This document shows positions 1 to 12,079 of a DNA stretch of 12,079 nucleotides, in pieces. The position numbers were made by a program, and so were the translations under genes. The stretch lies in the UHGV virus genome UHGV-0141735, one strand, 5' to 3'. This DNA is from a virus. The notes beneath the pieces are model-generated. The model searched no databases, had not been told where the DNA came from, and worked only from the letters and a program-made list of their open reading frames with translations. Numbering within the stretch: position 1 is the first letter of the stretch; the number at the start of each line of letters is the position of its first letter.

Positions 1-49
1 TTTGGTCGTTTTAGGCGTTTTTAATGCTCTGCCGCCAAAGTGTCGCCAC

Positions 50-1285
50 TTACGTGTGCAGTGTATGTTCGATTTTTTGATGTTTGAATAACCGATCAAC
101 CAATAATTCAAGTTTGTGAAAATCTGTAAGAGGATATAGCTTCACGATGTCTTCCTCAAAATTCGCTATACCTGATAATTTTTCTTTTTTTCGTAAGTAA
201 TCGATGGCAATTCTTTGTTCATTCGATATCTCAAACTGATTTTGATAATCTAAGGTTTTAAGTACTTGCCAAGACATAGGGGCTGTAAATTCGAAGTAAG
301 AAGCTAGTTTTGGACAAAAATCATATTGAATAGATTGCTTATAGGTTGCTTTAGGTGGTAATACAACATTAACAGAATATTTACTGCTCCTAGAATTCGG
401 CATTTTTGTAGAGTAATATGCTATCCCCGCTATTGGTGATTTAACCCGACGACCGATCCACTGCATTAATAAATTTGGGATTATATATTCAGGTGTGAAT
501 GATGAATTTTCTACGCGTTTTAAATAATTGCAAGCGATTAGTAATGGCCAGAATATCAAGTATGATGCTTTTGTTCTGTTTTCATCATATATTTTATTTT
601 CATCAACAGTTTTTTTAATTGGAAGTGAAAGGTGAGGAGAAGCAAAATTTAAAATTGTTGAATTTACATCGTTTGTAACGAAGGATGATATATATAATTT
701 ATCAAAATCTGGCTTTCCCATCTCTTGCCAACATACGTACAAGGATGTACCGAGATATAAGCAGGGTTGGCCTGCGACTGAATATCTTTGAGCATTCACT
801 AAATGTCTTTTTGAAAACGGAATATGAAATATTTGGTTGTGCTCAATCAAAGGGGTTTCTGATTTTCTGACCCGATAAAGTGGCTTTTCCTTATTGCAAA
901 AATCTTTTAGCAAGATACTAATTCGATTTAGTTGGGCTATTGTTGCCTCCTTTGACATAATGTCATCGAAAATGTCATATGCTTTTTTAATATCTCCAGA
1001 CAAAAACTCCTCTAGAGTTTTTTGTATGCACTTATGAATATTTGCAACTCGTCCTTTTAGAACTCTAAGTTCCCTACCGCATCCATTCATGTCTGCTTTT
1101 ATTGATTCATCAATTAAAGTCATATAAATTTTACATCGATTAGAAAAATCACTGGCTATATCGCCTTTAATGTTGAATGGTGGATTTAATTCTTCATGGC
1201 TCAATAGTCGCTCAAGAAAGTGATCAATCCAGAGTGCATTTTTCTTTTCTGATTCTAATTGAGTACTGGATTTTTTTTCGTCCAT
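50..1285 (-). CDS. Hypothetical AT-rich cargo protein (411 aa) with a central RES-like (Arg-Glu-Ser, NAD+-targeting toxin-type) region; function unproven
   Basis: Intact 411-codon ORF. Its ATG (1283-1285 on the minus strand) lies 4 nt downstream of the int stop, same orientation. Sample 60-nt lines count about 27-30% GC by hand, against about 60% in a gpA line. Motifs LYRVRK, then QRYSVAGQPCLYLGTSLYVCWQE, then AYYSTK...SVNVVLPP resemble the RES-domain core pattern (R ... G.P.LY.s.s...A..E ... S). Pattern-level only. Confidence 0.6.
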   Translation of the reverse strand: MDEKKSSTQLESEKKNALWIDHFLERLLSHEELNPPFNIKGDIASDFSNRCKIYMTLIDESIKADMNGCGRELRVLKGRVANIHKCIQKTLEEFLSGDIKKAYDIFDDIMSKEATIAQLNRISILLKDFCNKEKPLYRVRKSETPLIEHNQIFHIPFSKRHLVNAQRYSVAGQPCLYLGTSLYVCWQEMGKPDFDKLYISSFVTNDVNSTILNFASPHLSLPIKKTVDENKIYDENRTKASYLIFWPLLIACNYLKRVENSSFTPEYIIPNLLMQWIGRRVKSPIAGIAYYSTKMPNSRSSKYSVNVVLPPKATYKQSIQYDFCPKLASYFEFTAPMSWQVLKTLDYQNQFEISNEQRIAIDYLRKKEKLSGIANFEEDIVKLYPLTDFHKLELLVDRLFKHQKIEHTLHT

Positions 1286-1289
1286 GTTT

Positions 1290-2306
1290 TCACTCTATAT
1301 AGTTTAAAGGATTTTTAGTTACCGCATCCTCCAGATGATCTGGAGAAAAGTGCGCATAAATCATGGTCATTTTTATATCGGCATGGCCTAAAATTTCTTT
1401 AAGCACAAGTATGTTTCCTCCGTTCATCATAAAATGGCTGGCGAATGTATGACGTAATACATGGGTGCATTGACCCTCAGGAAGCTCAATATCGGCCCGC
1501 TTTACTGCACGCTCAAAGGCTTTTCTGCATGGTGAGAATAACTTCCCTCGATTTTTAGGAAGTTCGTTGTACAGATCCTGAGATATTGGCACGGTACGGT
1601 TTTTCTTGCCCTTCGTCTTGGTATAAGTGATGCGGTATTTGGATAATTGATGGCCCTGCAGATTTTCTGCTTCACTCCACCGTGCGCCAGTAGCTAGGCA
1701 TATTTTTGCAATCATTAGTAAGCTAGGGCTTTGAGATTCAGCACATGCCGCCAACAGGCGCTTGATTTCGTCCGTGGAAAGAAAAGCCAGCTCACCTTCG
1801 GCAATTTTGAAGGTCGGAAGTCCTGCCAGCGGGTTTGGTGCTGACCAGTGTCCTAGTTTTTTTAATGTACCGAACACCGATGATAGATTGCGCTGTTCAA
1901 GGTTTACCGTGCGGGGCTTAACGGGCGACATAAGCGTGCCATCTTCATTTCGTATTTCACCTTTTAACCGTGCTTCGCGGTATTTCGTAAAGTCTCCGGC
2001 TGTCAGTTCTGAGGCGATGGGGTCGCCTAGGCCATTACAGATAATTCTAAGTTTCGCCATGAGGCGCTTGGGGTCTGCGAGTGTCTGACCATACAGGGAA
2101 TACCAAAGCTCAATTAATTCTGATAGGCGTCGCCGATCATCCTTTTCACCCAACCACGGTTTTTTATTCACTTCTTCCATTGTGAAGCTTTCAAACGCAA
2201 TGGCTTCGCCTTTCGTGGCAAATTGCTTACGCACGCGCTTGCCATTGCGTCCATTGGGATAGCACTCGCACAACCATTTTCCGTTCGGCTGTTTTCTGAT
2301 GGTCAT
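1290..2306 (-). CDS. int: Tyrosine recombinase / phage integrase, P2/186 Int family
   Basis: 338 aa. C-terminal catalytic signature HVLRHTFASHFMMNGGNILVLKEILGHADIKMTMIYAHF (HxxR ... Y nucleophile), an upstream TGARWSEA box, and N-terminal GRNGKRVRKQF...AFE typical of P2-type Int. Its start is 1 nt from the repressor stop, the C-int operon layout. Confidence 0.95.
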   Translation of the reverse strand: MTIRKQPNGKWLCECYPNGRNGKRVRKQFATKGEAIAFESFTMEEVNKKPWLGEKDDRRRLSELIELWYSLYGQTLADPKRLMAKLRIICNGLGDPIASELTAGDFTKYREARLKGEIRNEDGTLMSPVKPRTVNLEQRNLSSVFGTLKKLGHWSAPNPLAGLPTFKIAEGELAFLSTDEIKRLLAACAESQSPSLLMIAKICLATGARWSEAENLQGHQLSKYRITYTKTKGKKNRTVPISQDLYNELPKNRGKLFSPCRKAFERAVKRADIELPEGQCTHVLRHTFASHFMMNGGNILVLKEILGHADIKMTMIYAHFSPDHLEDAVTKNPLNYIE

Positions 2307-2307
2307 A

Positions 2308-2940
2308 TCAAAGGCTCTTAATGATTTTCAGTGCGCGGCCTACTACCTCAATGTCATCCAGACCGCACTCAAACGATGAATCATCCTGATGCACTACTAA
2401 TTTGTTTCCCGGGAGTCGTGTCAATTTAACAATGCTTTTTATCCCGTCGATGTCCACTAACCACATACCATTTACTGGTGGTGTTTGGTTGCGATCTATT
2501 AAATAAGAATCACCAGAAGTAGTCACCAGCAGCAGGTTGCTTGAATCTGAGGGGAGTATGCTGCTATCAATGATTGCTTTTCCCGCATCGATCAATAAAC
2601 CACCGTTGAGAGTCGCCTTGTCAATTTCAGGAGATACTAGTTCAGAAAGAGGTACAACCTTGCTGGAGTTCACGGAATTGATATTTTTTTTAGGTTCAAT
2701 GTTTGGACCTGGCTCCCCCTGTCCGGTGGTTAGCCACAGTAAAGAAACTCCTGTTTCCAAGGCGCACTGAATCACCCACTCTGCAGGAAAACTATCTCTT
2801 AAGTATCTGTTTGCCATGGTGCTTTTTGATGCGCCTAAGTGATCGCAAAGTTGCTGTCTGGACTTGAAATCATAGGCTGCCATTAGTCTATGGATAGCCT
2901 CTCTTCCCCCTGTATTCTCTCCAACCTTTACCTGTATCAT
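2308..2940 (-). CDS. cI: Phage CI-type immunity repressor (N-terminal HTH, C-terminal oligomerisation/regulatory domain)
   Basis: 210 aa. Transcribed leftward from the early control region directly into int. N-terminus (RLMAAYDFKSRQQLCDHLGASKSTMANRYLR) looks like a phage CI-repressor HTH. The position matches 186 cI / P2 C. Confidence 0.8.
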   Translation of the reverse strand: MIQVKVGENTGGREAIHRLMAAYDFKSRQQLCDHLGASKSTMANRYLRDSFPAEWVIQCALETGVSLLWLTTGQGEPGPNIEPKKNINSVNSSKVVPLSELVSPEIDKATLNGGLLIDAGKAIIDSSILPSDSSNLLLVTTSGDSYLIDRNQTPPVNGMWLVDIDGIKSIVKLTRLPGNKLVVHQDDSSFECGLDDIEVVGRALKIIKSL

Positions 2941-2952
2941 TTTTTAATCCTG

Positions 2953-2981
2953 TTGACGTATCAAATATTGGATCGTAGTAT
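2953..2981 (+). promoter_or_regulatory. Candidate rightward early (lytic) promoter: -35 TTGACG (2953-2958), 17-bp spacer, -10 TAGTAT (2976-2981)
   Basis: Sigma70-like hexamers with 17-bp spacing, about 80 bp upstream of the first rightward gene (3060) and just upstream of the repressor start. Position is equivalent to pR/Pe of 186/P2. Confidence 0.45.
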
Positions 2982-3000
2982 CTCGATGTATCAAATATTG
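2958..3000. promoter_or_regulatory. Two identical 13-bp direct repeats GTATCAAATATTG (2958-2970 and 2988-3000) flanking the candidate -10; putative repressor operators
   Basis: Exact 13-bp direct repeat, 30 bp centre to centre, bracketing the -10 hexamer. P2-type C repressors are known to bind direct repeats flanking the early promoter -10. Confidence 0.45.
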
Positions 3001-3059
3001 AATCAAGTAAAACGAGATAAAACGACGTAAACCAAACCTTAATCGGGAGATACTGCACT

Positions 3060-3302
3060 ATGAGCACTGATATTTCAATTCGTGTACCAAAAGAGATGGC
3101 TACGCCTGCAGAGTTCGCGGAATGGGAAGGTATCTCCCGCGGCTCTGTGTATCAAAAAATTCACCATGGTCAGCTTGCTAAATACATGGTCAAGAAAGAA
3201 AAAAACAAAGGCCGCGTAAGCCTGCGTTATTTAATGTACAAAACCGATCAGGTCCGTGAATCCCTCGGTCATTCCAACTTCCGCGTCATTGTTGGTAAGT
3301 AA
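3060..3302 (+). CDS. Small DNA-binding regulator, Apl/Cox-like (excisionase / early-switch protein) by position
   Basis: 80 aa, first gene of the rightward operon opposite the repressor, as apl in 186 and cox in P2. Basic C-terminus, possible HTH (GISRGSVYQKIHHGQ). Positional inference. Confidence 0.55.
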   Translation: MSTDISIRVPKEMATPAEFAEWEGISRGSVYQKIHHGQLAKYMVKKEKNKGRVSLRYLMYKTDQVRESLGHSNFRVIVGK

Positions 3303-3334
3303 GTTCAATTATGAGAACTTTCTAAGGGGGTAGC

Positions 3335-3844
3335 ATGTTTGATTATAAGATTTCCAAACACCCGCATTTTGATGAAGCCTGTAGAGCTTTTGCACTTCGT
3401 CACAATATGGCGAAGCTGGCAGAACGTGCAGGAATGAATGTCCAGACTCTGCGAAACAAACTCAACCCAGATCAACCGCATCAGCTCAATGCGCCAGATA
3501 TCTGGCTACTTACCGATCTGACGGAAGATTCAACGCTGGTAGACGGTTTTCTGGCACAGATTCACTGCCTGCCATGTGTACCGATTAATGAGGTGGCAAA
3601 AGAGAAACTGCCACATTACGTCATGAGTGCAACCGCAGAGATCGGGCGTGTTGCTGCAGGTGCGGTATCTGGCGATGTAAAAACCAGTGCAGGTCGTCGT
3701 GATGCTATCAGCAGCATTAACTCTGTTACACGACTGATGGCGTTAGCTGCTGTTTCATTGCAGGCCCGTTTACAGGTTAATCCTGCGATGGCAAGTGCAG
3801 TTGATACTGTAACTGGCCTCGGTGCTTCATTCGGTTTGCTGTGA
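3335..3844 (+). CDS. cII: CII-like transcriptional activator (186 CII family)
   Basis: 169 aa. Strong RBS (AAGGGGG) 6 nt upstream. HTH-like segment NMAKLAERAGMNVQTLRNKLN. Position (second gene of early operon) and length match 186 CII as recalled from memory. Confidence 0.65.
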   Translation: MFDYKISKHPHFDEACRAFALRHNMAKLAERAGMNVQTLRNKLNPDQPHQLNAPDIWLLTDLTEDSTLVDGFLAQIHCLPCVPINEVAKEKLPHYVMSATAEIGRVAAGAVSGDVKTSAGRRDAISSINSVTRLMALAAVSLQARLQVNPAMASAVDTVTGLGASFGLL

Positions 3845-3851
3845 GGTGCTT

Positions 3852-4052
3852 ATGCTGACGAAAGAACCATCATTTGCATCGCTGCTGGTAAAACAAAGTC
3901 CGGCAATGCACTACGGTCACGGCTGGATCATGGGTGAGGATGGTAAACGCTGGCATCCGTGCCGTTCACAAGATGAATTGCTGGCAGAACTATCTACGAA
4001 AAAACGGGGGAACAAATGGCTATTGAAGGCGCTGCGGCGACTGTTCCATTAA
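3852..4052 (+). CDS. Small early protein of unknown function (positional equivalent of 186 fil / P2 orf78)
   Basis: ATG at 3852 preceded by GAGG 5 nt upstream, 8 nt after the cII stop. The longer ORF-track version starts at a GTG inside cII and is less likely. Confidence 0.45.
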   Translation: MLTKEPSFASLLVKQSPAMHYGHGWIMGEDGKRWHPCRSQDELLAELSTKKRGNKWLLKALRRLFH

Positions 4053-4357
4053 GCCCCGGTGAACGCCTGAATGGACTTAATCACATAGCGGAATTAAGGG
4101 CGAAAGTTTTTGGCCTGAATATTGAGTCAGAGCTTGAGCGGTTTATTAAAGATATGCGTGATCCACGGGATATCAATAACGAACAAAATAAACGAGCACT
4201 GGCAGCCATATTCTTTATGGCAAAAATTCCGGCTGAACGTCATAGCATCAGCATCAATGAGCTGACCACTGACGAAAAGCGGGAGTTGATTAAAGCAATG
4301 AATCATTTTCGTGCAGTGGTGAGCTTATTTCCCAGACGGCTAACCATGCCGAATTAA
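4016..4357 (+). CDS. Hypothetical early protein (113 aa)
   Basis: ORF with GGGGGA RBS 4 nt upstream of ATG 4016. Overlaps the previous small ORF by 37 nt. No recognisable motifs. Confidence 0.45.
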   Translation: MAIEGAAATVPLSPGERLNGLNHIAELRAKVFGLNIESELERFIKDMRDPRDINNEQNKRALAAIFFMAKIPAERHSISINELTTDEKRELIKAMNHFRAVVSLFPRRLTMPN

Positions 4358-4424
4358 CCAACTAATGAAATTAATGGCGTAAACCCGCCGGGCATCCCTT
4401 TATCTAAATTCAGGAGAATTGATT

Positions 4425-4658
4425 ATGCGTAATATTGAAATCCTCACGACTAAAACCGGACCGGATGATGCTGGGCTTAATATTTTACTGACAGAGGCTC
4501 GTCTGGAAGAACGCCGGGCAAGGGCTGAAGCAATGGCAGCTCGCCTTGATAGCCTGGCGTGTCATATCTCATCCCGTCAGCTAAACCACGTGGAAGCGGC
4601 AGAACTGCTGCGTGTGACTGCTGAAGCAATCCAGAACGAAGCGCAGGAGATCCACTAA
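4425..4658 (+). CDS. Hypothetical early protein (77 aa, Arg/Ala/Glu-rich, likely coiled coil)
   Basis: AGGAG RBS 8 nt upstream of ATG 4425. Its stop overlaps the start of the next gene (TAATG). Confidence 0.5.
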   Translation: MRNIEILTTKTGPDDAGLNILLTEARLEERRARAEAMAARLDSLACHISSRQLNHVEAAELLRVTAEAIQNEAQEIH

Positions 4659-4885
4659 TGGCTGATGCAATGGATCTCGTACAGCAGCGCGTTGAAGAAG
4701 AACGCCAGCGCCATATCCGTGCTGCCCGTGCCAAAACACCGGGCGTGTCTCGCGTGCTTTGCATTGAGTGTGAAGCGCCAATTCCGCCAGCACGCCGCCG
4801 TGCCATTCCGGGTGTGCAGCTTTGCATTACCTGCCAGGAAATTGCAGAGCTGAAAGGCAAACATTACAACGGAGGTGCTGTATGA
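4658..4885 (+). CDS. TraR/DksA-family C4 zinc-finger protein
   Basis: 75 aa with CIECEAPIPPARRRAIPGVQLCITCQ (CxxC-x17-CxxC), as in TraR/DksA-like small proteins common in P2-like early operons. Start and stop are overlap-coupled with neighbours. Confidence 0.75.
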   Translation: MADAMDLVQQRVEEERQRHIRAARAKTPGVSRVLCIECEAPIPPARRRAIPGVQLCITCQEIAELKGKHYNGGAV

Positions 4886-5736
4886 GCACCATCCTGAAAT
4901 GGGCGGGAAATAAAACCGCCATTATGTCCGAACTGAAAAAACACCTTCCTGCTGGCCCGCGACTGGTTGAACCTTTCGCGGGTTCCTGTGCAGTGATGAT
5001 GGAGACGGATTACCCCAGCTATCTGGTTGCGGATATTAATCCTGATTTAATCAACCTCTATAAAAAGGTTGCCGCTGATTGTGAATCGTTTATATCTCGC
5101 GCCAGAGTTTTATTTGAGAACGCAAACAGGGAGATGGATTATTACAACATAAGGCAGGAGTTTAATTACTCAACTGAAATTACTGATTTCATGAAAGCGG
5201 TATATTTCCTGTATCTCAATCGTCACGGTTACCGTGGTTTATGCCGCTATAACAAGAGCGGGCATTTCAACATTCCCTACGGTAATTATAAAAATCCGTA
5301 TTTCCCTGAAAAAGAAATTCGCGCATTTGCAGAAAAAGCCCAGCGGGCAACGTTTATCTGCGCCAGCTTTGATGAAACGCTGGCGATGTTGAAAGCGGGG
5401 GATGTGGTGTATTGCGATCCGCCGTATGACGGTACGTTTTCCGGCTATCACACTGATGGTTTCACTGAAGATGACCAGTATCACCTGGCATCCGTTCTTG
5501 AACATCGAGCATCTGAAGGACATCCGGTCATTGTTTCTAACAGTGACACGTCTTTGACCCGGTCTCTTTATCGTAATTTCACTCACCACTACATCAGGGC
5601 GAAACGCAGCATCGGCGTTGCAGCGGGGGAGGGAAAATTTGCAACAGAGATGATTGCCACTAAATCTGCTAATTGGTTTAGTGCCGATTTTAGTAGGGGA
5701 CGTGACTCTACTGTTATTTTCGGGGTGCAAGTGTGA
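4882..5736 (+). CDS. dam: DNA adenine methyltransferase (Dam family, GATC N6-adenine MTase)
   Basis: N-terminal LKWAGNK...LVEPFAGS (AdoMet-binding motif), [19 protein letters not shown], and catalytic VYCDPPY; near-collinear with E. coli Dam. True start is ATG 4882 (GGAGGTG RBS, ATGA overlap with upstream stop), not the longer 4822 ORF. Confidence 0.95.
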
Positions 5737-6563
5737 AAGAAATGCACCACGGAATTCATCATTTCCATGGGACGCCTGTCTGGGGAAGTGCTGGCGACGT
5801 TCATCGTATTGCGGTGAGCGGAGCTGGTGCTTTCGTCTCCTATGTACGACCAGATCAGATTGCGGCGTCCATTCAGCACGCTCAGGTCGTCGGCATTGAT
5901 AACGGCGCATTTTCTGCATGGGTGCGTGGGCTAAAAATTAACTGGAGTGATTTTTATAAATGGCTCCTGAACTATTACCACCATCCTAAGGTCGCTTTTT
6001 TTGTCATTCCTGATGTTGTGGACGGAGGTGAACGTGACAATGATGCCCTGATAAACGAAGTTCCGAAAATGTTCTACGGGAAGGCAACTCCCGTCTGGCA
6101 TCTGCACGAGTCAATCGATCGGCTTATCGAGCTATGTCGTGAATGGCCTCGTGTCTGCTTTGGATCGTCTGGTGAATATGCGGCTATTAGAACTGCGCAC
6201 TGGCATCGTCGTATGCAGGACGCTTTTGAAGCAATTTATTGCCGACACAATTTCAAAACAGCTGTTCATGGTTTGCGCATGCTTGACGGTCGTGTGTTGG
6301 GAAATTACCCACTGGCGACTGCCGACAGTACAAATCTTGCCTGCAATGTCCCCAAATTTAATAGCAAATATCCTGAGCTTACGCGGGCTATTCAGGAGGC
6401 TGAGTATTCGCGCAATCTGACGGAAAAGGAGCTGAAAGCTGTCATTCTGAAAAACCGTTGCGCAATTTTAAAAGGTGCAATTGAAGCTGTTCGCCCACCT
6501 TCAGTTTCTGACTGGCTGTCGAATGGTTTGCAGCCTTCACAGCTCGAACTGGAGATTGCGTAA
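5733..6563 (+). CDS. Conserved hypothetical protein (276 aa); possible TGT/DpdA-like DNA-modification enzyme (speculative)
   Basis: Start (GTG 5733 or ATG 5742) overlaps the dam stop and its stop overlaps the gpA start (TAATG), so it is translationally coupled inside the early operon. [12 protein letters not shown] resembles the DSGGFQ catalytic-Asp motif of tRNA-guanine transglycosylase-fold proteins, but the Cys/His zinc site is not evident. Confidence 0.6.
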
Positions 6564-8935
6564 TGAACTACAGCTATTCCTGGAATGCTGAGAAAAAAGC
6601 AATCAATCCTTACGTAGAGACAGAAGAGCAATCTTCAGTTTCTGCGCTTTCAAACCTGATCACTCTGTACGCTGTCGATAACGAGCAGGAACAACTGCGT
6701 CGCGAGGCACTGAGTGATCAGGTCTGGGAGCGTTATTTCTTTAATGAATCCCGTGATCCTGTCCAACGCGAAATGGAGCAGGATAAGCTCATTAGTCGGG
6801 CAAAGCTGGCGCATGAGCAGCAGCGTTTTAATCCGGATATGGTCATTCTGGCGGACGTCAACGCCCAGCCTTCCCATATCAGCAAGCCGCTGATGCAACG
6901 TATTGAATACTTCAGCAGCCTGGGCAGGCCAAAGGCTTATTCCCGCTATTTGCGTGAGACGATTAAGCCATGTCTGGAACGGCTGGAGCATGTACGCGAC
7001 AGTCAGCTATCCACTTCTTTTCGCTTTATTGCGAGCCATGAAGGGCTGGACGGCCTGCTGATCCTGCCTGAAATGAGTCAGGATCAGGTGAAACGCCTGT
7101 CCACCCTGGTAGCTGCGCATATGAGCATGTGCCTTGATGCCGCTTGTGGTGATTTGTACGCCACCGATGATGTTAAGCCAGAAGAAATCCGCAAGACATG
7201 GGAAAAGGTGGCAGCGGAAACCCTGCGTCTGGATGTCATCCCGCCTGCGTTTGAGCAACTCCGCCGGAAAAGAAACCGCCGTAAACCCGTGCCCTATGAA
7301 CTCATTCCGGGTTCGCTGGCGCGTATGTTGTGCGCTGACTGGTGGTACCGGAAATTATGGAAGATGCGTTGCGAATGGCGGGAAGAGCAGTTGCGTGCTG
7401 TCTGCCTTGTCAGCAAAAAAGCATCTCCCTATGTCAGCTATGAAGCCGTGATGCATAAACGTGAGCAGCGCCGTAAGTCGCTGGAGTTTTTCCGTTCTCA
7501 TGAACTGGTGAACGAAGACGGCGACACGCTGGACATGGAGGATGTGGTAAACGCCAGCAGCAGCAACCCTGCGCATCGCCGCAATGAGATGATGGCCTGT
7601 GTTAAAGGTCTGGAGCTTATCGCGGAAATGCGTGGCGACTGCGCCGTTTTCTACACCATCACCTGTCCGTCACGTTTCCATTCCACGCTAAATAACGGCA
7701 GGCCCAACCCGACCTGGACAAATGCGACGGTAAGACAAAGCAGTGATTATCTGGTCGGCATGTTTGCTGCATTTCGTAAGGCGATGCACAAAGCCGGATT
7801 GCGCTGGTATGGCGTGCGGGTGGCTGAGCCGCATCATGACGGCACAGTTCACTGGCACCTGTTGTGTTTTATGCGCAAAAAAGACCGCCGCGCCATTACT
7901 GCTTTGTTGCGTAAGTTTGCCATTCGTGAAGACTGCGAGGAGCTGGGTAATAACACGGGGCCACGCTTTAAGTCTGAGCTGATAAACCCGCGCAAAGGAA
8001 CGCCGACAAGCTACATCGCGAAATATATCAGCAAGAACATTGACGGGCGTGGTCTGGCTGGCGAGATCAGCAAGGAAACGGGTAAATCTCTGCGTGATAA
8101 CGCTGAATACGTGAATGCCTGGGCGTCTTTGCATCGTGTTCAGCAATTCCGCTTCTTTGGTATTCCGGGACGTCAGGCTTACCGTGAACTTCGCTTGCTG
8201 GCTGGTCAGGCGGCAAGGCAACAGGGTGACAAAAAAGCAGGTGCGCCGGTACTGGATAACCCGCGTCTTGATGCCATTCTGGCTGCTGCTGATGCTGGTT
8301 GTTTTGCCACCTACATCATGAAGCAGGGCGGCGTACTGGTTCCCCGTAAATATCACCTCATCAGAACCGCTTATGAAATCAACGAAGAGCCGACCGCCTA
8401 TGGCGATCACGGTATTCGTATTTATGGCATCTGGTCACCCATTGCAGAGGGCAAGATCTGCACTCATGCAGTGAAGTGGAAAATGGTTCGTAAAGCCGTT
8501 GACGTTCAGGAGGCGGCAGCCGACCAGGGCGCTTGCGCCCCTTGGACTCGTGGCAATAACTGTCCCTTTGCTGAAAATTTGAACCAACAGGAGAAAGATA
8601 AATCAGCTGATGGGGACCCCAGAACGGACATTACCAGCATGGATGACAAGGAGTTGCACGATTACCTGCACAGTATGAGCAAAAAAGAGCGCCGGGAACT
8701 GGCAGCAAGGTTACGCCTGGTGAAACCGAAACGGCGTAAAGACTACAAACAGCGAATTACAGACCATCAGCGACTGCAGCTCGTGTATGAGCTGAAGTCC
8801 AGAGGATTTGATGGCAGCGAGAAAGAGGTCGATTTACTCCTTCGCGGAGGCAGTATTCCGTCAGGAGCAGGCCTGCGTATCTTCTATCGGAACCAGCGTT
8901 TGCAGGAAGATGATCAGTGGCGGAACCTGTATTAA
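6563..8935 (+). CDS. A: Rolling-circle replication initiator endonuclease (P2 gpA family, HUH relaxase-type)
   Basis: 790 aa. HUH motif VHWHLLCF and paired catalytic tyrosines YIAKYISK (YxxKY) in the expected order and spacing. Size and position match P2/186 gene A. Confidence 0.9.
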
Positions 8936-9029
8936 TTACGCGGGTTAACAATTCGTGCTCTTAATAATACCAGGCATATCAGGCTGATGAACGTAAAAAA
9001 ACGTTTTACATCAGTAAGATTATTATATA

Positions 9030-9045
9030 CTGTAAATATAAACAG
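9030..9045. promoter_or_regulatory. LexA (SOS) box CTGTAAATATAAACAG
   Basis: Perfect CTGT-N8-ACAG palindrome, AT-rich centre, flanks TA...TG (tactgtaaatataaacagtg), about 44 bp upstream of ATG 9089. Confidence 0.55.
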
Positions 9046-9088
9046 TGGTTATACATACAGTATTGCGTGTGGTGTCATAGGAGGAAAG

Positions 9089-9277
9089 ATGCAGGACTAT
9101 TTTTTGGAGTCTTTGAAGCTCCAGCGCATTGATTTTTTTCTTAAGCTTGTAGCGGCTAGTGAGTGTAGTGATGAAGAGAAGGGGCTGGCTCTGCAGTGGG
9201 TTTCTGAATTGACTGATGAACTCATGGCAAAAATCAGAACCCACGAATACAACCGCTCAATGGATGTCATCAGCTGA
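9089..9277 (+). CDS. Small hypothetical protein (62 aa), first gene of the SOS-controlled module
   Basis: ATG 9089 with AGGAGG 4-5 nt upstream, downstream of the LexA box. The longer 8987 start would place the LexA box inside the coding region, so the short form is preferred. Confidence 0.4.
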   Translation: MQDYFLESLKLQRIDFFLKLVAASECSDEEKGLALQWVSELTDELMAKIRTHEYNRSMDVIS

Positions 9278-9287
9278 GGTGACTTTT

Positions 9288-9521
9288 ATGCGCATTGAAA
9301 TAATGATCGATAAAGAGCAGAAGATTAGCCAGTCTACCCTAGACGCCCTTGAATCCGAGCTTTACCGCAATCTGCGCCCCCTGTATCCCAAAACGGTAAT
9401 TCGCATTCGCAAAGGTAGCTCTAACGGTGTGGAACTAACCGGACTGCAACTGGACGAAGAAAGAAAACAAGTGATGAAAATTATGCAGAAGGTGTGGGAA
9501 GACGACAGCTGGCTGCATTAA
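9288..9521 (+). CDS. DinI-family protein (186 Tum-like SOS-inducible module)
   Basis: 77 aa, MRIEIMIDKEQ...LDALESELYRNL...KIMQKVWEDDSWLH, collinear with E. coli DinI (MRIEVTIAK...ILQETWESADDWF). GAGGTG RBS 6 nt upstream. Confidence 0.85.
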   Translation: MRIEIMIDKEQKISQSTLDALESELYRNLRPLYPKTVIRIRKGSSNGVELTGLQLDEERKQVMKIMQKVWEDDSWLH

Positions 9522-9656
9522 GAAACGTTGCTGGCGTCTGAACTTGCTTCTGGCGTCAGCAAGGTTGAACAACGAGCCCTTGCGAGGCGTTAGCTCTGTA
9601 GTGCATGTCTATGCCGCATGAGATCGCATGATCGTTTGAGGATCGTTTTTGCTAAG

Positions 9657-9680
9657 GCCCGCCAGAACTGGCGGGCTTTT
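9657..9680 (+). terminator. Rho-independent terminator closing the early/SOS operon
   Basis: GCCCGCCAG / CTGGCGGGC inverted repeat (9-nt arms) followed by TTTT. Confidence 0.55.
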
Positions 9681-9725
9681 GCGTAGATCATGCAGGTGCA
9701 TGAAAACCACTACATAAAGCGGGCA

Positions 9726-9745
9726 GGCGTGGCGGGGATACGAGC
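9726..9745. other. cos-like sequence (P2/186-type cohesive-end site) GGCGTGGCGGGGATACGAGC
   Basis: Matches the first 13 nt of the P2/186 cohesive end as recalled from memory (GGCG[A/T]GGCGGGGA), followed by GCGCGCT as remembered for the P2 left end. Lies between the early region and the portal side, where cos is expected. Confidence 0.45.
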
Positions 9746-9854
9746 GCGCGCTCATGGTTGAATTAATGAAATTATGGTGTTAAATAGGCTAGCTTTTTAA
9801 GTCGTGAATATTCAATTTTTCAACTCATTTTTTTCATAGGGAGGAGTAATTGAC

Positions 9855-10553
9855 ATGGTTATGTTAGTGGATGACTGTCCACGATGTGGATCACAAAAAA
9901 TAGCGTTTGATGTTAATGGGCTGAATTGCACTAGGGTTTACAATGCATTGGGCGGGGGTAAAACATACGAGTACGAGGTCTATTGTGTTTGCCGAGAGTG
10001 TCATAAAACGACAATGTTTCTTTGCAGACCTTTAACGAAAAATAAAAATTTAGATGGCTATAATTGGGAAAGTGGAATATTCGGCTTAAAGGAAGTTGCA
10101 GAGGTTGTTAGGCCTATATCACCGGCAGACTTAGCAGTAGAGGAGCCACCAGAGTTCTTACCTGAGCATATCAATAGTGCATATGAGGAAGGGGCGAAAT
10201 GTTTGGCTATAGGTTGTTATAATGCAGCAGCAACCATGTTTAGGCTTTGCCTTGATTATGCCACAAAAGGACTTCTTCCTGATGGGGAGCAAGGGCCTGC
10301 GCAAAAAATAAGGAGAAGCCTAGGGTTAAGAATGGAGTGGTTATTTGATAATCATCTACTGCCTGAAGCTTTAAGGGAACTAGCTGAATGCGTTAAAGAT
10401 GACGGAAATGATGGAGCGCATGAAGGTATTTTGGATAAAGCTGCTGCTGAGGATCTTGAAGATTTTACCTATCTTTTTTTAGAACGGCTTTACACTGAAC
10501 CTCAACGCCTTATCGAAGCCAAGACAAGGCGTGAACAAAGAAGAAACAAATAA
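9855..10553 (+). CDS. AT-rich cargo protein (232 aa): N-terminal four-Cys zinc ribbon plus acidic all-alpha C-terminal domain; unknown function, defence candidate
   Basis: Strong RBS AGGGAGGAG 8 nt upstream of ATG 9855 and an AT-rich upstream region. CPRCG...CVCRECH zinc ribbon. C-terminal LRELAECVKDDGNDGAHEG motif. Sits between the cos-like site and the portal stop (8-bp gap), convergent with the portal fragment. Confidence 0.75.
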   Translation: MVMLVDDCPRCGSQKIAFDVNGLNCTRVYNALGGGKTYEYEVYCVCRECHKTTMFLCRPLTKNKNLDGYNWESGIFGLKEVAEVVRPISPADLAVEEPPEFLPEHINSAYEEGAKCLAIGCYNAAATMFRLCLDYATKGLLPDGEQGPAQKIRRSLGLRMEWLFDNHLLPEALRELAECVKDDGNDGAHEGILDKAAAEDLEDFTYLFLERLYTEPQRLIEAKTRREQRRNK

Positions 10554-10561
10554 GTTCGGAA

Positions 10562-11200
10562 TTATTCTTCTGAAAGAATATAGGGCGTAAATTTAATCAC
10601 TTCTTCGCCCAGCCAGTCGTTCAGCTCTTGTAGCCTTTTTTGCAAGGGCGTTAATTCATTACGTACAAATACGCGACTGGCCTTCTCCACATCCCCAAAC
10701 CCTCCAACATTATTAGGCATAATCCCCATCATTTGCGGCGGCACGCGGTGCGCAGCCATCATGTCGTCGCGGCTGACATTTTTGATATTCAAAAACTCAT
10801 CCTTCGCCGCGACTTCTGACAATGGGATGATCTGAAGCCCGTCTTTTTTGCCGTTAGGCGAGTACATAAACAGGTTGCGGAAGTTGCCTGGACCTTTGGC
10901 GCTTTTCATCGCATTGCGGAGGTTGTTCACATCCTCCTGGTTTTGCGCGGCATCGGTCATGTACATGATAAAGCCCGCATGACTGCCGTTAATGTAATAC
11001 TTGCGACGGAACAGCGTGGCGGACTCGTTGAGCAGGGCTGACGGAATGGCAGAAAGATAACCGGGCAGGCCGTAGATCTCCTGATTAATATCCGGTTCCA
11101 TCAGATGAAAAATGCTGCCTTTCGTGAACTGATACGGCTGGGTTGTCATACCGTATTGCACAAACCAGTAGGTAACGGTTTTACGACCAGTATTGAACTT
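10562..11200 (-). pseudogene. Q: 5'-truncated portal gene (P2 gpQ family), C-terminal roughly 210 codons retained
   Basis: From about TGRKTVTYWFVQ to the C-terminus (DMMAAHRVPPQMMGIMPNNVGGFGDVEKASRVFVRNELTPLQKRLQELNDWLGEEV) the translation reads as a portal protein. The ORF's N-terminal 45 residues are low-complexity and overlap the ogr start, so the upstream boundary (about 11200) is approximate. Confidence 0.65.
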
Positions 11201-11301
11201 GAAGTGAAAATTGGTGATCTTGAAATGGAATAAATGGTTCTCAATATTGATATTTTGTGTATCATTGCAATGATTCTGATAGCAAAGGTAGGGATCTGGA
11301 T

Positions 11302-11520
11302 ATGATGAATTGTCCAAAGTGTGGTCATGCGGCGCACACAAGGAGCAGTTTTCAAGTAACAGAAAGCACCAAAGAGCGTTACTGCCAGTGCCAAAATATT
11401 AACTGCGGGAGCACTTTTGTTACCCATGAAACAGTGGTCCGGTTTATTGTGACACCTGCAGTGATTGCCACAGCCCCTCCACATCCATTGCCAGGTGGTC
11501 AGGGCCATATGAATTTTTAA
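11302..11520 (+). CDS. ogr: Ogr/Delta-family zinc-finger late-gene transcriptional activator
   Basis: MMNCPKCGHAAHTRSS...KERYCQCQNINCGSTFVTHETVVRFIV...PHPLPGGQ is collinear with P2 Ogr (CxxC-x22-CxC-x4-C). Start at ATG 11302 preferred over the longer 11257 ORF. Confidence 0.9.
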   Translation: MMNCPKCGHAAHTRSSFQVTESTKERYCQCQNINCGSTFVTHETVVRFIVTPAVIATAPPHPLPGGQGHMNF

Positions 11521-11527
11521 GAAAGAG

Positions 11528-11549
11528 AACCTGCTACGGCAGGTTTTTA
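11528..11549 (+). terminator. Hairpin plus T-tract after ogr (AACCTGC-TACG-GCAGGTT-TTTTA)
   Basis: 7-bp stem, 4-nt loop, followed by TTTTTA. The stop of the convergent minus-strand gene lies in the T-tract. Confidence 0.45.
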
Positions 11550-12029
11550 TTCATCTGGGATCTCACCCGTTTCAAGAAAATGTATAAAGCCAGGCTCATC
11601 TATGATGATAGTGCCTTTCATCCTGGCTGCCGATACTTTTGATGGGCCTGCATTGTAACCGCAACAGAGCATCTGAAGGTTTTGGGTTACAGATGTTCTT
11701 ACCGTTAATCCTTGTTCATTCGCCTTATCAACCAACCTTTCTTTATCTGCTTTCTTAAATCCGGTGAAACACACATCGAATGTATTTTTTTTCGGACCTG
11801 ACTGCTTAGTGAGATGTGAGTAGTTTTCGGGGAGGAATGACGCGCATTCCTGAATGGCTTGTTCTTGTGAATCGTATTGTTTAAGAATGCGGTCTTTTCG
11901 GAAGGTTTTTATTCGATCGGTGTTCTTACAAATGCCCTGTATGTGATTTTCGCTATAACTGATGCTCTGTATTGAGTGAACACCGATACGACCATTTGCA
12001 TTGATGTAAACAAAGTGAAGTTCTTCCAT
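11547..12029 (-). CDS. Small BRCT-domain protein (160 aa) with a beta-rich N-terminal domain; unknown function
   Basis: Good SD (AAGAGG) upstream of ATG. C-terminal VCFTGFKKADKERLVDKANEQGLTVRTSVTQNLQMLCCGYNAGPSKVSAARMKGTIIIDEPGFIHFLETGE fits the BRCT pattern (hydrophobic-TG start, central G-G/S-K, C-terminal hydrophobic acidic end). AT-rich relative to the prophage core. Confidence 0.65.
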   Translation of the reverse strand: MEELHFVYINANGRIGVHSIQSISYSENHIQGICKNTDRIKTFRKDRILKQYDSQEQAIQECASFLPENYSHLTKQSGPKKNTFDVCFTGFKKADKERLVDKANEQGLTVRTSVTQNLQMLCCGYNAGPSKVSAARMKGTIIIDEPGFIHFLETGEIPDE

Positions 12030-12079
12030 GTCAAACCTCTTTGCATGATTTCAAGATGGCGACAGGCAAGATGGACGCA

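Follow-up and report, generated by a model that had tools for sequence, protein, structure and literature searches.

The window analysed in the present study, a stretch of 12,079 nt from the virus genome UHGV-0141735, carries the early region of a 186/Fels-2-like E. coli prophage, with cI, int, an apl/cox-like gene, cII (CP76) and fil, together with dam, gpA and genes for DUF5347, DUF2732, TraR/DksA zinc finger and DinI proteins. At its left end, directly downstream of the integrase gene and in the same orientation, lies a gene for a 411-aa RES-like protein. The features of this region are as follows.

1..49, no strand assigned: start of a conserved att-proximal arm (approximately 160 nt), the ssrA 3' end of which lies just left of the window
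50..1285, minus strand: gene for the RES-like protein, 411 aa (from the ORF list; stop codon at 50-52)
53..250, minus strand: C-terminal helical extension, aa 346-411 (model helices 355-370, 376-382 and 388-399)
251..895, minus strand: divergent catalytic domain of RES type (ART superfamily), aa 131-345, in which aa 201-245 form a variable insert
911..1285, minus strand: N-terminal all-helical domain, aa 1-125, a candidate regulatory/sensor domain (five helices in the AF2 model)
1286..1289, minus strand: 4-nt spacer from the int stop (TGA) to the ATG of the RES-like gene (direct sequence reading)
1290..2306, minus strand: tyrosine integrase gene int, directly upstream of and co-oriented with the RES-like gene (Pfam Int_N 1e-29, Phage_integrase 3e-24)
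2308..2940, minus strand: cI, encoding the 186-type CI repressor, which leads the co-directional cI-int-RES triplet (Pfam Phage_CI_repr 5e-31, Phage_CI_C 7e-28)

On the minus strand the junction between int and the RES-like gene reads ...TATATAGAG TGA AAAC ATG GAC..., with the int stop at 1290-1292, the spacer at 1286-1289 and the ATG at 1283-1285. The gaps within the co-directional triplet are thus 1 nt between cI and int and 4 nt between int and the RES-like ORF, and direct reading of the sequence agrees with the original prediction, made from the sequence by a model, that the RES-like gene begins 4 nt past the int stop on the same strand. As no promoter or terminator was predicted between int and the RES-like gene, where such sites were no more frequent than expected from shuffling, co-transcription with cI and int is the simplest reading of the sequence and is probably correct, and the RES-like gene would then be expressed in the lysogen. 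In E. coli LF82 lysogens of the related phage Cartapus, the homologue of this gene is not among the genes transcribed at least 5-fold over the local background of the prophage region, in which Cartapus cI itself reaches only 5-fold.

The RES-like ORF has a GC content of 33.3% (GC3 26.9%), compared with 46.4% for int, 44.4% for cI, 52.5% for gpA and 47.6% for the remaining window. The contrast in composition with the prophage core that had been proposed earlier therefore stands, but the figures then given (27-30% against approximately 60%) correspond to extreme 60-nt lines, which range from 22 to 47% GC in the RES-like ORF and from 38 to 65% in gpA, and the means differ less. The view that the gene was acquired as AT-rich cargo, and that it encodes a standalone, divergent RES-fold protein, is essentially right, and the suggested role as an abortive-infection effector is plausible.

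The variable int-att interval

Homologues of the RES-like gene are also found directly after int in Escherichia phage Cartapus, in the Salmonella phages RE-2010 and SopEPhi and in Cronobacter prophages, int and the homologue being 9 nt apart in Cartapus and RE-2010 and overlapping by 17 nt in the Cronobacter prophages. A further 224 E. coli records match int at 81-96% DNA identity, with the similarity ending at the int stop codon. In the four sibling prophages inspected, the same slot is occupied by a 510-aa unknown protein, an HNH protein, a dCTP deaminase and a 506-aa unknown protein respectively, the dCTP deaminase being of the anti-phage type (PADLOC 2e-146).

The other side of the gene was examined through related prophages and phages; the original prediction had pointed to the sequence just left of the window as the place to look for an antitoxin or att site. 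The arm of approximately 160 nt that begins within the window is 80-84% identical among the E. coli H2, Cartapus, RE-2010 and Cronobacter prophages and stops at ...GGGTTCAACTCCCGCCAGCTCCACCA, the 3' end of ssrA, beyond which these sequences diverge. Judged from this boundary, the ssrA 3' end is the att core, and in the same H2, Cartapus, RE-2010 and Cronobacter prophages it is situated approximately 130-170 nt past the stop codon of the RES-like gene. The RES-like gene is accessory phage cargo in the variable int-att slot of a 186/Fels-2-like temperate phage. That it might instead be a conserved host gene beyond attL, a possibility raised beforehand, is ruled out because the ssrA att core is distal to the gene and free phages carry homologues.

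A survey of P2-like phages (NAR 2026, PMC13586616) describes the int-att interval as a minor defence hotspot that holds 3% of P2-borne systems. By its position in this interval the RES-like gene resembles the defence cargo of P2-like phages (Rousset et al. 2022, PMC9122126; NAR 2026, PMC13586616), but it lies outside the two main hotspots and does not belong to a system recognised by PADLOC 2.0. The prophage that carries it is defective, its late genes having been deleted, so that any present-day benefit of the gene would go to the bacterium only. The allele present in the window occurs in one of 5,426 complete E. coli genomes, with DNA-level relatives in 42. Compared with E. coli H2 (window 1-70 against L001 12001-12060) it shows a 1-nt indel at codon 405, which changes the last seven residues; in H2 and several relatives the ORF extends into the conserved att arm and ends in '...G(D/G)TLAAEH*'. 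This shared tail is thus encoded by the DNA of the att arm (GGCGACACTTTGGCGGCAGAGCATTAA), and it is improbable that it has been selected as a protein motif.

Fold, active site and family of the 411-aa protein

The AF2 model of the 411-aa protein (pLDDT 88.7, pTM 0.89) has the three-dimensional RES/ADP-ribosyltransferase fold, and its closest fold match is the NAD+ phosphorylase MbcT; a Foldseek comparison of the model with BFVD viral structures returned no match at E<0.1. At the level of primary sequence, the protein scored 13.6 bits (E=0.068) against Pfam RES (PF08808), below the gathering threshold of 23.2 bits, and the match spans profile positions 2-50 only, i.e. the first third. Thus, of the HMMER comparison and structure prediction that had been named as checks on the original prediction, the profile fell short of threshold and the structure gave the RES/ART fold. 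NCBIfam searches with the window protein gave no match, and neither did PADLOC searches with this protein, YopC of the Bacillus phage SPbeta or a distant family member. When PDB sequences were searched by phmmer and hmmsearch, using the protein itself, 30 orthologues and 59 diverse relatives, RES toxins were not found and only helical-bundle noise was recovered.

Although sequence alone does not decide whether the window protein is a RES protein, YopC bridges the sequence gap, being a clear homologue of the window protein that scores 22.4 bits on Pfam RES. In addition, 25 of the 59 relatives, which are 23-44% identical with the window protein, match Pfam RES at E<0.01 (best value 6.3e-6), and no Pfam family other than RES recurs among them. 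The three motifs on which the original prediction was built (LYRVRK, QRYSVAGQPCLYLGTSLYVCWQE and AYYSTK...SVNVVLPP) are all present in the translation and occupy those columns of the family alignment in which conservation is highest. The protein possesses the Arg/Glu/Ser signature together with the active-site tyrosine and an asparagine in canonical order: Arg138, Arg140, Arg167, Tyr177, Glu188, Ser292 and Asn306 (R138, R140, R167, Y177, E188, S292 and N306) are invariant across the 30 enterobacterial orthologues, and the first six of these are 88-100% conserved among the 59 distant relatives. The proposed RES-domain identity is therefore supported by the fold, by the bridging homologues and by the conserved active site. 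The 411-aa protein is thus a very divergent member of the RES fold, for which cleavage of NAD+ is predicted by analogy with aRES (see below) and with RES toxins.

The helical domain of aa 1-125 precedes the RES core in the model and corresponds to the N-terminal extension of roughly 130 aa noted earlier, whereas the C-terminal helical extension of approximately 65 aa and the variable insert within the RES core (aa 201-245) had not been described. Pfam gave no match, PF18870 included, for the N-terminal domain. Among orthologues, mean pairwise identity is 30% in the N-terminal domain (aa 1-95), 34% in the insert and 41% in the C-terminus, compared with 63-78% in the RES core, a contrast between a constrained enzyme and rapidly changing flanks that would be compatible with flanks serving in recognition or regulation.

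The protein matches PHROG 7835 (E=6e-142), which is annotated as function unknown. We found 330 close homologues, and a full HMMER scan placed 2,686 cluster representatives at 50% identity in the whole family, mostly of 360-400 aa and with the same layout as the window protein. Nearly all of the family's records are annotated 'hypothetical' and PADLOC has no model for it; the Cartapus homologue is recorded as 'putative RES protein, NAD+ binding domain'. This database annotation was the only mention of a close relative found in our search of the literature on the RES-like/YopC family, in which we did not find a functional study of any member, and the top-ranked SPbeta papers searched do not mention yopC or report a function for it.

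The original prediction had noted that no antitoxin gene was in view. Pfam scans of the window ORFs agree: no Xre/COG5642-type (MbcA/ParS-type) antitoxin domain is present in any of them, the upstream neighbour is int, and among the annotated window proteins the scans recovered standard 186-type early genes only. The neighbours of distant relatives are entirely different, these relatives being found in the context of a conjugative element, in a possible operon with DUF4747, in an R-M locus and in SPbeta-like phages. One distant family member lies between hsdS and a GmrSD gene within a type I R-M locus (L017 1-9101), and another is preceded by genes for a DUF4747 protein and a 194-aa protein, with 6-19 nt between the genes (L014 2496-5152), an arrangement that may represent a multi-gene variant organized as a three-gene operon. 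In SPbeta, the 75-aa HTH_26 gene yopB directly precedes yopC (L004 2279-3942), which recalls the Xre-RES gene order; in another SPbeta-like phage (L018) a 210-aa gene separates the HTH gene from the RES-like gene. A conserved HTH or antitoxin partner was rejected, as the yopB-yopC order is not kept in this other SPbeta-like phage, nor in the enterobacterial, plasmid-like and R-M-island contexts.

Known relatives and proposed function

The closest characterized system to the window protein is aRES, a group of standalone RES proteins in defence islands (Osterman et al., bioRxiv 10.64898/2026.01.28.702374). On infection aRES converts NAD+ into nicotinamide and ADPR-1P, which is accompanied by growth arrest, and phages counter it by a NARP1-associated phosphatase or the aRad1 inhibitor; alanine at R182, R184, R215, Y225, E236 or S334 abolished defence (bioRxiv 10.64898/2026.01.28.702374). 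The published detection rule demands the N-terminal HEPN/RES-NTD1 domain PF18870, an HHsearch probability of >80% to Pfam RES, and a length of 300-600 aa without an antitoxin operon (bioRxiv 10.64898/2026.01.28.702374). Both proteins are encoded by a single gene of 300-600 aa in which an N-terminal non-catalytic region is followed by RES, without an adjacent antitoxin; at 411 aa, with int upstream and an att site downstream, the window protein falls within the standalone and length limits of this rule. Both are also found among Enterobacteriaceae, either on mobile elements or within defence loci. In addition, the six residues essential for aRES defence are conserved in the window protein as R138, R140, R167, Y177, E188 and S292, and in the profile-profile alignment R138/R140/R167/Y177/E188/S292/N306 stand opposite aRES R182/R184/R215/Y225/E236/S334/N349.

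Despite these similarities, BLASTP detected no significant pairwise similarity between the window protein and aRES. The RES domains match at the profile level only: as a proxy for the Pfam RES part of the rule, the family profile was aligned to aRES profiles by hhalign, with probabilities of 79.9% (3 sequences), 60.9% (41 sequences) and 65.7% (RES domains only) and E values of 1.4e-5 to 8e-5. The zinc ribbon and HEPN_RES_NTD1 (PF18870) of aRES are absent from the window protein, the N-terminus of which gave no match to PF18870 at E<=10, whereas aRES UC5 matches at E=3.6e-4; hhalign of the N-terminal sub-alignments of the two groups gave a probability of 1%, and the N- and C-terminal regions gave 1% or less. 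Furthermore, aRES scores 53 bits on Pfam RES and carries the NCBI name 'RES family NAD+ phosphorylase', whereas the window family is named 'hypothetical', and B. subtilis, the host of the YopC homologue, is missing from the published aRES gene list. Direct membership of aRES is ruled out by the BLASTP result, the lack of PF18870 and the unrelated N-terminal domains. By analogy, the window protein probably works like aRES while standing outside aRES as defined, and because the two N-terminal domains are unrelated, neither trigger nor regulation can be transferred from aRES to it.

The Xre-RES type II toxins (MbcT, P. putida Res, ParT, NatT and VPA0770) are shorter, the matching solved chains having 144-250 residues compared with 411 aa here, and in published descriptions they are encoded with an Xre/COG5642-type antitoxin, whereas the window protein has no antitoxin gene. 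The window protein also differs in having helical domains at both its N- and C-termini and a sequence similarity that lies below the Pfam threshold. SPbeta YopC, by comparison, is a true homologue (32% identity over aa 79-344, E=6e-42) with the same helical-plus-RES architecture and a temperate phage carrier, and it is grouped with the uncharacterized PHROG 7835/12013/37055; it differs in host phylum and phage type, in its longer N-terminus (442 aa in total) and in the HTH gene upstream.

Given these relationships, we propose by analogy that the RES-like protein is a phage-carried anti-phage suicide protein of a family separate from aRES, a reading to which we assign a probability of roughly 0.55. 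According to this proposal, the gene would be transcribed with cI and int in the lysogen, probably, and the enzyme would stay inactive as long as the cell is uninfected, needing no separate antitoxin and perhaps restrained by its own flanking domains. A superinfecting phage would activate it, upon which the RES domain would cleave NAD+, probably by phosphorolysis to nicotinamide and ADPR-1''-phosphate, and the loss of NAD+ would arrest the cell and abort replication of the competitor phage. Enzyme activity, reaction product, trigger, autoinhibition and defence phenotype are all elements that we infer from aRES and the RES toxins.

The alternative closest to the solved structures is that the protein is the toxin of an unrecognized TA or addiction module that stabilizes the prophage and has no anti-phage role, the part of the antitoxin being played by a small product missed in annotation, by an HTH protein from another phage locus or by the flanking domains of the protein itself. 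The relatives with solved structures are indeed all type II TA toxins, yopB lies directly upstream of yopC in SPbeta and the RES-like gene adjoins the cI-int lysogeny module. We nevertheless consider this alternative unlikely, given that the window ORFs lack an Xre/COG5642-type antitoxin domain and that int is the upstream neighbour at 4 nt, that the HTH gene is non-adjacent in the other SPbeta-like phage and relatives' neighbours are completely different, and that the protein, at 411 aa with two extra domains, exceeds the 144-250-aa solved RES toxins of matching fold. It is similarly improbable, in our estimation, that the RES domain is a protein ADP-ribosyltransferase with one particular target in the host or the phage, comparable to Prs as the target of ParT, and not a bulk NAD+ degrader, a reading in which a defence role would still be possible. 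Conservation of all six residues required for the NAD+-depleting defence of aRES, and the NAD+ phosphorylase MbcT as top fold match, speak against a transferase, but both discriminate weakly.

Some other benefit to the phage, such as counter-defence, interference with the NAD metabolism of the host in the lysogen or upon induction, or lysogenic conversion and virulence, might be sought in the facts that infective temperate phages carry the family, including the virulence-converting SopEPhi, and that a place beside int would permit expression in the lysogen. Such a role is doubtful: we saw no secretion signal or effector-like feature, relatives reside in R-M/GmrSD islands and on conjugative elements, and a known defence gene occupies the same slot in sibling prophages. 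Finally, the loss of the prophage late genes, the altered last seven residues and the rarity of the allele in complete E. coli genomes could all be signs of a decaying, non-functional remnant within a defective prophage. This we regard as very improbable, since the 411-codon frame is intact with the catalytic and core residues all kept, and the indel touches only a low-confidence tail, which in H2 reads into the att arm.

A defence role for RES proteins has already been published (aRES, 2026), and what is new here is a family or variant, which is an extension and not a new principle. More broadly, and with rather less than even confidence, we suggest that the protein belongs to a lineage of standalone antiphage RES NAD+ phosphorylases that would be the second of its kind and distinct in sequence from the first ('YopC-like', approximately 2,700 clusters at 50% identity). 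Its helical sensor domain would be new, and temperate phages of both Proteobacteria (in the 186/Fels-2-like int-att slot) and Firmicutes (SPbeta) would carry it as cargo expressed in the lysogen; it would respond to a phage cue unlike that of aRES, perhaps without sensitivity to aRad1. If active, this large unannotated group would join the NAD+-destroying defences of bacteria and prophages, and a function would be provided for SPbeta YopC and for the int-adjacent gene of Fels-2, RE-2010, SopEPhi and Cartapus. Activity would also offer a natural comparison of how unrelated N-terminal domains trigger the same RES chemistry, and would imply that P2-like phages can use their small int-att slot to bear single-gene immunity that is mobilized with the phage.

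Other cargo of the prophage and its surroundings

The match of the portal ORF (10562..11341, minus strand) to the Phage_portal profile covers only positions 100-277 out of 321, and the ORF adjoins and overlaps ogr (11257..11520, plus strand), a truncation which indicates that the entire portal-to-ogr late structural region has been deleted. A related remnant in E. coli H2 retains fragments in another combination (portal, tape measure, gpU and gpD). The classical gpA-portal defence hotspot is occupied in the window by a gene for a 232-aa DUF4145 protein (9855-10553) with a weak PADLOC match to PD-T7-4 (E=1.2e-6), and in the near-identical H2 element by a Lamassu pair (LmuA 4e-143, LmuB 8e-254).

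Beside ogr and the att site, a 160-aa ORF (11547-12029) has a C-terminal BRCT-like region and weakly resembles the C-terminal part of the PADLOC candidate PDC-S48. In LF82 lysogens its Cartapus counterpart ('putative exonuclease') is transcribed at 15-fold over the background level local to the prophage region, which marks this counterpart as an expressed moron. Between dam and gpA, a 276-aa ORF (5733-6563) without a Pfam or PADLOC match is missing from the near-identical H2 prophage and is found in a Cronobacter prophage (L011), and it may represent another piece of variable cargo. In strain H2, the chromosome beyond attL (L001 3183-4499) holds stacked integrated elements with DarT-NADAR (an ADP-ribosylation system), a methyltransferase for cytosine and a type II endonuclease disrupted by a frameshift, which makes the ssrA locus there a composite defence island.

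Follow-up and report, generated by a model that had tools for sequence, protein, structure and literature searches.

A 186/Fels-2-like prophage at ssrA that probably lost its late genes in one recent deletion at a reused TA site

The window (the whole stretch of 12,079 nt that was analysed, UHGV virus genome UHGV-0141735; coordinates count from its first letter) holds a 186/Fels-2-like prophage of the P2 family. Its integrase, immunity switch, gpA, SOS module, cos and ogr are all intact and three cargo genes are retained, but it has no virion or lysis genes. The full-length tyrosine integrase (338 aa; 1290..2306, minus strand; Pfam Int_N 1e-29, Phage_integrase 3e-24) is as long as in intact relatives and is followed by a 186-type CI repressor (210 aa; 2308..2940, minus strand; Phage_CI_repr 5e-31, Phage_CI_C 6e-28). 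The lytic side of the switch lies on the plus strand and consists of an Apl/Cox-like gene (3060..3302), placed in the Rha family in the annotation of relatives, and CII (3335..3844; Phage_CP76 4e-43). Downstream on the same strand, Pfam recognizes Fil, DUF5347, DUF2732, a TraR/DksA zinc finger and a Dam methylase (3852..5736), all full length. Between dam and gpA there is a 273-aa accessory gene (5742..6563, plus strand) of a kind very common in P2/186-like phages; the exact protein occurs in 12,190 assembly-collection blocks, always in that position, and a family search returned no match for it. gpA, the rolling-circle replication endonuclease (6563..8935, plus strand; Phage_GPA 3e-127), has 790 aa, also its length in intact relatives, and contains an ori at ~8590 that is homologous to the annotated nick site of P2.

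The region from gpA to the right end holds the packaging site and the scar of the deletion. A LexA-box-like CTGT-N8-ACAG at 9030 (plus strand) lies upstream of a 62-aa ORF (9092..9277, plus strand) and a DinI-like gene (9288..9521, plus strand), and the match to the LexA consensus suggests that 9030..9521 is an SOS module. The cos cohesive-end sequence GGCGTGGCGGGGATACGAG (9726..9744, plus strand) agrees with the annotated P2 cosR at 14 of 19 bases and has the conserved AAGCGGGC upstream of it; the end of the linear SEN8 phage record coincides with window position 9725. Next is a cargo gene for a DUF4145 protein (9855..10553, plus strand; Pfam DUF4145 4.5e-7), located in the gpA-portal defence hotspot and found also in an intact relative, with a weak PADLOC match to PD-T7-4 (1e-6). 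It is followed by a 3' fragment of the portal gene Q (10562..11174, minus strand; Pfam Phage_portal), about the C-terminal 204 codons, which ends at a breakpoint hotspot that we call Q1. The dinucleotide TA at the deletion joint (11173..11174) is common to both parental sites. Beyond it lies a 3' remnant of late gene D (11175..~11235, plus strand), which matches the end of 'phage late control D' genes from many E. coli genomes at 100% identity, and then the late-gene activator ogr/B (72 aa; 11302..11520, plus strand; Ogr_Delta 9e-21), whose upstream intergenic region is intact. An earlier note had named int, the repressor switch, gpA, the SOS module, cos, the portal fragment and ogr, and all of these were found again; it had taken the portal fragment to be the only late-gene remnant, which the piece of D contradicts.

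Two further genes belong to the element, and the limits proposed before (1290-11520) are too narrow: in intact relatives, the genes at 50-1285 and 11547-12029 also lie inside the att repeats. The first (50..1285, minus strand) encodes 411 aa between int and attL, the int-att defence hotspot of P2-like phages. It adjoins int inside att in many relatives, and its product had no match in Pfam or PADLOC. The second (160 aa; 11547..12029, minus strand), between ogr and attR, is BRCT-like; RefSeq names it 'BRCT domain-containing protein', and its weak Pfam BRCT match (9e-4) is under the curated cut-off. PADLOC gave weak matches for only two of the three cargo proteins. The att cores are 46 nt, correspond to the 3' end of ssrA, the tmRNA gene, and fall beyond the window at both ends. 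A core lies 115 nt past the 411-aa gene in two relatives (L006 and L007), and in an identical contig (L014) an intact attR starts 73 nt past the window end. We estimate the whole element at ~12.3 kb. Judging from relatives, attL of the source genome is presumably an intact excision substrate.

The gene order, int-cI / apl-cII-fil-...-dam-A-(tum/DinI)-cos-[cargo]-Q ... D-ogr/B-att, and a nucleotide identity of 90-97% connect the element to hundreds of E. coli prophages and to isolated phages, among them Cartapus, RE-2010 and the Klebsiella Kp48xx phages. It has the marks of the Peduoviridae: a gpA endonuclease with an internal ori; a 186-type CI, Apl/Cox and CII adjoining a tyrosine integrase, in the order of annotated relatives; and an Ogr/B zinc-finger activator at the att-proximal end together with a P2-type cos. 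The window does not contain the complete morphogenetic and lysis set (Q P O N M L ... D), of which there are only 613 nt of Q and ~60 nt of D. Thus, the prophage is a defective derivative and not a functional phage.

Alignment to the intact ssrA prophage NZ_CP070063.1 confirmed the loss of capsid, tail and lysis genes between cos and ogr that the earlier note had described. The two are collinear except for a single gap of 20,957 bp with a 2-bp TA overlap at the joint (Q'-'D, 11173/11174); they differ otherwise only in the content of cargo cassettes. Relative to this closest intact relative, then, the missing DNA is less than the roughly 25-30 kb that had been expected. The missing segment runs from inside the portal gene Q to inside the tail gene D. 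Everything from codon ~140 of Q to the last ~20 codons of D is gone, including terminase, scaffold, capsid, lysis, baseplate, fibres, invertase, sheath, tube and tape measure. The joint might instead be an assembly artefact or chimera with no real deletion behind it, but we find this hardly credible: the same joint is present in a 111-kb ENA SPAdes contig and in Logan contigs of a different run, a de Bruijn graph mis-join is impossible from a 2-bp overlap, and analogous joints are seen in complete and isolate genomes. The right arm (11173-12079) matches intact prophages of at least 8 genomes at 100% identity, and the segment from cos to the portal fragment is 99.2% identical to an intact prophage (L001) up to 11174. 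The identity of the arms, the full-length ORFs and the single gap fit a recent event, and from sequence identity the deletion, although undated, appears evolutionarily recent. Further decay of the frames had been anticipated in the case of a decayed prophage. We found none; the remaining genes are full length and match intact relatives in length.

We conclude, with a probability of roughly 0.85, that the window holds a defective lysogen, a 186/Fels-2-like phage at ssrA whose late genes were lost in one recent deletion. A temperate phage of this type would have integrated into the 3' end of ssrA, and one illegitimate-recombination event would then have joined a TA in portal gene Q to a TA in tail gene D, removing all head, tail, lysis and packaging-enzyme genes. 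The remnant can make no virions and cannot lyse its host, and it probably lacks autonomous mobility. It still encodes CI immunity, the early/replication region and three genes at anti-phage cargo positions, and for the host it would be a harmless immunity-and-defence island. What was kept (int, early genes, cos, ogr) survived because of its place outside the deleted late interval and not as a selected set: int, the early region and ogr lie at the two map extremes, where no deletion limited to the late region reaches them.

The Q'-'D joint is confined to one bacterial clone. None of 5,426 complete E. coli genomes contains it, and a 28-mer across it is absent from 185,579 species-representative genomes (GTDB) and from JGI metagenomes. 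The only carriers found (L014 and L016) share 11,518 nt with the window at 100% identity. The recurrence of the same early-region-plus-ogr arrangement in many genomes, which the earlier note had proposed as a check, was not borne out in this search, since the joint occurred only in contigs identical to the window. That note had offered a decayed cryptic prophage and a selected element of about 10 kb as alternatives; the former is supported, as a single deletion with a clonal joint, and the latter is not supported.

According to the second alternative, the element is satellite-like and is kept through a co-infecting or co-resident P2-like helper that supplies capsids, tails and terminase. It would excise by its own Int/Apl, replicate from gpA, activate late transcription by Ogr or respond to it, be packaged at cos and carry its cargo to new hosts. 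We consider this reading very unlikely. The functions needed on the side of the element are all intact (int, apl, gpA/ori, cos and ogr, with attR in the identical contig) and might in principle permit packaging with a helper, and intactness of every early gene and of cos is also how a selected, mobilizable element would look. Like a P4-like satellite, the element has an integrase and a helper-compatible cos, and its estimated length is near the 11.6 kb of P4 (PMC13586616). Late deletions that start in the portal gene also arise repeatedly. However, the joint is limited to one clone, and the architecture did not recur in unrelated genomes within the E. coli, GTDB and JGI sets searched. No psu-delta-sid module, Sid-like capsid-size determinant or Psu was found among the window ORFs, none of which has a Psu or Sid domain, nor were epsilon and the alpha primase-helicase of P4, there being no primase or helicase domain. 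In P2/P4 biology, a 12-kb genome without Sid underfills a P2-size head, and multimers are required; the ~12-kb genome in the window would face this problem. In addition, a homoimmune helper would be repressed by the resident CI.

Late-gene-deleted relatives have other endpoints and retain other genes than the window. In KL53 the joint is O'-'D and both Q and P remain; strain 300709 lacks D and ogr; tail genes remain in S3 and H2; and three more (L008, L009 and L025) have further different gene sets. Depending on the relative, portal and terminase are retained, tail genes are retained or ogr is missing, and this absence of a conserved gene content among deletion derivatives also speaks against a satellite-like element. 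Two apparent cases of ogr next to the early region were rejected as tandem double lysogens. All examined deletions that start in the portal gene spare the adjacent cargo. Defective P2-like prophages with intact defence genes are common and have already been described, as have the gpA-portal and int-att defence hotspots, and core-gene loss in such prophages was reported to follow 'no obvious pattern' (PMC13586616).

What recurs in our comparison is a breakpoint and not a gene content, a sign of a mutational hotspot rather than of selection for a satellite-like set. At least 7 distinct deletions, including that of the window and several in diverged lineages, start at one nucleotide of the portal gene, Q1 (23754/5 in L001), and end at differing TA sites. 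Anchored IMG/VR scans found junctions in 4 of 5 matches at Q1 and in 0 of 88 at four other TA positions used as controls. Among joints that were not ascertained by the TA anchor, 8 of 21 have an overlap of exactly 'TA'. The reused sites include Q1, the most heavily used site found (7 distinct partners), a second portal site, Q2 (3), and the tape-measure site T-5234 (5), among others. The Q1 x T-5234 joint, the sole joint seen twice, was met in two prophages with ~96% identity to each other that are integrated at different att sites. Their flanks are ~4% diverged, which fits recurrence better than spread and is a point against the satellite reading, and the pair seems to have recombined twice independently.

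The hotspot shows that such deletions are more than random decay. The independent recombination of one site pair in separate lineages suggests an enzyme or a structural mark and not generic microhomology repair; an enzyme could come from a phage, the host or a third mobile element. Three candidates for the cause were rejected: the portal site is unlike the gpA nick site, the invertase crossover site and the att core of Int. No IS or transposase was present at any joint. We tentatively propose that P2/186-like prophages undergo site-preferring breakage and rejoining at specific TA dinucleotides, stripping the lethal late region and leaving harmless immunity/defence islands, and that such a process is so far undescribed, although we put the odds somewhat below even. 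The deletion in the window is one of a recurrent class with exact TA junctions that reuse a few preferred sites.

Host selection might also maintain the remnant as a domesticated island, for CI superinfection immunity and for its cargo, and the lack of further decay would then be explained. A benefit to the host is plausible, but we doubt that selection of this kind accounts for the element. The cargo genes sit in the gpA-portal and int-att defence hotspots and at the ogr-att position, and P2-like elements that are defective yet keep their defence genes intact are common (PMC13586616). The frames of the remnant are all intact, and portal-starting deletions leave the neighboring cargo untouched. 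However, intact frames are equally expected after a very recent deletion, with arms 99-100% identical to intact prophages. The anti-phage role of the cargo is putative, with weak PADLOC matches for two proteins and none for the 411-aa protein, and the remnant is seen in one clone only.

By itself, the locus is one more defective prophage and is ordinary. Its interest is as a clean case in which a single deletion makes a P2-like phage non-lethal while immunity and hotspot cargo stay, which might be a first step of prophage domestication caught before other decay. The hotspot suggests that P2-like prophages are inactivated in part by way of specific sites. Should an enzyme be behind this, it would add a new determinant of prophage fate and of the origin of defence islands, and deletion derivatives would become predictable. 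There is also a caution for comparative genomics: recurrence may mirror mutational bias and not selection.

The element is closest to coliphage 186 and the Salmonella Fels-2-type phages (Peduoviridae), with which it shares gene order, a 186-type CI/CII/Fil, gpA with a P2-like ori and location at ssrA; its 19-nt cos resembles those of P2 and 186. Unlike these phages, it lacks the genes from Q to D and so can produce neither particles nor lysis. A fragment of D together with ogr by an att site is also found at the end of the P2 remnant of E. coli K-12, which consists of ogrK and the gpD fragment yegZ.

The resemblance to P4 is one of size (~12 kb and 11.6 kb) and of parts: an integrase, a P2-type cos, an Ogr/Delta-family activator, cargo defence genes and no structural genes. 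P4 has Sid, Psu, epsilon and the alpha primase-helicase, whereas the window has none of them. Replication in the window is of the P2 type, by gpA, and immunity depends on a 186-type CI protein, whereas immunity in P4 is RNA-based. The Ogr of the window is a single 72-aa Ogr-type protein and not of the P4 Delta type. Unlike P4, the element is a deletion product of the helper lineage itself, and its architecture is not recurrent. One of the related genomes, L006, carries a true P4-like element with Psu and Ogr_Delta genes.

The defective P2-like prophages described recently (PMC13586616, NAR 2026) are likewise incomplete, with core genes lost and accessory or defence genes intact. In contrast to them, the window has one clean deletion, no pseudogenes and a whole early/replication region and cos, and the breakpoint hotspot, absent from that account, is present in our comparison. 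As an analogy for the hotspot only, fixed-end deletion series at rolling-circle Rep nick sites or next to IS elements also have one endpoint fixed to the nucleotide, a variable second endpoint and a very short, constant overlap. Unlike in those series, the partner sites of the hotspot are themselves reused.

The locus represents a well-known phage family in defective form, and its sole unusual feature is that its joint is one of a set of recurrent TA-junction breakpoints. The earlier note's description of the features was accurate: the integrase, repressor, gpA, SOS module, cos, portal fragment and ogr were all found by ORF listing and domain scans. The minus strand carries a 411-aa cargo gene that matches no family (50-1285), a tyrosine integrase (1290-2306) and a 186-type CI repressor (2308-2940). 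On the plus strand are, in order, an Apl/Cox-like gene and genes for CII, Fil, DUF5347, DUF2732, a TraR/DksA zinc finger and Dam. Next come a 273-aa gene without a family match (5742-6563) and gpA (6563-8935). A LexA-box-like sequence at 9030 precedes a 62-aa ORF and a DinI-like gene (9288-9521). Further right are a cos-like site (9726-9744), a DUF4145 gene (9855-10553), the portal fragment (10562-11174, minus strand), ogr (11302-11520) and a BRCT-like gene (11547-12029, minus strand). The lengths of the remaining genes all equal those in intact relatives.

Two of these genes can be followed in the assembly collection. The exact sequence of the 411-aa cargo gene is indexed in 208 blocks, and the gene is always in the int-attL interval, where relatives have a dCTP deaminase or other defence genes. 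The 273-aa protein, from the dam-gpA interval, matches nothing in Pfam or PADLOC. As 12,190 blocks are indexed with exactly this protein, it is a very widespread accessory gene of P2/186-like phages.

The window is 90-97% identical to hundreds of E. coli prophages and isolated phages (e.g., Cartapus, RE-2010 and the Klebsiella Kp48xx series), and nearly all of these matches end at window position 11174. The stretch from 11173 to 12079 is 100% identical in other genomes to a segment that runs from the 3' end of the late control D gene through ogr to the BRCT-domain gene. In the intact relative NZ_CP070063.1 (L001; other L numbers denote loci of other relatives), both arms lie next to ssrA and enclose a complete Q P O N M L ... 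D set, and alignment of the window to this genome leaves one gap only, of 20,957 bp. The joint reads ...CCAGTAGG-TA-ACGGTTTT..., and the TA is found in both parental sequences. The single gap bears out the loss of late genes that was originally described. The accompanying claim that only a portal 3' fragment is left needs correction, since the alignment, with the TA common to both parents, indicates that a short 3' piece of D is also left. The deletion yields a 259-aa chimeric ORF on the minus strand (10562-11341), in which antisense D and antisense ogr lie upstream of the portal C-terminus; a look-up of this ORF gave no match. Public gene calls start it at an internal ATG (11149), for a product of 195 aa, and ogr is without a gene call in both contigs that are identical to the window.

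The ends of the NZ_CP070063.1 prophage are a 46-nt direct repeat that corresponds to the 3' end of ssrA. Both the BRCT-like gene and the counterpart of the 411-aa gene are within the repeats of this intact relative, and therefore the element is larger than the extent of 1290-11520 first assigned to it. Neither att core is within the window. In an identical contig (L014), attR begins 73 nt past the window's right end, and where relatives carry the window's left-hand cargo gene, attL is 115 nt past it. From these distances, we infer an element of ~12.3 kb.

The earlier note considered the locus to be either a decayed cryptic prophage or a P4-like satellite that a helper phage can mobilise, and set recurrence of the arrangement as a test. 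The arrangement is not recurrent. There were no joint-spanning places in 5,426 complete E. coli genomes, and none of 185,579 species-representative genomes contained a 28-mer across the joint, nor did the JGI metagenome collection. When the truncated portal product was looked up as an exact protein, the window's structure turned up in a 111-kb ENA contig and in Logan contigs, all 100% identical to the window across 11,518 nt and therefore from the same clone. A composite query of the left and right arms placed ogr near the early region in two genomes only, E. coli ET734 (L002) and 503440 (L003), and both are tandem double lysogens. In these strains, two related ssrA prophages lie in tandem (...D-ogr-BRCT followed by cargo-int-CI...); each locus has several frameshifted genes, and L003 also has IS100 in gpA.

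Other late-gene-deleted relatives exist, and each differs. In KL53, O' is fused to 'D and the portal and terminase genes are kept; in strain 300709, D and ogr are gone, and O, E and T survive in pieces; S3 and H2 keep tail genes; and L008, L009 and L025 have again different retained sets. The window keeps int, the early region and ogr because these are located at both ends of the prophage map, and a deletion that stays within the late region necessarily spares them. Domain scans found no Sid, Psu, epsilon or P4-type primase among the window's genes. The lack of recurrence outside the window's clone speaks for the decayed prophage, and the P4-like satellite reading is not supported; the sequence would be compatible with helper-dependent mobilisation, but nothing in the analysis argues for it. 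We conclude, with a probability of roughly 0.85, that the locus is a recently generated, clonal, defective prophage. Defective P2-like prophages with intact defence genes are already known from a recent survey (PMC13586616).

Two further observations concern relatives. At window 9594-9601, a 958-bp two-gene cassette that L001 carries between the DinI-like gene and cos is missing, and TCTGTA is found instead. L036, L045 and E. coli H2 share this variant, and we therefore regard it as a cargo-cassette polymorphism and not as decay. At L006 (GCA_020979525.1), a P4-like satellite with integrase, SIR2, DUF87, Psu and Ogr_Delta (11591-17018) lies in tandem beside a P2-like prophage, past the same att core, with helper and satellite at one ssrA locus.

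The portal-side endpoint of the window's deletion, Q1 (L001 23754/5, window 11173/4), is shared by seven distinct joints that have a TA overlap and different right-hand partners (the window, L015, L032, L033/L045, L035, L036 and L049). L015 is from a different phage lineage (early region 95-96% identical, int 81%); its portal is cut at the window's exact nucleotide, with the TA overlap, but is fused to the gene X region. When IMG/VR was scanned with the portal-side 19-mer followed by any base except the intact one, the five portal matches comprised one intact variant and four new deletions with the same endpoint, whose partners are an invertase gene, the tape measure gene T, D and the BRCT-like gene. 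The protein collection adds one more Q1 event, visible as a fusion protein (...APGG/TYWFVQYG...), with a tail-fibre gene as partner. As controls, four other TA positions in the retained portal segment, one of them just 4 nt off, were scanned with anchors in the same manner; the 88 matches were all intact variants, and there were no junctions. The reciprocal Q1 class, with the 5' portal kept, had no matches in a low-power scan with a poorly conserved anchor sequence, and we read no asymmetry into this result. Portal truncations at other positions also exist, and thus the hotspot is preferred rather than obligatory.

Other sites are also reused. Q2 (L001 23665, in the portal gene 89 nt from Q1) is an endpoint of three deletions with different partners, namely D, T and the sheath gene, in L043, L044 and L047; an anchored scan there returned synonymous variants of intact portals only. 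The portal fragment is identical in these three assemblies, and all of them carry one and the same GmrSD cargo. T-5234 (L001 5233-5234, in T) has five partners: Q1, a third portal site, the lysis region, cII and position 9652 (L033, L045, L049, L078, L080 and L083). Nine of the 13 matches in the T-5234 scan were discarded because they came from unrelated contigs that share the 16-mer by chance. Two prophages have the Q1 x T-5234 joint; they are ~4% different on either side of it and occupy different integration sites, which points to independent recurrence rather than inheritance. For the 21 joints that were found without a TA anchor, the overlap is exactly TA in 8 and contains TA in 11; the others, each at a unique position, have ordinary microhomologies of 0-9 nt. 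A BRCT-gene site, CGATAC (L001 1981-1984), is used twice (L035 and E. coli 300709), as is a T site, AGATAC (L001 5245-5247; L046 and L009), with crossovers 1-2 nt apart.

An enzyme that acts at TA, by cleavage or by strand exchange, would leave a footprint like the exact 2-bp overlap and the reuse of sites. Several candidates were considered. The nick site annotated in P2 (GCGCCTC/GGAGTCC) and the window's homologous ori are unlike any of the TA sites, and gpA acting at pseudo-origins was therefore rejected. The prophage's Hin/Gin-type invertase acting at pseudo-sites was rejected too: the site at which it naturally crosses over has TT at its core, and the hot sites score no better than random TA dinucleotides against the half-site consensus. 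Action of Int at secondary att sites is not supported, as the 46-nt att core has no convincing likeness to the hot sites; a 2-bp overlap is atypical of tyrosine recombinases. The joints could also have come from insertion of an IS, adjacent deletion and precise excision, but this has no support, with no IS at any joint. No strong motif common to the hot sites emerged, and Q1 and T-5234 are unlike in either orientation. There are weak tendencies toward A-TA-C, toward TATCC on the side that is deleted and, at three sites, toward a nearby AGACC. Many hot sites have a G-A-TA-C context, and AGACC is within 6 nt of Q1, T-5234/5246 and T-5384. A literature search on TA-junction prophage deletions returned Tn-seq papers only, with the phenomenon not described, which is no proof of novelty.

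The cos site of the window can be compared directly with those of known phages. GGCGTGGCGGGGATACGAG at 9726-9744 agrees at 14 of 19 bases with P2's annotated cohesive end, and a block upstream of it is conserved as well; the linear GenBank entry for Salmonella phage SEN8 has its terminus exactly at window 9725; the cos assignment is based on both. This cohesive end includes GGATAC, a string found at several deletion hot sites, probably by coincidence, since that TA is not where the terminase nicks. The right third of the cohesive end is GATACGAG in the window, in contrast to GAAAGCAC in P2, and 186 also differs from the window there.

Follow-up and report, generated by a model that had tools for sequence, protein, structure and literature searches.

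A dpdA-like gene between dam and gene A in the early operon of a deleted P2/186-like Escherichia coli prophage

The stretch of DNA analysed here (UHGV virus genome UHGV-0141735, 12,079 nucleotides, hereafter the window) is the early region of a P2/186-like E. coli prophage, as seen from the Pfam and PHROG annotation of its open reading frames (ORFs). The following genes are encoded:

1290-2306, minus strand: integrase
2308-2940, minus strand: CI repressor (PF07022 and PF16452)
3060-3302, plus strand: 80-amino-acid ORF without Pfam match, the AR_0017 counterpart of which is annotated as Rha-family transcriptional regulator
3335-3844, rightward operon: CII/CP76
3822-4052, rightward operon: Fil-type cell-division inhibitor
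4016-4357, rightward operon: DUF5347 protein
4419-4658, rightward operon: DUF2732 protein
4658-4885, rightward operon: TraR/DksA protein, its stop overlapped by the dam start
4882 (ATG) to 5736, plus strand: dam, D12-class N6-adenine DNA methyltransferase of 284 amino acids (PF02086, E=3.8e-76)
5733-6563, plus strand: dpdA-like gene, predicted TGT-fold TIM barrel at about residues 9-205 and clade-specific helical C-terminal extension at 206-276
6563-8935, plus strand: gene A (gpA), replication initiation endonuclease (PF05840, E=3.3e-127)
9216-9521, rightward operon: DinI
11257-11520: ogr/Delta zinc-finger gene, located after the 3' end of late gene D

An identical gene order is annotated in intact prophages, e.g. 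in E. coli AR_0017. From the DUF2732 gene to gpA, neighbouring genes overlap by 1 to 4 bases, or are separated by a 5-base gap if ATG 5742 is the true start of the dpdA-like gene. This arrangement is typical of co-transcribed genes; the block is probably transcribed as a unit, with translational coupling likely. A scan of positions 2800-9600 for promoter and terminator consensus sequences gave counts at or below chance, and no convincing terminator was found between dam, the dpdA-like ORF and gpA.

The prophage is a deletion derivative with its junction near position 11174 (window 10562-11520). Homology to intact P2/186-like prophages stops inside the portal gene, of which it covers the 3' part as far as approximately 11174, and continues directly with the 3' end of late gene D. 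These two pieces are about 20 kb apart in the intact relative NZ_OY754453.1. Because of this portal-to-gene-D deletion all head, tail and lysis genes are missing, and the element is incapable of making virions. Several further ORFs lie at the edges and in the variable part of the prophage. A 411-amino-acid ORF (50-1285, minus strand) adjoins the integrase gene at the prophage edge and has a GC content of 33-36% compared to 45-55% in the prophage core. Its sole match is phrog_7835 (E=6e-142), a group of unknown function; searches of Pfam and PADLOC gave none. Both its location and its base composition are suggestive of accessory or defence cargo. Between DinI and the portal gene, in the variable region, a 232-amino-acid DUF4145 protein (PF13643; 9855-10553, plus strand) with an N-terminal cysteine-rich motif is encoded, which falls in PHROG 1305 (labelled 'DNA binding protein') and weakly matches PD-T7-4 (E=1.2e-6), a candidate defence protein of PADLOC. 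Past ogr, at the prophage end, a 160-amino-acid protein is encoded (11547-12029, minus strand), for which a weak BRCT-domain match (PF00533, E=9e-4, just short of the Pfam cut-off), a weak PADLOC PDC-S48 match and a match to PHROG 2561 ('DNA ligase', E=2.5e-77) were obtained. It is far too short for a ligase.

Direct reading of the DNA gives for the dpdA-like ORF a length of 276 amino acids with a GTG start (5733-5735), which overlaps the dam stop TGA (5734-5736) in the sequence GTGA, and a stop codon TAA (6561-6563), which overlaps the gpA start ATG (6563-6565) by one base in the sequence TAATG. Both overlaps had been described in a preceding sequence-only reading of the window, and its naming of Dam and gpA as the neighbours is borne out by the Pfam matches listed above. 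RefSeq places the start at the in-frame ATG 5742, resulting in a protein of 273 amino acids. The homologues differ in their first 7-9 residues, and conservation sets in at about residue 9 (IHHFHGTP), so that the same enzyme would be made from either start and the interpretation is unaffected.

Based on sequence comparison, the protein is assigned to the already described phage DpdA family, in which it falls into the DpdA-only (singleton) clade. It matches PHROG 887 ('queuine tRNA-ribosyltransferase') with E=2.4e-96, and the same PHROG is matched by the DpdA proteins of the phages CAjan (E=8e-96) and MED16 (E=3e-70). In a database clustered at 90% identity, 4313 homologues were obtained at E<=1e-3, and an exhaustive HMM search yielded 890 clusters at 50% identity; the ORF is thus far beyond chance. 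A family profile (A2) built from 75 distant members taken from the HMM search, with a mean column identity of 28%, aligned to CAjan DpdA over 174 columns with an hhalign probability of 98.9% (E=1.5e-17), while direct BLASTP against CAjan DpdA gave 22% identity (E=0.001). A TGT-like (beta/alpha)8 barrel fold was found. For MED16 DpdA, a link to the TGT of Thermotoga maritima (HHpred, 99.18%) has been published (PMC8306585). Searches of the protein against Pfam, NCBIfam and PADLOC returned nothing, PF01702 (the Pfam TGT family) gave no match in the query or in the 75 family members, and against PDB sequences phmmer and two family-profile hmmsearches gave noise only (e.g. a coat protein and GCN4 coiled coils). 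With hhalign, the family profile reached about 2% probability both against the single E. coli Tgt and against 16 aligned Tgt sequences, a value that is uninformative rather than negative because the Tgt alignment is too narrow (83-89% identity, Neff 1.6).

Six residues are invariant in all 75 members (D56, D94, H123, H179, D198 and S199), and position 60 is aromatic (F, Y or W) throughout. They are located in five motifs, all on the plus strand:

5895-5915: I-D56-N-G-A-F60-S, aligned to LDSGAFS of CAjan DpdA
6006-6026: I-P-D94-V-V-D97-G, with D94 in 75 of 75 members and D97 variable
6090-6110: P-V-W-H123-L-H-E126, with H123 in 75 and E126 in 71 of 75 members, aligned to PCFHFGE of CAjan DpdA
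6267-6281: H179-G-L-R-M, with H179 invariant, aligned to KLHAFGIT of CAjan DpdA
6318-6335: T-A-D198-S199-T-N, with D198 and S199 in 75 of 75 members, aligned to SCDSSS of CAjan DpdA

In the hhalign alignment, D56, H123, H179 and D198-S199 face identical residues of CAjan DpdA. The order of the motifs (D56-N-G-A-F60, P-D94, W-H123-x-H-E, H179-G-L-R, A-D198-S-T) is that of the catalytic set of bacterial DpdA, where D95 acts as general acid/base, the base is stacked upon by F99 and contacted at its edge by D130 and H181, and the nucleophile is D256 (PMC10164549). By analogy with D95 and F99 of that enzyme and with the DSGGF motif of TGT, D56 may serve as general acid/base and residue 60 as base-stacking aromatic. 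H123 is probably the base-edge histidine equivalent to H181, and D198 is the putative catalytic nucleophile, corresponding to D256 of bacterial DpdA and D264 of E. coli Tgt. A parallel set, consisting of D73/S74, D122, H226 and D248, is found in Cap10, in which the catalytic pair H226/D248 is 22 residues apart (10.1101/2025.04.06.647259). The H179/D198 pair, with H179 located 19 residues ahead of D198, may resemble it.

The sequence-only reading had guessed at a phage DpdA-type enzyme of the TGT fold, and the PHROG 887 and hhalign results support this. Its DSGGFQ-like catalytic-aspartate motif is present at residues 52-63 around the invariant D56. The second aspartate box that it proposed at residues 89-99 stands in so far as D94 is invariant, whereas its exact equivalence is uncertain by three residues, since hhalign pairs D97 with the aspartate of CAjan DpdA and places D94 opposite a serine. 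The absence of an apparent canonical zinc site was noted correctly: the protein contains five cysteines (135, 142, 170, 204 and 243), none of them conserved across the 75 members, and its sequence has no CxC motif. Since no cysteine is conserved, the protein lacks the defining zinc site of TGT and bacterial DpdA.

The family comprises the gammaproteobacterial DpdA-only group, with identities to the window protein of about 75.7% (gp38 of the P2-like Salmonella phage SEN1), 75% (gp39 of Salmonella phage SW9), 55% (gp38 of Pantoea phage MED16), 38% (HK106 gp29) and approximately 35% (Salmonella phage 7-11). No preQ0 synthesis genes are present in the genomes of these five phages. The SEN1 protein is listed together with those of HK106, PEAT2, SE131 and 7-11 in Supplementary Data 1 of Hutinet et al. 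2019 (PMC6884629), and SEN1 gp38 and SW9 gp39 have been named the closest viral homologues of MED16 DpdA (PMC8306585). DNA of phage 7-11 contains dADG at about 0.02% of G (PMC6884629), and that of MED16 contains dADG at about 0.13% of G and traces of dPreQ0 and is still cut by the restriction enzymes tested (PMC8306585). The origin of ADG without a DpdC-type enzyme and the role of the sparse mark were posed as questions in both papers (PMC6884629, PMC8306585). Our literature search found no study after 2023 that characterises the singleton clade or settles the origin or role of ADG, and no paper on HK106 and deazaguanine. SW9 is a P2/186-like phage, in which the homologue is likewise located immediately upstream of gene A, with a DUF5405 gene where the window prophage has the overlapping dam. 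The lineage of the window gene, that of the P2/186-like prophages, thus already had a catalogued orthologue; the gene is a new member that borders on the already known, and it differs from the copies in the DpdA-only phages in being carried by an E. coli prophage without morphogenesis genes.

DpdA (DpdA1) of Escherichia phage CAjan and Enterobacteria phage 9g is a preQ0 DNA transglycosylase encoded beside folE, queD, queE and queC. CAjan DpdA has PHROG 887 in common with the window protein, and both lack the CxCxxC zinc motif, but it is longer (306 versus 276 amino acids) and its C-terminal region is unrelated. With its own preQ0 pathway, CAjan converts about 32% of G to dPreQ0 (PMC6884629), compared to 0.02-0.13% dADG in relatives of the window protein; deletion of CAjan dpdA abolishes dPreQ0 in the phage DNA (PMC6884629). 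DpdA2, the type found in Vibrio phage nt-1, is without the active-site histidine that is conserved in DpdA (PMC6884629). The nt-1 protein R9TGF0 (464 amino acids, a candidate DpdA2) gave a weak structural match (E=6.7e-4), and the two histidines H123 and H179, invariant in the 75 members, argue against DpdA2. Bacterial DpdA, as that of Salmonella Montevideo (PDB 7UI4), has 413 amino acids, four insertions and a CxCx2Cx22H zinc site, requires the DpdB ATPase, and is accompanied by DpdC, which makes dADG (PMC10164549). The insertions and the zinc site are absent from the window protein, neither partner gene is present, and the neighbours are dam and gpA instead of a dpdA-K cluster; identity with bacterial DpdA was therefore ruled out.

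The same comparison bears on the substrate. Tgt (PF01702) acts on tRNA, whereas the expected substrate of the dpdA-like protein, by analogy, is DNA; the protein is about 100 residues shorter than Tgt and lacks its zinc subdomain, its N-terminal beta-sheet lid and a match to its Pfam family. Cap10 of type IV CBASS (PDB 9NTN; 11% sequence identity to the dpdA-like protein) acts on a deazaguanine attached to the N-terminal end of a CD-NTase, for which it depends on Cap9 (10.1101/2025.04.06.647259). A protein-modifying enzyme of the Cap10 type was rejected because Cap9 (QueC-like) and CD-NTase partners are absent. More generally, an active TGT-fold transglycosylase could be directed at something other than DNA, either host or phage tRNA (queuosine status) or a protein-linked deazaguanine as with Cap10. 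We consider this quite improbable: neither the window nor related prophages contain a Cap9/QueC-like gene or a CD-NTase, the zinc subdomain of the tRNA-modifying TGTs is missing, the closest relative by sequence profile is the DNA-acting CAjan DpdA, and modified deoxynucleosides have been measured in the DNA of two phages with clade members.

Of 5426 complete E. coli genomes, 103 carry the allele at >=95% DNA identity, including 102 in which identity is >=99%. Among the matches listed that cover the whole gene, it is always located between dam and gpA and annotated as 'hypothetical protein', the label also used by RefSeq in the E. coli records examined. Close relatives occur in Enterobacter, Citrobacter, Klebsiella, Salmonella, Serratia, Pectobacterium, Yersinia and other genera. 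When the early region (4800-9000) was used as query, 1278 E. coli genomes matched partly and 101 of these covered >=80% of it. In other phages and prophages the position varies. In a truncated 186-like remnant of Serratia (L011 5001-5807), the homologue is located between traR and gpA without dam. Since SW9 also lacks dam at this position, a fixed functional pair with dam was rejected. Two lambdoid E. coli prophages (L009 5001-5810 and L010 5001-5804) carry homologues of 63-67% identity directly upstream of the endolysin gene and few genes before terminase, in L009 with a weak holin match just upstream. In HK106 (L008 3992-4792) the homologue lies near xis and int, and in the Flyfo siphovirus Tbat1_6 (L006 5043-5783) a 61%-identical homologue lies beside terminase. 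The dpdA-like gene is accordingly mobile cargo, found in differing slots of many temperate and virulent Enterobacterales phages.

A gene of the Vut_1/YhhQ family (PF02592, E=4.7e-10; L006 4525-5001) is located directly upstream of the Tbat1_6 homologue, in the T1-like phage Lg3 the homologue directly follows a 40%-identical copy of this small transporter (L007 3543-4022), and a similar Vut_1/YhhQ-like gene is found within the preQ0 cluster of CAjan (L005 32084-32563). YhhQ represents a preQ0/queuosine-precursor transporter family. The three phage proteins, of about 159 amino acids, have approximately half the length of bacterial YhhQ and are putative transporters. As genomic evidence of an independent kind, this linkage indicates that a 7-deazaguanine base is handled by the clade.

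The mobility of the gene could also mean that it is a weak or inactive cargo gene ('moron'), either a DNA-binding accessory of early replication or a hitch-hiker without modification function in E. coli. The gene is dispensable, since of the 1278 genomes with early-region matches only the 101 mentioned cover most of the query and 103 genomes carry the allele; its position differs between phages, and it persists in deleted prophages. Furthermore, DpdA1 of phiSM is inactive in E. coli, and the singleton DpdA of Orion gives no modification, though Orion's host lacks preQ0 synthesis (PMC6884629, PMC10516641). A weak or inactive product is nevertheless unlikely, as the putative catalytic residues are strictly invariant in 75 members of about 28% mean identity, which indicates selection on catalysis, the allele is conserved at >=99% in 102 genomes, and a precursor transporter gene is linked to the homologue in two phages.

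Taken together, the gene probably encodes a DpdA-type DNA transglycosylase of the DpdA-only clade, which would exchange guanine in DNA for a host-derived 7-deazaguanine. Activity, substrate base, mark density and any protective role are all steps past family membership, which we infer by analogy. No que or folE genes were matched among the window ORFs scanned; since the prophage thus lacks preQ0 synthesis genes, the base would come from the FolE/QueD/QueE/QueC pathway of the host. E. coli encodes folE, queD, queE, queC, queF and yhhQ. No DpdB partner is encoded in the window, and phage DpdA enzymes work in E. coli without one (PMC6884629, PMC10516641). Because the early operon that contains the gene is repressed by CI, production of the enzyme would begin on induction, along with that of the replication protein. 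Guanine would then be flipped out of the double-stranded phage DNA after replication and bound by a minimal TGT-fold (beta/alpha)8 barrel without zinc subdomain, where D94 and H123 would read the base edge and F60 would stack on the base. [quoted passage not shown] By analogy with MED16 and 7-11, the product might be sparse dADG with traces of dPreQ0 at about 0.02-0.13% of G, i.e. between a few and about 20 sites in a genome of 30 kb, and no bulk replacement.

Such a low density might point to a role other than bulk anti-restriction. A singleton DpdA could be a self-sufficient, site-specific epigenetic writer independent of DpdB and DpdC, which would install 7-amido-7-deazaguanine (ADG) directly, or make it from preQ0 via its clade-specific C-terminal extension, at a small number of defined positions in each genome. 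This proposal is speculative and rather doubtful at present. If true, the mark might serve for self-marking against a deazaguanine-reading defence or for the control of replication or packaging; the latter is considered because of the coupling to gene A in the window and the lysis and terminase neighbours in other phages.

With the assignment to the DpdA family, a gene labelled 'hypothetical protein' gains a testable function, the insertion of host-derived 7-deazaguanine into DNA, and a pervasive annotation is corrected for a gene that is carried by about 2% of the complete E. coli genomes and by numerous prophages of Enterobacterales. The current picture of DpdA systems is unchanged by this. 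With a single gene in E. coli, a simple model is available for the purpose of the sparse dADG mark of the DpdA-only phages and for its origin without DpdC.

Two database proteins are chimeras that include parts of the dpdA-like protein. In P0011 (421 amino acids) the N-terminal part of Dam (PF02086) is fused to dpdA-like residues 46-271, while in P0125 (399 amino acids) dpdA-like residues 1-178 are fused to a GPD tail-protein domain (PF05954). Both probably represent other internal prophage deletions or assembly errors.

What the first reader, a model, noticed from the sequence alone, without database searches (positions are those of the whole stretch)
9028..9521. SOS-controlled two-gene module ending in a DinI-family protein
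A perfect LexA box (CTGTAAATATAAACAG) precedes a 62-aa ORF and a DinI-like gene. In phage 186 a LexA-repressed promoter drives the Tum antirepressor, which has a DinI-like part, giving UV and SOS inducibility. Here the function appears split into two small genes in different frames, which could be a variant antirepressor arrangement or a decayed tum.
Basis: partly seen in the sequence, partly recalled or inferred. Interest (0 to 1): 0.35.

Follow-up and report, generated by a model that had tools for sequence, protein, structure and literature searches.

The report
Split Tum SOS module of P2-like prophage
This is the known DNA-damage switch of Fels-2/PSP3-type (P2/186-like) prophages: a LexA-repressed promoter drives a small antirepressor gene and a separate DinI-like gene, so it is real and intact but ordinary.

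Summary
A strong LexA box (TACTGTAAATATAAACAGTG, 9028-9047) precedes a 62-aa ORF (9089-9277) and a 77-aa DinI-family ORF (9288-9521).

The "variant antirepressor arrangement" reading is right. The "decayed tum" reading is wrong.
- ORF1 is a remote but significant homologue of the N-terminal half of phage 186 Tum. ORF2 matches the C-terminal, DinI-like half.
- Both ORFs are under strong purifying selection (dN/dS about 0.06-0.09 at dS about 1).
- Each has its own ribosome-binding site, and the lengths are invariant across several Peduoviridae genera.
- The spacer and frame offset between the ORFs vary among relatives, so they are independent cistrons.

The arrangement is already described. PSP3 annotates the pair as tumA/tumB, with tumA linked to UV induction. 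Fels-2 STM2728 is 98% identical to ORF1 and is followed by a DinI gene.

- A second, overlapping LexA box (9043-9062) gives a colicin-type double operator that is conserved in relatives.
- The same TumA allele occurs with CI repressors only 42-57% identical overall. Their N-terminal DNA-binding domains stay at least 63% identical, which hints that TumA targets that domain.
- The prophage here has lost its late genes.

Interest is low.

The parts
9005..9010 (+). -35 hexamer TTTACA of the p95-like SOS promoter
   Evidence: Invariant in window, 813R9, Fels-2, SopEPhi, SEN8, Yersinia MLG42 and Klebsiella phages while the spacer sequence differs. Assignment is by analogy with the annotated 186 p95 promoter. 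The simple promoter scan did not call it.
9028..9033 (+). -10 hexamer TACTGT (17-bp spacer); the alternative is TATACT at 9026-9031 (15-bp spacer)
   Evidence: The 186 record annotates TACTGT, the first six bases of its LexA site, as the p95 -10. The same geometry occurs here and is conserved in relatives. This is inferred, not mapped.
9028..9047 (+). LexA box 1, TACTGTAAATATAAACAGTG (full CTGT-N8-ACAG core)
   Evidence: no match to the strict pattern in 200 shuffles. Present with a perfect core in all nine close relatives examined.
9043..9062 (+). LexA box 2, CAGTGGTTATACATACAGTA (left half-site degenerate), overlapping box 1 with a 15-bp offset
   Evidence: Conserved at the same offset in 8 of 9 relatives. 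It aligns with the single LexA box of 186 and PSP3. The Fels-2 version is identical to the second SOS box of the ColE1 cea operator. [quoted passage not shown]
9079..9084 (+). Shine-Dalgarno AGGAGG for ORF1
   Evidence: Read from the sequence. GGAGG is invariant in the alignment of upstream regions, including 186 and PSP3.
9089..9277 (+). tumA-type gene: 62-aa acidic two-helix protein, the presumed CI antirepressor
   Evidence: phrog_698 at 3.6e-38, phrog_8554 at 2.4e-8 and phrog_1993 at 2e-3. 186 Tum residues 1-70 hit the same families, phrog_698 at 5.9e-6 in register. A family HMM built here ranks 186 Tum as the best non-member among 1190 ORF segments, E=0.007. It is 98.4% identical to Fels-2 STM2728. 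dN/dS is 0.065-0.074. AlphaFold2 gives a helical hairpin at pLDDT 90.
9276..9282 (+). Shine-Dalgarno GAGGTGA for ORF2, overlapping the ORF1 stop codon
   Evidence: Every relative has a purine-rich SD in a 10-12-nt spacer.
9288..9521 (+). tumB/dinI-type gene: 77-aa DinI-family protein
   Evidence: Pfam DinI at 6.6e-23. phrog_189 positions 71-148 of 151. 41% identical to 186 Tum residues 71-145. Matches E. coli DinI structure 1GHH at E=2.7e-6 over the full length. dN/dS is 0.058-0.089.
9524..9566 (+). Stem-loop directly after the dinI stop codon (11-bp core 9528-9562), with no U-tract: a possible partial terminator or mRNA 3' stabiliser
   Evidence: Its position matches that of t95a in 186. Similarity to distant relatives ends near window position 9595. 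Function is inferred.
9654..9680 (+). Intrinsic terminator: GC-rich 11-bp stem followed by TTTT
   Evidence: In Klebsiella phage 4LV2017 the homologous stretch lies beyond an inserted gene, so it flanks the cargo hot spot rather than belonging strictly to the module.
2308..2940 (-). cI: 186-type immunity repressor, the presumed target of TumA
   Evidence: Pfam Phage_CI_repr at 5.4e-31 plus Phage_CI_C at 6.4e-28, with no peptidase S24 domain. 33% identical to 186 CI.

Best explanation
This is the SOS induction module of a Fels-2/PSP3-type P2-like prophage: a split version of the phage 186 tum gene.

Proposed mechanism:
1. In undamaged cells, LexA occupies two overlapping boxes that cover the -10 region and the likely start site of a promoter lying just after replication gene A.
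2. DNA damage activates RecA, LexA cleaves itself, and a bicistronic mRNA is made.
3. The first product, TumA, is a 62-aa acidic helical hairpin. It binds the 186-type CI repressor, which cannot cleave itself, and keeps it off its operators. The early lytic promoter then fires.
4. The second product is a DinI homologue that binds RecA filaments and tunes the strength or duration of the SOS signal.

What is shown here: the sequence features, their conservation, the homology and the purifying selection. What is inferred from 186, PSP3, Fels-2 and colicin operators: LexA binding, SOS induction, the TumA-CI interaction and the DinI role.
For: - Operator and promoter. The geometry matches the annotated 186 p95 promoter and LexA site.
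- ColE1 comparison: the ColE1 cea operator has the same double-box layout. It sits between a TTGACA promoter and the colicin E1 start codon and shares 29 of 35 bases with the window. PMC2994835 states that colicin double boxes bind two LexA dimers.
- ORF1 and the Tum N-terminal half. ESSI-2-type homologues are intermediate in sequence between the two.
- ORF2 and the DinI / Tum C-terminal half.
- Same gene order after gene A in 186, PSP3, Fels-2, SopEPhi, SEN8, Cartapus and in Klebsiella and Yersinia phages.
- PSP3 GenBank note for tumA: 'similar to 5' end 186 tum; UV induction of prophage'. For tumB: 'similar to dinI and 3' end of 186 tum'.
- PMC3121763: Fels-2 and PSP3 have tum split in two. 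In PSP3 the upstream gene carries the antirepressor activity.
- Tum sequesters CI after LexA-dependent p95 derepression: PMC7708051.
- The CI here is 186-type with no autocleavage domain.
- Purifying selection and invariant lengths. Independent Shine-Dalgarno sequences and variable spacers.
Against: - No experiment was done on this sequence.
- ORF1 is only 14-17% identical to PSP3 TumA and to the 186 Tum N-terminal half. BLASTP finds nothing, so the homology rests on profile matches.
- The functional evidence for PSP3 TumA is a personal communication cited second-hand. The Fels-2 paper (Bunny et al. 2002) could not be read here.
- Box 2 has two mismatches in its left half-site and would not stand on its own.
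- The promoter scan did not call the promoter.
- The prophage in this window has lost its late genes, so the module cannot lead to phage production here.
Confidence: 0.85

Rival explanations
1. The two ORFs are a decayed tum: frameshift fragments of a once-fused gene with no remaining function.
For: The two ORFs do align to the two halves of 186 Tum and sit in different frames. The prophage itself is a deletion remnant.
Against: - dN/dS is 0.06-0.09 for both ORFs against four relatives at dS about 1, and the lengths of 62 and 77 aa never change.
- Each ORF has its own Shine-Dalgarno sequence and ATG.
- Relatives use TGA, TAA or TAG and spacers of 10, 11 or 12 nt, so the split state has persisted through much divergence.
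- Viable phages (Fels-2, SopEPhi, PSP3, Cartapus, SEN8) carry the same split.
- 186 itself keeps an internal AAGGAGG-GTG start for a DinI-only product.
Confidence: 0.03
2. ORF1 is not the antirepressor. The module is mainly an SOS-regulated dinI cargo gene, as in lambdoid prophages, and ORF1 has another or no role. Induction, if any, would depend on something else.
For: - ORF1 has no Pfam, NCBIfam or PDB match, and fold search gives nothing at E<=0.001.
- Identity to characterised Tum/TumA is only 14-17%.
- The same TumA allele occurs with CI proteins only 42-57% identical, which is unexpected for a specific binder.
Against: - Profile matches link ORF1 to the Tum N-terminal half in register.
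- Position, promoter and LexA control are the same as for tum and tumA.
- ESSI-2-type phages keep the ORF1 homologue with its LexA box but no dinI, so ORF1 is the constant element of the module.
- The CI has no autocleavage domain, so an antirepressor is needed for SOS induction.
- The CI N-terminal domain stays 63-100% identical wherever this TumA type occurs.
Confidence: 0.08
3. Recoding (a +1 frameshift or stop-codon readthrough at the ORF1 stop) produces a fused, 186-like Tum protein of about 143 aa. The split would then be only apparent.
For: In the window, a +1 shift at AGC-UGA-G would read GAG GTG ACT TTT ATG and join the two ORFs. The ORF2 frame is open for 25 codons upstream of its ATG. 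In PSP3 and Yersinia MLG42 the ORFs are in the same frame.
Against: The frame offset differs among close relatives (0, +1 and +2). So do the stop codon and the length of open upstream frame (1-25 codons). No single recoding mechanism is therefore conserved. No known slippery motif is present at the stop. Every spacer carries a Shine-Dalgarno sequence suited to independent initiation.
Confidence: 0.02

Closest known systems
PSP3 tumA/tumB and the Fels-2 STM2728/STM2726.1 pair (split tum of 186-like and P2-like phages)
   Same: Same position after gene A, same LexA-controlled promoter, same order of small antirepressor gene then DinI-like gene, and same sizes (60-62 and 77 aa). ORF1 is 98.4% identical to Fels-2 STM2728.
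   Different: Against PSP3: TumA is only 14% identical. PSP3 has a single LexA box, and its two genes are in the same frame, separated by TAG plus one codon. Against Fels-2: essentially none in the module. The CI differs (57% identity), and the window's prophage lacks the late genes.
Phage 186 Tum (146-aa LexA-controlled antirepressor expressed from p95)
   Same: Homologous N-terminal and C-terminal halves, the same promoter and operator position, and the same type of CI target. 186 also makes DinI-only products from internal starts.
   Different: 186 has one fused ORF and one LexA box, and orf97 follows it in the operon. Here there are two cistrons, two overlapping boxes, and unrelated cargo (a DUF4145 protein) downstream, beyond a terminator.
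Colicin (ColE1 cea) double overlapping SOS operator
   Same: Two 20-bp LexA boxes offset by 15 bp, just after the -10 region. 29 of 35 bases are identical to ColE1, and Fels-2 box 2 is identical to ColE1 box 2.
   Different: It controls a prophage antirepressor rather than a colicin operon. Cooperative binding of two LexA dimers was not tested here.
Gifsy prophage dinI-gfoA/gftA SOS operons (Salmonella)
   Same: A LexA-controlled operon that combines a DinI homologue with a small antirepressor acting on a non-cleavable repressor (PMC3121763).
   Different: The gene order is reversed (dinI first). The antirepressor and repressor families are unrelated, and the phages are lambdoid rather than P2-like.

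Membership tests
Tum/TumA-type LexA-controlled antirepressor of 186/P2-like phages | Sequence homology to the N-terminal (non-DinI) half of 186 Tum | tested here: met
   ORF1 hits phrog_698 (3.6e-38), phrog_8554 (2.4e-8) and phrog_1993 (2e-3). Tum residues 1-70 hit the same three families (5.9e-6, 3.4e-12, 1.5e-23) in register. The family HMM hits Tum residues 6-43 at E=0.007 among 1190 segments. The link is remote: 17% identity and no BLASTP hit.
Tum/TumA-type LexA-controlled antirepressor of 186/P2-like phages | Gene located just downstream of replication gene A, under its own promoter overlapped by a LexA box | tested here: met
   Gene A ends at 8935, the boxes lie at 9028-9062 and the ORF starts at 9089. 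The layout is the same in 186, PSP3 and Fels-2.
Tum/TumA-type LexA-controlled antirepressor of 186/P2-like phages | Resident repressor is 186-CI type and lacks a RecA-stimulated autocleavage domain | tested here: met
   PF07022 plus PF16452 only, with no S24 peptidase domain.
Tum/TumA-type LexA-controlled antirepressor of 186/P2-like phages | The protein binds CI and prevents operator binding; the prophage is UV/SOS inducible | not testable with these tools
   Known for 186 Tum (PMC7708051). Reported for PSP3 TumA only second-hand (PMC3121763).
DinI family (PF06183) | Full-length match to the DinI profile above the curated threshold, in a protein of about 80 aa | tested here: met
   81.3 bits against a 24.2-bit cutoff, covering profile positions 1-63 of 63. 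Aligns to 1GHH residues 1-77, including the C-terminal W-E-x-D-x-W stretch.
DinI family (PF06183) | Orthologue of chromosomal E. coli DinI (NCBIfam equivalog NF007893) | tested here: not met
   42.7 bits against a 111-bit cutoff. It is a phage TumB-type paralogue, not the host dinI.
DinI family (PF06183) | Binds RecA filaments and modulates the SOS response | not testable with these tools
   Inferred from family membership and from the 186 record's note that short Tum products modulate SOS induction.
Colicin-type double SOS operator | Two LexA boxes overlapping with a fixed 15-bp offset at the promoter | tested here: met
   Boxes at 9028-9047 and 9043-9062, with the same offset in relatives and in ColE1.
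Colicin-type double SOS operator | Occupied by two LexA dimers, giving tight repression | not testable with these tools
   Stated for colicin operators in PMC2994835. Not measured for this operator.
Pseudogene (decayed tum) | Relaxed selection, variable truncation, loss of translation signals | tested here: not met
   dN/dS is 0.06-0.09, lengths are invariant, and Shine-Dalgarno plus ATG are conserved.

The most novel reading that the evidence does not exclude
TumA recognises the conserved N-terminal DNA-binding domain of 186-type CI repressors. One TumA allele can therefore inactivate CI proteins of several prophage types. A defective remnant like this one could then act as an SOS-triggered trans-inducer of co-resident P2-like prophages. 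The colicin-like double LexA operator would set a high damage threshold for that decision.

Support so far is only correlative. Identical TumA occurs with CI proteins whose C-terminal domains are as little as 32% identical while the N-terminal domains stay at least 63% identical. Across 12 phages, TumA identity tracks CI N-terminal-domain identity (Spearman 0.81) far better than C-terminal-domain identity (0.38). These come from 66 non-independent pairs and are confounded by overall relatedness.
Probability: 0.25. Interest if true: 0.4.

Novelty: already known. Interest (0 to 1): 0.15.

Why it matters
The finding has little importance in itself. It correctly identifies how this family of prophages senses DNA damage, but that is textbook knowledge for 186 and is annotated for PSP3 and Fels-2.

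It has three practical uses:
- The 62-aa gene is labelled "hypothetical protein", or wrongly "levan regulatory protein", in almost all records. It could be annotated as a TumA-type antirepressor.
- The double LexA operator and the mix-and-match of one TumA allele with divergent CI proteins give testable ideas about induction threshold and cross-induction among P2-like prophages in Enterobacterales.
- A remnant prophage that keeps this module may still respond to SOS and influence other prophages.

Tried and rejected
- BLASTP of ORF1 against 186 Tum found nothing. Profile searches were needed to see the homology.
- Pfam, NCBIfam and PDB sequence searches of ORF1 found no match.
- The AlphaFold2 model of ORF1 is a confident two-helix hairpin. 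Foldseek against PDB and BFVD gave only generic helical hairpins, none at E<=0.001, so it says nothing about function.
- An Rfam scan of the whole window found no match.
- The simple promoter scan did not call the SOS promoter. The terminator scan called only a weak site at 9266-9283 inside the ORF1/ORF2 junction, which I regard as chance.
- A literature search for tumA/tumB returned only unrelated papers. Bunny et al. 2002 (PMC151935) is not held.
- The recoding (frameshift or readthrough fusion) idea was rejected because the frame offsets vary among relatives.
- The decayed-gene idea was rejected on dN/dS.
- Within the close TumA group there is no correlation between TumA and CI divergence, so no fine-scale co-evolution can be claimed.

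Full report
**What is in the sequence**

The window is the early region of a P2/186-like (Peduoviridae) prophage. Its genes, in order:
- integrase, 1290-2306 (-)
- a 186-type CI repressor, 2308-2940 (-), with Pfam Phage_CI_repr plus Phage_CI_C and no autocleavage domain
- cox/apl, cII, a Dam methylase, and replication gene A, 6563-8935

After gene A the features are as follows:
- The sequence TACTGTAAATATAAACAGTG lies at 9028-9047.
- A 62-aa ORF runs 9089-9277, with AGGAGG five bases upstream of its ATG.
- A 77-aa ORF runs 9288-9521. Its GAGGTGA ribosome-binding site overlaps the ORF1 stop codon. It is a full-length DinI-family protein (PF06183, 6.6e-23).

The minimal LexA core, CTGT-N8-ACAG, occurs once in the window against 0.14 expected by chance. 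The stricter TACTGT-W8-ACAGT occurs once and in none of 200 shuffles.

**A second LexA box**

Immediately after box 1, with a 15-bp offset, lies CAGTGGTTATACATACAGTA (9043-9062). It has a good right half-site and a degenerate left half-site.

- In an alignment with 186 and PSP3, this second box aligns with their single LexA box. Box 1 is extra.
- Both boxes, at the same offset, are present in Fels-2, 813R9, Cartapus, 4LV2017, SopEPhi, a Yersinia phage and a Klebsiella Gegevirus. SEN8 has three mismatches in box 2.
- The layout is that of the ColE1 colicin operator, TGCTGTATATAAAACCAGTGGTTATATGTACAGTA. I confirmed that this operator lies between a TTGACA promoter and the colicin E1 start codon.
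- 29 of its 35 bases match the window. Fels-2 box 2 is identical to ColE1 box 2.
- 186, PSP3 and ESSI-2-type phages have a single perfect box.

**The promoter**

TTTACA (9005-9010) and TATACTGT (9026-9033) are invariant among relatives, while the 15-17 bases between them vary freely. By analogy with the annotated 186 p95 promoter, whose -10 is the TACTGT of the LexA site, I assign -35 TTTACA, a 17-bp spacer and -10 TACTGT. TATACT with a 15-bp spacer is the alternative. Either way box 1 overlaps the -10. The transcription start has not been mapped.

**What the two proteins are**

ORF2 is 41% identical to residues 71-145 of 186 Tum. It matches E. coli DinI (1GHH) along its whole length. It scores below the NCBIfam cutoff for the chromosomal DinI orthologue, so it is a phage paralogue.

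ORF1 has no Pfam, NCBIfam or PDB match, and BLASTP against Tum finds nothing. The link to Tum comes from profile searches:
- ORF1 belongs to phrog_698 (3.6e-38) and also hits phrog_8554 (2.4e-8) and phrog_1993.
- The first 70 residues of 186 Tum hit the same three families, phrog_698 at 5.9e-6, with residues 6-44 matching positions 6-44.
- An HMM built from 90 distinct ORF1 homologues ranks 186 Tum as the best non-member among 1190 ORF segments (E=0.007, same register).
- ESSI-2-type homologues (37-43% identical to ORF1) are visibly intermediate in sequence.

ORF1 is therefore a remote homologue of the antirepressor half of Tum. AlphaFold2 predicts a two-helix hairpin (helices 2-23 and 28-61, pLDDT 90). 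The one residue besides the start Met and Ala34 that is invariant across all five aligned sequences, including 186 Tum and PSP3 TumA, is Cys26, and it lies in the turn. The protein is acidic, with 12 acidic and 7 basic residues.

**Not a decayed gene**

- Against four relatives whose synonymous sites are nearly saturated (dS 0.9-1.5), dN/dS is 0.065-0.074 for ORF1 and 0.058-0.089 for ORF2. The lengths stay at 62 and 77 aa.
- The junction differs among relatives: TGA with a 10-nt spacer, TAA with 11 nt, TAG with 12 nt, and in PSP3 TAG with 3 nt.
- The frame offset is therefore +1, +2 or 0, always with a Shine-Dalgarno sequence in the spacer.
- This pattern fits two independently translated cistrons. 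It rules out a recent frameshift and any conserved recoding mechanism.
- The genes also recombine independently. Cartapus has an ORF1 with identical protein sequence (dS 0.09) but an ORF2 at dS 1.28.
- ESSI-2-type phages carry the ORF1 homologue with its LexA box and no dinI at all.
- 186 keeps an internal AAGGAGG-GTG start that aligns exactly with the PSP3 tumB ATG. The PSP3 stop codon aligns with a Gly codon two codons upstream. Within one genus, fused and split states thus differ by a single codon. The split state is the common one.

**Already known**

- The PSP3 GenBank record names the pair. tumA is noted as "similar to 5' end 186 tum; UV induction of prophage". tumB is noted as "similar to dinI and 3' end of 186 tum".
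- Lemire et al. [quoted passage not shown] They cite Bunny, Liu and Roth 2002 and a personal communication from G. E. Christie.
- ORF1 is 98.4% identical to Fels-2 STM2728, which is followed by the DinI gene STM2726.1.
- ORF1 is 100% identical to the gene in many Klebsiella and E. coli phages.
- 482 protein clusters match ORF1 across Enterobacterales. Almost all are called hypothetical.

**How it most likely works**

By homology with 186, whose mechanism is summarised in PMC7708051:
1. LexA holds the promoter off.
2. DNA damage leads to LexA cleavage and transcription of tumA-dinI.
3. TumA sequesters CI, and the early lytic promoter is derepressed.
4. Repression returns when the SOS signal ends.
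5. The DinI-like protein presumably acts on RecA filaments to tune the signal. The 186 record notes that short DinI-only Tum products modulate SOS induction.

A stem-loop without a U-tract follows the dinI stop codon (9524-9566), at the position of the 186 partial terminator t95a. A strong intrinsic terminator lies at 9654-9680. None of the binding or induction steps has been tested for this sequence.

**A lead on the target surface**

The same or nearly the same TumA occurs with CI proteins that are 42-57% identical overall (Fels-2, 813R9, Cartapus, 4LV2017).

By domain, against the window's CI:

| Group | CI N-terminal (HTH) domain | CI C-terminal domain |
|---|---|---|
| Six phages with this TumA type | 63-97% | 32-76% |
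| 186 and PSP3 (very different TumA) | 39-41% | 35-37% |

A seventh, SEN8, added, has an identical N-terminal domain (100%) and an 86% identical C-terminal domain.

Over 12 phages, TumA identity tracks the N-terminal domain (Spearman 0.81) far more than the C-terminal domain (0.38). There is no correlation within the close group. The pairs are not independent and the result is confounded by overall relatedness. Still, it fits an acidic TumA binding the DNA-binding domain, and it suggests possible cross-induction among P2-like prophages.

**Context**

The prophage in this window is a remnant.
- Its portal gene keeps only the part homologous to Fels-2 Q residues 143-342.
- From about 11173 the sequence is 100% identical to the end of gene D plus ogr in intact E. 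coli prophages. In those prophages about 21 kb of late genes lie in between.
- The module can therefore no longer trigger phage production here, although it looks intact.

**Verdict**

The decay alternative is rejected. The arrangement is already known and common, so interest is low.

Noticed in passing
window 10562-12079: The prophage is a deletion remnant. Portal gene Q (10562-11341, minus strand) keeps only the part homologous to Fels-2 Q residues 143-342. From about 11173 the sequence is 100% identical to the 3' end of gene D plus ogr (11257-11520) and a BRCT-like ORF (11547-12029) of intact E. coli P2-like prophages. In those prophages about 21 kb of late genes lie in between.
   Followed up: partly
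window 9855-10553; L011 9048-11983; L002 10932-12083: The stretch between dinI and the portal gene is a variable cargo site. Here it holds a 232-aa DUF4145 protein with an N-terminal Cys-rich motif. Klebsiella phage 4LV2017 has a 225-aa ORF plus a retron St85-family effector and a polymerase. Phage 813R9 has a Hypoth_Ymh-domain protein. These are probably anti-phage defence cargo.
   Followed up: no
window 50-1285 (minus strand): A 411-aa ORF next to the integrase has no Pfam or NCBIfam match. In matching E. coli prophages the feature names listed include an anti-phage dCTP deaminase and a dsDNA nuclease domain protein, but their position relative to the integrase was not checked.
   Followed up: no
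L008 1388-1820 (phage Cartapus) compared with window 9089-9521: Cartapus tumA encodes an identical protein (dS 0.09), but its dinI is at dS 1.28. A recombination joint therefore lies between the two genes, showing that they are exchanged as separate modules.
   Followed up: partly
L012 901-1113 and L013 from 901 (ESSI-2-type phages): These Peduoviridae carry a TumA homologue (37-43% identical) behind a single perfect LexA box. They have no dinI gene: a divergent regulator gene and the portal gene follow directly.
   Followed up: partly
L011 1998-2939 (CI of Klebsiella phage 4LV2017): The annotated 313-aa CI ORF contains two tandem copies of the CI helix-turn-helix domain (alignment). The cI CDS of PSP3 (286 aa) and Cronobacter ESSI-2 (305 aa) are also unusually long. 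It is unclear whether the extra copy is translated or what it does.
   Followed up: no
database records matching window 9089-9277: The TumA-type gene is annotated 'hypothetical protein' almost everywhere and 'levan regulatory (domain) protein' in some Klebsiella phage and UniRef entries, which looks like a mis-annotation. Many gene calls start at the upstream ATG at 8987 (96 aa), which would run through the promoter and LexA boxes.
   Followed up: no

Follow-up and report, generated by a model that had tools for sequence, protein, structure and literature searches.

How does a cohesive-end (cos) packaging site come to lie in an element that carries no virion genes, and does anything there still depend on it? 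The question is raised by a 12,079-nt stretch of viral DNA (UHGV virus genome UHGV-0141735; hereafter, the window), for which the original prediction proposed that the GC-rich sequence at 9726–9745 closely resembles the cohesive-end region of phages P2 and 186, that its retention in an element lacking virion genes would allow helper-dependent packaging, and that its position puts a 232-aa cargo gene between cos and the portal gene, at the start of the packaged genome.

Identity of the cos site

The 27-mer GGCGTGGCGGGGATACGAGCGCGCGCT is found at window positions 9726–9752. Its first 19 nt (9726–9744, plus strand) are the cohesive-end sequence GGCGTGGCGGGGATACGAG (cosN), the allele of Fels-2, SEN8 and Cartapus, and the interval 9726–9745 corresponds to this sequence plus one base, the quoted 27-mer extending further. 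The core GGCGWGGCGGGGA is present as a single copy in the 12,079-nt window, compared to 0.01 expected from dinucleotide shuffles. For comparison with known sites, the circular junctions of P2, 186 and P4 were reconstructed from the ends of the GenBank records and aligned to the window and to Fels-2 and Cartapus, with the register of the flanks fixed by the cos core. Reading left flank, cohesive end and right flank in turn, the junction of P2 is GGTGCATTAAAACCGCCCCGTGAAGCGGGCG, GGCGAGGCGGGGAAAGCAC, TGCGCGCT, that of 186 is ACTGCATTAAAACCGACCCATAAAGTGGGCA, GGCGTGGCGGGGAAAGCAT, TGCGCGCC, and that of the window is AGGTGCATGAAAACCACTACATAAAGCGGGCA, GGCGTGGCGGGGATACGAG, CGCGCGCT. Over the 35 nt left of the core, the window was identical to P2 at 26/35, to 186 at 27/35 and to P4 at 26/35 positions (P ~1e-9 to 1e-10); the 19-mer itself matched these three phages at 14–15 of 19 positions, and the 8 nt to its right (+1 to +8) at 6–7 of 8. 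From +9 to +60, identity to the reference junctions (17–21 of 52) was at chance level. Agreement was far closer with Fels-2 (55/55 left, 19/19 core, 7/8 right) and Cartapus (51/55 left, including 34/35 in the nearest 35 nt, 19/19 core, 8/8 right). In the Fels-2-like Salmonella phage SEN8, exactly this 19-mer has been reported as cos (PMC5427200); the cos sites of SEN8 and Cartapus are both annotated by homology.

Like the cos sites of P2, 186 and P4, that of the window has a GC-rich 19-nt 5′ end starting with GGCG(A/T)GGCGGGG, a conserved block toward the genome right end (gene A/psu side), a GCGCGC box adjoining the 19-mer and the same position relative to the portal gene. It differs from them at overhang positions 14–19, which read TACGAG and not AAGCAC or AAGCAT, and shows no similarity to P2 and 186 past +8 because the cargo gene is inserted there in the window. 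The gene order is gpA, small ORF, DinI-like gene, cos, cargo and portal (minus strand, read towards cos), and a comparison of gene orders placed cos likewise between the gpA region and the portal in P2, 186, Fels-2 and Cartapus. A conserved P2/P4 cos core of ~55 bp is described in papers citing Ziermann & Calendar 1990 (PMC9122126, PMC3931495, PMC9594776). Since the similarity between P2 and P4 amounts to the same limited core, and P2 terminase packages P4, this limited core is the functionally relevant pattern.

Conservation was then assessed across the family by scanning IMG/VR for the degenerate cos core, which returned 115 distinct P2/P4-type contexts. As positions 1–12 of the overhang were fixed by the search pattern, allelic variation was visible solely at positions 13–19. 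The window allele was the commonest (31 of the 115 contexts), and between −110 and +17 the window agreed with 36 of 36 strongly conserved, unconstrained columns; no conservation was seen past +27 among these contexts. That the cos resemblance is a chance match of a GC-rich stretch, a view for which the shortness of the core speaks and nothing else, is next to impossible: it is refuted by the flank alignment and its identity statistics (P ~1e-9 with the register fixed) and by the conserved columns, and the site is identical to that of Fels-2 and Cartapus in correct synteny. By its sequence, we identify 9726–9744 as an authentic P2-family (Peduoviridae) cos site of the Fels-2/SEN8/Cartapus allele, predicted to be competent in that it is identical to the site of viable phages; none of the observations contradicts this identity. 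The proposed resemblance to P2 and 186 was thus confirmed, as the alignment carried the likeness beyond the GC-rich core and across ~110 nt on the gene A side. The site itself is already known, with its exact sequence published and its cargo-hotspot neighborhood textbook for P2-like phages.

At least 14 alleles of the 19-nt overhang were present among the 115 contexts (IMG/VR loci L013–L132). Eight contexts were classed as P4-like by tblastn with Psu on the IMG/VR loci, the window itself being left out; in this small sample the alleles AGAGCAT and AAAGCAC alone occurred and the ATACGAG allele of the window was found in 0 of 8, a split that may reflect matching of cos between helpers and satellites.

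Architecture of the conserved block

In the alignment with P2, 186, P4, Fels-2 and Cartapus, the whole conserved cos block spans 9616–9752 (plus strand) and comprises ~110 nt on the gene A side, the 19-mer and a CGCGCGC(T) box. Conservation ends at 9752/9753, and phage BLAST matches end at window 9751–9753. The gene A side holds four GCATGA motifs between 9616 and 9703 (at 9616, 9626, 9688 on the minus strand and 9698) that fall in family-conserved columns of the 115 contexts. These are 4 of the 10 occurrences in the window, all inside 88 nt (0.07 expected, P ~1e-6), and we infer that the cluster represents candidate terminase-recognition (cosB-like) repeats.

Read directly from the sequence, a GC-rich hairpin with a trailing T run (GCCCGCCAG-AA-CTGGCGGGC-TTTT; 9657–9680, plus strand) lies within the same block. 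It is partly conserved at −70 to −50 in the 115 contexts and occupies the place of terminator t95b in the 186 annotation. A consensus scan did not pick up the hairpin; from its form and place, it is likely the terminator of the SOS/DinI operon.

At such a site, the terminase of the parent phage (gpM and gpP homologues) would recognize the ~110-nt gene A-side block together with the GCGCGC box and would introduce nicks staggered by 19 nt, giving 5′ cohesive ends GGCGTGGCGGGGATACGAG. This mechanism is established for P2 and P4 and would extend to the window by homology.

A recent deletion next to cos

Fels-2, SEN8 and Cartapus (LF82 prophage 4, Elveevirus) share the 19-mer of the window; as complete phages, they encode terminase, capsid and tail proteins themselves, whereas the window element has lost these genes. 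LF82 produces Cartapus virion DNA (PMC9928086). Cartapus further shares with the window the DUF4145 cargo gene and, at 99.8% identity, the portal 3′ part. Window 9694–11174 is 99.8% identical to Cartapus nt 1–1481, after which the match breaks, and window 11173–12079 is 99.9% identical to Cartapus 22439–23345 (last 59 nt of tail gene D, ogr and gp32). Missing between them are ~21 kb (Cartapus 1482–22438) with the 5′ part of the portal gene, the two terminase genes and the genes for capsid, lysis and tail. At the junction (11173–11175), portal codon 141 is joined to the 3′ end of gene D with 2 nt (TA) of microhomology. On its left lies the portal 3′ remnant (10562–11174, minus strand; Pfam Phage_portal), which retains codons 141–344 of 344 and has lost the N-terminal 140 codons; on its right are the last 59 nt of gene D (11175–11233, plus strand; by Cartapus match and annotation). 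As proposed, the element indeed has no virion genes: the portal is interrupted at 11174, and no terminase, capsid or tail gene is present.

The ssrA tmRNA gene and attR core start 74 nt past the window end (tmRNA found in locus L133), the 3′ end of ssrA (45 nt) is part of the Cartapus attP, and in a relative a copy of attL is located ~70–110 nt left of the window. These flanking att copies give an element of ~12.3 kb. With P2-type early genes, att repeats at the tmRNA gene and morphogenetic genes lost, the element has the makeup of a defective (cryptic) P2-like prophage and not that of an autonomous P2-like phage, for which terminase (gpM, gpP), portal, capsid and tail genes are missing or cut.

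The junction is real and not an assembly artifact, because it is identical in two independent assemblies: 100% identity over 11.5 kb was found in ENA ERZ651956 (a 111-kb chromosomal contig) and in Logan SRR8086038, the 12,284-nt contig of which ends at the att repeats. Exact-protein look-ups recovered the junction in few assemblies, always beside ssrA, and it was absent from 5,426 complete E. coli genomes, GTDB species representatives and JGI metagenomes. The intact relative GCA_027556065.1 is 99.93% identical over window 5854–11174 (5.3 kb), and two metagenome contigs match at 100% as far as 11174; past that point, all three run on into intact genes for portal and terminase. Because intact parents are 99.93–100% identical up to the junction, the ~21-kb deletion appears to be very recent.

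The reading that we strongly favor is that an authentic cos resides in a passive, sequence-competent relic, probably retained by accident of where the deletion starts. In the window, the site belongs to a ~12.3-kb remnant of a Cartapus/Fels-2-like prophage integrated at ssrA, in which a single recent TA-microhomology deletion of ~21 kb would have taken the virion and terminase genes up to the last 59 nt of D. cos would have been kept since it lies 1.43 kb outside the deleted interval, with no demonstrable present role needed; it would be silent without terminase, and its cutting and packaging would depend on packaging functions from another phage with matching terminase, co-resident or superinfecting, once the remnant had excised and replicated. 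With the left end of the deletion 1.43 kb to the right of cos, retention can be accounted for without selection. The view that retention calls for a functional explanation therefore falls away for so recent a deletion, and the original prediction is partly supported, with functional retention unproven and unnecessary.

Morphogenetic genes have been lost through other, independent deletions in H2 (L012; portal to tape measure), KL53 (L008; gpO to gpD) and AF56 (L162; multiple), all of which keep the early region and cos-proximal cargo. These deletions match the defective P2-like elements with conserved defense genes that have been described (PMC13586616).

A 69% direct repeat that seemed to link the DUF4145 gene with the portal region was an artifact of P2 and 186 loci in the BLAST database, and self-comparison of the window gave no such repeat. 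An Rfam search of the window returned no RNA family.

Prospects for helper-dependent mobilization

The remnant retains an intact early region (1290–8935) that encodes integrase, CI, a Cox/Apl-like excisionase, cII, fil, Dam methylase, a 276-aa ORF and gpA with its ori (Pfam, PHROG); in gene order, DUF5347, DUF2732 and TraR/DksA also appear between Fil and Dam (Pfam, PHROG). The replication endonuclease gpA occupies 6563–8935, and near 8544 an ori-like site can be aligned with that of P2. A perfect LexA-box-like CTGT-N8-ACAG (9030–9045, plus strand) precedes a 62-aa ORF and the DinI-like gene. The DinI/Tum-like gene (9288–9521, plus strand; Pfam DinI 1.3e-22; gene calls in L133) is the last before cos. 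Together with the 62-aa ORF it spans 9089–9521, in a layout that resembles the SOS-controlled p95-tum antirepressor operon of the 186 annotation. From the LexA-like box and this layout, the remnant is probably still SOS-inducible. On the far side of the deletion, the ogr-like late-gene activator is intact (11302–11520, plus strand; Pfam Ogr_Delta 1.3e-20; Cartapus gp31).

Two 20-nt direct repeats 30 nt apart (GAYGTATCAAATATTGRATC; 2955–2974 and 2985–3004) were noted in the CI/cox-like intergenic region and are probably repressor operators of the lysis-lysogeny switch.

This gene content raises the alternative that the remnant is a working helper-dependent (satellite-like) element that undergoes SOS excision, replicates from gpA and ori, and is packaged via cos by a Fels-2/Cartapus-type helper; Ogr may transactivate helper late genes, and dimers or trimers may enter T=7 heads or a monomer P4-sized heads. 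The LexA box and DinI/Tum-like gene, integrase, Cox-like excisionase, gpA and ogr are all intact, cos is identical to that of viable phages, the element (~12.3 kb) is close in size to P4 (11.6 kb), and a recurrent portal breakpoint (see below) gives several relatives a similar architecture. There are also precedents, as plasmids with a P2/P4 cos are packaged and transduced by P2 (PMC9594776, PMC2231350), P4 multimers can fill P2-sized heads with low efficiency (PMC6893505), and the defective P2-like prophage Sp13 of O157 Sakai is reported as MMC-induced, excised, amplified and recovered as particulate, DNase-resistant DNA (PMC2669165). Nevertheless, spread was not seen (the junction is absent from complete E. 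coli genomes, GTDB representatives and JGI metagenomes), near-identity to an intact parent indicates a very young deletion and not an evolved lineage, and the Pfam/PHROG matches include no Sid or Psu homologue, the early genes all being P2-type. Furthermore, three copies (~36.9 kb) would amount to 110% of the 33.4-kb parent genome, and the window cos allele was in none of the eight P4-like IMG/VR contexts. We consider a working satellite unlikely.

P4-like satellites resemble the window element in their size (~12 kb), integrase, own replication, Ogr/Delta-type activator and a helper-shared cos beside a defense hotspot; they differ in carrying P4 genes (alpha primase, sid, psu, delta, epsilon). 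No P4 core genes were found in the window (Pfam, PHROG), where all genes are P2/186-type, and the element derives from a helper-type phage by deletion and not from the P4 lineage. Sp13 is, like the window, P2-like, without head and packaging genes and with early functions kept; it belongs to a different lineage, has a P4 epsilon-like gene and, in the portion of the report drawn on here, was packaged inefficiently, with no mention of transfer (PMC2669165). P2/P4 cosmids offer a parallel in that any circular replicon with the cos region is packaged by P2 machinery in trans, and differ from the remnant in being engineered 5–10 kb plasmids whose transduction efficiency strongly depends on the length of the cos flanks.

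Overall, the preferred reading of a passive relic has to accommodate the intact induction, excision, replication and late-activation genes, the P4-like size and the recurrent breakpoint, which argue against a merely passive state. Helper-dependent packaging of the remnant is plausible, because integrase, cox, the SOS operon, gpA, ogr and cos are intact and the cosmid, P4-multimer and Sp13 precedents exist. Loss of every virion gene can leave a prophage with a fully competent packaging signal and with its genes for induction, excision, replication and late activation intact, and this toolkit would make the remnant's putative defense cargo potentially transferable by a related phage, as with Sp13.

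A recurrent breakpoint in the portal gene

The breakpoint at window 11174 corresponds to nt 1481 of Cartapus (NC_070909), and six deletions in related prophages start after this nucleotide. A look-up of the 195-aa truncated portal product led to Logan SRR23828410, a different relative with the same portal breakpoint, whose deletion extends from that nucleotide as far as gene X, immediately upstream of the genes for holin, lysis and tail. IMG/VR was scanned for the 24 nt that border the junction on its left where these precede a base other than T, and the five matches comprised one SNP and four junctions to unrelated downstream sequence. In Cartapus coordinates, the right ends of the six deletions are nt 22439 in gene D (the window), 7048 in gene X (L144), 15182 in the invertase gene (L147), 20001 in the tape-measure gene (L148), 23253 in gp32 (L150) and 22097 in gene D (L151). 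All six junctions have a TA overlap, the native partner sites ending in ...GATA, AATA, TTA or CATA, and all six retain the cos-proximal side. The portal fragments of the deletion cases are 89–100% identical to Cartapus. Their cargo comprises DUF4145, an unknown three-gene set, PDC-M03, retron II-A, and retron I-A with PtuAB-like genes; because cargo differs between cases, the six deletions are independent events.

Two controls, a conserved 24-mer located 36 nt to the left and the reciprocal pattern with the right side retained, produced SNPs only, which supports the specificity of the breakpoint. Truncations in this region of the portal gene are rare (10 of 1,199 E. coli records), and portal truncations elsewhere in the gene were found in H2, AF56 and the records of hits H122 and H125.

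Several candidate causes of the hot spot were rejected. A gpA pseudo-ori at this position scored below the random mean in alignment, and Din-invertase crossover does not fit, as the real sites at Cartapus 13348 and 14879 have TT/AA centers and a different sequence. Single-stranded DNA hairpins gave z-scores of −0.9 and −0.3, Cartapus has no Chi, and a fixed distance from cos fails in that the distance varies from 1.4 to 4.2 kb. IS insertion was dismissed since the IS21 of MFDS1019527 adjoins cos and is not in the portal gene. A 10-mer common to the ssrA/attP core, 9 nt right of the breakpoint, was a post hoc observation (chance ~0.005) and unconvincing. A fixed end with variable partners leads us to conjecture an enzyme-held or stalled 3′ end, or a site-specific break.

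The recurrence, to the nucleotide in at least six independent deletions, hints at a non-random process generating cos-retaining mini-elements. In its strongest form, a sequence-determined, one-sided hot spot in the portal gene (after CAAACCAGTAGGTA, 11174) would repeatedly turn Fels-2/Cartapus-type prophages into derivatives without capsid and packaging genes that keep cos, integrase, replication genes and defense cargo, and that may persist as domesticated defense islands or be mobilized by intact relatives via cos. We regard this as distinctly unlikely. Several of the deletion derivatives are about P4-sized (11.6–12.8 kb), and if the proposal were true, a helper-type phage would spawn its own satellite-like derivatives. 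If the breakpoint reflects a specific mechanism, prophage decay in this lineage would be non-random and would systematically yield small, cos-retaining defense carriers.

Cargo beside cos

The 232-aa DUF4145 cargo gene (9855–10553, plus strand; Pfam DUF4145 4.5e-7; PHROG 1305 6e-53) is equivalent to Cartapus gp01 and has a weak PADLOC match to PD-T7-4 (1.2e-6). It starts 110 nt past the cos 19-mer and 102 nt past the conserved block, and a promoter scan found no plus-strand sigma-70 match upstream of it. Across 90 sampled IMG/VR loci, the distance from cos to portal was ~170–190 nt in ~40 and 220–4,420 nt, with cargo, in ~50. The gpA–gpQ interval adjoining cos is a defense hotspot of P2-like phages (Rousset et al. 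2022, PMC9122126), and variable accessory genes were found directly beside cos, between gpA and gpQ. Cargo between cos and portal is the standard layout of intact P2-like phages. The location assigned to the 232-aa gene was correct, and it is not special to this element, as a gene in the same place is found in Cartapus and cargo in ~50 of the 90 sampled phages. The DUF4145 gene occupies the ordinary cos-proximal cargo/defense hotspot, with a putative role in defense.

Relatives with the same cos allele carry DUF4145, retron II-A, retron I-A with a Septu-like pair, PDC-M03 or an unknown three-gene set. Such diversity behind a single allele could suggest that cos matters here mainly as a recombination hotspot, where cohesive ends made by terminase promote exchange of cargo cassettes between P2-like elements, defective ones included. 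Relatives are homologous precisely as far as +8 past the 19-mer, where unrelated cargo starts; this possibility was raised as speculation in PMC9122126, and whether defective elements still swap defenses is asked in PMC13586616. However, the association is purely correlative, and a sharp homology edge is equally expected if the portal side is dispensable for packaging, making this explanation very improbable as the main significance of the site.

IS elements were observed inside the hotspot of relatives, with IS21 just upstream of the DUF4145 gene in MFDS1019527 (L163, ~11045–13008) and IS1 in KL53 (L008, ~12639–13336).

Other accessory genes

Between attL and the integrase gene lies a 411-aa accessory ORF (50–1285, minus strand; PHROG 7835). 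At this int-adjacent position, relatives encode GapS1, an anti-phage dCTP deaminase or DUF262, and Cartapus a RES-domain protein. Because relatives carry different genes there, window 50–1285 is suggested to be a second, int-adjacent cargo or defense locus. The 276-aa ORF between Dam and gpA (5733–6563; PHROG 887, labeled queuine tRNA-ribosyltransferase-like) is an optional module of the early operon, being present in KL53 and the source lineage and missing in Cartapus as well as in the relatives H2 and ET734. At the att-proximal end, a 160-aa gene (11547–12029, minus strand) corresponds to Cartapus gp32, annotated as "putative exonuclease", and gave a weak BRCT match, a "DNA ligase"-like PHROG match and a weak PADLOC PDC-S48 match. 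The Cartapus gene annotated "putative exonuclease protein" (LF82_783) is among those expressed 15-fold above background in LF82 lysogens (PMC9928086), and from this expression the 160-aa gene looks like a lysogen-expressed moron.

Follow-up and report, generated by a model that had tools for sequence, protein, structure and literature searches.

RAZR, the ring-activated zinc-finger RNase of E. coli UMB1727, is PD-T7-4 under a new name (Zhang et al., Nature 2026, PMC13017515); PD-T7-4 itself came from a functional selection in E. coli and was called 'Zn finger-HEPN' (Vassallo 2022, PMC9519451). It is a bacterial immune protein that is switched on by wrapping around a ring-shaped phage assembly. 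An N-terminal Cys4 zinc ribbon is followed by a C-terminal DUF4145/HEPN RNase, and a conserved inter-domain linker packs on the HEPN domain. With T7, T3 and SECphi18, RAZR forms a 24-mer ring that encircles the dodecameric portal; with SECphi27, the ring forms around a 24-mer Erf-like protein. Assembled RAZR cleaves single-stranded RNA non-specifically and the infection is aborted. The protein alone is harmless and can be overproduced without toxicity. Its zinc-finger domain is the most variable part, and a domain swap switches phage specificity (all PMC13017515).

DS-38 is another validated single protein of E. coli with HEPN and zinc-finger domains, of which the HEPN domain, but not the zinc finger, superposes on PD-T7-4 (DefensePredictor preprint, 10.1101/2025.01.08.631726). 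DUF4145 is a divergent HEPN family; a 2013 paper already listed its fusions to zinc ribbons and connected it with restriction-modification and abortive-infection systems (Anantharaman et al. 2013, PMC3710099). The gpA-cos-gpQ region of P2, the site of P2 tin/old, is a defence hotspot (Rousset 2022, PMC9122126; Vassallo 2022, PMC9519451). In the part of the Rousset 2022 supplement that covers hotspot gene content, 'DUF4145' occurs at least 38 times; DUF4145 cargo is not among the systems reported as tested or validated in that study (PMC9122126).

Here we analyse a cargo gene at this position in UHGV virus genome UHGV-0141735, a stretch of 12,079 nucleotides hereafter called the window. Annotation pipelines give the gene only the labels 'DUF4145' or 'DNA binding protein'. 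Profile comparisons indicate that it is a distant cousin of the anti-phage RAZR/PD-T7-4 and probably a further variant of this known defence type. It belongs to a widespread sister family of ~230 clusters (at 50% identity), predicted to share the type of effector and to differ in a fast-evolving sensor.

Position of the gene in a defective P2-like prophage

The open reading frame is a real gene and not a chance ORF, and its ATG start agrees with the N-termini in 111 homologues. The gene order is A, dinI, cos, cargo gene and Q, with matches to Phage_GPA (P2-type replication) and DinI upstream and to Phage_portal downstream. Q is convergent with the cargo gene and lies 8 bp from it. With 41.6% GC, the gene is poorer in G and C than gene A (52.5%) and the portal fragment (48.9%). 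An earlier sequence-only reading had described P2-like flanks, an AT-rich gene with a strong ribosome-binding site and an AT-rich upstream region, and a gene standing alone between cos and the portal gene with no partner in the window; all of this is borne out (Table 1).

Table 1. Features of the cargo gene and its surroundings, in window coordinates
Feature	Coordinates	Strand	Basis or remark
Terminator-like hairpin GCCCGCCAG-AA-CTGGCGGGC, then TTTT	9657..9680	+	RNAfold -27.6 kcal/mol for 9640-9695
cos site (packaging/cohesive-end region)	~9694..9752		Aligned to Cartapus 1-59
AT-rich upstream region, 102 nt, 29.4% GC, presumed own promoter	9753..9854	+	Composition
Shine-Dalgarno sequence GGGAGGAG	9839..9846	+	8 nt 5' of ATG; direct sequence reading
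Zinc-ribbon/DUF4145 (HEPN) protein CDS, 232 aa, stop codon included	9855..10553	+	ORF list, Pfam, phrog_1305, homologues
N-terminal domain and linker, aa 1-96, beta-rich zinc ribbon, presumed sensor	9855..10142	+	
Zinc knuckle C8/C11	9876-9887	+	
Zinc knuckle C46/C49	9990-10001	+	
C-terminal HEPN-fold domain, aa 97-232	10143..10550	+	Pfam DUF4145 over aa 114-203
Putative active-site loop K181-D-D-G-N-D-G-A-H189, [R/K]-x7-H	10395..10421	+	Conservation, RAZR spacing, PD-T7-4 HMM coordinates
Portal gene Q, 3' part, truncated by deletion	10562..11174	-	Pfam Phage_portal; phrog_68 positions 135-341 of 344

Over positions 9694-11174, the window shares 99.8% identity with positions 1-1481 of Escherichia phage Cartapus (OV696611), a P2/Fels-2-like prophage of strain LF82. 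Cartapus 1-59 is annotated as 'putative cos site, homologous to the cos of P2', and this alignment places the cargo gene on the portal side of cos, where the sequence-only reading had also put it. Its corollary that the gene would be packaged with the element is uninformative, because packaging takes in whatever lies from one cos site to the next. The cos site is nearly invariant in five E. coli prophages, and the first Cartapus gene, CARTA_1, is 99.6% identical to the window ORF.

A terminator-like hairpin closes the early (A-dinI) operon ahead of cos, which is consistent with a separate transcription unit for the cargo gene. A simple terminator scan did not call this hairpin, and a consensus sigma-70 scan of the + strand upstream of the cargo gene found no promoter. 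A TTGAAT...TTnTGGTnT block after cos is conserved among five alleles; within the window, TTnTGGTnTnnA (9772-9783), just past the cos core, is kept in five prophages with divergent sequence further downstream. This block could act as an extended -10 promoter of the cargo gene, or equally belong to the packaging signal. Further upstream on the + strand, the 96-aa ORF at 8987-9277 is probably over-extended, since its phrog_698 match and related gene calls favour a product of 62 aa from ~9089.

The window is a natural defective prophage. It jumps from Cartapus position 1481, inside Q, to position 22439, at the end of D, so that ~21 kb of late genes are deleted. At the junction (11173/11174, within 10562-11520), the truncated portal gene runs into the 3' end of gene D, and on to ogr. 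The remnant retains int, cI, the replication genes, cos, the DUF4145 gene, ogr and a BRCT gene. The junction recurs on a metagenome contig of 111 kb and on an SRA contig, beside the tmRNA gene and smpB; it is absent from the complete E. coli genomes of the collection searched, and an intact sibling prophage is found in GCA_027556065.1. In principle, a helper phage could mobilise a remnant with cos, ogr and A.

Three other genes of the window are of note. On the minus strand, beyond int at the prophage edge, a 411-aa gene of 33% GC (50-1285) matches phrog_7835 (6e-142) and has no match in Pfam, PADLOC or NCBIfam; its product is 44% identical to CARTA_33, for which the Cartapus record gives 'putative RES protein, NAD+ binding domain'. 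The site is a second fast-diverging cargo slot, and the gene is a possible defence or toxin gene. Between ogr and the attachment site, a 160-aa protein (11547-12029, minus strand) shows a weak BRCT match, phrog_2561 'DNA ligase' and a weak PADLOC match to PDC-S48. Its orthologue CARTA_32 is the top-expressed Cartapus moron in LF82, at 15-fold above background (PMC9928086). A 276-aa gene between a Dam methylase gene and gene A (5733-6563, plus strand) is absent from Cartapus, has no Pfam match and matches phrog_887 'queuine tRNA-ribosyltransferase' at 2.4e-96; from this match, it could have a DpdA-like DNA-modification or anti-restriction function.

A zinc ribbon joined to a HEPN-fold domain

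The gene had been taken for an orphan, which is not the case. Pfam DUF4145 (PF13643) matches aa 114-203 at 30.3 bits, above its gathering cut-off of 23.1, phrog_1305 matches over the full protein length (6e-53), and both RefSeq and the Cartapus annotation already call the product a 'DUF4145 domain-containing protein'. We found 603 homologues of the 232-aa protein at E<=0.001; in a full scan of 1.84 billion cluster representatives, 230 clusters matched at E<=1e-30 and 2102 at E<=1e-3. Of the comparisons that the sequence-only reading had proposed, the one with DUF4145 proteins was the correct lead. That with P2 Tin led nowhere: neither Tin nor P2 Old (ABC ATPase and TOPRIM) shows homology, and our Pfam and PADLOC scans returned DUF4145 and PD-T7-4 alone.

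PD-T7-4 was the sole PADLOC model matched by the window protein (26.1 bits, E 1.2e-6), with residues 36-200 aligned to positions 39-165 of the 211 in the model, or 60% of its length. This is not a strong full-length match. Among family representatives, 96 of 147 matched the same model, the best at E 3.4e-11, and members scanned individually scored 16-31 bits, some with matches spanning both domains; no other PADLOC model was matched consistently by the family. Because the match of the window protein is weak (26 bits), we place the gene in a sister family rather than among the members of PD-T7-4.

An AF2 model of the protein has a pLDDT of 88.8 overall, and a fold search with the protein led to HEPN proteins. 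A profile search of the PDB sequences gave 0 matches, and the N-terminal domain is without a close solved relative. The predicted four-cysteine ribbon stands, with C8, C11, C46 and C49 invariant in 112 sequences; in the string 'CVCREC' given for its second half, the last two cysteines are the ones that count. We also considered whether C116, C121, C132 and C179 of the HEPN domain form a second zinc site, since these residues are nearly invariant in close relatives. It was rejected as an obligatory metal site because all four cysteines are kept in only 56 of 146 wider clusters and are replaced by A, S or V elsewhere.

The GNDGAH motif noted from the sequence is conserved: G184, N185, D186, G187 and H189 are invariant in 112 sequences and A188 is present in 111 of them. 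R130, E112 and N123 do not vary in the family alignment either. K181 is found in 111 of the 112 close relatives, and in 146 more distant cluster representatives the same position holds R in 78 and K in 50. From this split, the motif reads [R/K]-x-D-G-N-D-G-A-H, with a basic residue and a histidine eight positions apart. The canonical HEPN motif Rx4-6H is absent; there is K-x7-H here and R-x7-H in relatives, which explains why the sequence-only reading saw no Rx4-6H. Its statement that a HEPN motif is lacking was literally right for Rx4-6H but misleading, given that DUF4145 is a divergent HEPN family and that the fold search and the [R/K]-x7-H spacing both point to HEPN.

In RAZR, the pair R146/H154 is experimentally required, and R146A kills the protein (PMC13017515). 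That pair departs from Rx4-6H in the same manner as K181/H189, and the two spacings are identical. Judged only by spacing and HMM coordinates, we infer that H189 falls near position 154 of the PD-T7-4 model and K181 near 146. By analogy, K181 and H189 would be the catalytic pair, with the difference that the first position is Arg in RAZR and Lys in the subfamily of the window protein. In the AF2 model, the motif falls in a loop, which is the region of lowest model confidence (pLDDT 63).

A different reading takes the protein for a non-catalytic nucleic-acid-binding or regulatory factor, with a zinc ribbon that binds DNA or RNA and a HEPN-like bundle that only provides a dimerisation or ligand module. 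Lys in place of the canonical Arg fits such a role, as do the name 'DNA binding protein' that phrog_1305 and RefSeq give to phage homologues and the retention of the motif in only ~80% of DUF4145 domains (Anantharaman 2013, PMC3710099). However, the name is an automatic annotation, and the R/K interchange at position 181 keeps the positive charge. Moreover, the GNDGAH loop, R130, E112 and N123 show little or no variation while the other half of the protein diverges freely, as is typical of an active site. We therefore regard a non-catalytic role as quite unlikely.

The divergence of that other half is pronounced. Family-wide, the median identity to the window protein is 31% over aa 1-96 versus 66% over aa 97-232, and the five E. 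coli alleles from the same slot share 48-77% of their N-terminal and 76-95% of their C-terminal halves. Among these alleles, dN is ~2-7 times higher in the N-terminal than in the C-terminal half, and dN/dS is <0.25 in both halves. As dS is saturated (>1), only relative dN is usable, and we dropped a reading of the sensor-half dN/dS as positive selection. Within the linker, residues 57-88 are variable and residues 89-103 (ISPAD...PPExLP) conserved, among them D92, P98, P99, L102 and P103.

Distribution and expression of the cargo gene

The gene is cargo of the P2 gpA-cos-gpQ hotspot and is variably present among similar prophages, which agrees with its earlier description as accessory cargo at the tin/old site. 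It occurs in 46 of 5426 complete E. coli genomes, compared with ~1280 that have the same cos/portal flanks, and is thus variable and not core. Four divergent alleles (69-81% nucleotide identity) and the Cartapus/LF82 copy all lie in the cos/portal slot. The four alleles directly adjoin the portal gene, and the A side of cos is occupied by DUF2971, DUF6575, hypothetical genes or nothing. In the examples of other prophages that we inspected, the interval from cos to Q contains either no gene or different small genes; these are examples rather than a size distribution, and the cos-Q spacing in the window is 802 bp. A 54% identical homologue in a Serratia P2-like prophage directly adjoins the portal gene as well.

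On the A side, Cartapus has two more genes ahead of cos, namely CARTA_46 and CARTA_47 (Cartapus 32319-33368), which are absent from the window (9594-9694). The A-side and Q-side sub-slots consequently vary independently. CARTA_47 (612 nt) is a moron expressed 7-fold above background in LF82 (PMC9928086).

Outside P2-like prophages, the settings are diverse. Stx (lambdoid), Burkholderia and Gordonia phages carry homologues at accessory sites, and plasmids from several phyla have them too. A Pseudomonas homologue adjoins the integrase at a prophage edge, one in Oceanimonas is found among ParE/PhD, an AbiTii-domain gene and IS elements, and one in Nitrospira is solitary, without obvious mobile-element context. 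Gene 1 of Gordonia phage Meyran (94-783), an unrelated actinophage, encodes a 28% identical ZnR-DUF4145 protein; it comes first after the cohesive end, before the terminase genes, and its cos-adjacent position is as in Cartapus.

Neighbours differ in every context examined, and no conserved partner, MNT or other, was found. This bears on the proposal of a stand-alone HEPN toxin or addiction module that stabilises the prophage, whose unrecognised antitoxin would be a small RNA or self-inhibition. Toxin-antitoxin genes do lie near some homologues (RelE in POCJ13, HicB in Serratia, ParE in Oceanimonas). With neighbours that vary by context, and with RAZR non-toxic when overproduced alone (PMC13017515), an addiction module appears very unlikely.

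Strand-specific transcriptomes of LF82 give CARTA_1 log2(fpkm+5) values of 4.7 for stationary LB, 7.0-7.6 for two other conditions and 9.2-9.6 for bacteria within macrophages, and the neighbouring portal and terminase genes values of 2.3-3.1, with the portal gene by itself at 2.5-3.0 (PMC9928086, supplementary file 2). In LB, CARTA_1 is below the 5-fold 'moron' cut-off of that study (PMC9928086). In macrophages, its transcript climbs along with those of the early genes dinI and CARTA_44/46/47. Transcription of this orthologue in the lysogen is independent of the late genes, which are silent.

Another reading is that the gene serves the lytic cycle or counter-defence of its own carrier, for example as an RNase for host shut-off or against host immune RNAs, or as an accessory factor for cos or packaging. 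Its place beside cos and the packaging genes, which puts it first in line after the cos end in Cartapus and Meyran alike, would suit such a role, and so would the transcript that climbs in macrophage-grown LF82. However, the gene is missing from >95% of the E. coli genomes with the same cos/portal flanks and has been kept in the defective prophage of the window, where the late genes are lost. Homologues reside on plasmids and at non-packaging positions, and expression occurs in the uninduced lysogen with the late genes silent. Taken together, these observations make a function in the carrier's own cycle unlikely.

Proposed function and comparison with known systems

The sequence-only reading had suggested single-gene defence, which remains plausible. 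We favour a single-gene HEPN-RNase defence of the abortive-infection type, with a zinc-ribbon sensor, carried as cargo by a P2-like prophage; we consider this reading somewhat better than an even bet. By analogy with RAZR, an inactive oligomer of the protein would be present in the lysogen. Upon infection by a rival phage, the hypervariable zinc-ribbon half would bind a protein of the invader, which in the case of RAZR is a large ring, either the portal or an Erf-like recombinase. Binding would reposition paired HEPN domains into a composite active site, and the active enzyme would then cut cellular and phage RNA, stop translation and abort the infection.

The more specific claim of ring-templated activation as in RAZR we hold tentatively, at about half the likelihood of the general one. 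Neither the trigger of RAZR nor even its ring-scaffold principle need hold for the window protein. More doubtful still is a further step, in which the gene would encode a phage-borne, RAZR-like ring sensor with a different, larger zinc-ribbon domain and a new class of trigger, and would have to spare the portal ring of its own carrier. If this were true, self-avoidance could come from the specificity of the sensor, or from antisense transcription of the late Q operon through the cargo gene while the carrier itself is in its lytic cycle, and the diversification of the sensor half at a fixed slot would be the mark of P2-like phages and their competitors locked in an arms race.

Much of this picture is already known: the RAZR/PD-T7-4 kind of protein (and possibly DS-38), the DUF4145 family, the RefSeq and Cartapus annotation, and, as far as the supplement on hotspot gene content goes, DUF4145 genes in the hotspot, catalogued in 2022 (Rousset, PMC9122126). 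What we add is modest: a separate sister family with a distinct, larger sensor domain, the alternation of R and K at the putative catalytic position, a fixed cos/portal sub-slot with deep allelic diversity, and a carrier that makes a portal ring of its own. Because the slot is fixed and easily found and provides a natural allelic series, the locus is a convenient system for three questions, namely how general ring-templated activation is, what determines trigger specificity, and how a carrier that makes portals avoids triggering its own defence.

Among cargo of the hotspot, P2 tin/old and the window gene are alike in being variable, AT-rich and autonomous. They differ in position: the window gene is on the Q side of cos, whereas other cargo in the inspected prophages is on the A side, as presumably are tin/old. 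Pfam DUF4145 occurs in many architectures (restriction subunits, helicases, TM and TIR proteins), and the window protein represents one two-domain subfamily. Another ZnR-DUF4145 type in E. coli is the 224-aa lambdoid protein of POCJ13, PhiR5_2 and PhiR12_3. DS-38, compared here by its description, stands in the same relation to PD-T7-4 as the window protein does and could belong to the same family.

The closest comparison is with RAZR. Both proteins are encoded by single genes on mobile elements, both run from an N-terminal Cys4 zinc ribbon through a linker to a C-terminal DUF4145/HEPN domain, and in each the zinc-ribbon half is the most variable. In contrast, their lengths differ (219 aa in RAZR versus 232 aa in the window protein), the extra residues being in the N-terminal domain and linker, which together are ~25-35 residues longer in the window protein. 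The genomic settings differ as well: PD-T7-4 was described as overlapping an integrase gene, whereas the window gene lies between cos and the portal gene of P2-like prophages.

Follow-up and report, generated by a model that had tools for sequence, protein, structure and literature searches.

A 21-kb deletion in a P2-like prophage joins a portal gene remnant to the 3′ end of gene D and leaves ogr with its native promoter

Gene content and setting of the prophage remnant

The window, by which we mean the whole 12,079-nt stretch of DNA analysed (UHGV-0141735), is, judged by its sequence, a ~12-kb remnant of a P2-family (Peduoviridae, Cartapus-like) prophage integrated beside ssrA. Pfam scans, which covered 13 of its ORFs, returned the hallmarks of the family above curated cut-offs: the portal, the gene A replication nickase, the Ogr zinc finger, the 186-type CI and CII proteins and a tyrosine integrase. 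The remaining early ORFs were matched to ordinary P2-like early genes annotated in relatives and in an identical contig. Gene order is collinear with phage Cartapus (NC_070909) apart from one deleted interval, and cos lies at the matching annotated site. The window retains int, CI, cox/apl, cII, dam, gene A with ori, cos, three accessory genes and ogr with its own promoter. The complete set of late (virion and lysis) genes is not present, Cartapus positions 1482-22440 being missing. The early region is only 88-95% identical to that of Cartapus.

At the left end, an accessory gene encoding 411 AA (50-1285, minus strand) lies beside the integrase gene; its product has no match in Pfam or PADLOC. 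A homologue is annotated as 'putative RES protein' in Cartapus, and the gene has a wide distribution (208 index blocks); elsewhere it is bordered on its outer side by a P4-like satellite (integrase, SIR2, DUF87, Psu, Delta), by ypjA or by csiD. It is followed by the integrase (1290-2306) and 186-type CI (2308-2940) genes, both on the minus strand, and then, on the plus strand, by cox/apl, cII, fil, DUF5347, DUF2732, a TraR/DksA-like gene and dam. An extra plus-strand ORF of 276 AA (5733-6563) without a family match precedes replication gene A (6563-8935, plus strand), after which comes dinI on the same strand. About 1 kb between dam and gene A (5658-6637, including the extra ORF) is missing in Cartapus and in strain H2, and the 5′ end of gene A differs in keeping with this insert. 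Strain KL53 has a homologue of the extra ORF in a block of 95% DNA identity, where an 822-nt ORF is annotated.

The retained cos site (9694-9752, plus strand) matches the annotated cos of Cartapus and includes the equivalent of the 19-nt cohesive end, GGCGTGGCGGGGATACGAG, at 9726-9744. Between cos and the portal, i.e. in the defence hotspot between genes A and Q, lies an accessory gene with a Pfam DUF4145 domain (9855-10553, plus strand), which is convergent with the portal remnant. Its product gives a weak match to PADLOC PD-T7-4, and its DNA is nearly identical to the Cartapus stretch carrying gp01 (99.8% over 1481 nt). The portal remnant (10562-11174, minus strand) is followed by the 3′ end of gene D (11173-11233, plus strand), the native D-ogr spacer (11234-11301, plus strand) and ogr (11302-11520, plus strand), the 72-AA product of which is the late-gene activator. 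A hairpin terminator (11528-11545) was found by the terminator scan between the convergent ogr and BRCT genes, at the same place where a terminator is annotated in P2.

The last gene, between ogr and attR, encodes a 160-AA BRCT-domain protein (11547-12029, minus strand). This protein is variously annotated in records as DNA ligase, exonuclease or hypothetical, and it gives a weak match to PADLOC PDC-S48. In relatives, ssrA and smpB come after the BRCT gene. The same holds for a 111.6-kb ENA SPAdes contig (coverage 54 in its name) that is 100% identical to positions 562-12079 of the window. There the BRCT gene is followed by ssrA, smpB, ratA, rnfH, bamE, recN, nadK and grpE; host genes thus lie beyond the right end, and the late genes have not simply been left outside the window on this side.

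The portal-D junction and the promoter of ogr

A preliminary description of this DNA, made without database searches, had proposed that loss of the late region fused a truncated portal gene to the region upstream of ogr, and comparison with the parental sequences confirmed this. In BLAST searches of phage records, the segment 10400-11700 splits cleanly, with matches to the portal side ending at 11174 and those to the D/ogr side beginning at 11173. Cartapus matches 10400-11174 (DUF4145 gene and portal) at 99.9%, and other phage records match from 11173 on, over the end of D, ogr and the BRCT gene. For a base-by-base comparison we used Cartapus as the parent on the portal side and E. coli 07-4299 as the parent on the D-ogr side. 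The window equals Cartapus portal DNA through …CCAGTAGGTA (11174) and the D-ogr DNA of 07-4299 from TAACGGTTTT (11173). The junction therefore lies at 11173-11174, where the dinucleotide TA is common to both parents, and corresponds to Cartapus 1480-81 joined to 22439-40. This is inside the interval 11150-11301 to which the break had been assigned, and 26 nt left of the position (about 11200) at which portal similarity was thought to end.

The portal remnant consists of the C-terminal 203 codons (residues 142-344 of 344) and the stop codon, it matches the Pfam Phage_portal family, and all 203 residues are identical to those of the Cartapus portal. The N-terminal 141 codons and the portal's own promoter are deleted, so that a full-length portal gene with another start is not what lies here. 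The partner had been taken to be the ogr upstream region. Native spacer and ogr are indeed present, but the join itself falls inside gene D (tail/late-control), of which the last 61 nt remain: 19 codons, identical in 19 of 19 residues to Cartapus gpD 348-366, plus stop. This D fragment has 100% DNA identity to intact prophages.

Reading through the join on the minus strand gives a chimeric ORF of 259 AA with a TTG start (10562-11341), which runs antisense through the start of ogr, the spacer and the D fragment before entering the portal frame. Residues 57-259 equal Cartapus portal residues 142-344, and the first 55-56 residues are antisense read-through; the non-portal N-terminal part, first put at approximately 45 residues, is thus about 56 residues long. 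This ORF is a fusion artefact and not a gene. Its product was not found for any recorded gene; gene callers instead take a 195-AA ORF from an internal ATG at 11149, which is present on four public contigs.

Extent of the loss was read from the Cartapus coordinates. The two flanks match Cartapus 1-1481 at 99.8% (1481 nt) and 22439-23345 at 99.9% (907 nt), and with 99.8-100% identity to intact phages over these lengths the match is not due to chance. Between them Cartapus 1482-22440 is lost, i.e. 20,959 bp (~20.96 kb) allowing for the 2-nt overlap. The lost DNA comprises the portal N-terminus, the terminase, capsid, lysis, baseplate, fibre, sheath/tube and tape-measure genes, U, and D except for its last 19 codons, together with all four late promoters. 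The junction is thus the scar of a 21-kb deletion that removed nearly all virion and lysis genes from a P2-like prophage, with ogr and its own promoter left intact.

The parents share only TA at the junction, no filler DNA is present, and no repeats, IS remnants or IS fragments were found at the join. An 8-nt sequence, CATACCGT, occurs near both parental sites and was rejected as junction homology, the two copies being out of register. The abrupt switch between two collinear parental segments, with a short overlap, no filler and no mobile-element remnant, has the features of illegitimate recombination. A 2-nt overlap is within the expectation for a random join (calculated P about 0.16), so that the junction alone is uninformative as to mechanism; taken alone, it is ordinary prophage decay.

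The same junction is present in at least two independent public assemblies, the ENA SPAdes contig described above and a Logan contig, both 100% identical to the window over 562-12079, junction included. In 5,426 complete E. coli genomes, the two halves of a 601-nt probe centred on the junction each match at 100% and never both together. Exact-pattern searches of viral, genome and metagenome collections for this junction gave no match.

As to ogr, its start at 11302 on the strand opposite to the portal, given in the preliminary description, agrees with a Pfam Ogr_Delta match (E 9e-21) and with the coordinates of the RefSeq annotation in relatives. The gene is intact, with all four zinc-finger cysteines (C4, C7, C30 and C35) in place. 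A sigma-70 promoter is predicted at 11247-11274, with a -35 element TTGATA (11247-11252), 16 nt, and an extended -10 element TGcAATGAT ending at 11274; transcription is predicted to start at about 11281. The P2 record annotates the -35 and -10 elements of the ogr promoter at the same position inside the D-ogr spacer, and the -10 element of P2 aligns with that of the window. The junction lies 129 bp upstream of the ogr ATG and 73 bp upstream of the predicted -35 element, and positions 11173-11474 are 100% identical to intact prophages. It had been pointed out that the exact breakpoint decides whether this promoter is native or composite. From 11173 on the DNA is that of intact prophages without a difference, and the predicted -35 element lies 73 bp inside this segment; the predicted promoter is therefore native and not composite. 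By eye, no LexA box was found upstream of ogr; ogrK has been listed among possible SOS genes.

In P2, ogr has a sigma-70-type promoter of its own just downstream of D, as annotated in the P2 record. The P2 gene is reportedly also co-transcribed late with FETUD, whereas in the remnant only the own-promoter route can remain. We infer that ogr keeps its native, immunity-controlled early promoter and has lost late co-transcription from the F-operon promoter. The terminator scan found no plus-strand terminator between the DUF4145 stop codon and ogr; transcripts of the DUF4145 gene could therefore run on through the antisense portal remnant and provide ogr with a new input.

A comparable arrangement is found in the cryptic prophage PR-X of E. 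coli K-12 (ogrK and the D-gene fragment yegZ), which likewise has a D 3′ fragment, the D-ogr spacer and an intact ogr beside the attachment site. PR-X spans 629 bp and has lost all else, whereas the present remnant retains the early region, cos and accessory genes, and its D fragment is joined to a portal fragment. PR-X is the minimal form of the same D-ogr end, the remnant sharing its D fragment, native spacer and intact ogr. An orphan ogr of the PR-X type is reportedly functional. The orphan late activator left in the window could, to judge from its intact sequence, remain able to act on co-resident P2-like prophages or P4-like satellites.

Recurrent endpoints in the portal gene

The portal-side endpoint, Cartapus 1481 (S1; top strand ending …CCAGTAGGTA), is common to the nucleotide in at least eight different deletions with different right-hand partners and accessory genes. 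In each, the cos-proximal side is kept and the overlap is TA. In Cartapus coordinates, S1 is joined to 7048 in gene X (locus L012), about 7800 in the lysis region (L144), a tail-fibre segment (an NCBI assembly, L221), and 22439 in D in the window itself. IMG/VR loci add partners at about 15182 (invertase), 20001 (tape measure), 22097 (D) and 23253 (BRCT gene), and the join to 20001 is seen again in a Logan contig beside different accessory genes. The portal remnant and cos are the only parts common to the junction-bearing loci, which differ in accessory genes and in portal alleles (89-100% identical to Cartapus). S1 recurs in E. coli and in the more divergent of these alleles (89-92% identical).

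Locus L012 (Logan SRR23828410), the fourth contig with the 195-AA ORF, belongs to a different prophage, with an integrase 81% identical to that of the window and late genes 99.9% identical to Cartapus. Its deletion (1481 to 7048) has the same portal endpoint and the same TA overlap as the window. It lacks only the portal N-terminus through gene X, i.e. head genes, and keeps the lysis and tail genes, which is a tailocin-like architecture.

The IMG/VR scan for S1 used the 20 nt that precede the break, with any base but the native T after them. Five loci were found, one of them a SNP variant and four of them junctions. With the break moved one nucleotide to the left, none of 47 matches was a junction, all being intact alleles; moved one nucleotide to the right, the search gave only one junction, compatible with TA/TAT. 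Among the 120 intact loci listed, one other junction fell within the next 90 nt. Reciprocal use of S1, with the other side kept, had no matches. Across S1, 1184 of 1200 E. coli records are intact. The searches for S1, and for the second site described below, were seeded from the window's sequence, and the total of intact sites is a lower bound, given by the matches listed. No junctions were seen in the GGTG allele of S1, in a sample too small to carry weight. On the portal side the endpoint is not random, and the essentially random endpoints of an illegitimate deletion are not what was found at S1. A literature search on truncated portals of P2-like phages returned no description of a recurrent polar endpoint.

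A second recurrent endpoint in the portal gene, S2, lies at Cartapus 1570 (…CTCCAGGTA), 89 nt from S1, and also ends in GGTA. One lineage joins it to 21473, 16615 and 19851; in a Salmonella lineage, which is represented on 22 NCBI contigs and the allele of which reads CCAGATA up to the break, the partner is 8514. S2 thus recurs in E. coli and Salmonella backgrounds; no S2 junctions were found in IMG/VR. On the top strand of the 1035-nt portal gene GGTA occurs only twice, exactly at S1 and S2. A third left endpoint, at Cartapus 15583, reads …AACGGTA.

Right-hand sites need only TA: GATA was seen four times, besides GGTA, AATA, CATA, GTTA and ATTA. The right endpoints 20001 and 23251-23253 are each reused with different left partners (L016, L208, L221, L018 and strain 300709), and three endpoints cluster in D at 22097-22133. 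There may thus be hot sites on both sides of the deletions. When mapped onto Cartapus, all junctions were collinear deletions without inversions, the tail-fibre partner of L221 standing outside this orientation count.

A protein search with the portal remnant showed that truncated or fused portals break at many positions. Independent late-region deletions are also present in P2-like prophages at ssrA in strains H2, KL53 and 300709, with unrelated endpoints and microhomology of 0-6 nt. In H2 the portal (1268) is joined to the tape measure gene (20485) with the overlap GTCATG, and in KL53 gpO (3972) to D (22133) with the overlap GA. Strain 300709 has two such joins, from gpO (4611) to 17551 with no overlap and from the tape measure gene (19157) to the BRCT gene (23251) with the overlap GA. 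Locus L230 (ENA ERZ27229728) shows the opposite gene selection from the window: a truncated cII is joined directly to baseplate gene W, and gene A, cos and the portal are lost.

A 2026 survey (PMC13586616) described incomplete P2-like prophages in which core genes are pseudogenised and defence genes are nearly intact; it placed the main defence hotspot between gpA and the portal gene gpQ and saw no obvious pattern in core-gene loss. The window is like these prophages in that it retains the gpA-gpQ hotspot and two others; different from them, two nucleotide-exact, strand-specific endpoints recur in the present analysis.

Origin of the deletion and of its fixed endpoint

Taken as a whole, the data are very probably best explained by an illegitimate join between portal codon 141/142 and gene D, with a native ogr promoter and a non-random portal endpoint. 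The preliminary description had assumed a single large deletion. The flanks are indeed collinear on Cartapus and ~20.96 kb apart, and one event is the simplest reading; as the portal endpoint recurs as a hot spot, however, several deletions may have followed one another from this one nucleotide. In such a course, an earlier and smaller portal-anchored deletion, e.g. one joining the portal to X as in L012, would later have been extended to D, the fragile site on the retained side persisting. This would suit the finding of one left endpoint with partners at increasing distance, the five different junctions in one lineage with an identical portal remnant, and the location of the recognition motif GGTA on the retained side. 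Yet no bases from an earlier partner are left at the junction, and with its different integrase and early region L012 is not the direct ancestor. We regard nested deletions as a rather unlikely course of events, to be kept in mind beside the one-step loss.

As to how the fixed end might arise, a recurrent, sequence-determined DNA 3′ end (…GGTA-3′) could be formed by a nick or by arrest. Such an end might lie on the nascent leading strand of a rightward chromosomal fork, where it would re-prime or be joined at a downstream TA, deleting the DNA ahead. From the MG1655 map we take it that the chromosomal fork at the ssrA locus runs left to right in the orientation of the window, which matches the polarity of S1 and S2. 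The pattern of one fixed endpoint, variable partners, short homology and polarity is that of fork-arrest or nick hot spots. A deletion hot spot is reportedly present at terB, and others are said to lie at the origin nick sites of M13/pC194. Deletion hot spots at arrested or nicked replication share with the present junctions one nucleotide-fixed endpoint, a variable second endpoint, very short homology and the deletion of DNA ahead of the fixed end. They differ in that neither a Ter/Tus site nor an origin nick site, nor any other barrier, was identified at GGTA, so the likeness is in pattern only.

Several known sources of breaks were considered at these sites, and none gave a convincing fit. 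As to Chi/RecBCD, Chi is present on neither strand of Cartapus; folding z-scores at S1 are unremarkable and give no sign of a stable hairpin, and no ori-like site was found. No accessory gene is common to the hotspots of the junction-bearing loci, which share only cos and the portal remnant. By eye, no site fits Dcm/Vsr or EcoRII action at the neighbouring CCAGG, EcoKI, EcoP1 or HgaI sites, the distance of DnaG priming from CTG, IS ends or a Ter-like sequence, and Cas9/Cas12 PAM geometry fits S1 only. A 10-nt sequence of the ssrA-derived att core, AACCCGCGTC (attP core at about 23418-23463), recurs at Cartapus 1491-1500, 10 nt right of S1. This copy sits in a small GC hairpin with a run of T after it and could be a secondary Int half-site or a chance match.

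A site-specific enzyme could also make the S1 and S2 joins directly, without the repair of a break. The candidates are a serine recombinase whose crossover spans 2 nt and an HUH enzyme cutting 3′ of a tetranucleotide; the enzyme would join GGTA to a partner relaxed to any two bases before TA. The constant TA overlap, the GGTA left sites with the relaxed set of right sites listed above, the reuse of 20001 and 23251-53 with different left partners, and the Gin-type invertase encoded in the deleted region would all agree with such an activity. Against it, the native invertase sites read TTCTCGCATACC-TT-GGTTTGGGAGAA, with the centre TT, and half-sites around TA mismatch; the Gin/Hin/Cin quasi-site that we considered at S1 has an AAACC-like half-site 6 nt from TA and was rejected. 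None of about 12 junctions was seen to be an inversion product. Nor is the nick site of gene A related: neither the P2 nick context, GCGCCTCG/GAGTCC, nor its homologue in the window at about 8537 resembles S1, and a secondary gene A nick was likewise set aside. Finally, no candidate enzyme is common to the loci, the accessory genes of which all differ. Direct joining by such an enzyme is on balance an unlikely origin of S1 and S2.

It is very improbable that two P2-like prophages in tandem at ssrA were involved, with a deletion reaching from the portal of one to D of the next. Tandem prophages do exist there (strain ET734), and the early region of the window (88-95%) is less Cartapus-like than either junction flank (99.8-99.9%). 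One and the same phage, however, matches both flanks equally well, mosaicism of the early region is normal in the P2-like family, and nothing calls for a second prophage. In E. coli ET734 (L003), the two tandem prophages have frameshifts in several genes and an HNH endonuclease gene at their boundary.

There is equally little to favour the remnant being an evolved, helper-dependent 'mini-P2' satellite with int/cox, gene A with ori, cos and ogr, even though its gene content, its retained cos and its size of ~12.4 kb (calculated from Cartapus coordinates), about that of P4, would suit such an element. Equivalents of sid, psu, epsilon or alpha are lacking, the junction is found only in 100%-identical copies, and relatives lose ogr or retain tail genes without pattern. 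Pfam scans of 13 of the ORFs returned no Psu, alpha-primase or other P4-type families, and the window does not qualify as a P4-like satellite. A ~12.4-kb remnant with cos, int, cox, gene A/ori and ogr has, in principle, the requirements for packaging by a helper; no evidence of its mobilisation was found. Least probable of all is an assembly or scaffolding artefact joining two unrelated contig ends: the junction is missing from the 5,426 complete genomes and, as an exact pattern, from three contig collections, but a 2-nt overlap cannot mislead an assembler, the identical junction stands in the ENA SPAdes contig and in a separate Logan assembly, and analogous junctions occur in NCBI, IMG and Logan data.

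Returning to the illegitimate portal-D join with its fixed endpoint, we propose tentatively, as a possibility that is open to considerable doubt, that a sequence-specific activity makes a DNA end or crossover after GGTA on one strand of P2-like prophages, most visibly at both GGTA of the portal gene, and repeatedly drives one-directional loss of virion genes, sparing cos, the early region and the defence hotspots. If true, prophages would be disarmed or domesticated by a dedicated route, which would yield tailocins where the loss is confined to head genes, as in L012. Prophage inactivation is usually seen as random deletion followed by selection; if the breakpoint is determined by sequence, a specific molecular process would shape which prophage genes go and how fast.

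Follow-up and report, generated by a model that had tools for sequence, protein, structure and literature searches.

The gene at positions 11547–12029 (minus strand) of the window, that is, of the whole 12,079-nucleotide stretch of viral DNA analysed (UHGV-0141735), encodes a minimal WYL-BRCT protein without an HTH or enzyme domain. It is a conserved lysogeny-module gene, and in most genera it is located right after the repressor gene. By analogy with the systems discussed below, its product may act as a DNA-end- and ssDNA-binding exclusion or defence factor of the lysogeny module, a reading that is put forward tentatively and at somewhat less than even probability. The gene and its surroundings contain the following features.

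11547–12029, minus strand: WYL-BRCT coding sequence of 160 aa from the ORF list, with an ATG start and the stop codon at 11547–11549
12036–12040, minus strand: Shine-Dalgarno sequence AGAGG, 6 nt 5' of the ATG, read from the sequence
11302–11520, plus strand: ogr, the late-gene activator and convergent neighbour, annotated as an ogr/Delta-like zinc finger in identical E. coli DNA
11528–11545, no strand assigned: hairpin terminator common to the convergent ogr and WYL-BRCT genes, a terminator-like site mapped to the window from 14346–14329 of locus L001

The 160-aa protein matched phrog_2561 over its full length (E 2.5e-77) and was 100% identical to gp32 of Escherichia phage Cartapus, and its AF2 model had a mean pLDDT of 92. 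The GC content of the gene was 41.0%, compared with 45.8% for the window. When the gene was compared with its orthologues from Citrobacter, Klebsiella, and Plesiomonas, dN was approximately 0.2 and dS was saturated; dN/dS was 0.07 where it was computable. It is apparent that the ORF at 11547–12029 is real, intact, and under purifying selection. A preliminary description, made from the sequence of the window, had assigned to this gene a good Shine-Dalgarno sequence, which is the AGAGG given above, an N-terminal beta-rich domain of about 50 aa, and a C-terminal BRCT domain. The protein is divided as follows.

11811–12029, minus strand: WYL domain (residues 1–52) and two helices (residues 55–73); a five-stranded Sm-like barrel with conserved Y8 and T42-F-R-K-D-R-I48
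11778–11810, minus strand: flexible, poorly conserved linker (residues 74–84), with a pLDDT of 69 in the block 71–80 and with length and sequence varying in the family alignment
11568–11777, minus strand: BRCT domain of the LigA/RFC1 class (residues 85–154), in which T89, G90, and K131 are invariant and K96 is nearly so
11550–11576, minus strand: conserved acidic C-terminal tail L-E-T-G-E-I-P-D-E (residues 152–160), with T154 and G155 nearly invariant

Pfam BRCT (PF00533) scored 19.9 bits on the window protein alone, against a gathering score of 21.3. Among the 58 aligned relatives, 40 matched BRCT at E<=0.01; relatives reached E values down to 7.5e-21, and a precomputed PF00533 match was present on one family member. 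When the family profile was compared with solved structures, the BRCT domains of RFC1 and LigA were found (E 6e-5 to 9e-5). The window protein has the beta-alpha-beta-beta-alpha-beta-alpha fold of BRCT, and a BFVD structure search returned ligase BRCT domains and unnamed phage look-alikes and nothing else. The BRCT assignment is marginal from the single sequence and solid from the family profile and the fold, by which the C-terminal BRCT domain of the preliminary description was borne out. T89, G90, and K131 were invariant in the 58 sequences and aligned with the TG and GxxK of RFC1, and K96 aligned with an RFC1 arginine. The residues of the BRCT phosphate pocket are thus kept, both the S/T-G of the beta1-alpha1 loop and the lysine of alpha2.

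The beta-rich N-terminal domain is also present as described, but its identity had been missed: it is a WYL domain. The closest folds to the five-stranded Sm-like barrel were known WYL structures. Pfam WYL (PF13280) gave no match on the window protein itself, and the PADLOC WYL model matched it with an E value of 0.027. In relatives, Pfam WYL scored 34.9 and 27.5 bits against a gathering score of 21.8; 23 of the 44 extended relatives matched, and a precomputed WYL match was present on P0099. When the N-terminal domain was compared by itself with PDB in a profile search, no match was significant (TubZ ranked first, E 0.24), and the match of the domain to the C-terminal "FRIDRIL" of 8bnv was suggestive and non-significant. 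Because the PDB profile search gave nothing significant, the WYL assignment is based on the fold and on the Pfam matches of the relatives. The barrel begins at residue 3, and the BRCT domain stands where WCX would be. R44 and R47 of the FRKDRI motif are conserved, and the ssDNA contacts of CapW are S144, R164, R168, and R184, the equivalences being by motif only. The strand that matches RWHVR of CapW, again by motif only, reads H-I-Q-G-I here and is without the flanking arginines. At the other end of the protein, a TGE-hydrophobic-P motif was found in 84 of the 150 family representatives, and from this conservation we infer that the ETGEIPDE tail is a candidate partner-binding motif.

The family is large. 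There were 122 homologous clusters at 90% identity, and an exhaustive profile search of representative clusters gave 2550 at E<=1e-3, 883 at E<=1e-10 (these being clusters at 50% identity), and 205 at E<=1e-30. Among the 150 best representatives, 87 resembled the window protein in being short and soluble, and the other 63 were longer. No Pfam domain and no HTH or effector fusion was found in the N-terminal extensions of the relatives, and hydropathy revealed TM-like hydrophobic segments in 38 of 44 N-extended relatives. Membrane anchors were present in 45 of the 150 representatives (about 30%), three C-terminal extensions were hydrophobic anchors, and the TM-anchored variants, including that at locus L050, take the same position behind the repressor. 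Three relatives (P0176, P0193, and P0130) carry additional WYL and/or BRCT repeats. A conserved C-terminal domain of about 220 aa follows WYL-BRCT in P0130, P0156, P0171, P0177, and P0188; it is phrog_36782-like, carries the motifs LPRR..LIA.F..GYAAGW.FAV and WTQGH.F.F, and had no Pfam match. A literature search found no study of the WYL-BRCT family or of WP_000391796; the combination of WYL and BRCT had received one passing mention in a listing (Makarova et al. 2014).

In order to place the gene in the phage, the window was compared with E. coli prophages and with packaged phage genomes. Three further features are needed here.

1290–2306, minus strand: integrase (Pfam Int_N and Phage_integrase)
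2308–2940, minus strand: CI repressor (Pfam Phage_CI_repr and Phage_CI_C)
12056–12065, no strand assigned: innermost copy of the repeat ATGGCGACAG, a probable integrase arm-type site in the P' arm of attP, mapped from locus L001

Positions 11173–12079 of the window were 100% identical to intact P2-like prophages located at ssrA in E. coli, in which the order is D, ogr, the WYL-BRCT gene, ssrA, and smpB. Comparison with the packaged Cartapus genome demonstrated that the phage DNA begins 45 nt inside the 3' end of ssrA, and this segment is the att core. The core is followed by a replacement ssrA terminator supplied by the phage (12-bp stem, L001 14918–14945) and then by about 85 nt containing TGGCG(A/G)CA repeats, which are also present on the other side of the core. 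In Cartapus, 4 matches to TGGCG(A/G)CA were found on both arms compared with 0.72 expected, and none of 200 shuffles reached 4; in locus L070 (4717–4745 and 4923–4974), a tandem pair per arm flanks the 45-nt ssrA-derived core. The window ends within the P' arm, 50 nt upstream of the ATG of the WYL-BRCT gene, and the inverted partner of the ATGGCGACAG copy lies just past this end. Besides the tandem pairs, an inverted copy of TGGCG(A/G)CA makes a 10-bp perfect inverted repeat in the leader of the WYL-BRCT gene. From their arrangement, the repeats are probably integrase arm-type sites, and they could tie Int binding to WYL-BRCT expression.

The WYL-BRCT gene is the outermost phage gene, since only the attP arm, the ssrA terminator, and ssrA lie beyond it, and it abuts ssrA in 166 of the approximately 182 E. 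coli genomes that carry it. The preliminary description had correctly placed the gene at the ogr-proximal edge of a mobile element, where it is the last gene before attP, and had treated it as a prophage gene. Its presence in packaged P2-like phage genomes agrees with this, and a housekeeping gene outside attR was rejected because the att core lies beyond the gene. Any partner gene had been placed past the window end, where Int arm-type repeats, the att core, the ssrA terminator, and ssrA were found instead. A partner to the right was rejected, as ssrA and smpB follow, and the cargo on the far, upstream side of attP was discarded as a partner since it varies from phage to phage.

In packaged, circular E. 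coli phage DNA, the order on one strand is CI, int, variable cargo, attP (a 288-bp gap), and the WYL-BRCT gene, so that the gene is preceded on its own strand by the lysogeny operon of CI and integrase (1290–2940, minus strand). Given the gene order of Cartapus, the WYL-BRCT gene is downstream of the lysogenic transcription unit as long as attP is intact. In the lysogen, the host tmRNA gene ends in phage DNA, since the prophage brings its own strong ssrA terminator; read-through of this terminator would enter the WYL-BRCT gene. In E. coli ET734 (L075 1–5400), ssrA is occupied by a tandem of two P2-like prophages, which recreates the phage-like order ogr, WYL-BRCT gene, att, cargo, int, and CI; the WYL-BRCT copy in this tandem is annotated as frameshifted.

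The gene was present in 28 of 50,697 phage records, all from Peduoviridae wherever a family was given, and P2 and 186 were not among them. In E. coli, 182 of 5426 genomes carried the gene, compared with 1352 that carried a related prophage backbone. The gene is accessory, not core. Its neighbourhood was compared in 63 genome loci. The ogr-convergent arrangement was repeated in close Enterobacteriaceae relatives. In Yersinia, Xenorhabdus, Providencia, Hafnia, Brenneria, Aeromonas, Vibrio, Mannheimia, and others, the gene is directly 3' of the repressor on the same strand, mostly with gaps of <60 nt and in some cases with overlaps, and the integrase usually comes next, either directly or after variable cargo. 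The 44 same-strand upstream neighbours included 15 that matched Phage_CI_repr, 14 HTH_3, and 7 Peptidase_S24. Repressor seeds with documented Pfam content were matched by at least 23 of the 44 (10 P2-type, 6 S24-type, and 7 other HTH). Independent contig look-ups revealed a repressor immediately upstream in seven of eight cases, with one exception. The downstream genes were variable and often defence-like (KAP NTPase, TIR/SEFIR, AbiTii, and Mrr). The preliminary description had called the att-side edge of the element a typical place for cargo; the gene is not arbitrary cargo of this kind, and belongs as a conserved gene to the lysogeny module, adjacent to the repressor in most genera.

The window itself is a remnant prophage, in which (10562–11233) a junction at 11173 fuses the C-terminal ~200 codons of the portal gene Q, on the minus strand, with the final 61 nt of the tail gene D. 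Some 20 kb of late genes are accordingly absent, and the junction was present in no complete E. coli genome of the collection. The remnant retains the immunity region, int, A, cargo genes, ogr, and the WYL-BRCT gene. Immediately behind int lies an ORF of 411 aa (50–1285, minus strand; only 33% GC), which had no Pfam or PADLOC match and is likely to be an uncharacterised defence gene. It fills the variable cargo slot between int and att, where Cartapus has a RES-like protein and other E. coli have genes annotated as dCTP deaminase, DUF262, or dsDNA nuclease. A 232-aa DUF4145 protein (9855–10553, plus strand) in the A-to-Q (tin/old) cargo slot matched PADLOC PD-T7-4 (E 1.2e-6). Downstream of the replication gene A, a DinI-like ORF (9216–9521, plus strand; PF06183, E 1.3e-22) resembles the Tum antirepressor of 186 in position and domain, and this resemblance suggests SOS-linked induction of the phage type in the window.

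By analogy with proteins that share its domains, the window protein would most likely be a non-enzymatic DNA-binding protein protecting the lysogen. The WYL domains of CapW and DriD bind ssDNA (PMC11662680), and the WYL barrel of the window protein would bind single-stranded nucleic acid like those of CapW, DriD, and PafBC. BRCT domains of the RFC1/LigA class bind nicked or 5'-phosphorylated DNA, and the RFC1 BRCT on its own binds to recessed 5'-P DNA at ~10 nM (PMC9293004); a BRCT domain of this class with an intact T-G...K pocket would be predicted to bind 5'-phosphorylated DNA ends or nicks. Together, the two domains would recognise ss/ds junctions, cohesive ends, or nicked circles of foreign DNA that is entering or replicating. 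The protein would occupy such sites and thereby compete with the LigA of the host, to which it is similar in its BRCT. Alternatively to the occupation of sites, a host factor may be recruited via the conserved ETGEIPDE tail. The result for the lysogen would be superinfection exclusion or defence, and the TM-anchored relatives may act likewise where the DNA enters. The known Sie proteins are encoded in lysogeny modules, are small, and associate with the membrane (PMC7693887). A defence role for WYL-BRCT, which the preliminary description had put up for testing, is a plausible candidate.

Several observations count against the exclusion reading. The sole defence-model match of the window protein was PDC-S48, through the BRCT part. 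Its pI is about 7 and that of the BRCT part about 5.3, which is atypical of a strong DNA binder, and the protein is soluble, with a maximum KD hydropathy of 0.59 and without a hydrophobic segment. The stretch from the ssrA terminator of the phage to the ATG of the gene was found to have no sigma-70 consensus promoter. Some family members are found in non-prophage chromosomal contexts. Finally, the ligand of the WYL domain may differ from that of CapW, since WCX, which completes the ssDNA crevice of CapW, is missing, as are, by motif, the flanking arginines.

The close coupling of the gene to repressor genes would also fit the main rival reading, a sensor of DNA damage or ssDNA that tunes the lysogenic switch of its own phage. 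Its WYL domain would sense ssDNA, and the protein would then tune prophage induction or stabilise lysogeny via the co-encoded repressor or via RecA/RecFOR loading at 5' gap junctions. A possible parallel is lambda RexA, whose gene is transcribed together with cI and which has been reported to affect the CI-Cro switch. Such a role is nevertheless unlikely. The protein has no HTH or other sequence-specific DNA-binding domain, and the membrane anchoring of about 30% of the representatives would be awkward for a component of the switch. Furthermore, the gene co-occurs with S24 self-cleaving repressors, which already sense RecA*, the phage in the window already has the DinI/Tum-like ORF, and int, cargo, and attP stand between CI and the gene in the E. 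coli clade.

Because the gene adjoins int, or lies in the P' arm of attP among the probable Int arm sites, and because its BRCT domain is closest to the LigA/RFC1 class, a helper of the phage's own DNA was considered. The protein might assist integration or excision at attP, or might protect or seal cos ends and nicks by recruiting or mimicking LigA. This is improbable, since the gene is dispensable for the phage type, being present in only 28 of 50,697 phage records, P2 and 186 not included, and in 182 E. coli genomes against 1352 with a related backbone. In addition, tyrosine recombinases require no ligase, the cos ends of lambda and P2 are joined before phage genes are expressed, and TM anchoring is unfit for an attP cofactor.

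WYL regulators are found beside diverse defence systems (PMC9122601), and in many loci KAP NTPase, TIR/SEFIR, AbiTii, or Mrr genes lie immediately downstream of the WYL-BRCT gene. The protein might thus be a sensor or regulator of variable downstream defence cargo, as CapW and BrxR are with diverse defence systems. We consider this very improbable: the protein has no HTH, the integrase comes next without cargo in several loci, and in the window and all close E. coli relatives nothing follows the gene, since it is convergent with ogr.

A role as DNA ligase or exonuclease, as named in the RefSeq phage records and PHROGs ("DNA ligase" for phrog_2561, NC_049342, and NC_008201; "putative exonuclease" for Cartapus), has practically no chance of being correct and was ruled out by domain content, the database labels being wrong: only the BRCT part, the last ~80–100 positions, of the LigA model TIGR00575 (547–650 of 652; 20.9 bits against a cut-off of 444) and of the DEDDh exonuclease model PRK06063 (229–307 of 331; 26.4 bits against a cut-off of 389) was matched, the adenylation, OB, Zn-finger, and HhH domains of LigA and the DEDD exonuclease domain are absent from the protein, and WYL and BRCT fill the 160 aa and leave no space for an adenylation, OB, or DEDD domain.

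For the family as a whole, it is conceivable, although rather doubtful, that WYL-BRCT proteins are widespread, unrecognised, repressor-linked prophage factors that read ssDNA and 5'-phosphate ends or nicks without a catalytic domain. They would either capture the ends of incoming phage or plasmid DNA, with the anchored forms doing so at the membrane, or couple damage sensing to the lysogenic switch independently of RecA/LexA. The family is large and is misannotated as ligase or exonuclease, and it adjoins the repressor, a highly informative position in temperate phages. If WYL-BRCT is an exclusion or defence factor, its mechanism would be built from damage-sensor and DNA-end-binding domains without an enzymatic effector; if it is a modulator of the switch, it would provide P2-like and other phages with an ssDNA-sensing input apart from SOS. 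Both readings are directly testable in E. coli with Cartapus by simple genetics.

Among known proteins, the window protein belongs to the family represented by phrog_2561 and by the NCBI "BRCT domain-containing protein" WP_000391796.1, and its domain content does not support the "DNA ligase" label of the former. The last ~70 of the 411 positions of the PADLOC candidate PDC-S48 matched the C-terminal BRCT domain (E 1.7e-7); PDC-S48 is a computational candidate that shares only BRCT with the window protein, the remainder of the model being unmatched. Unlike the wHTH-WYL-WCX regulators CapW, BrxR, PafBC, and DriD, the window protein has neither wHTH nor WCX and carries a fused BRCT domain instead, and therefore it cannot be a classical transcription factor. 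By motif, the ssDNA-contacting arginines around the WYL-motif strand of CapW do not appear to be conserved in the WYL-BRCT family. The BRCT domains of LigA and RFC1 gave the best sequence-profile matches and have the same fold, and their T-G...K pocket positions are kept in WYL-BRCT; in contrast to them, the BRCT domain of WYL-BRCT is detached from a catalytic or clamp-loader module, is net acidic, and bears the family-specific tail ETGEIPDE. Sie2009 of lactococcal phages has a hydrophobic N-terminal anchor, as do many WYL-BRCT relatives but not the soluble window protein. Although Sie2009 and lambda rexAB have no sequence or fold kinship with WYL-BRCT, they are alike in position, and Sie2009 also in topology, being encoded at the same place in the lysogeny module, co-oriented with the repressor gene and next to it.
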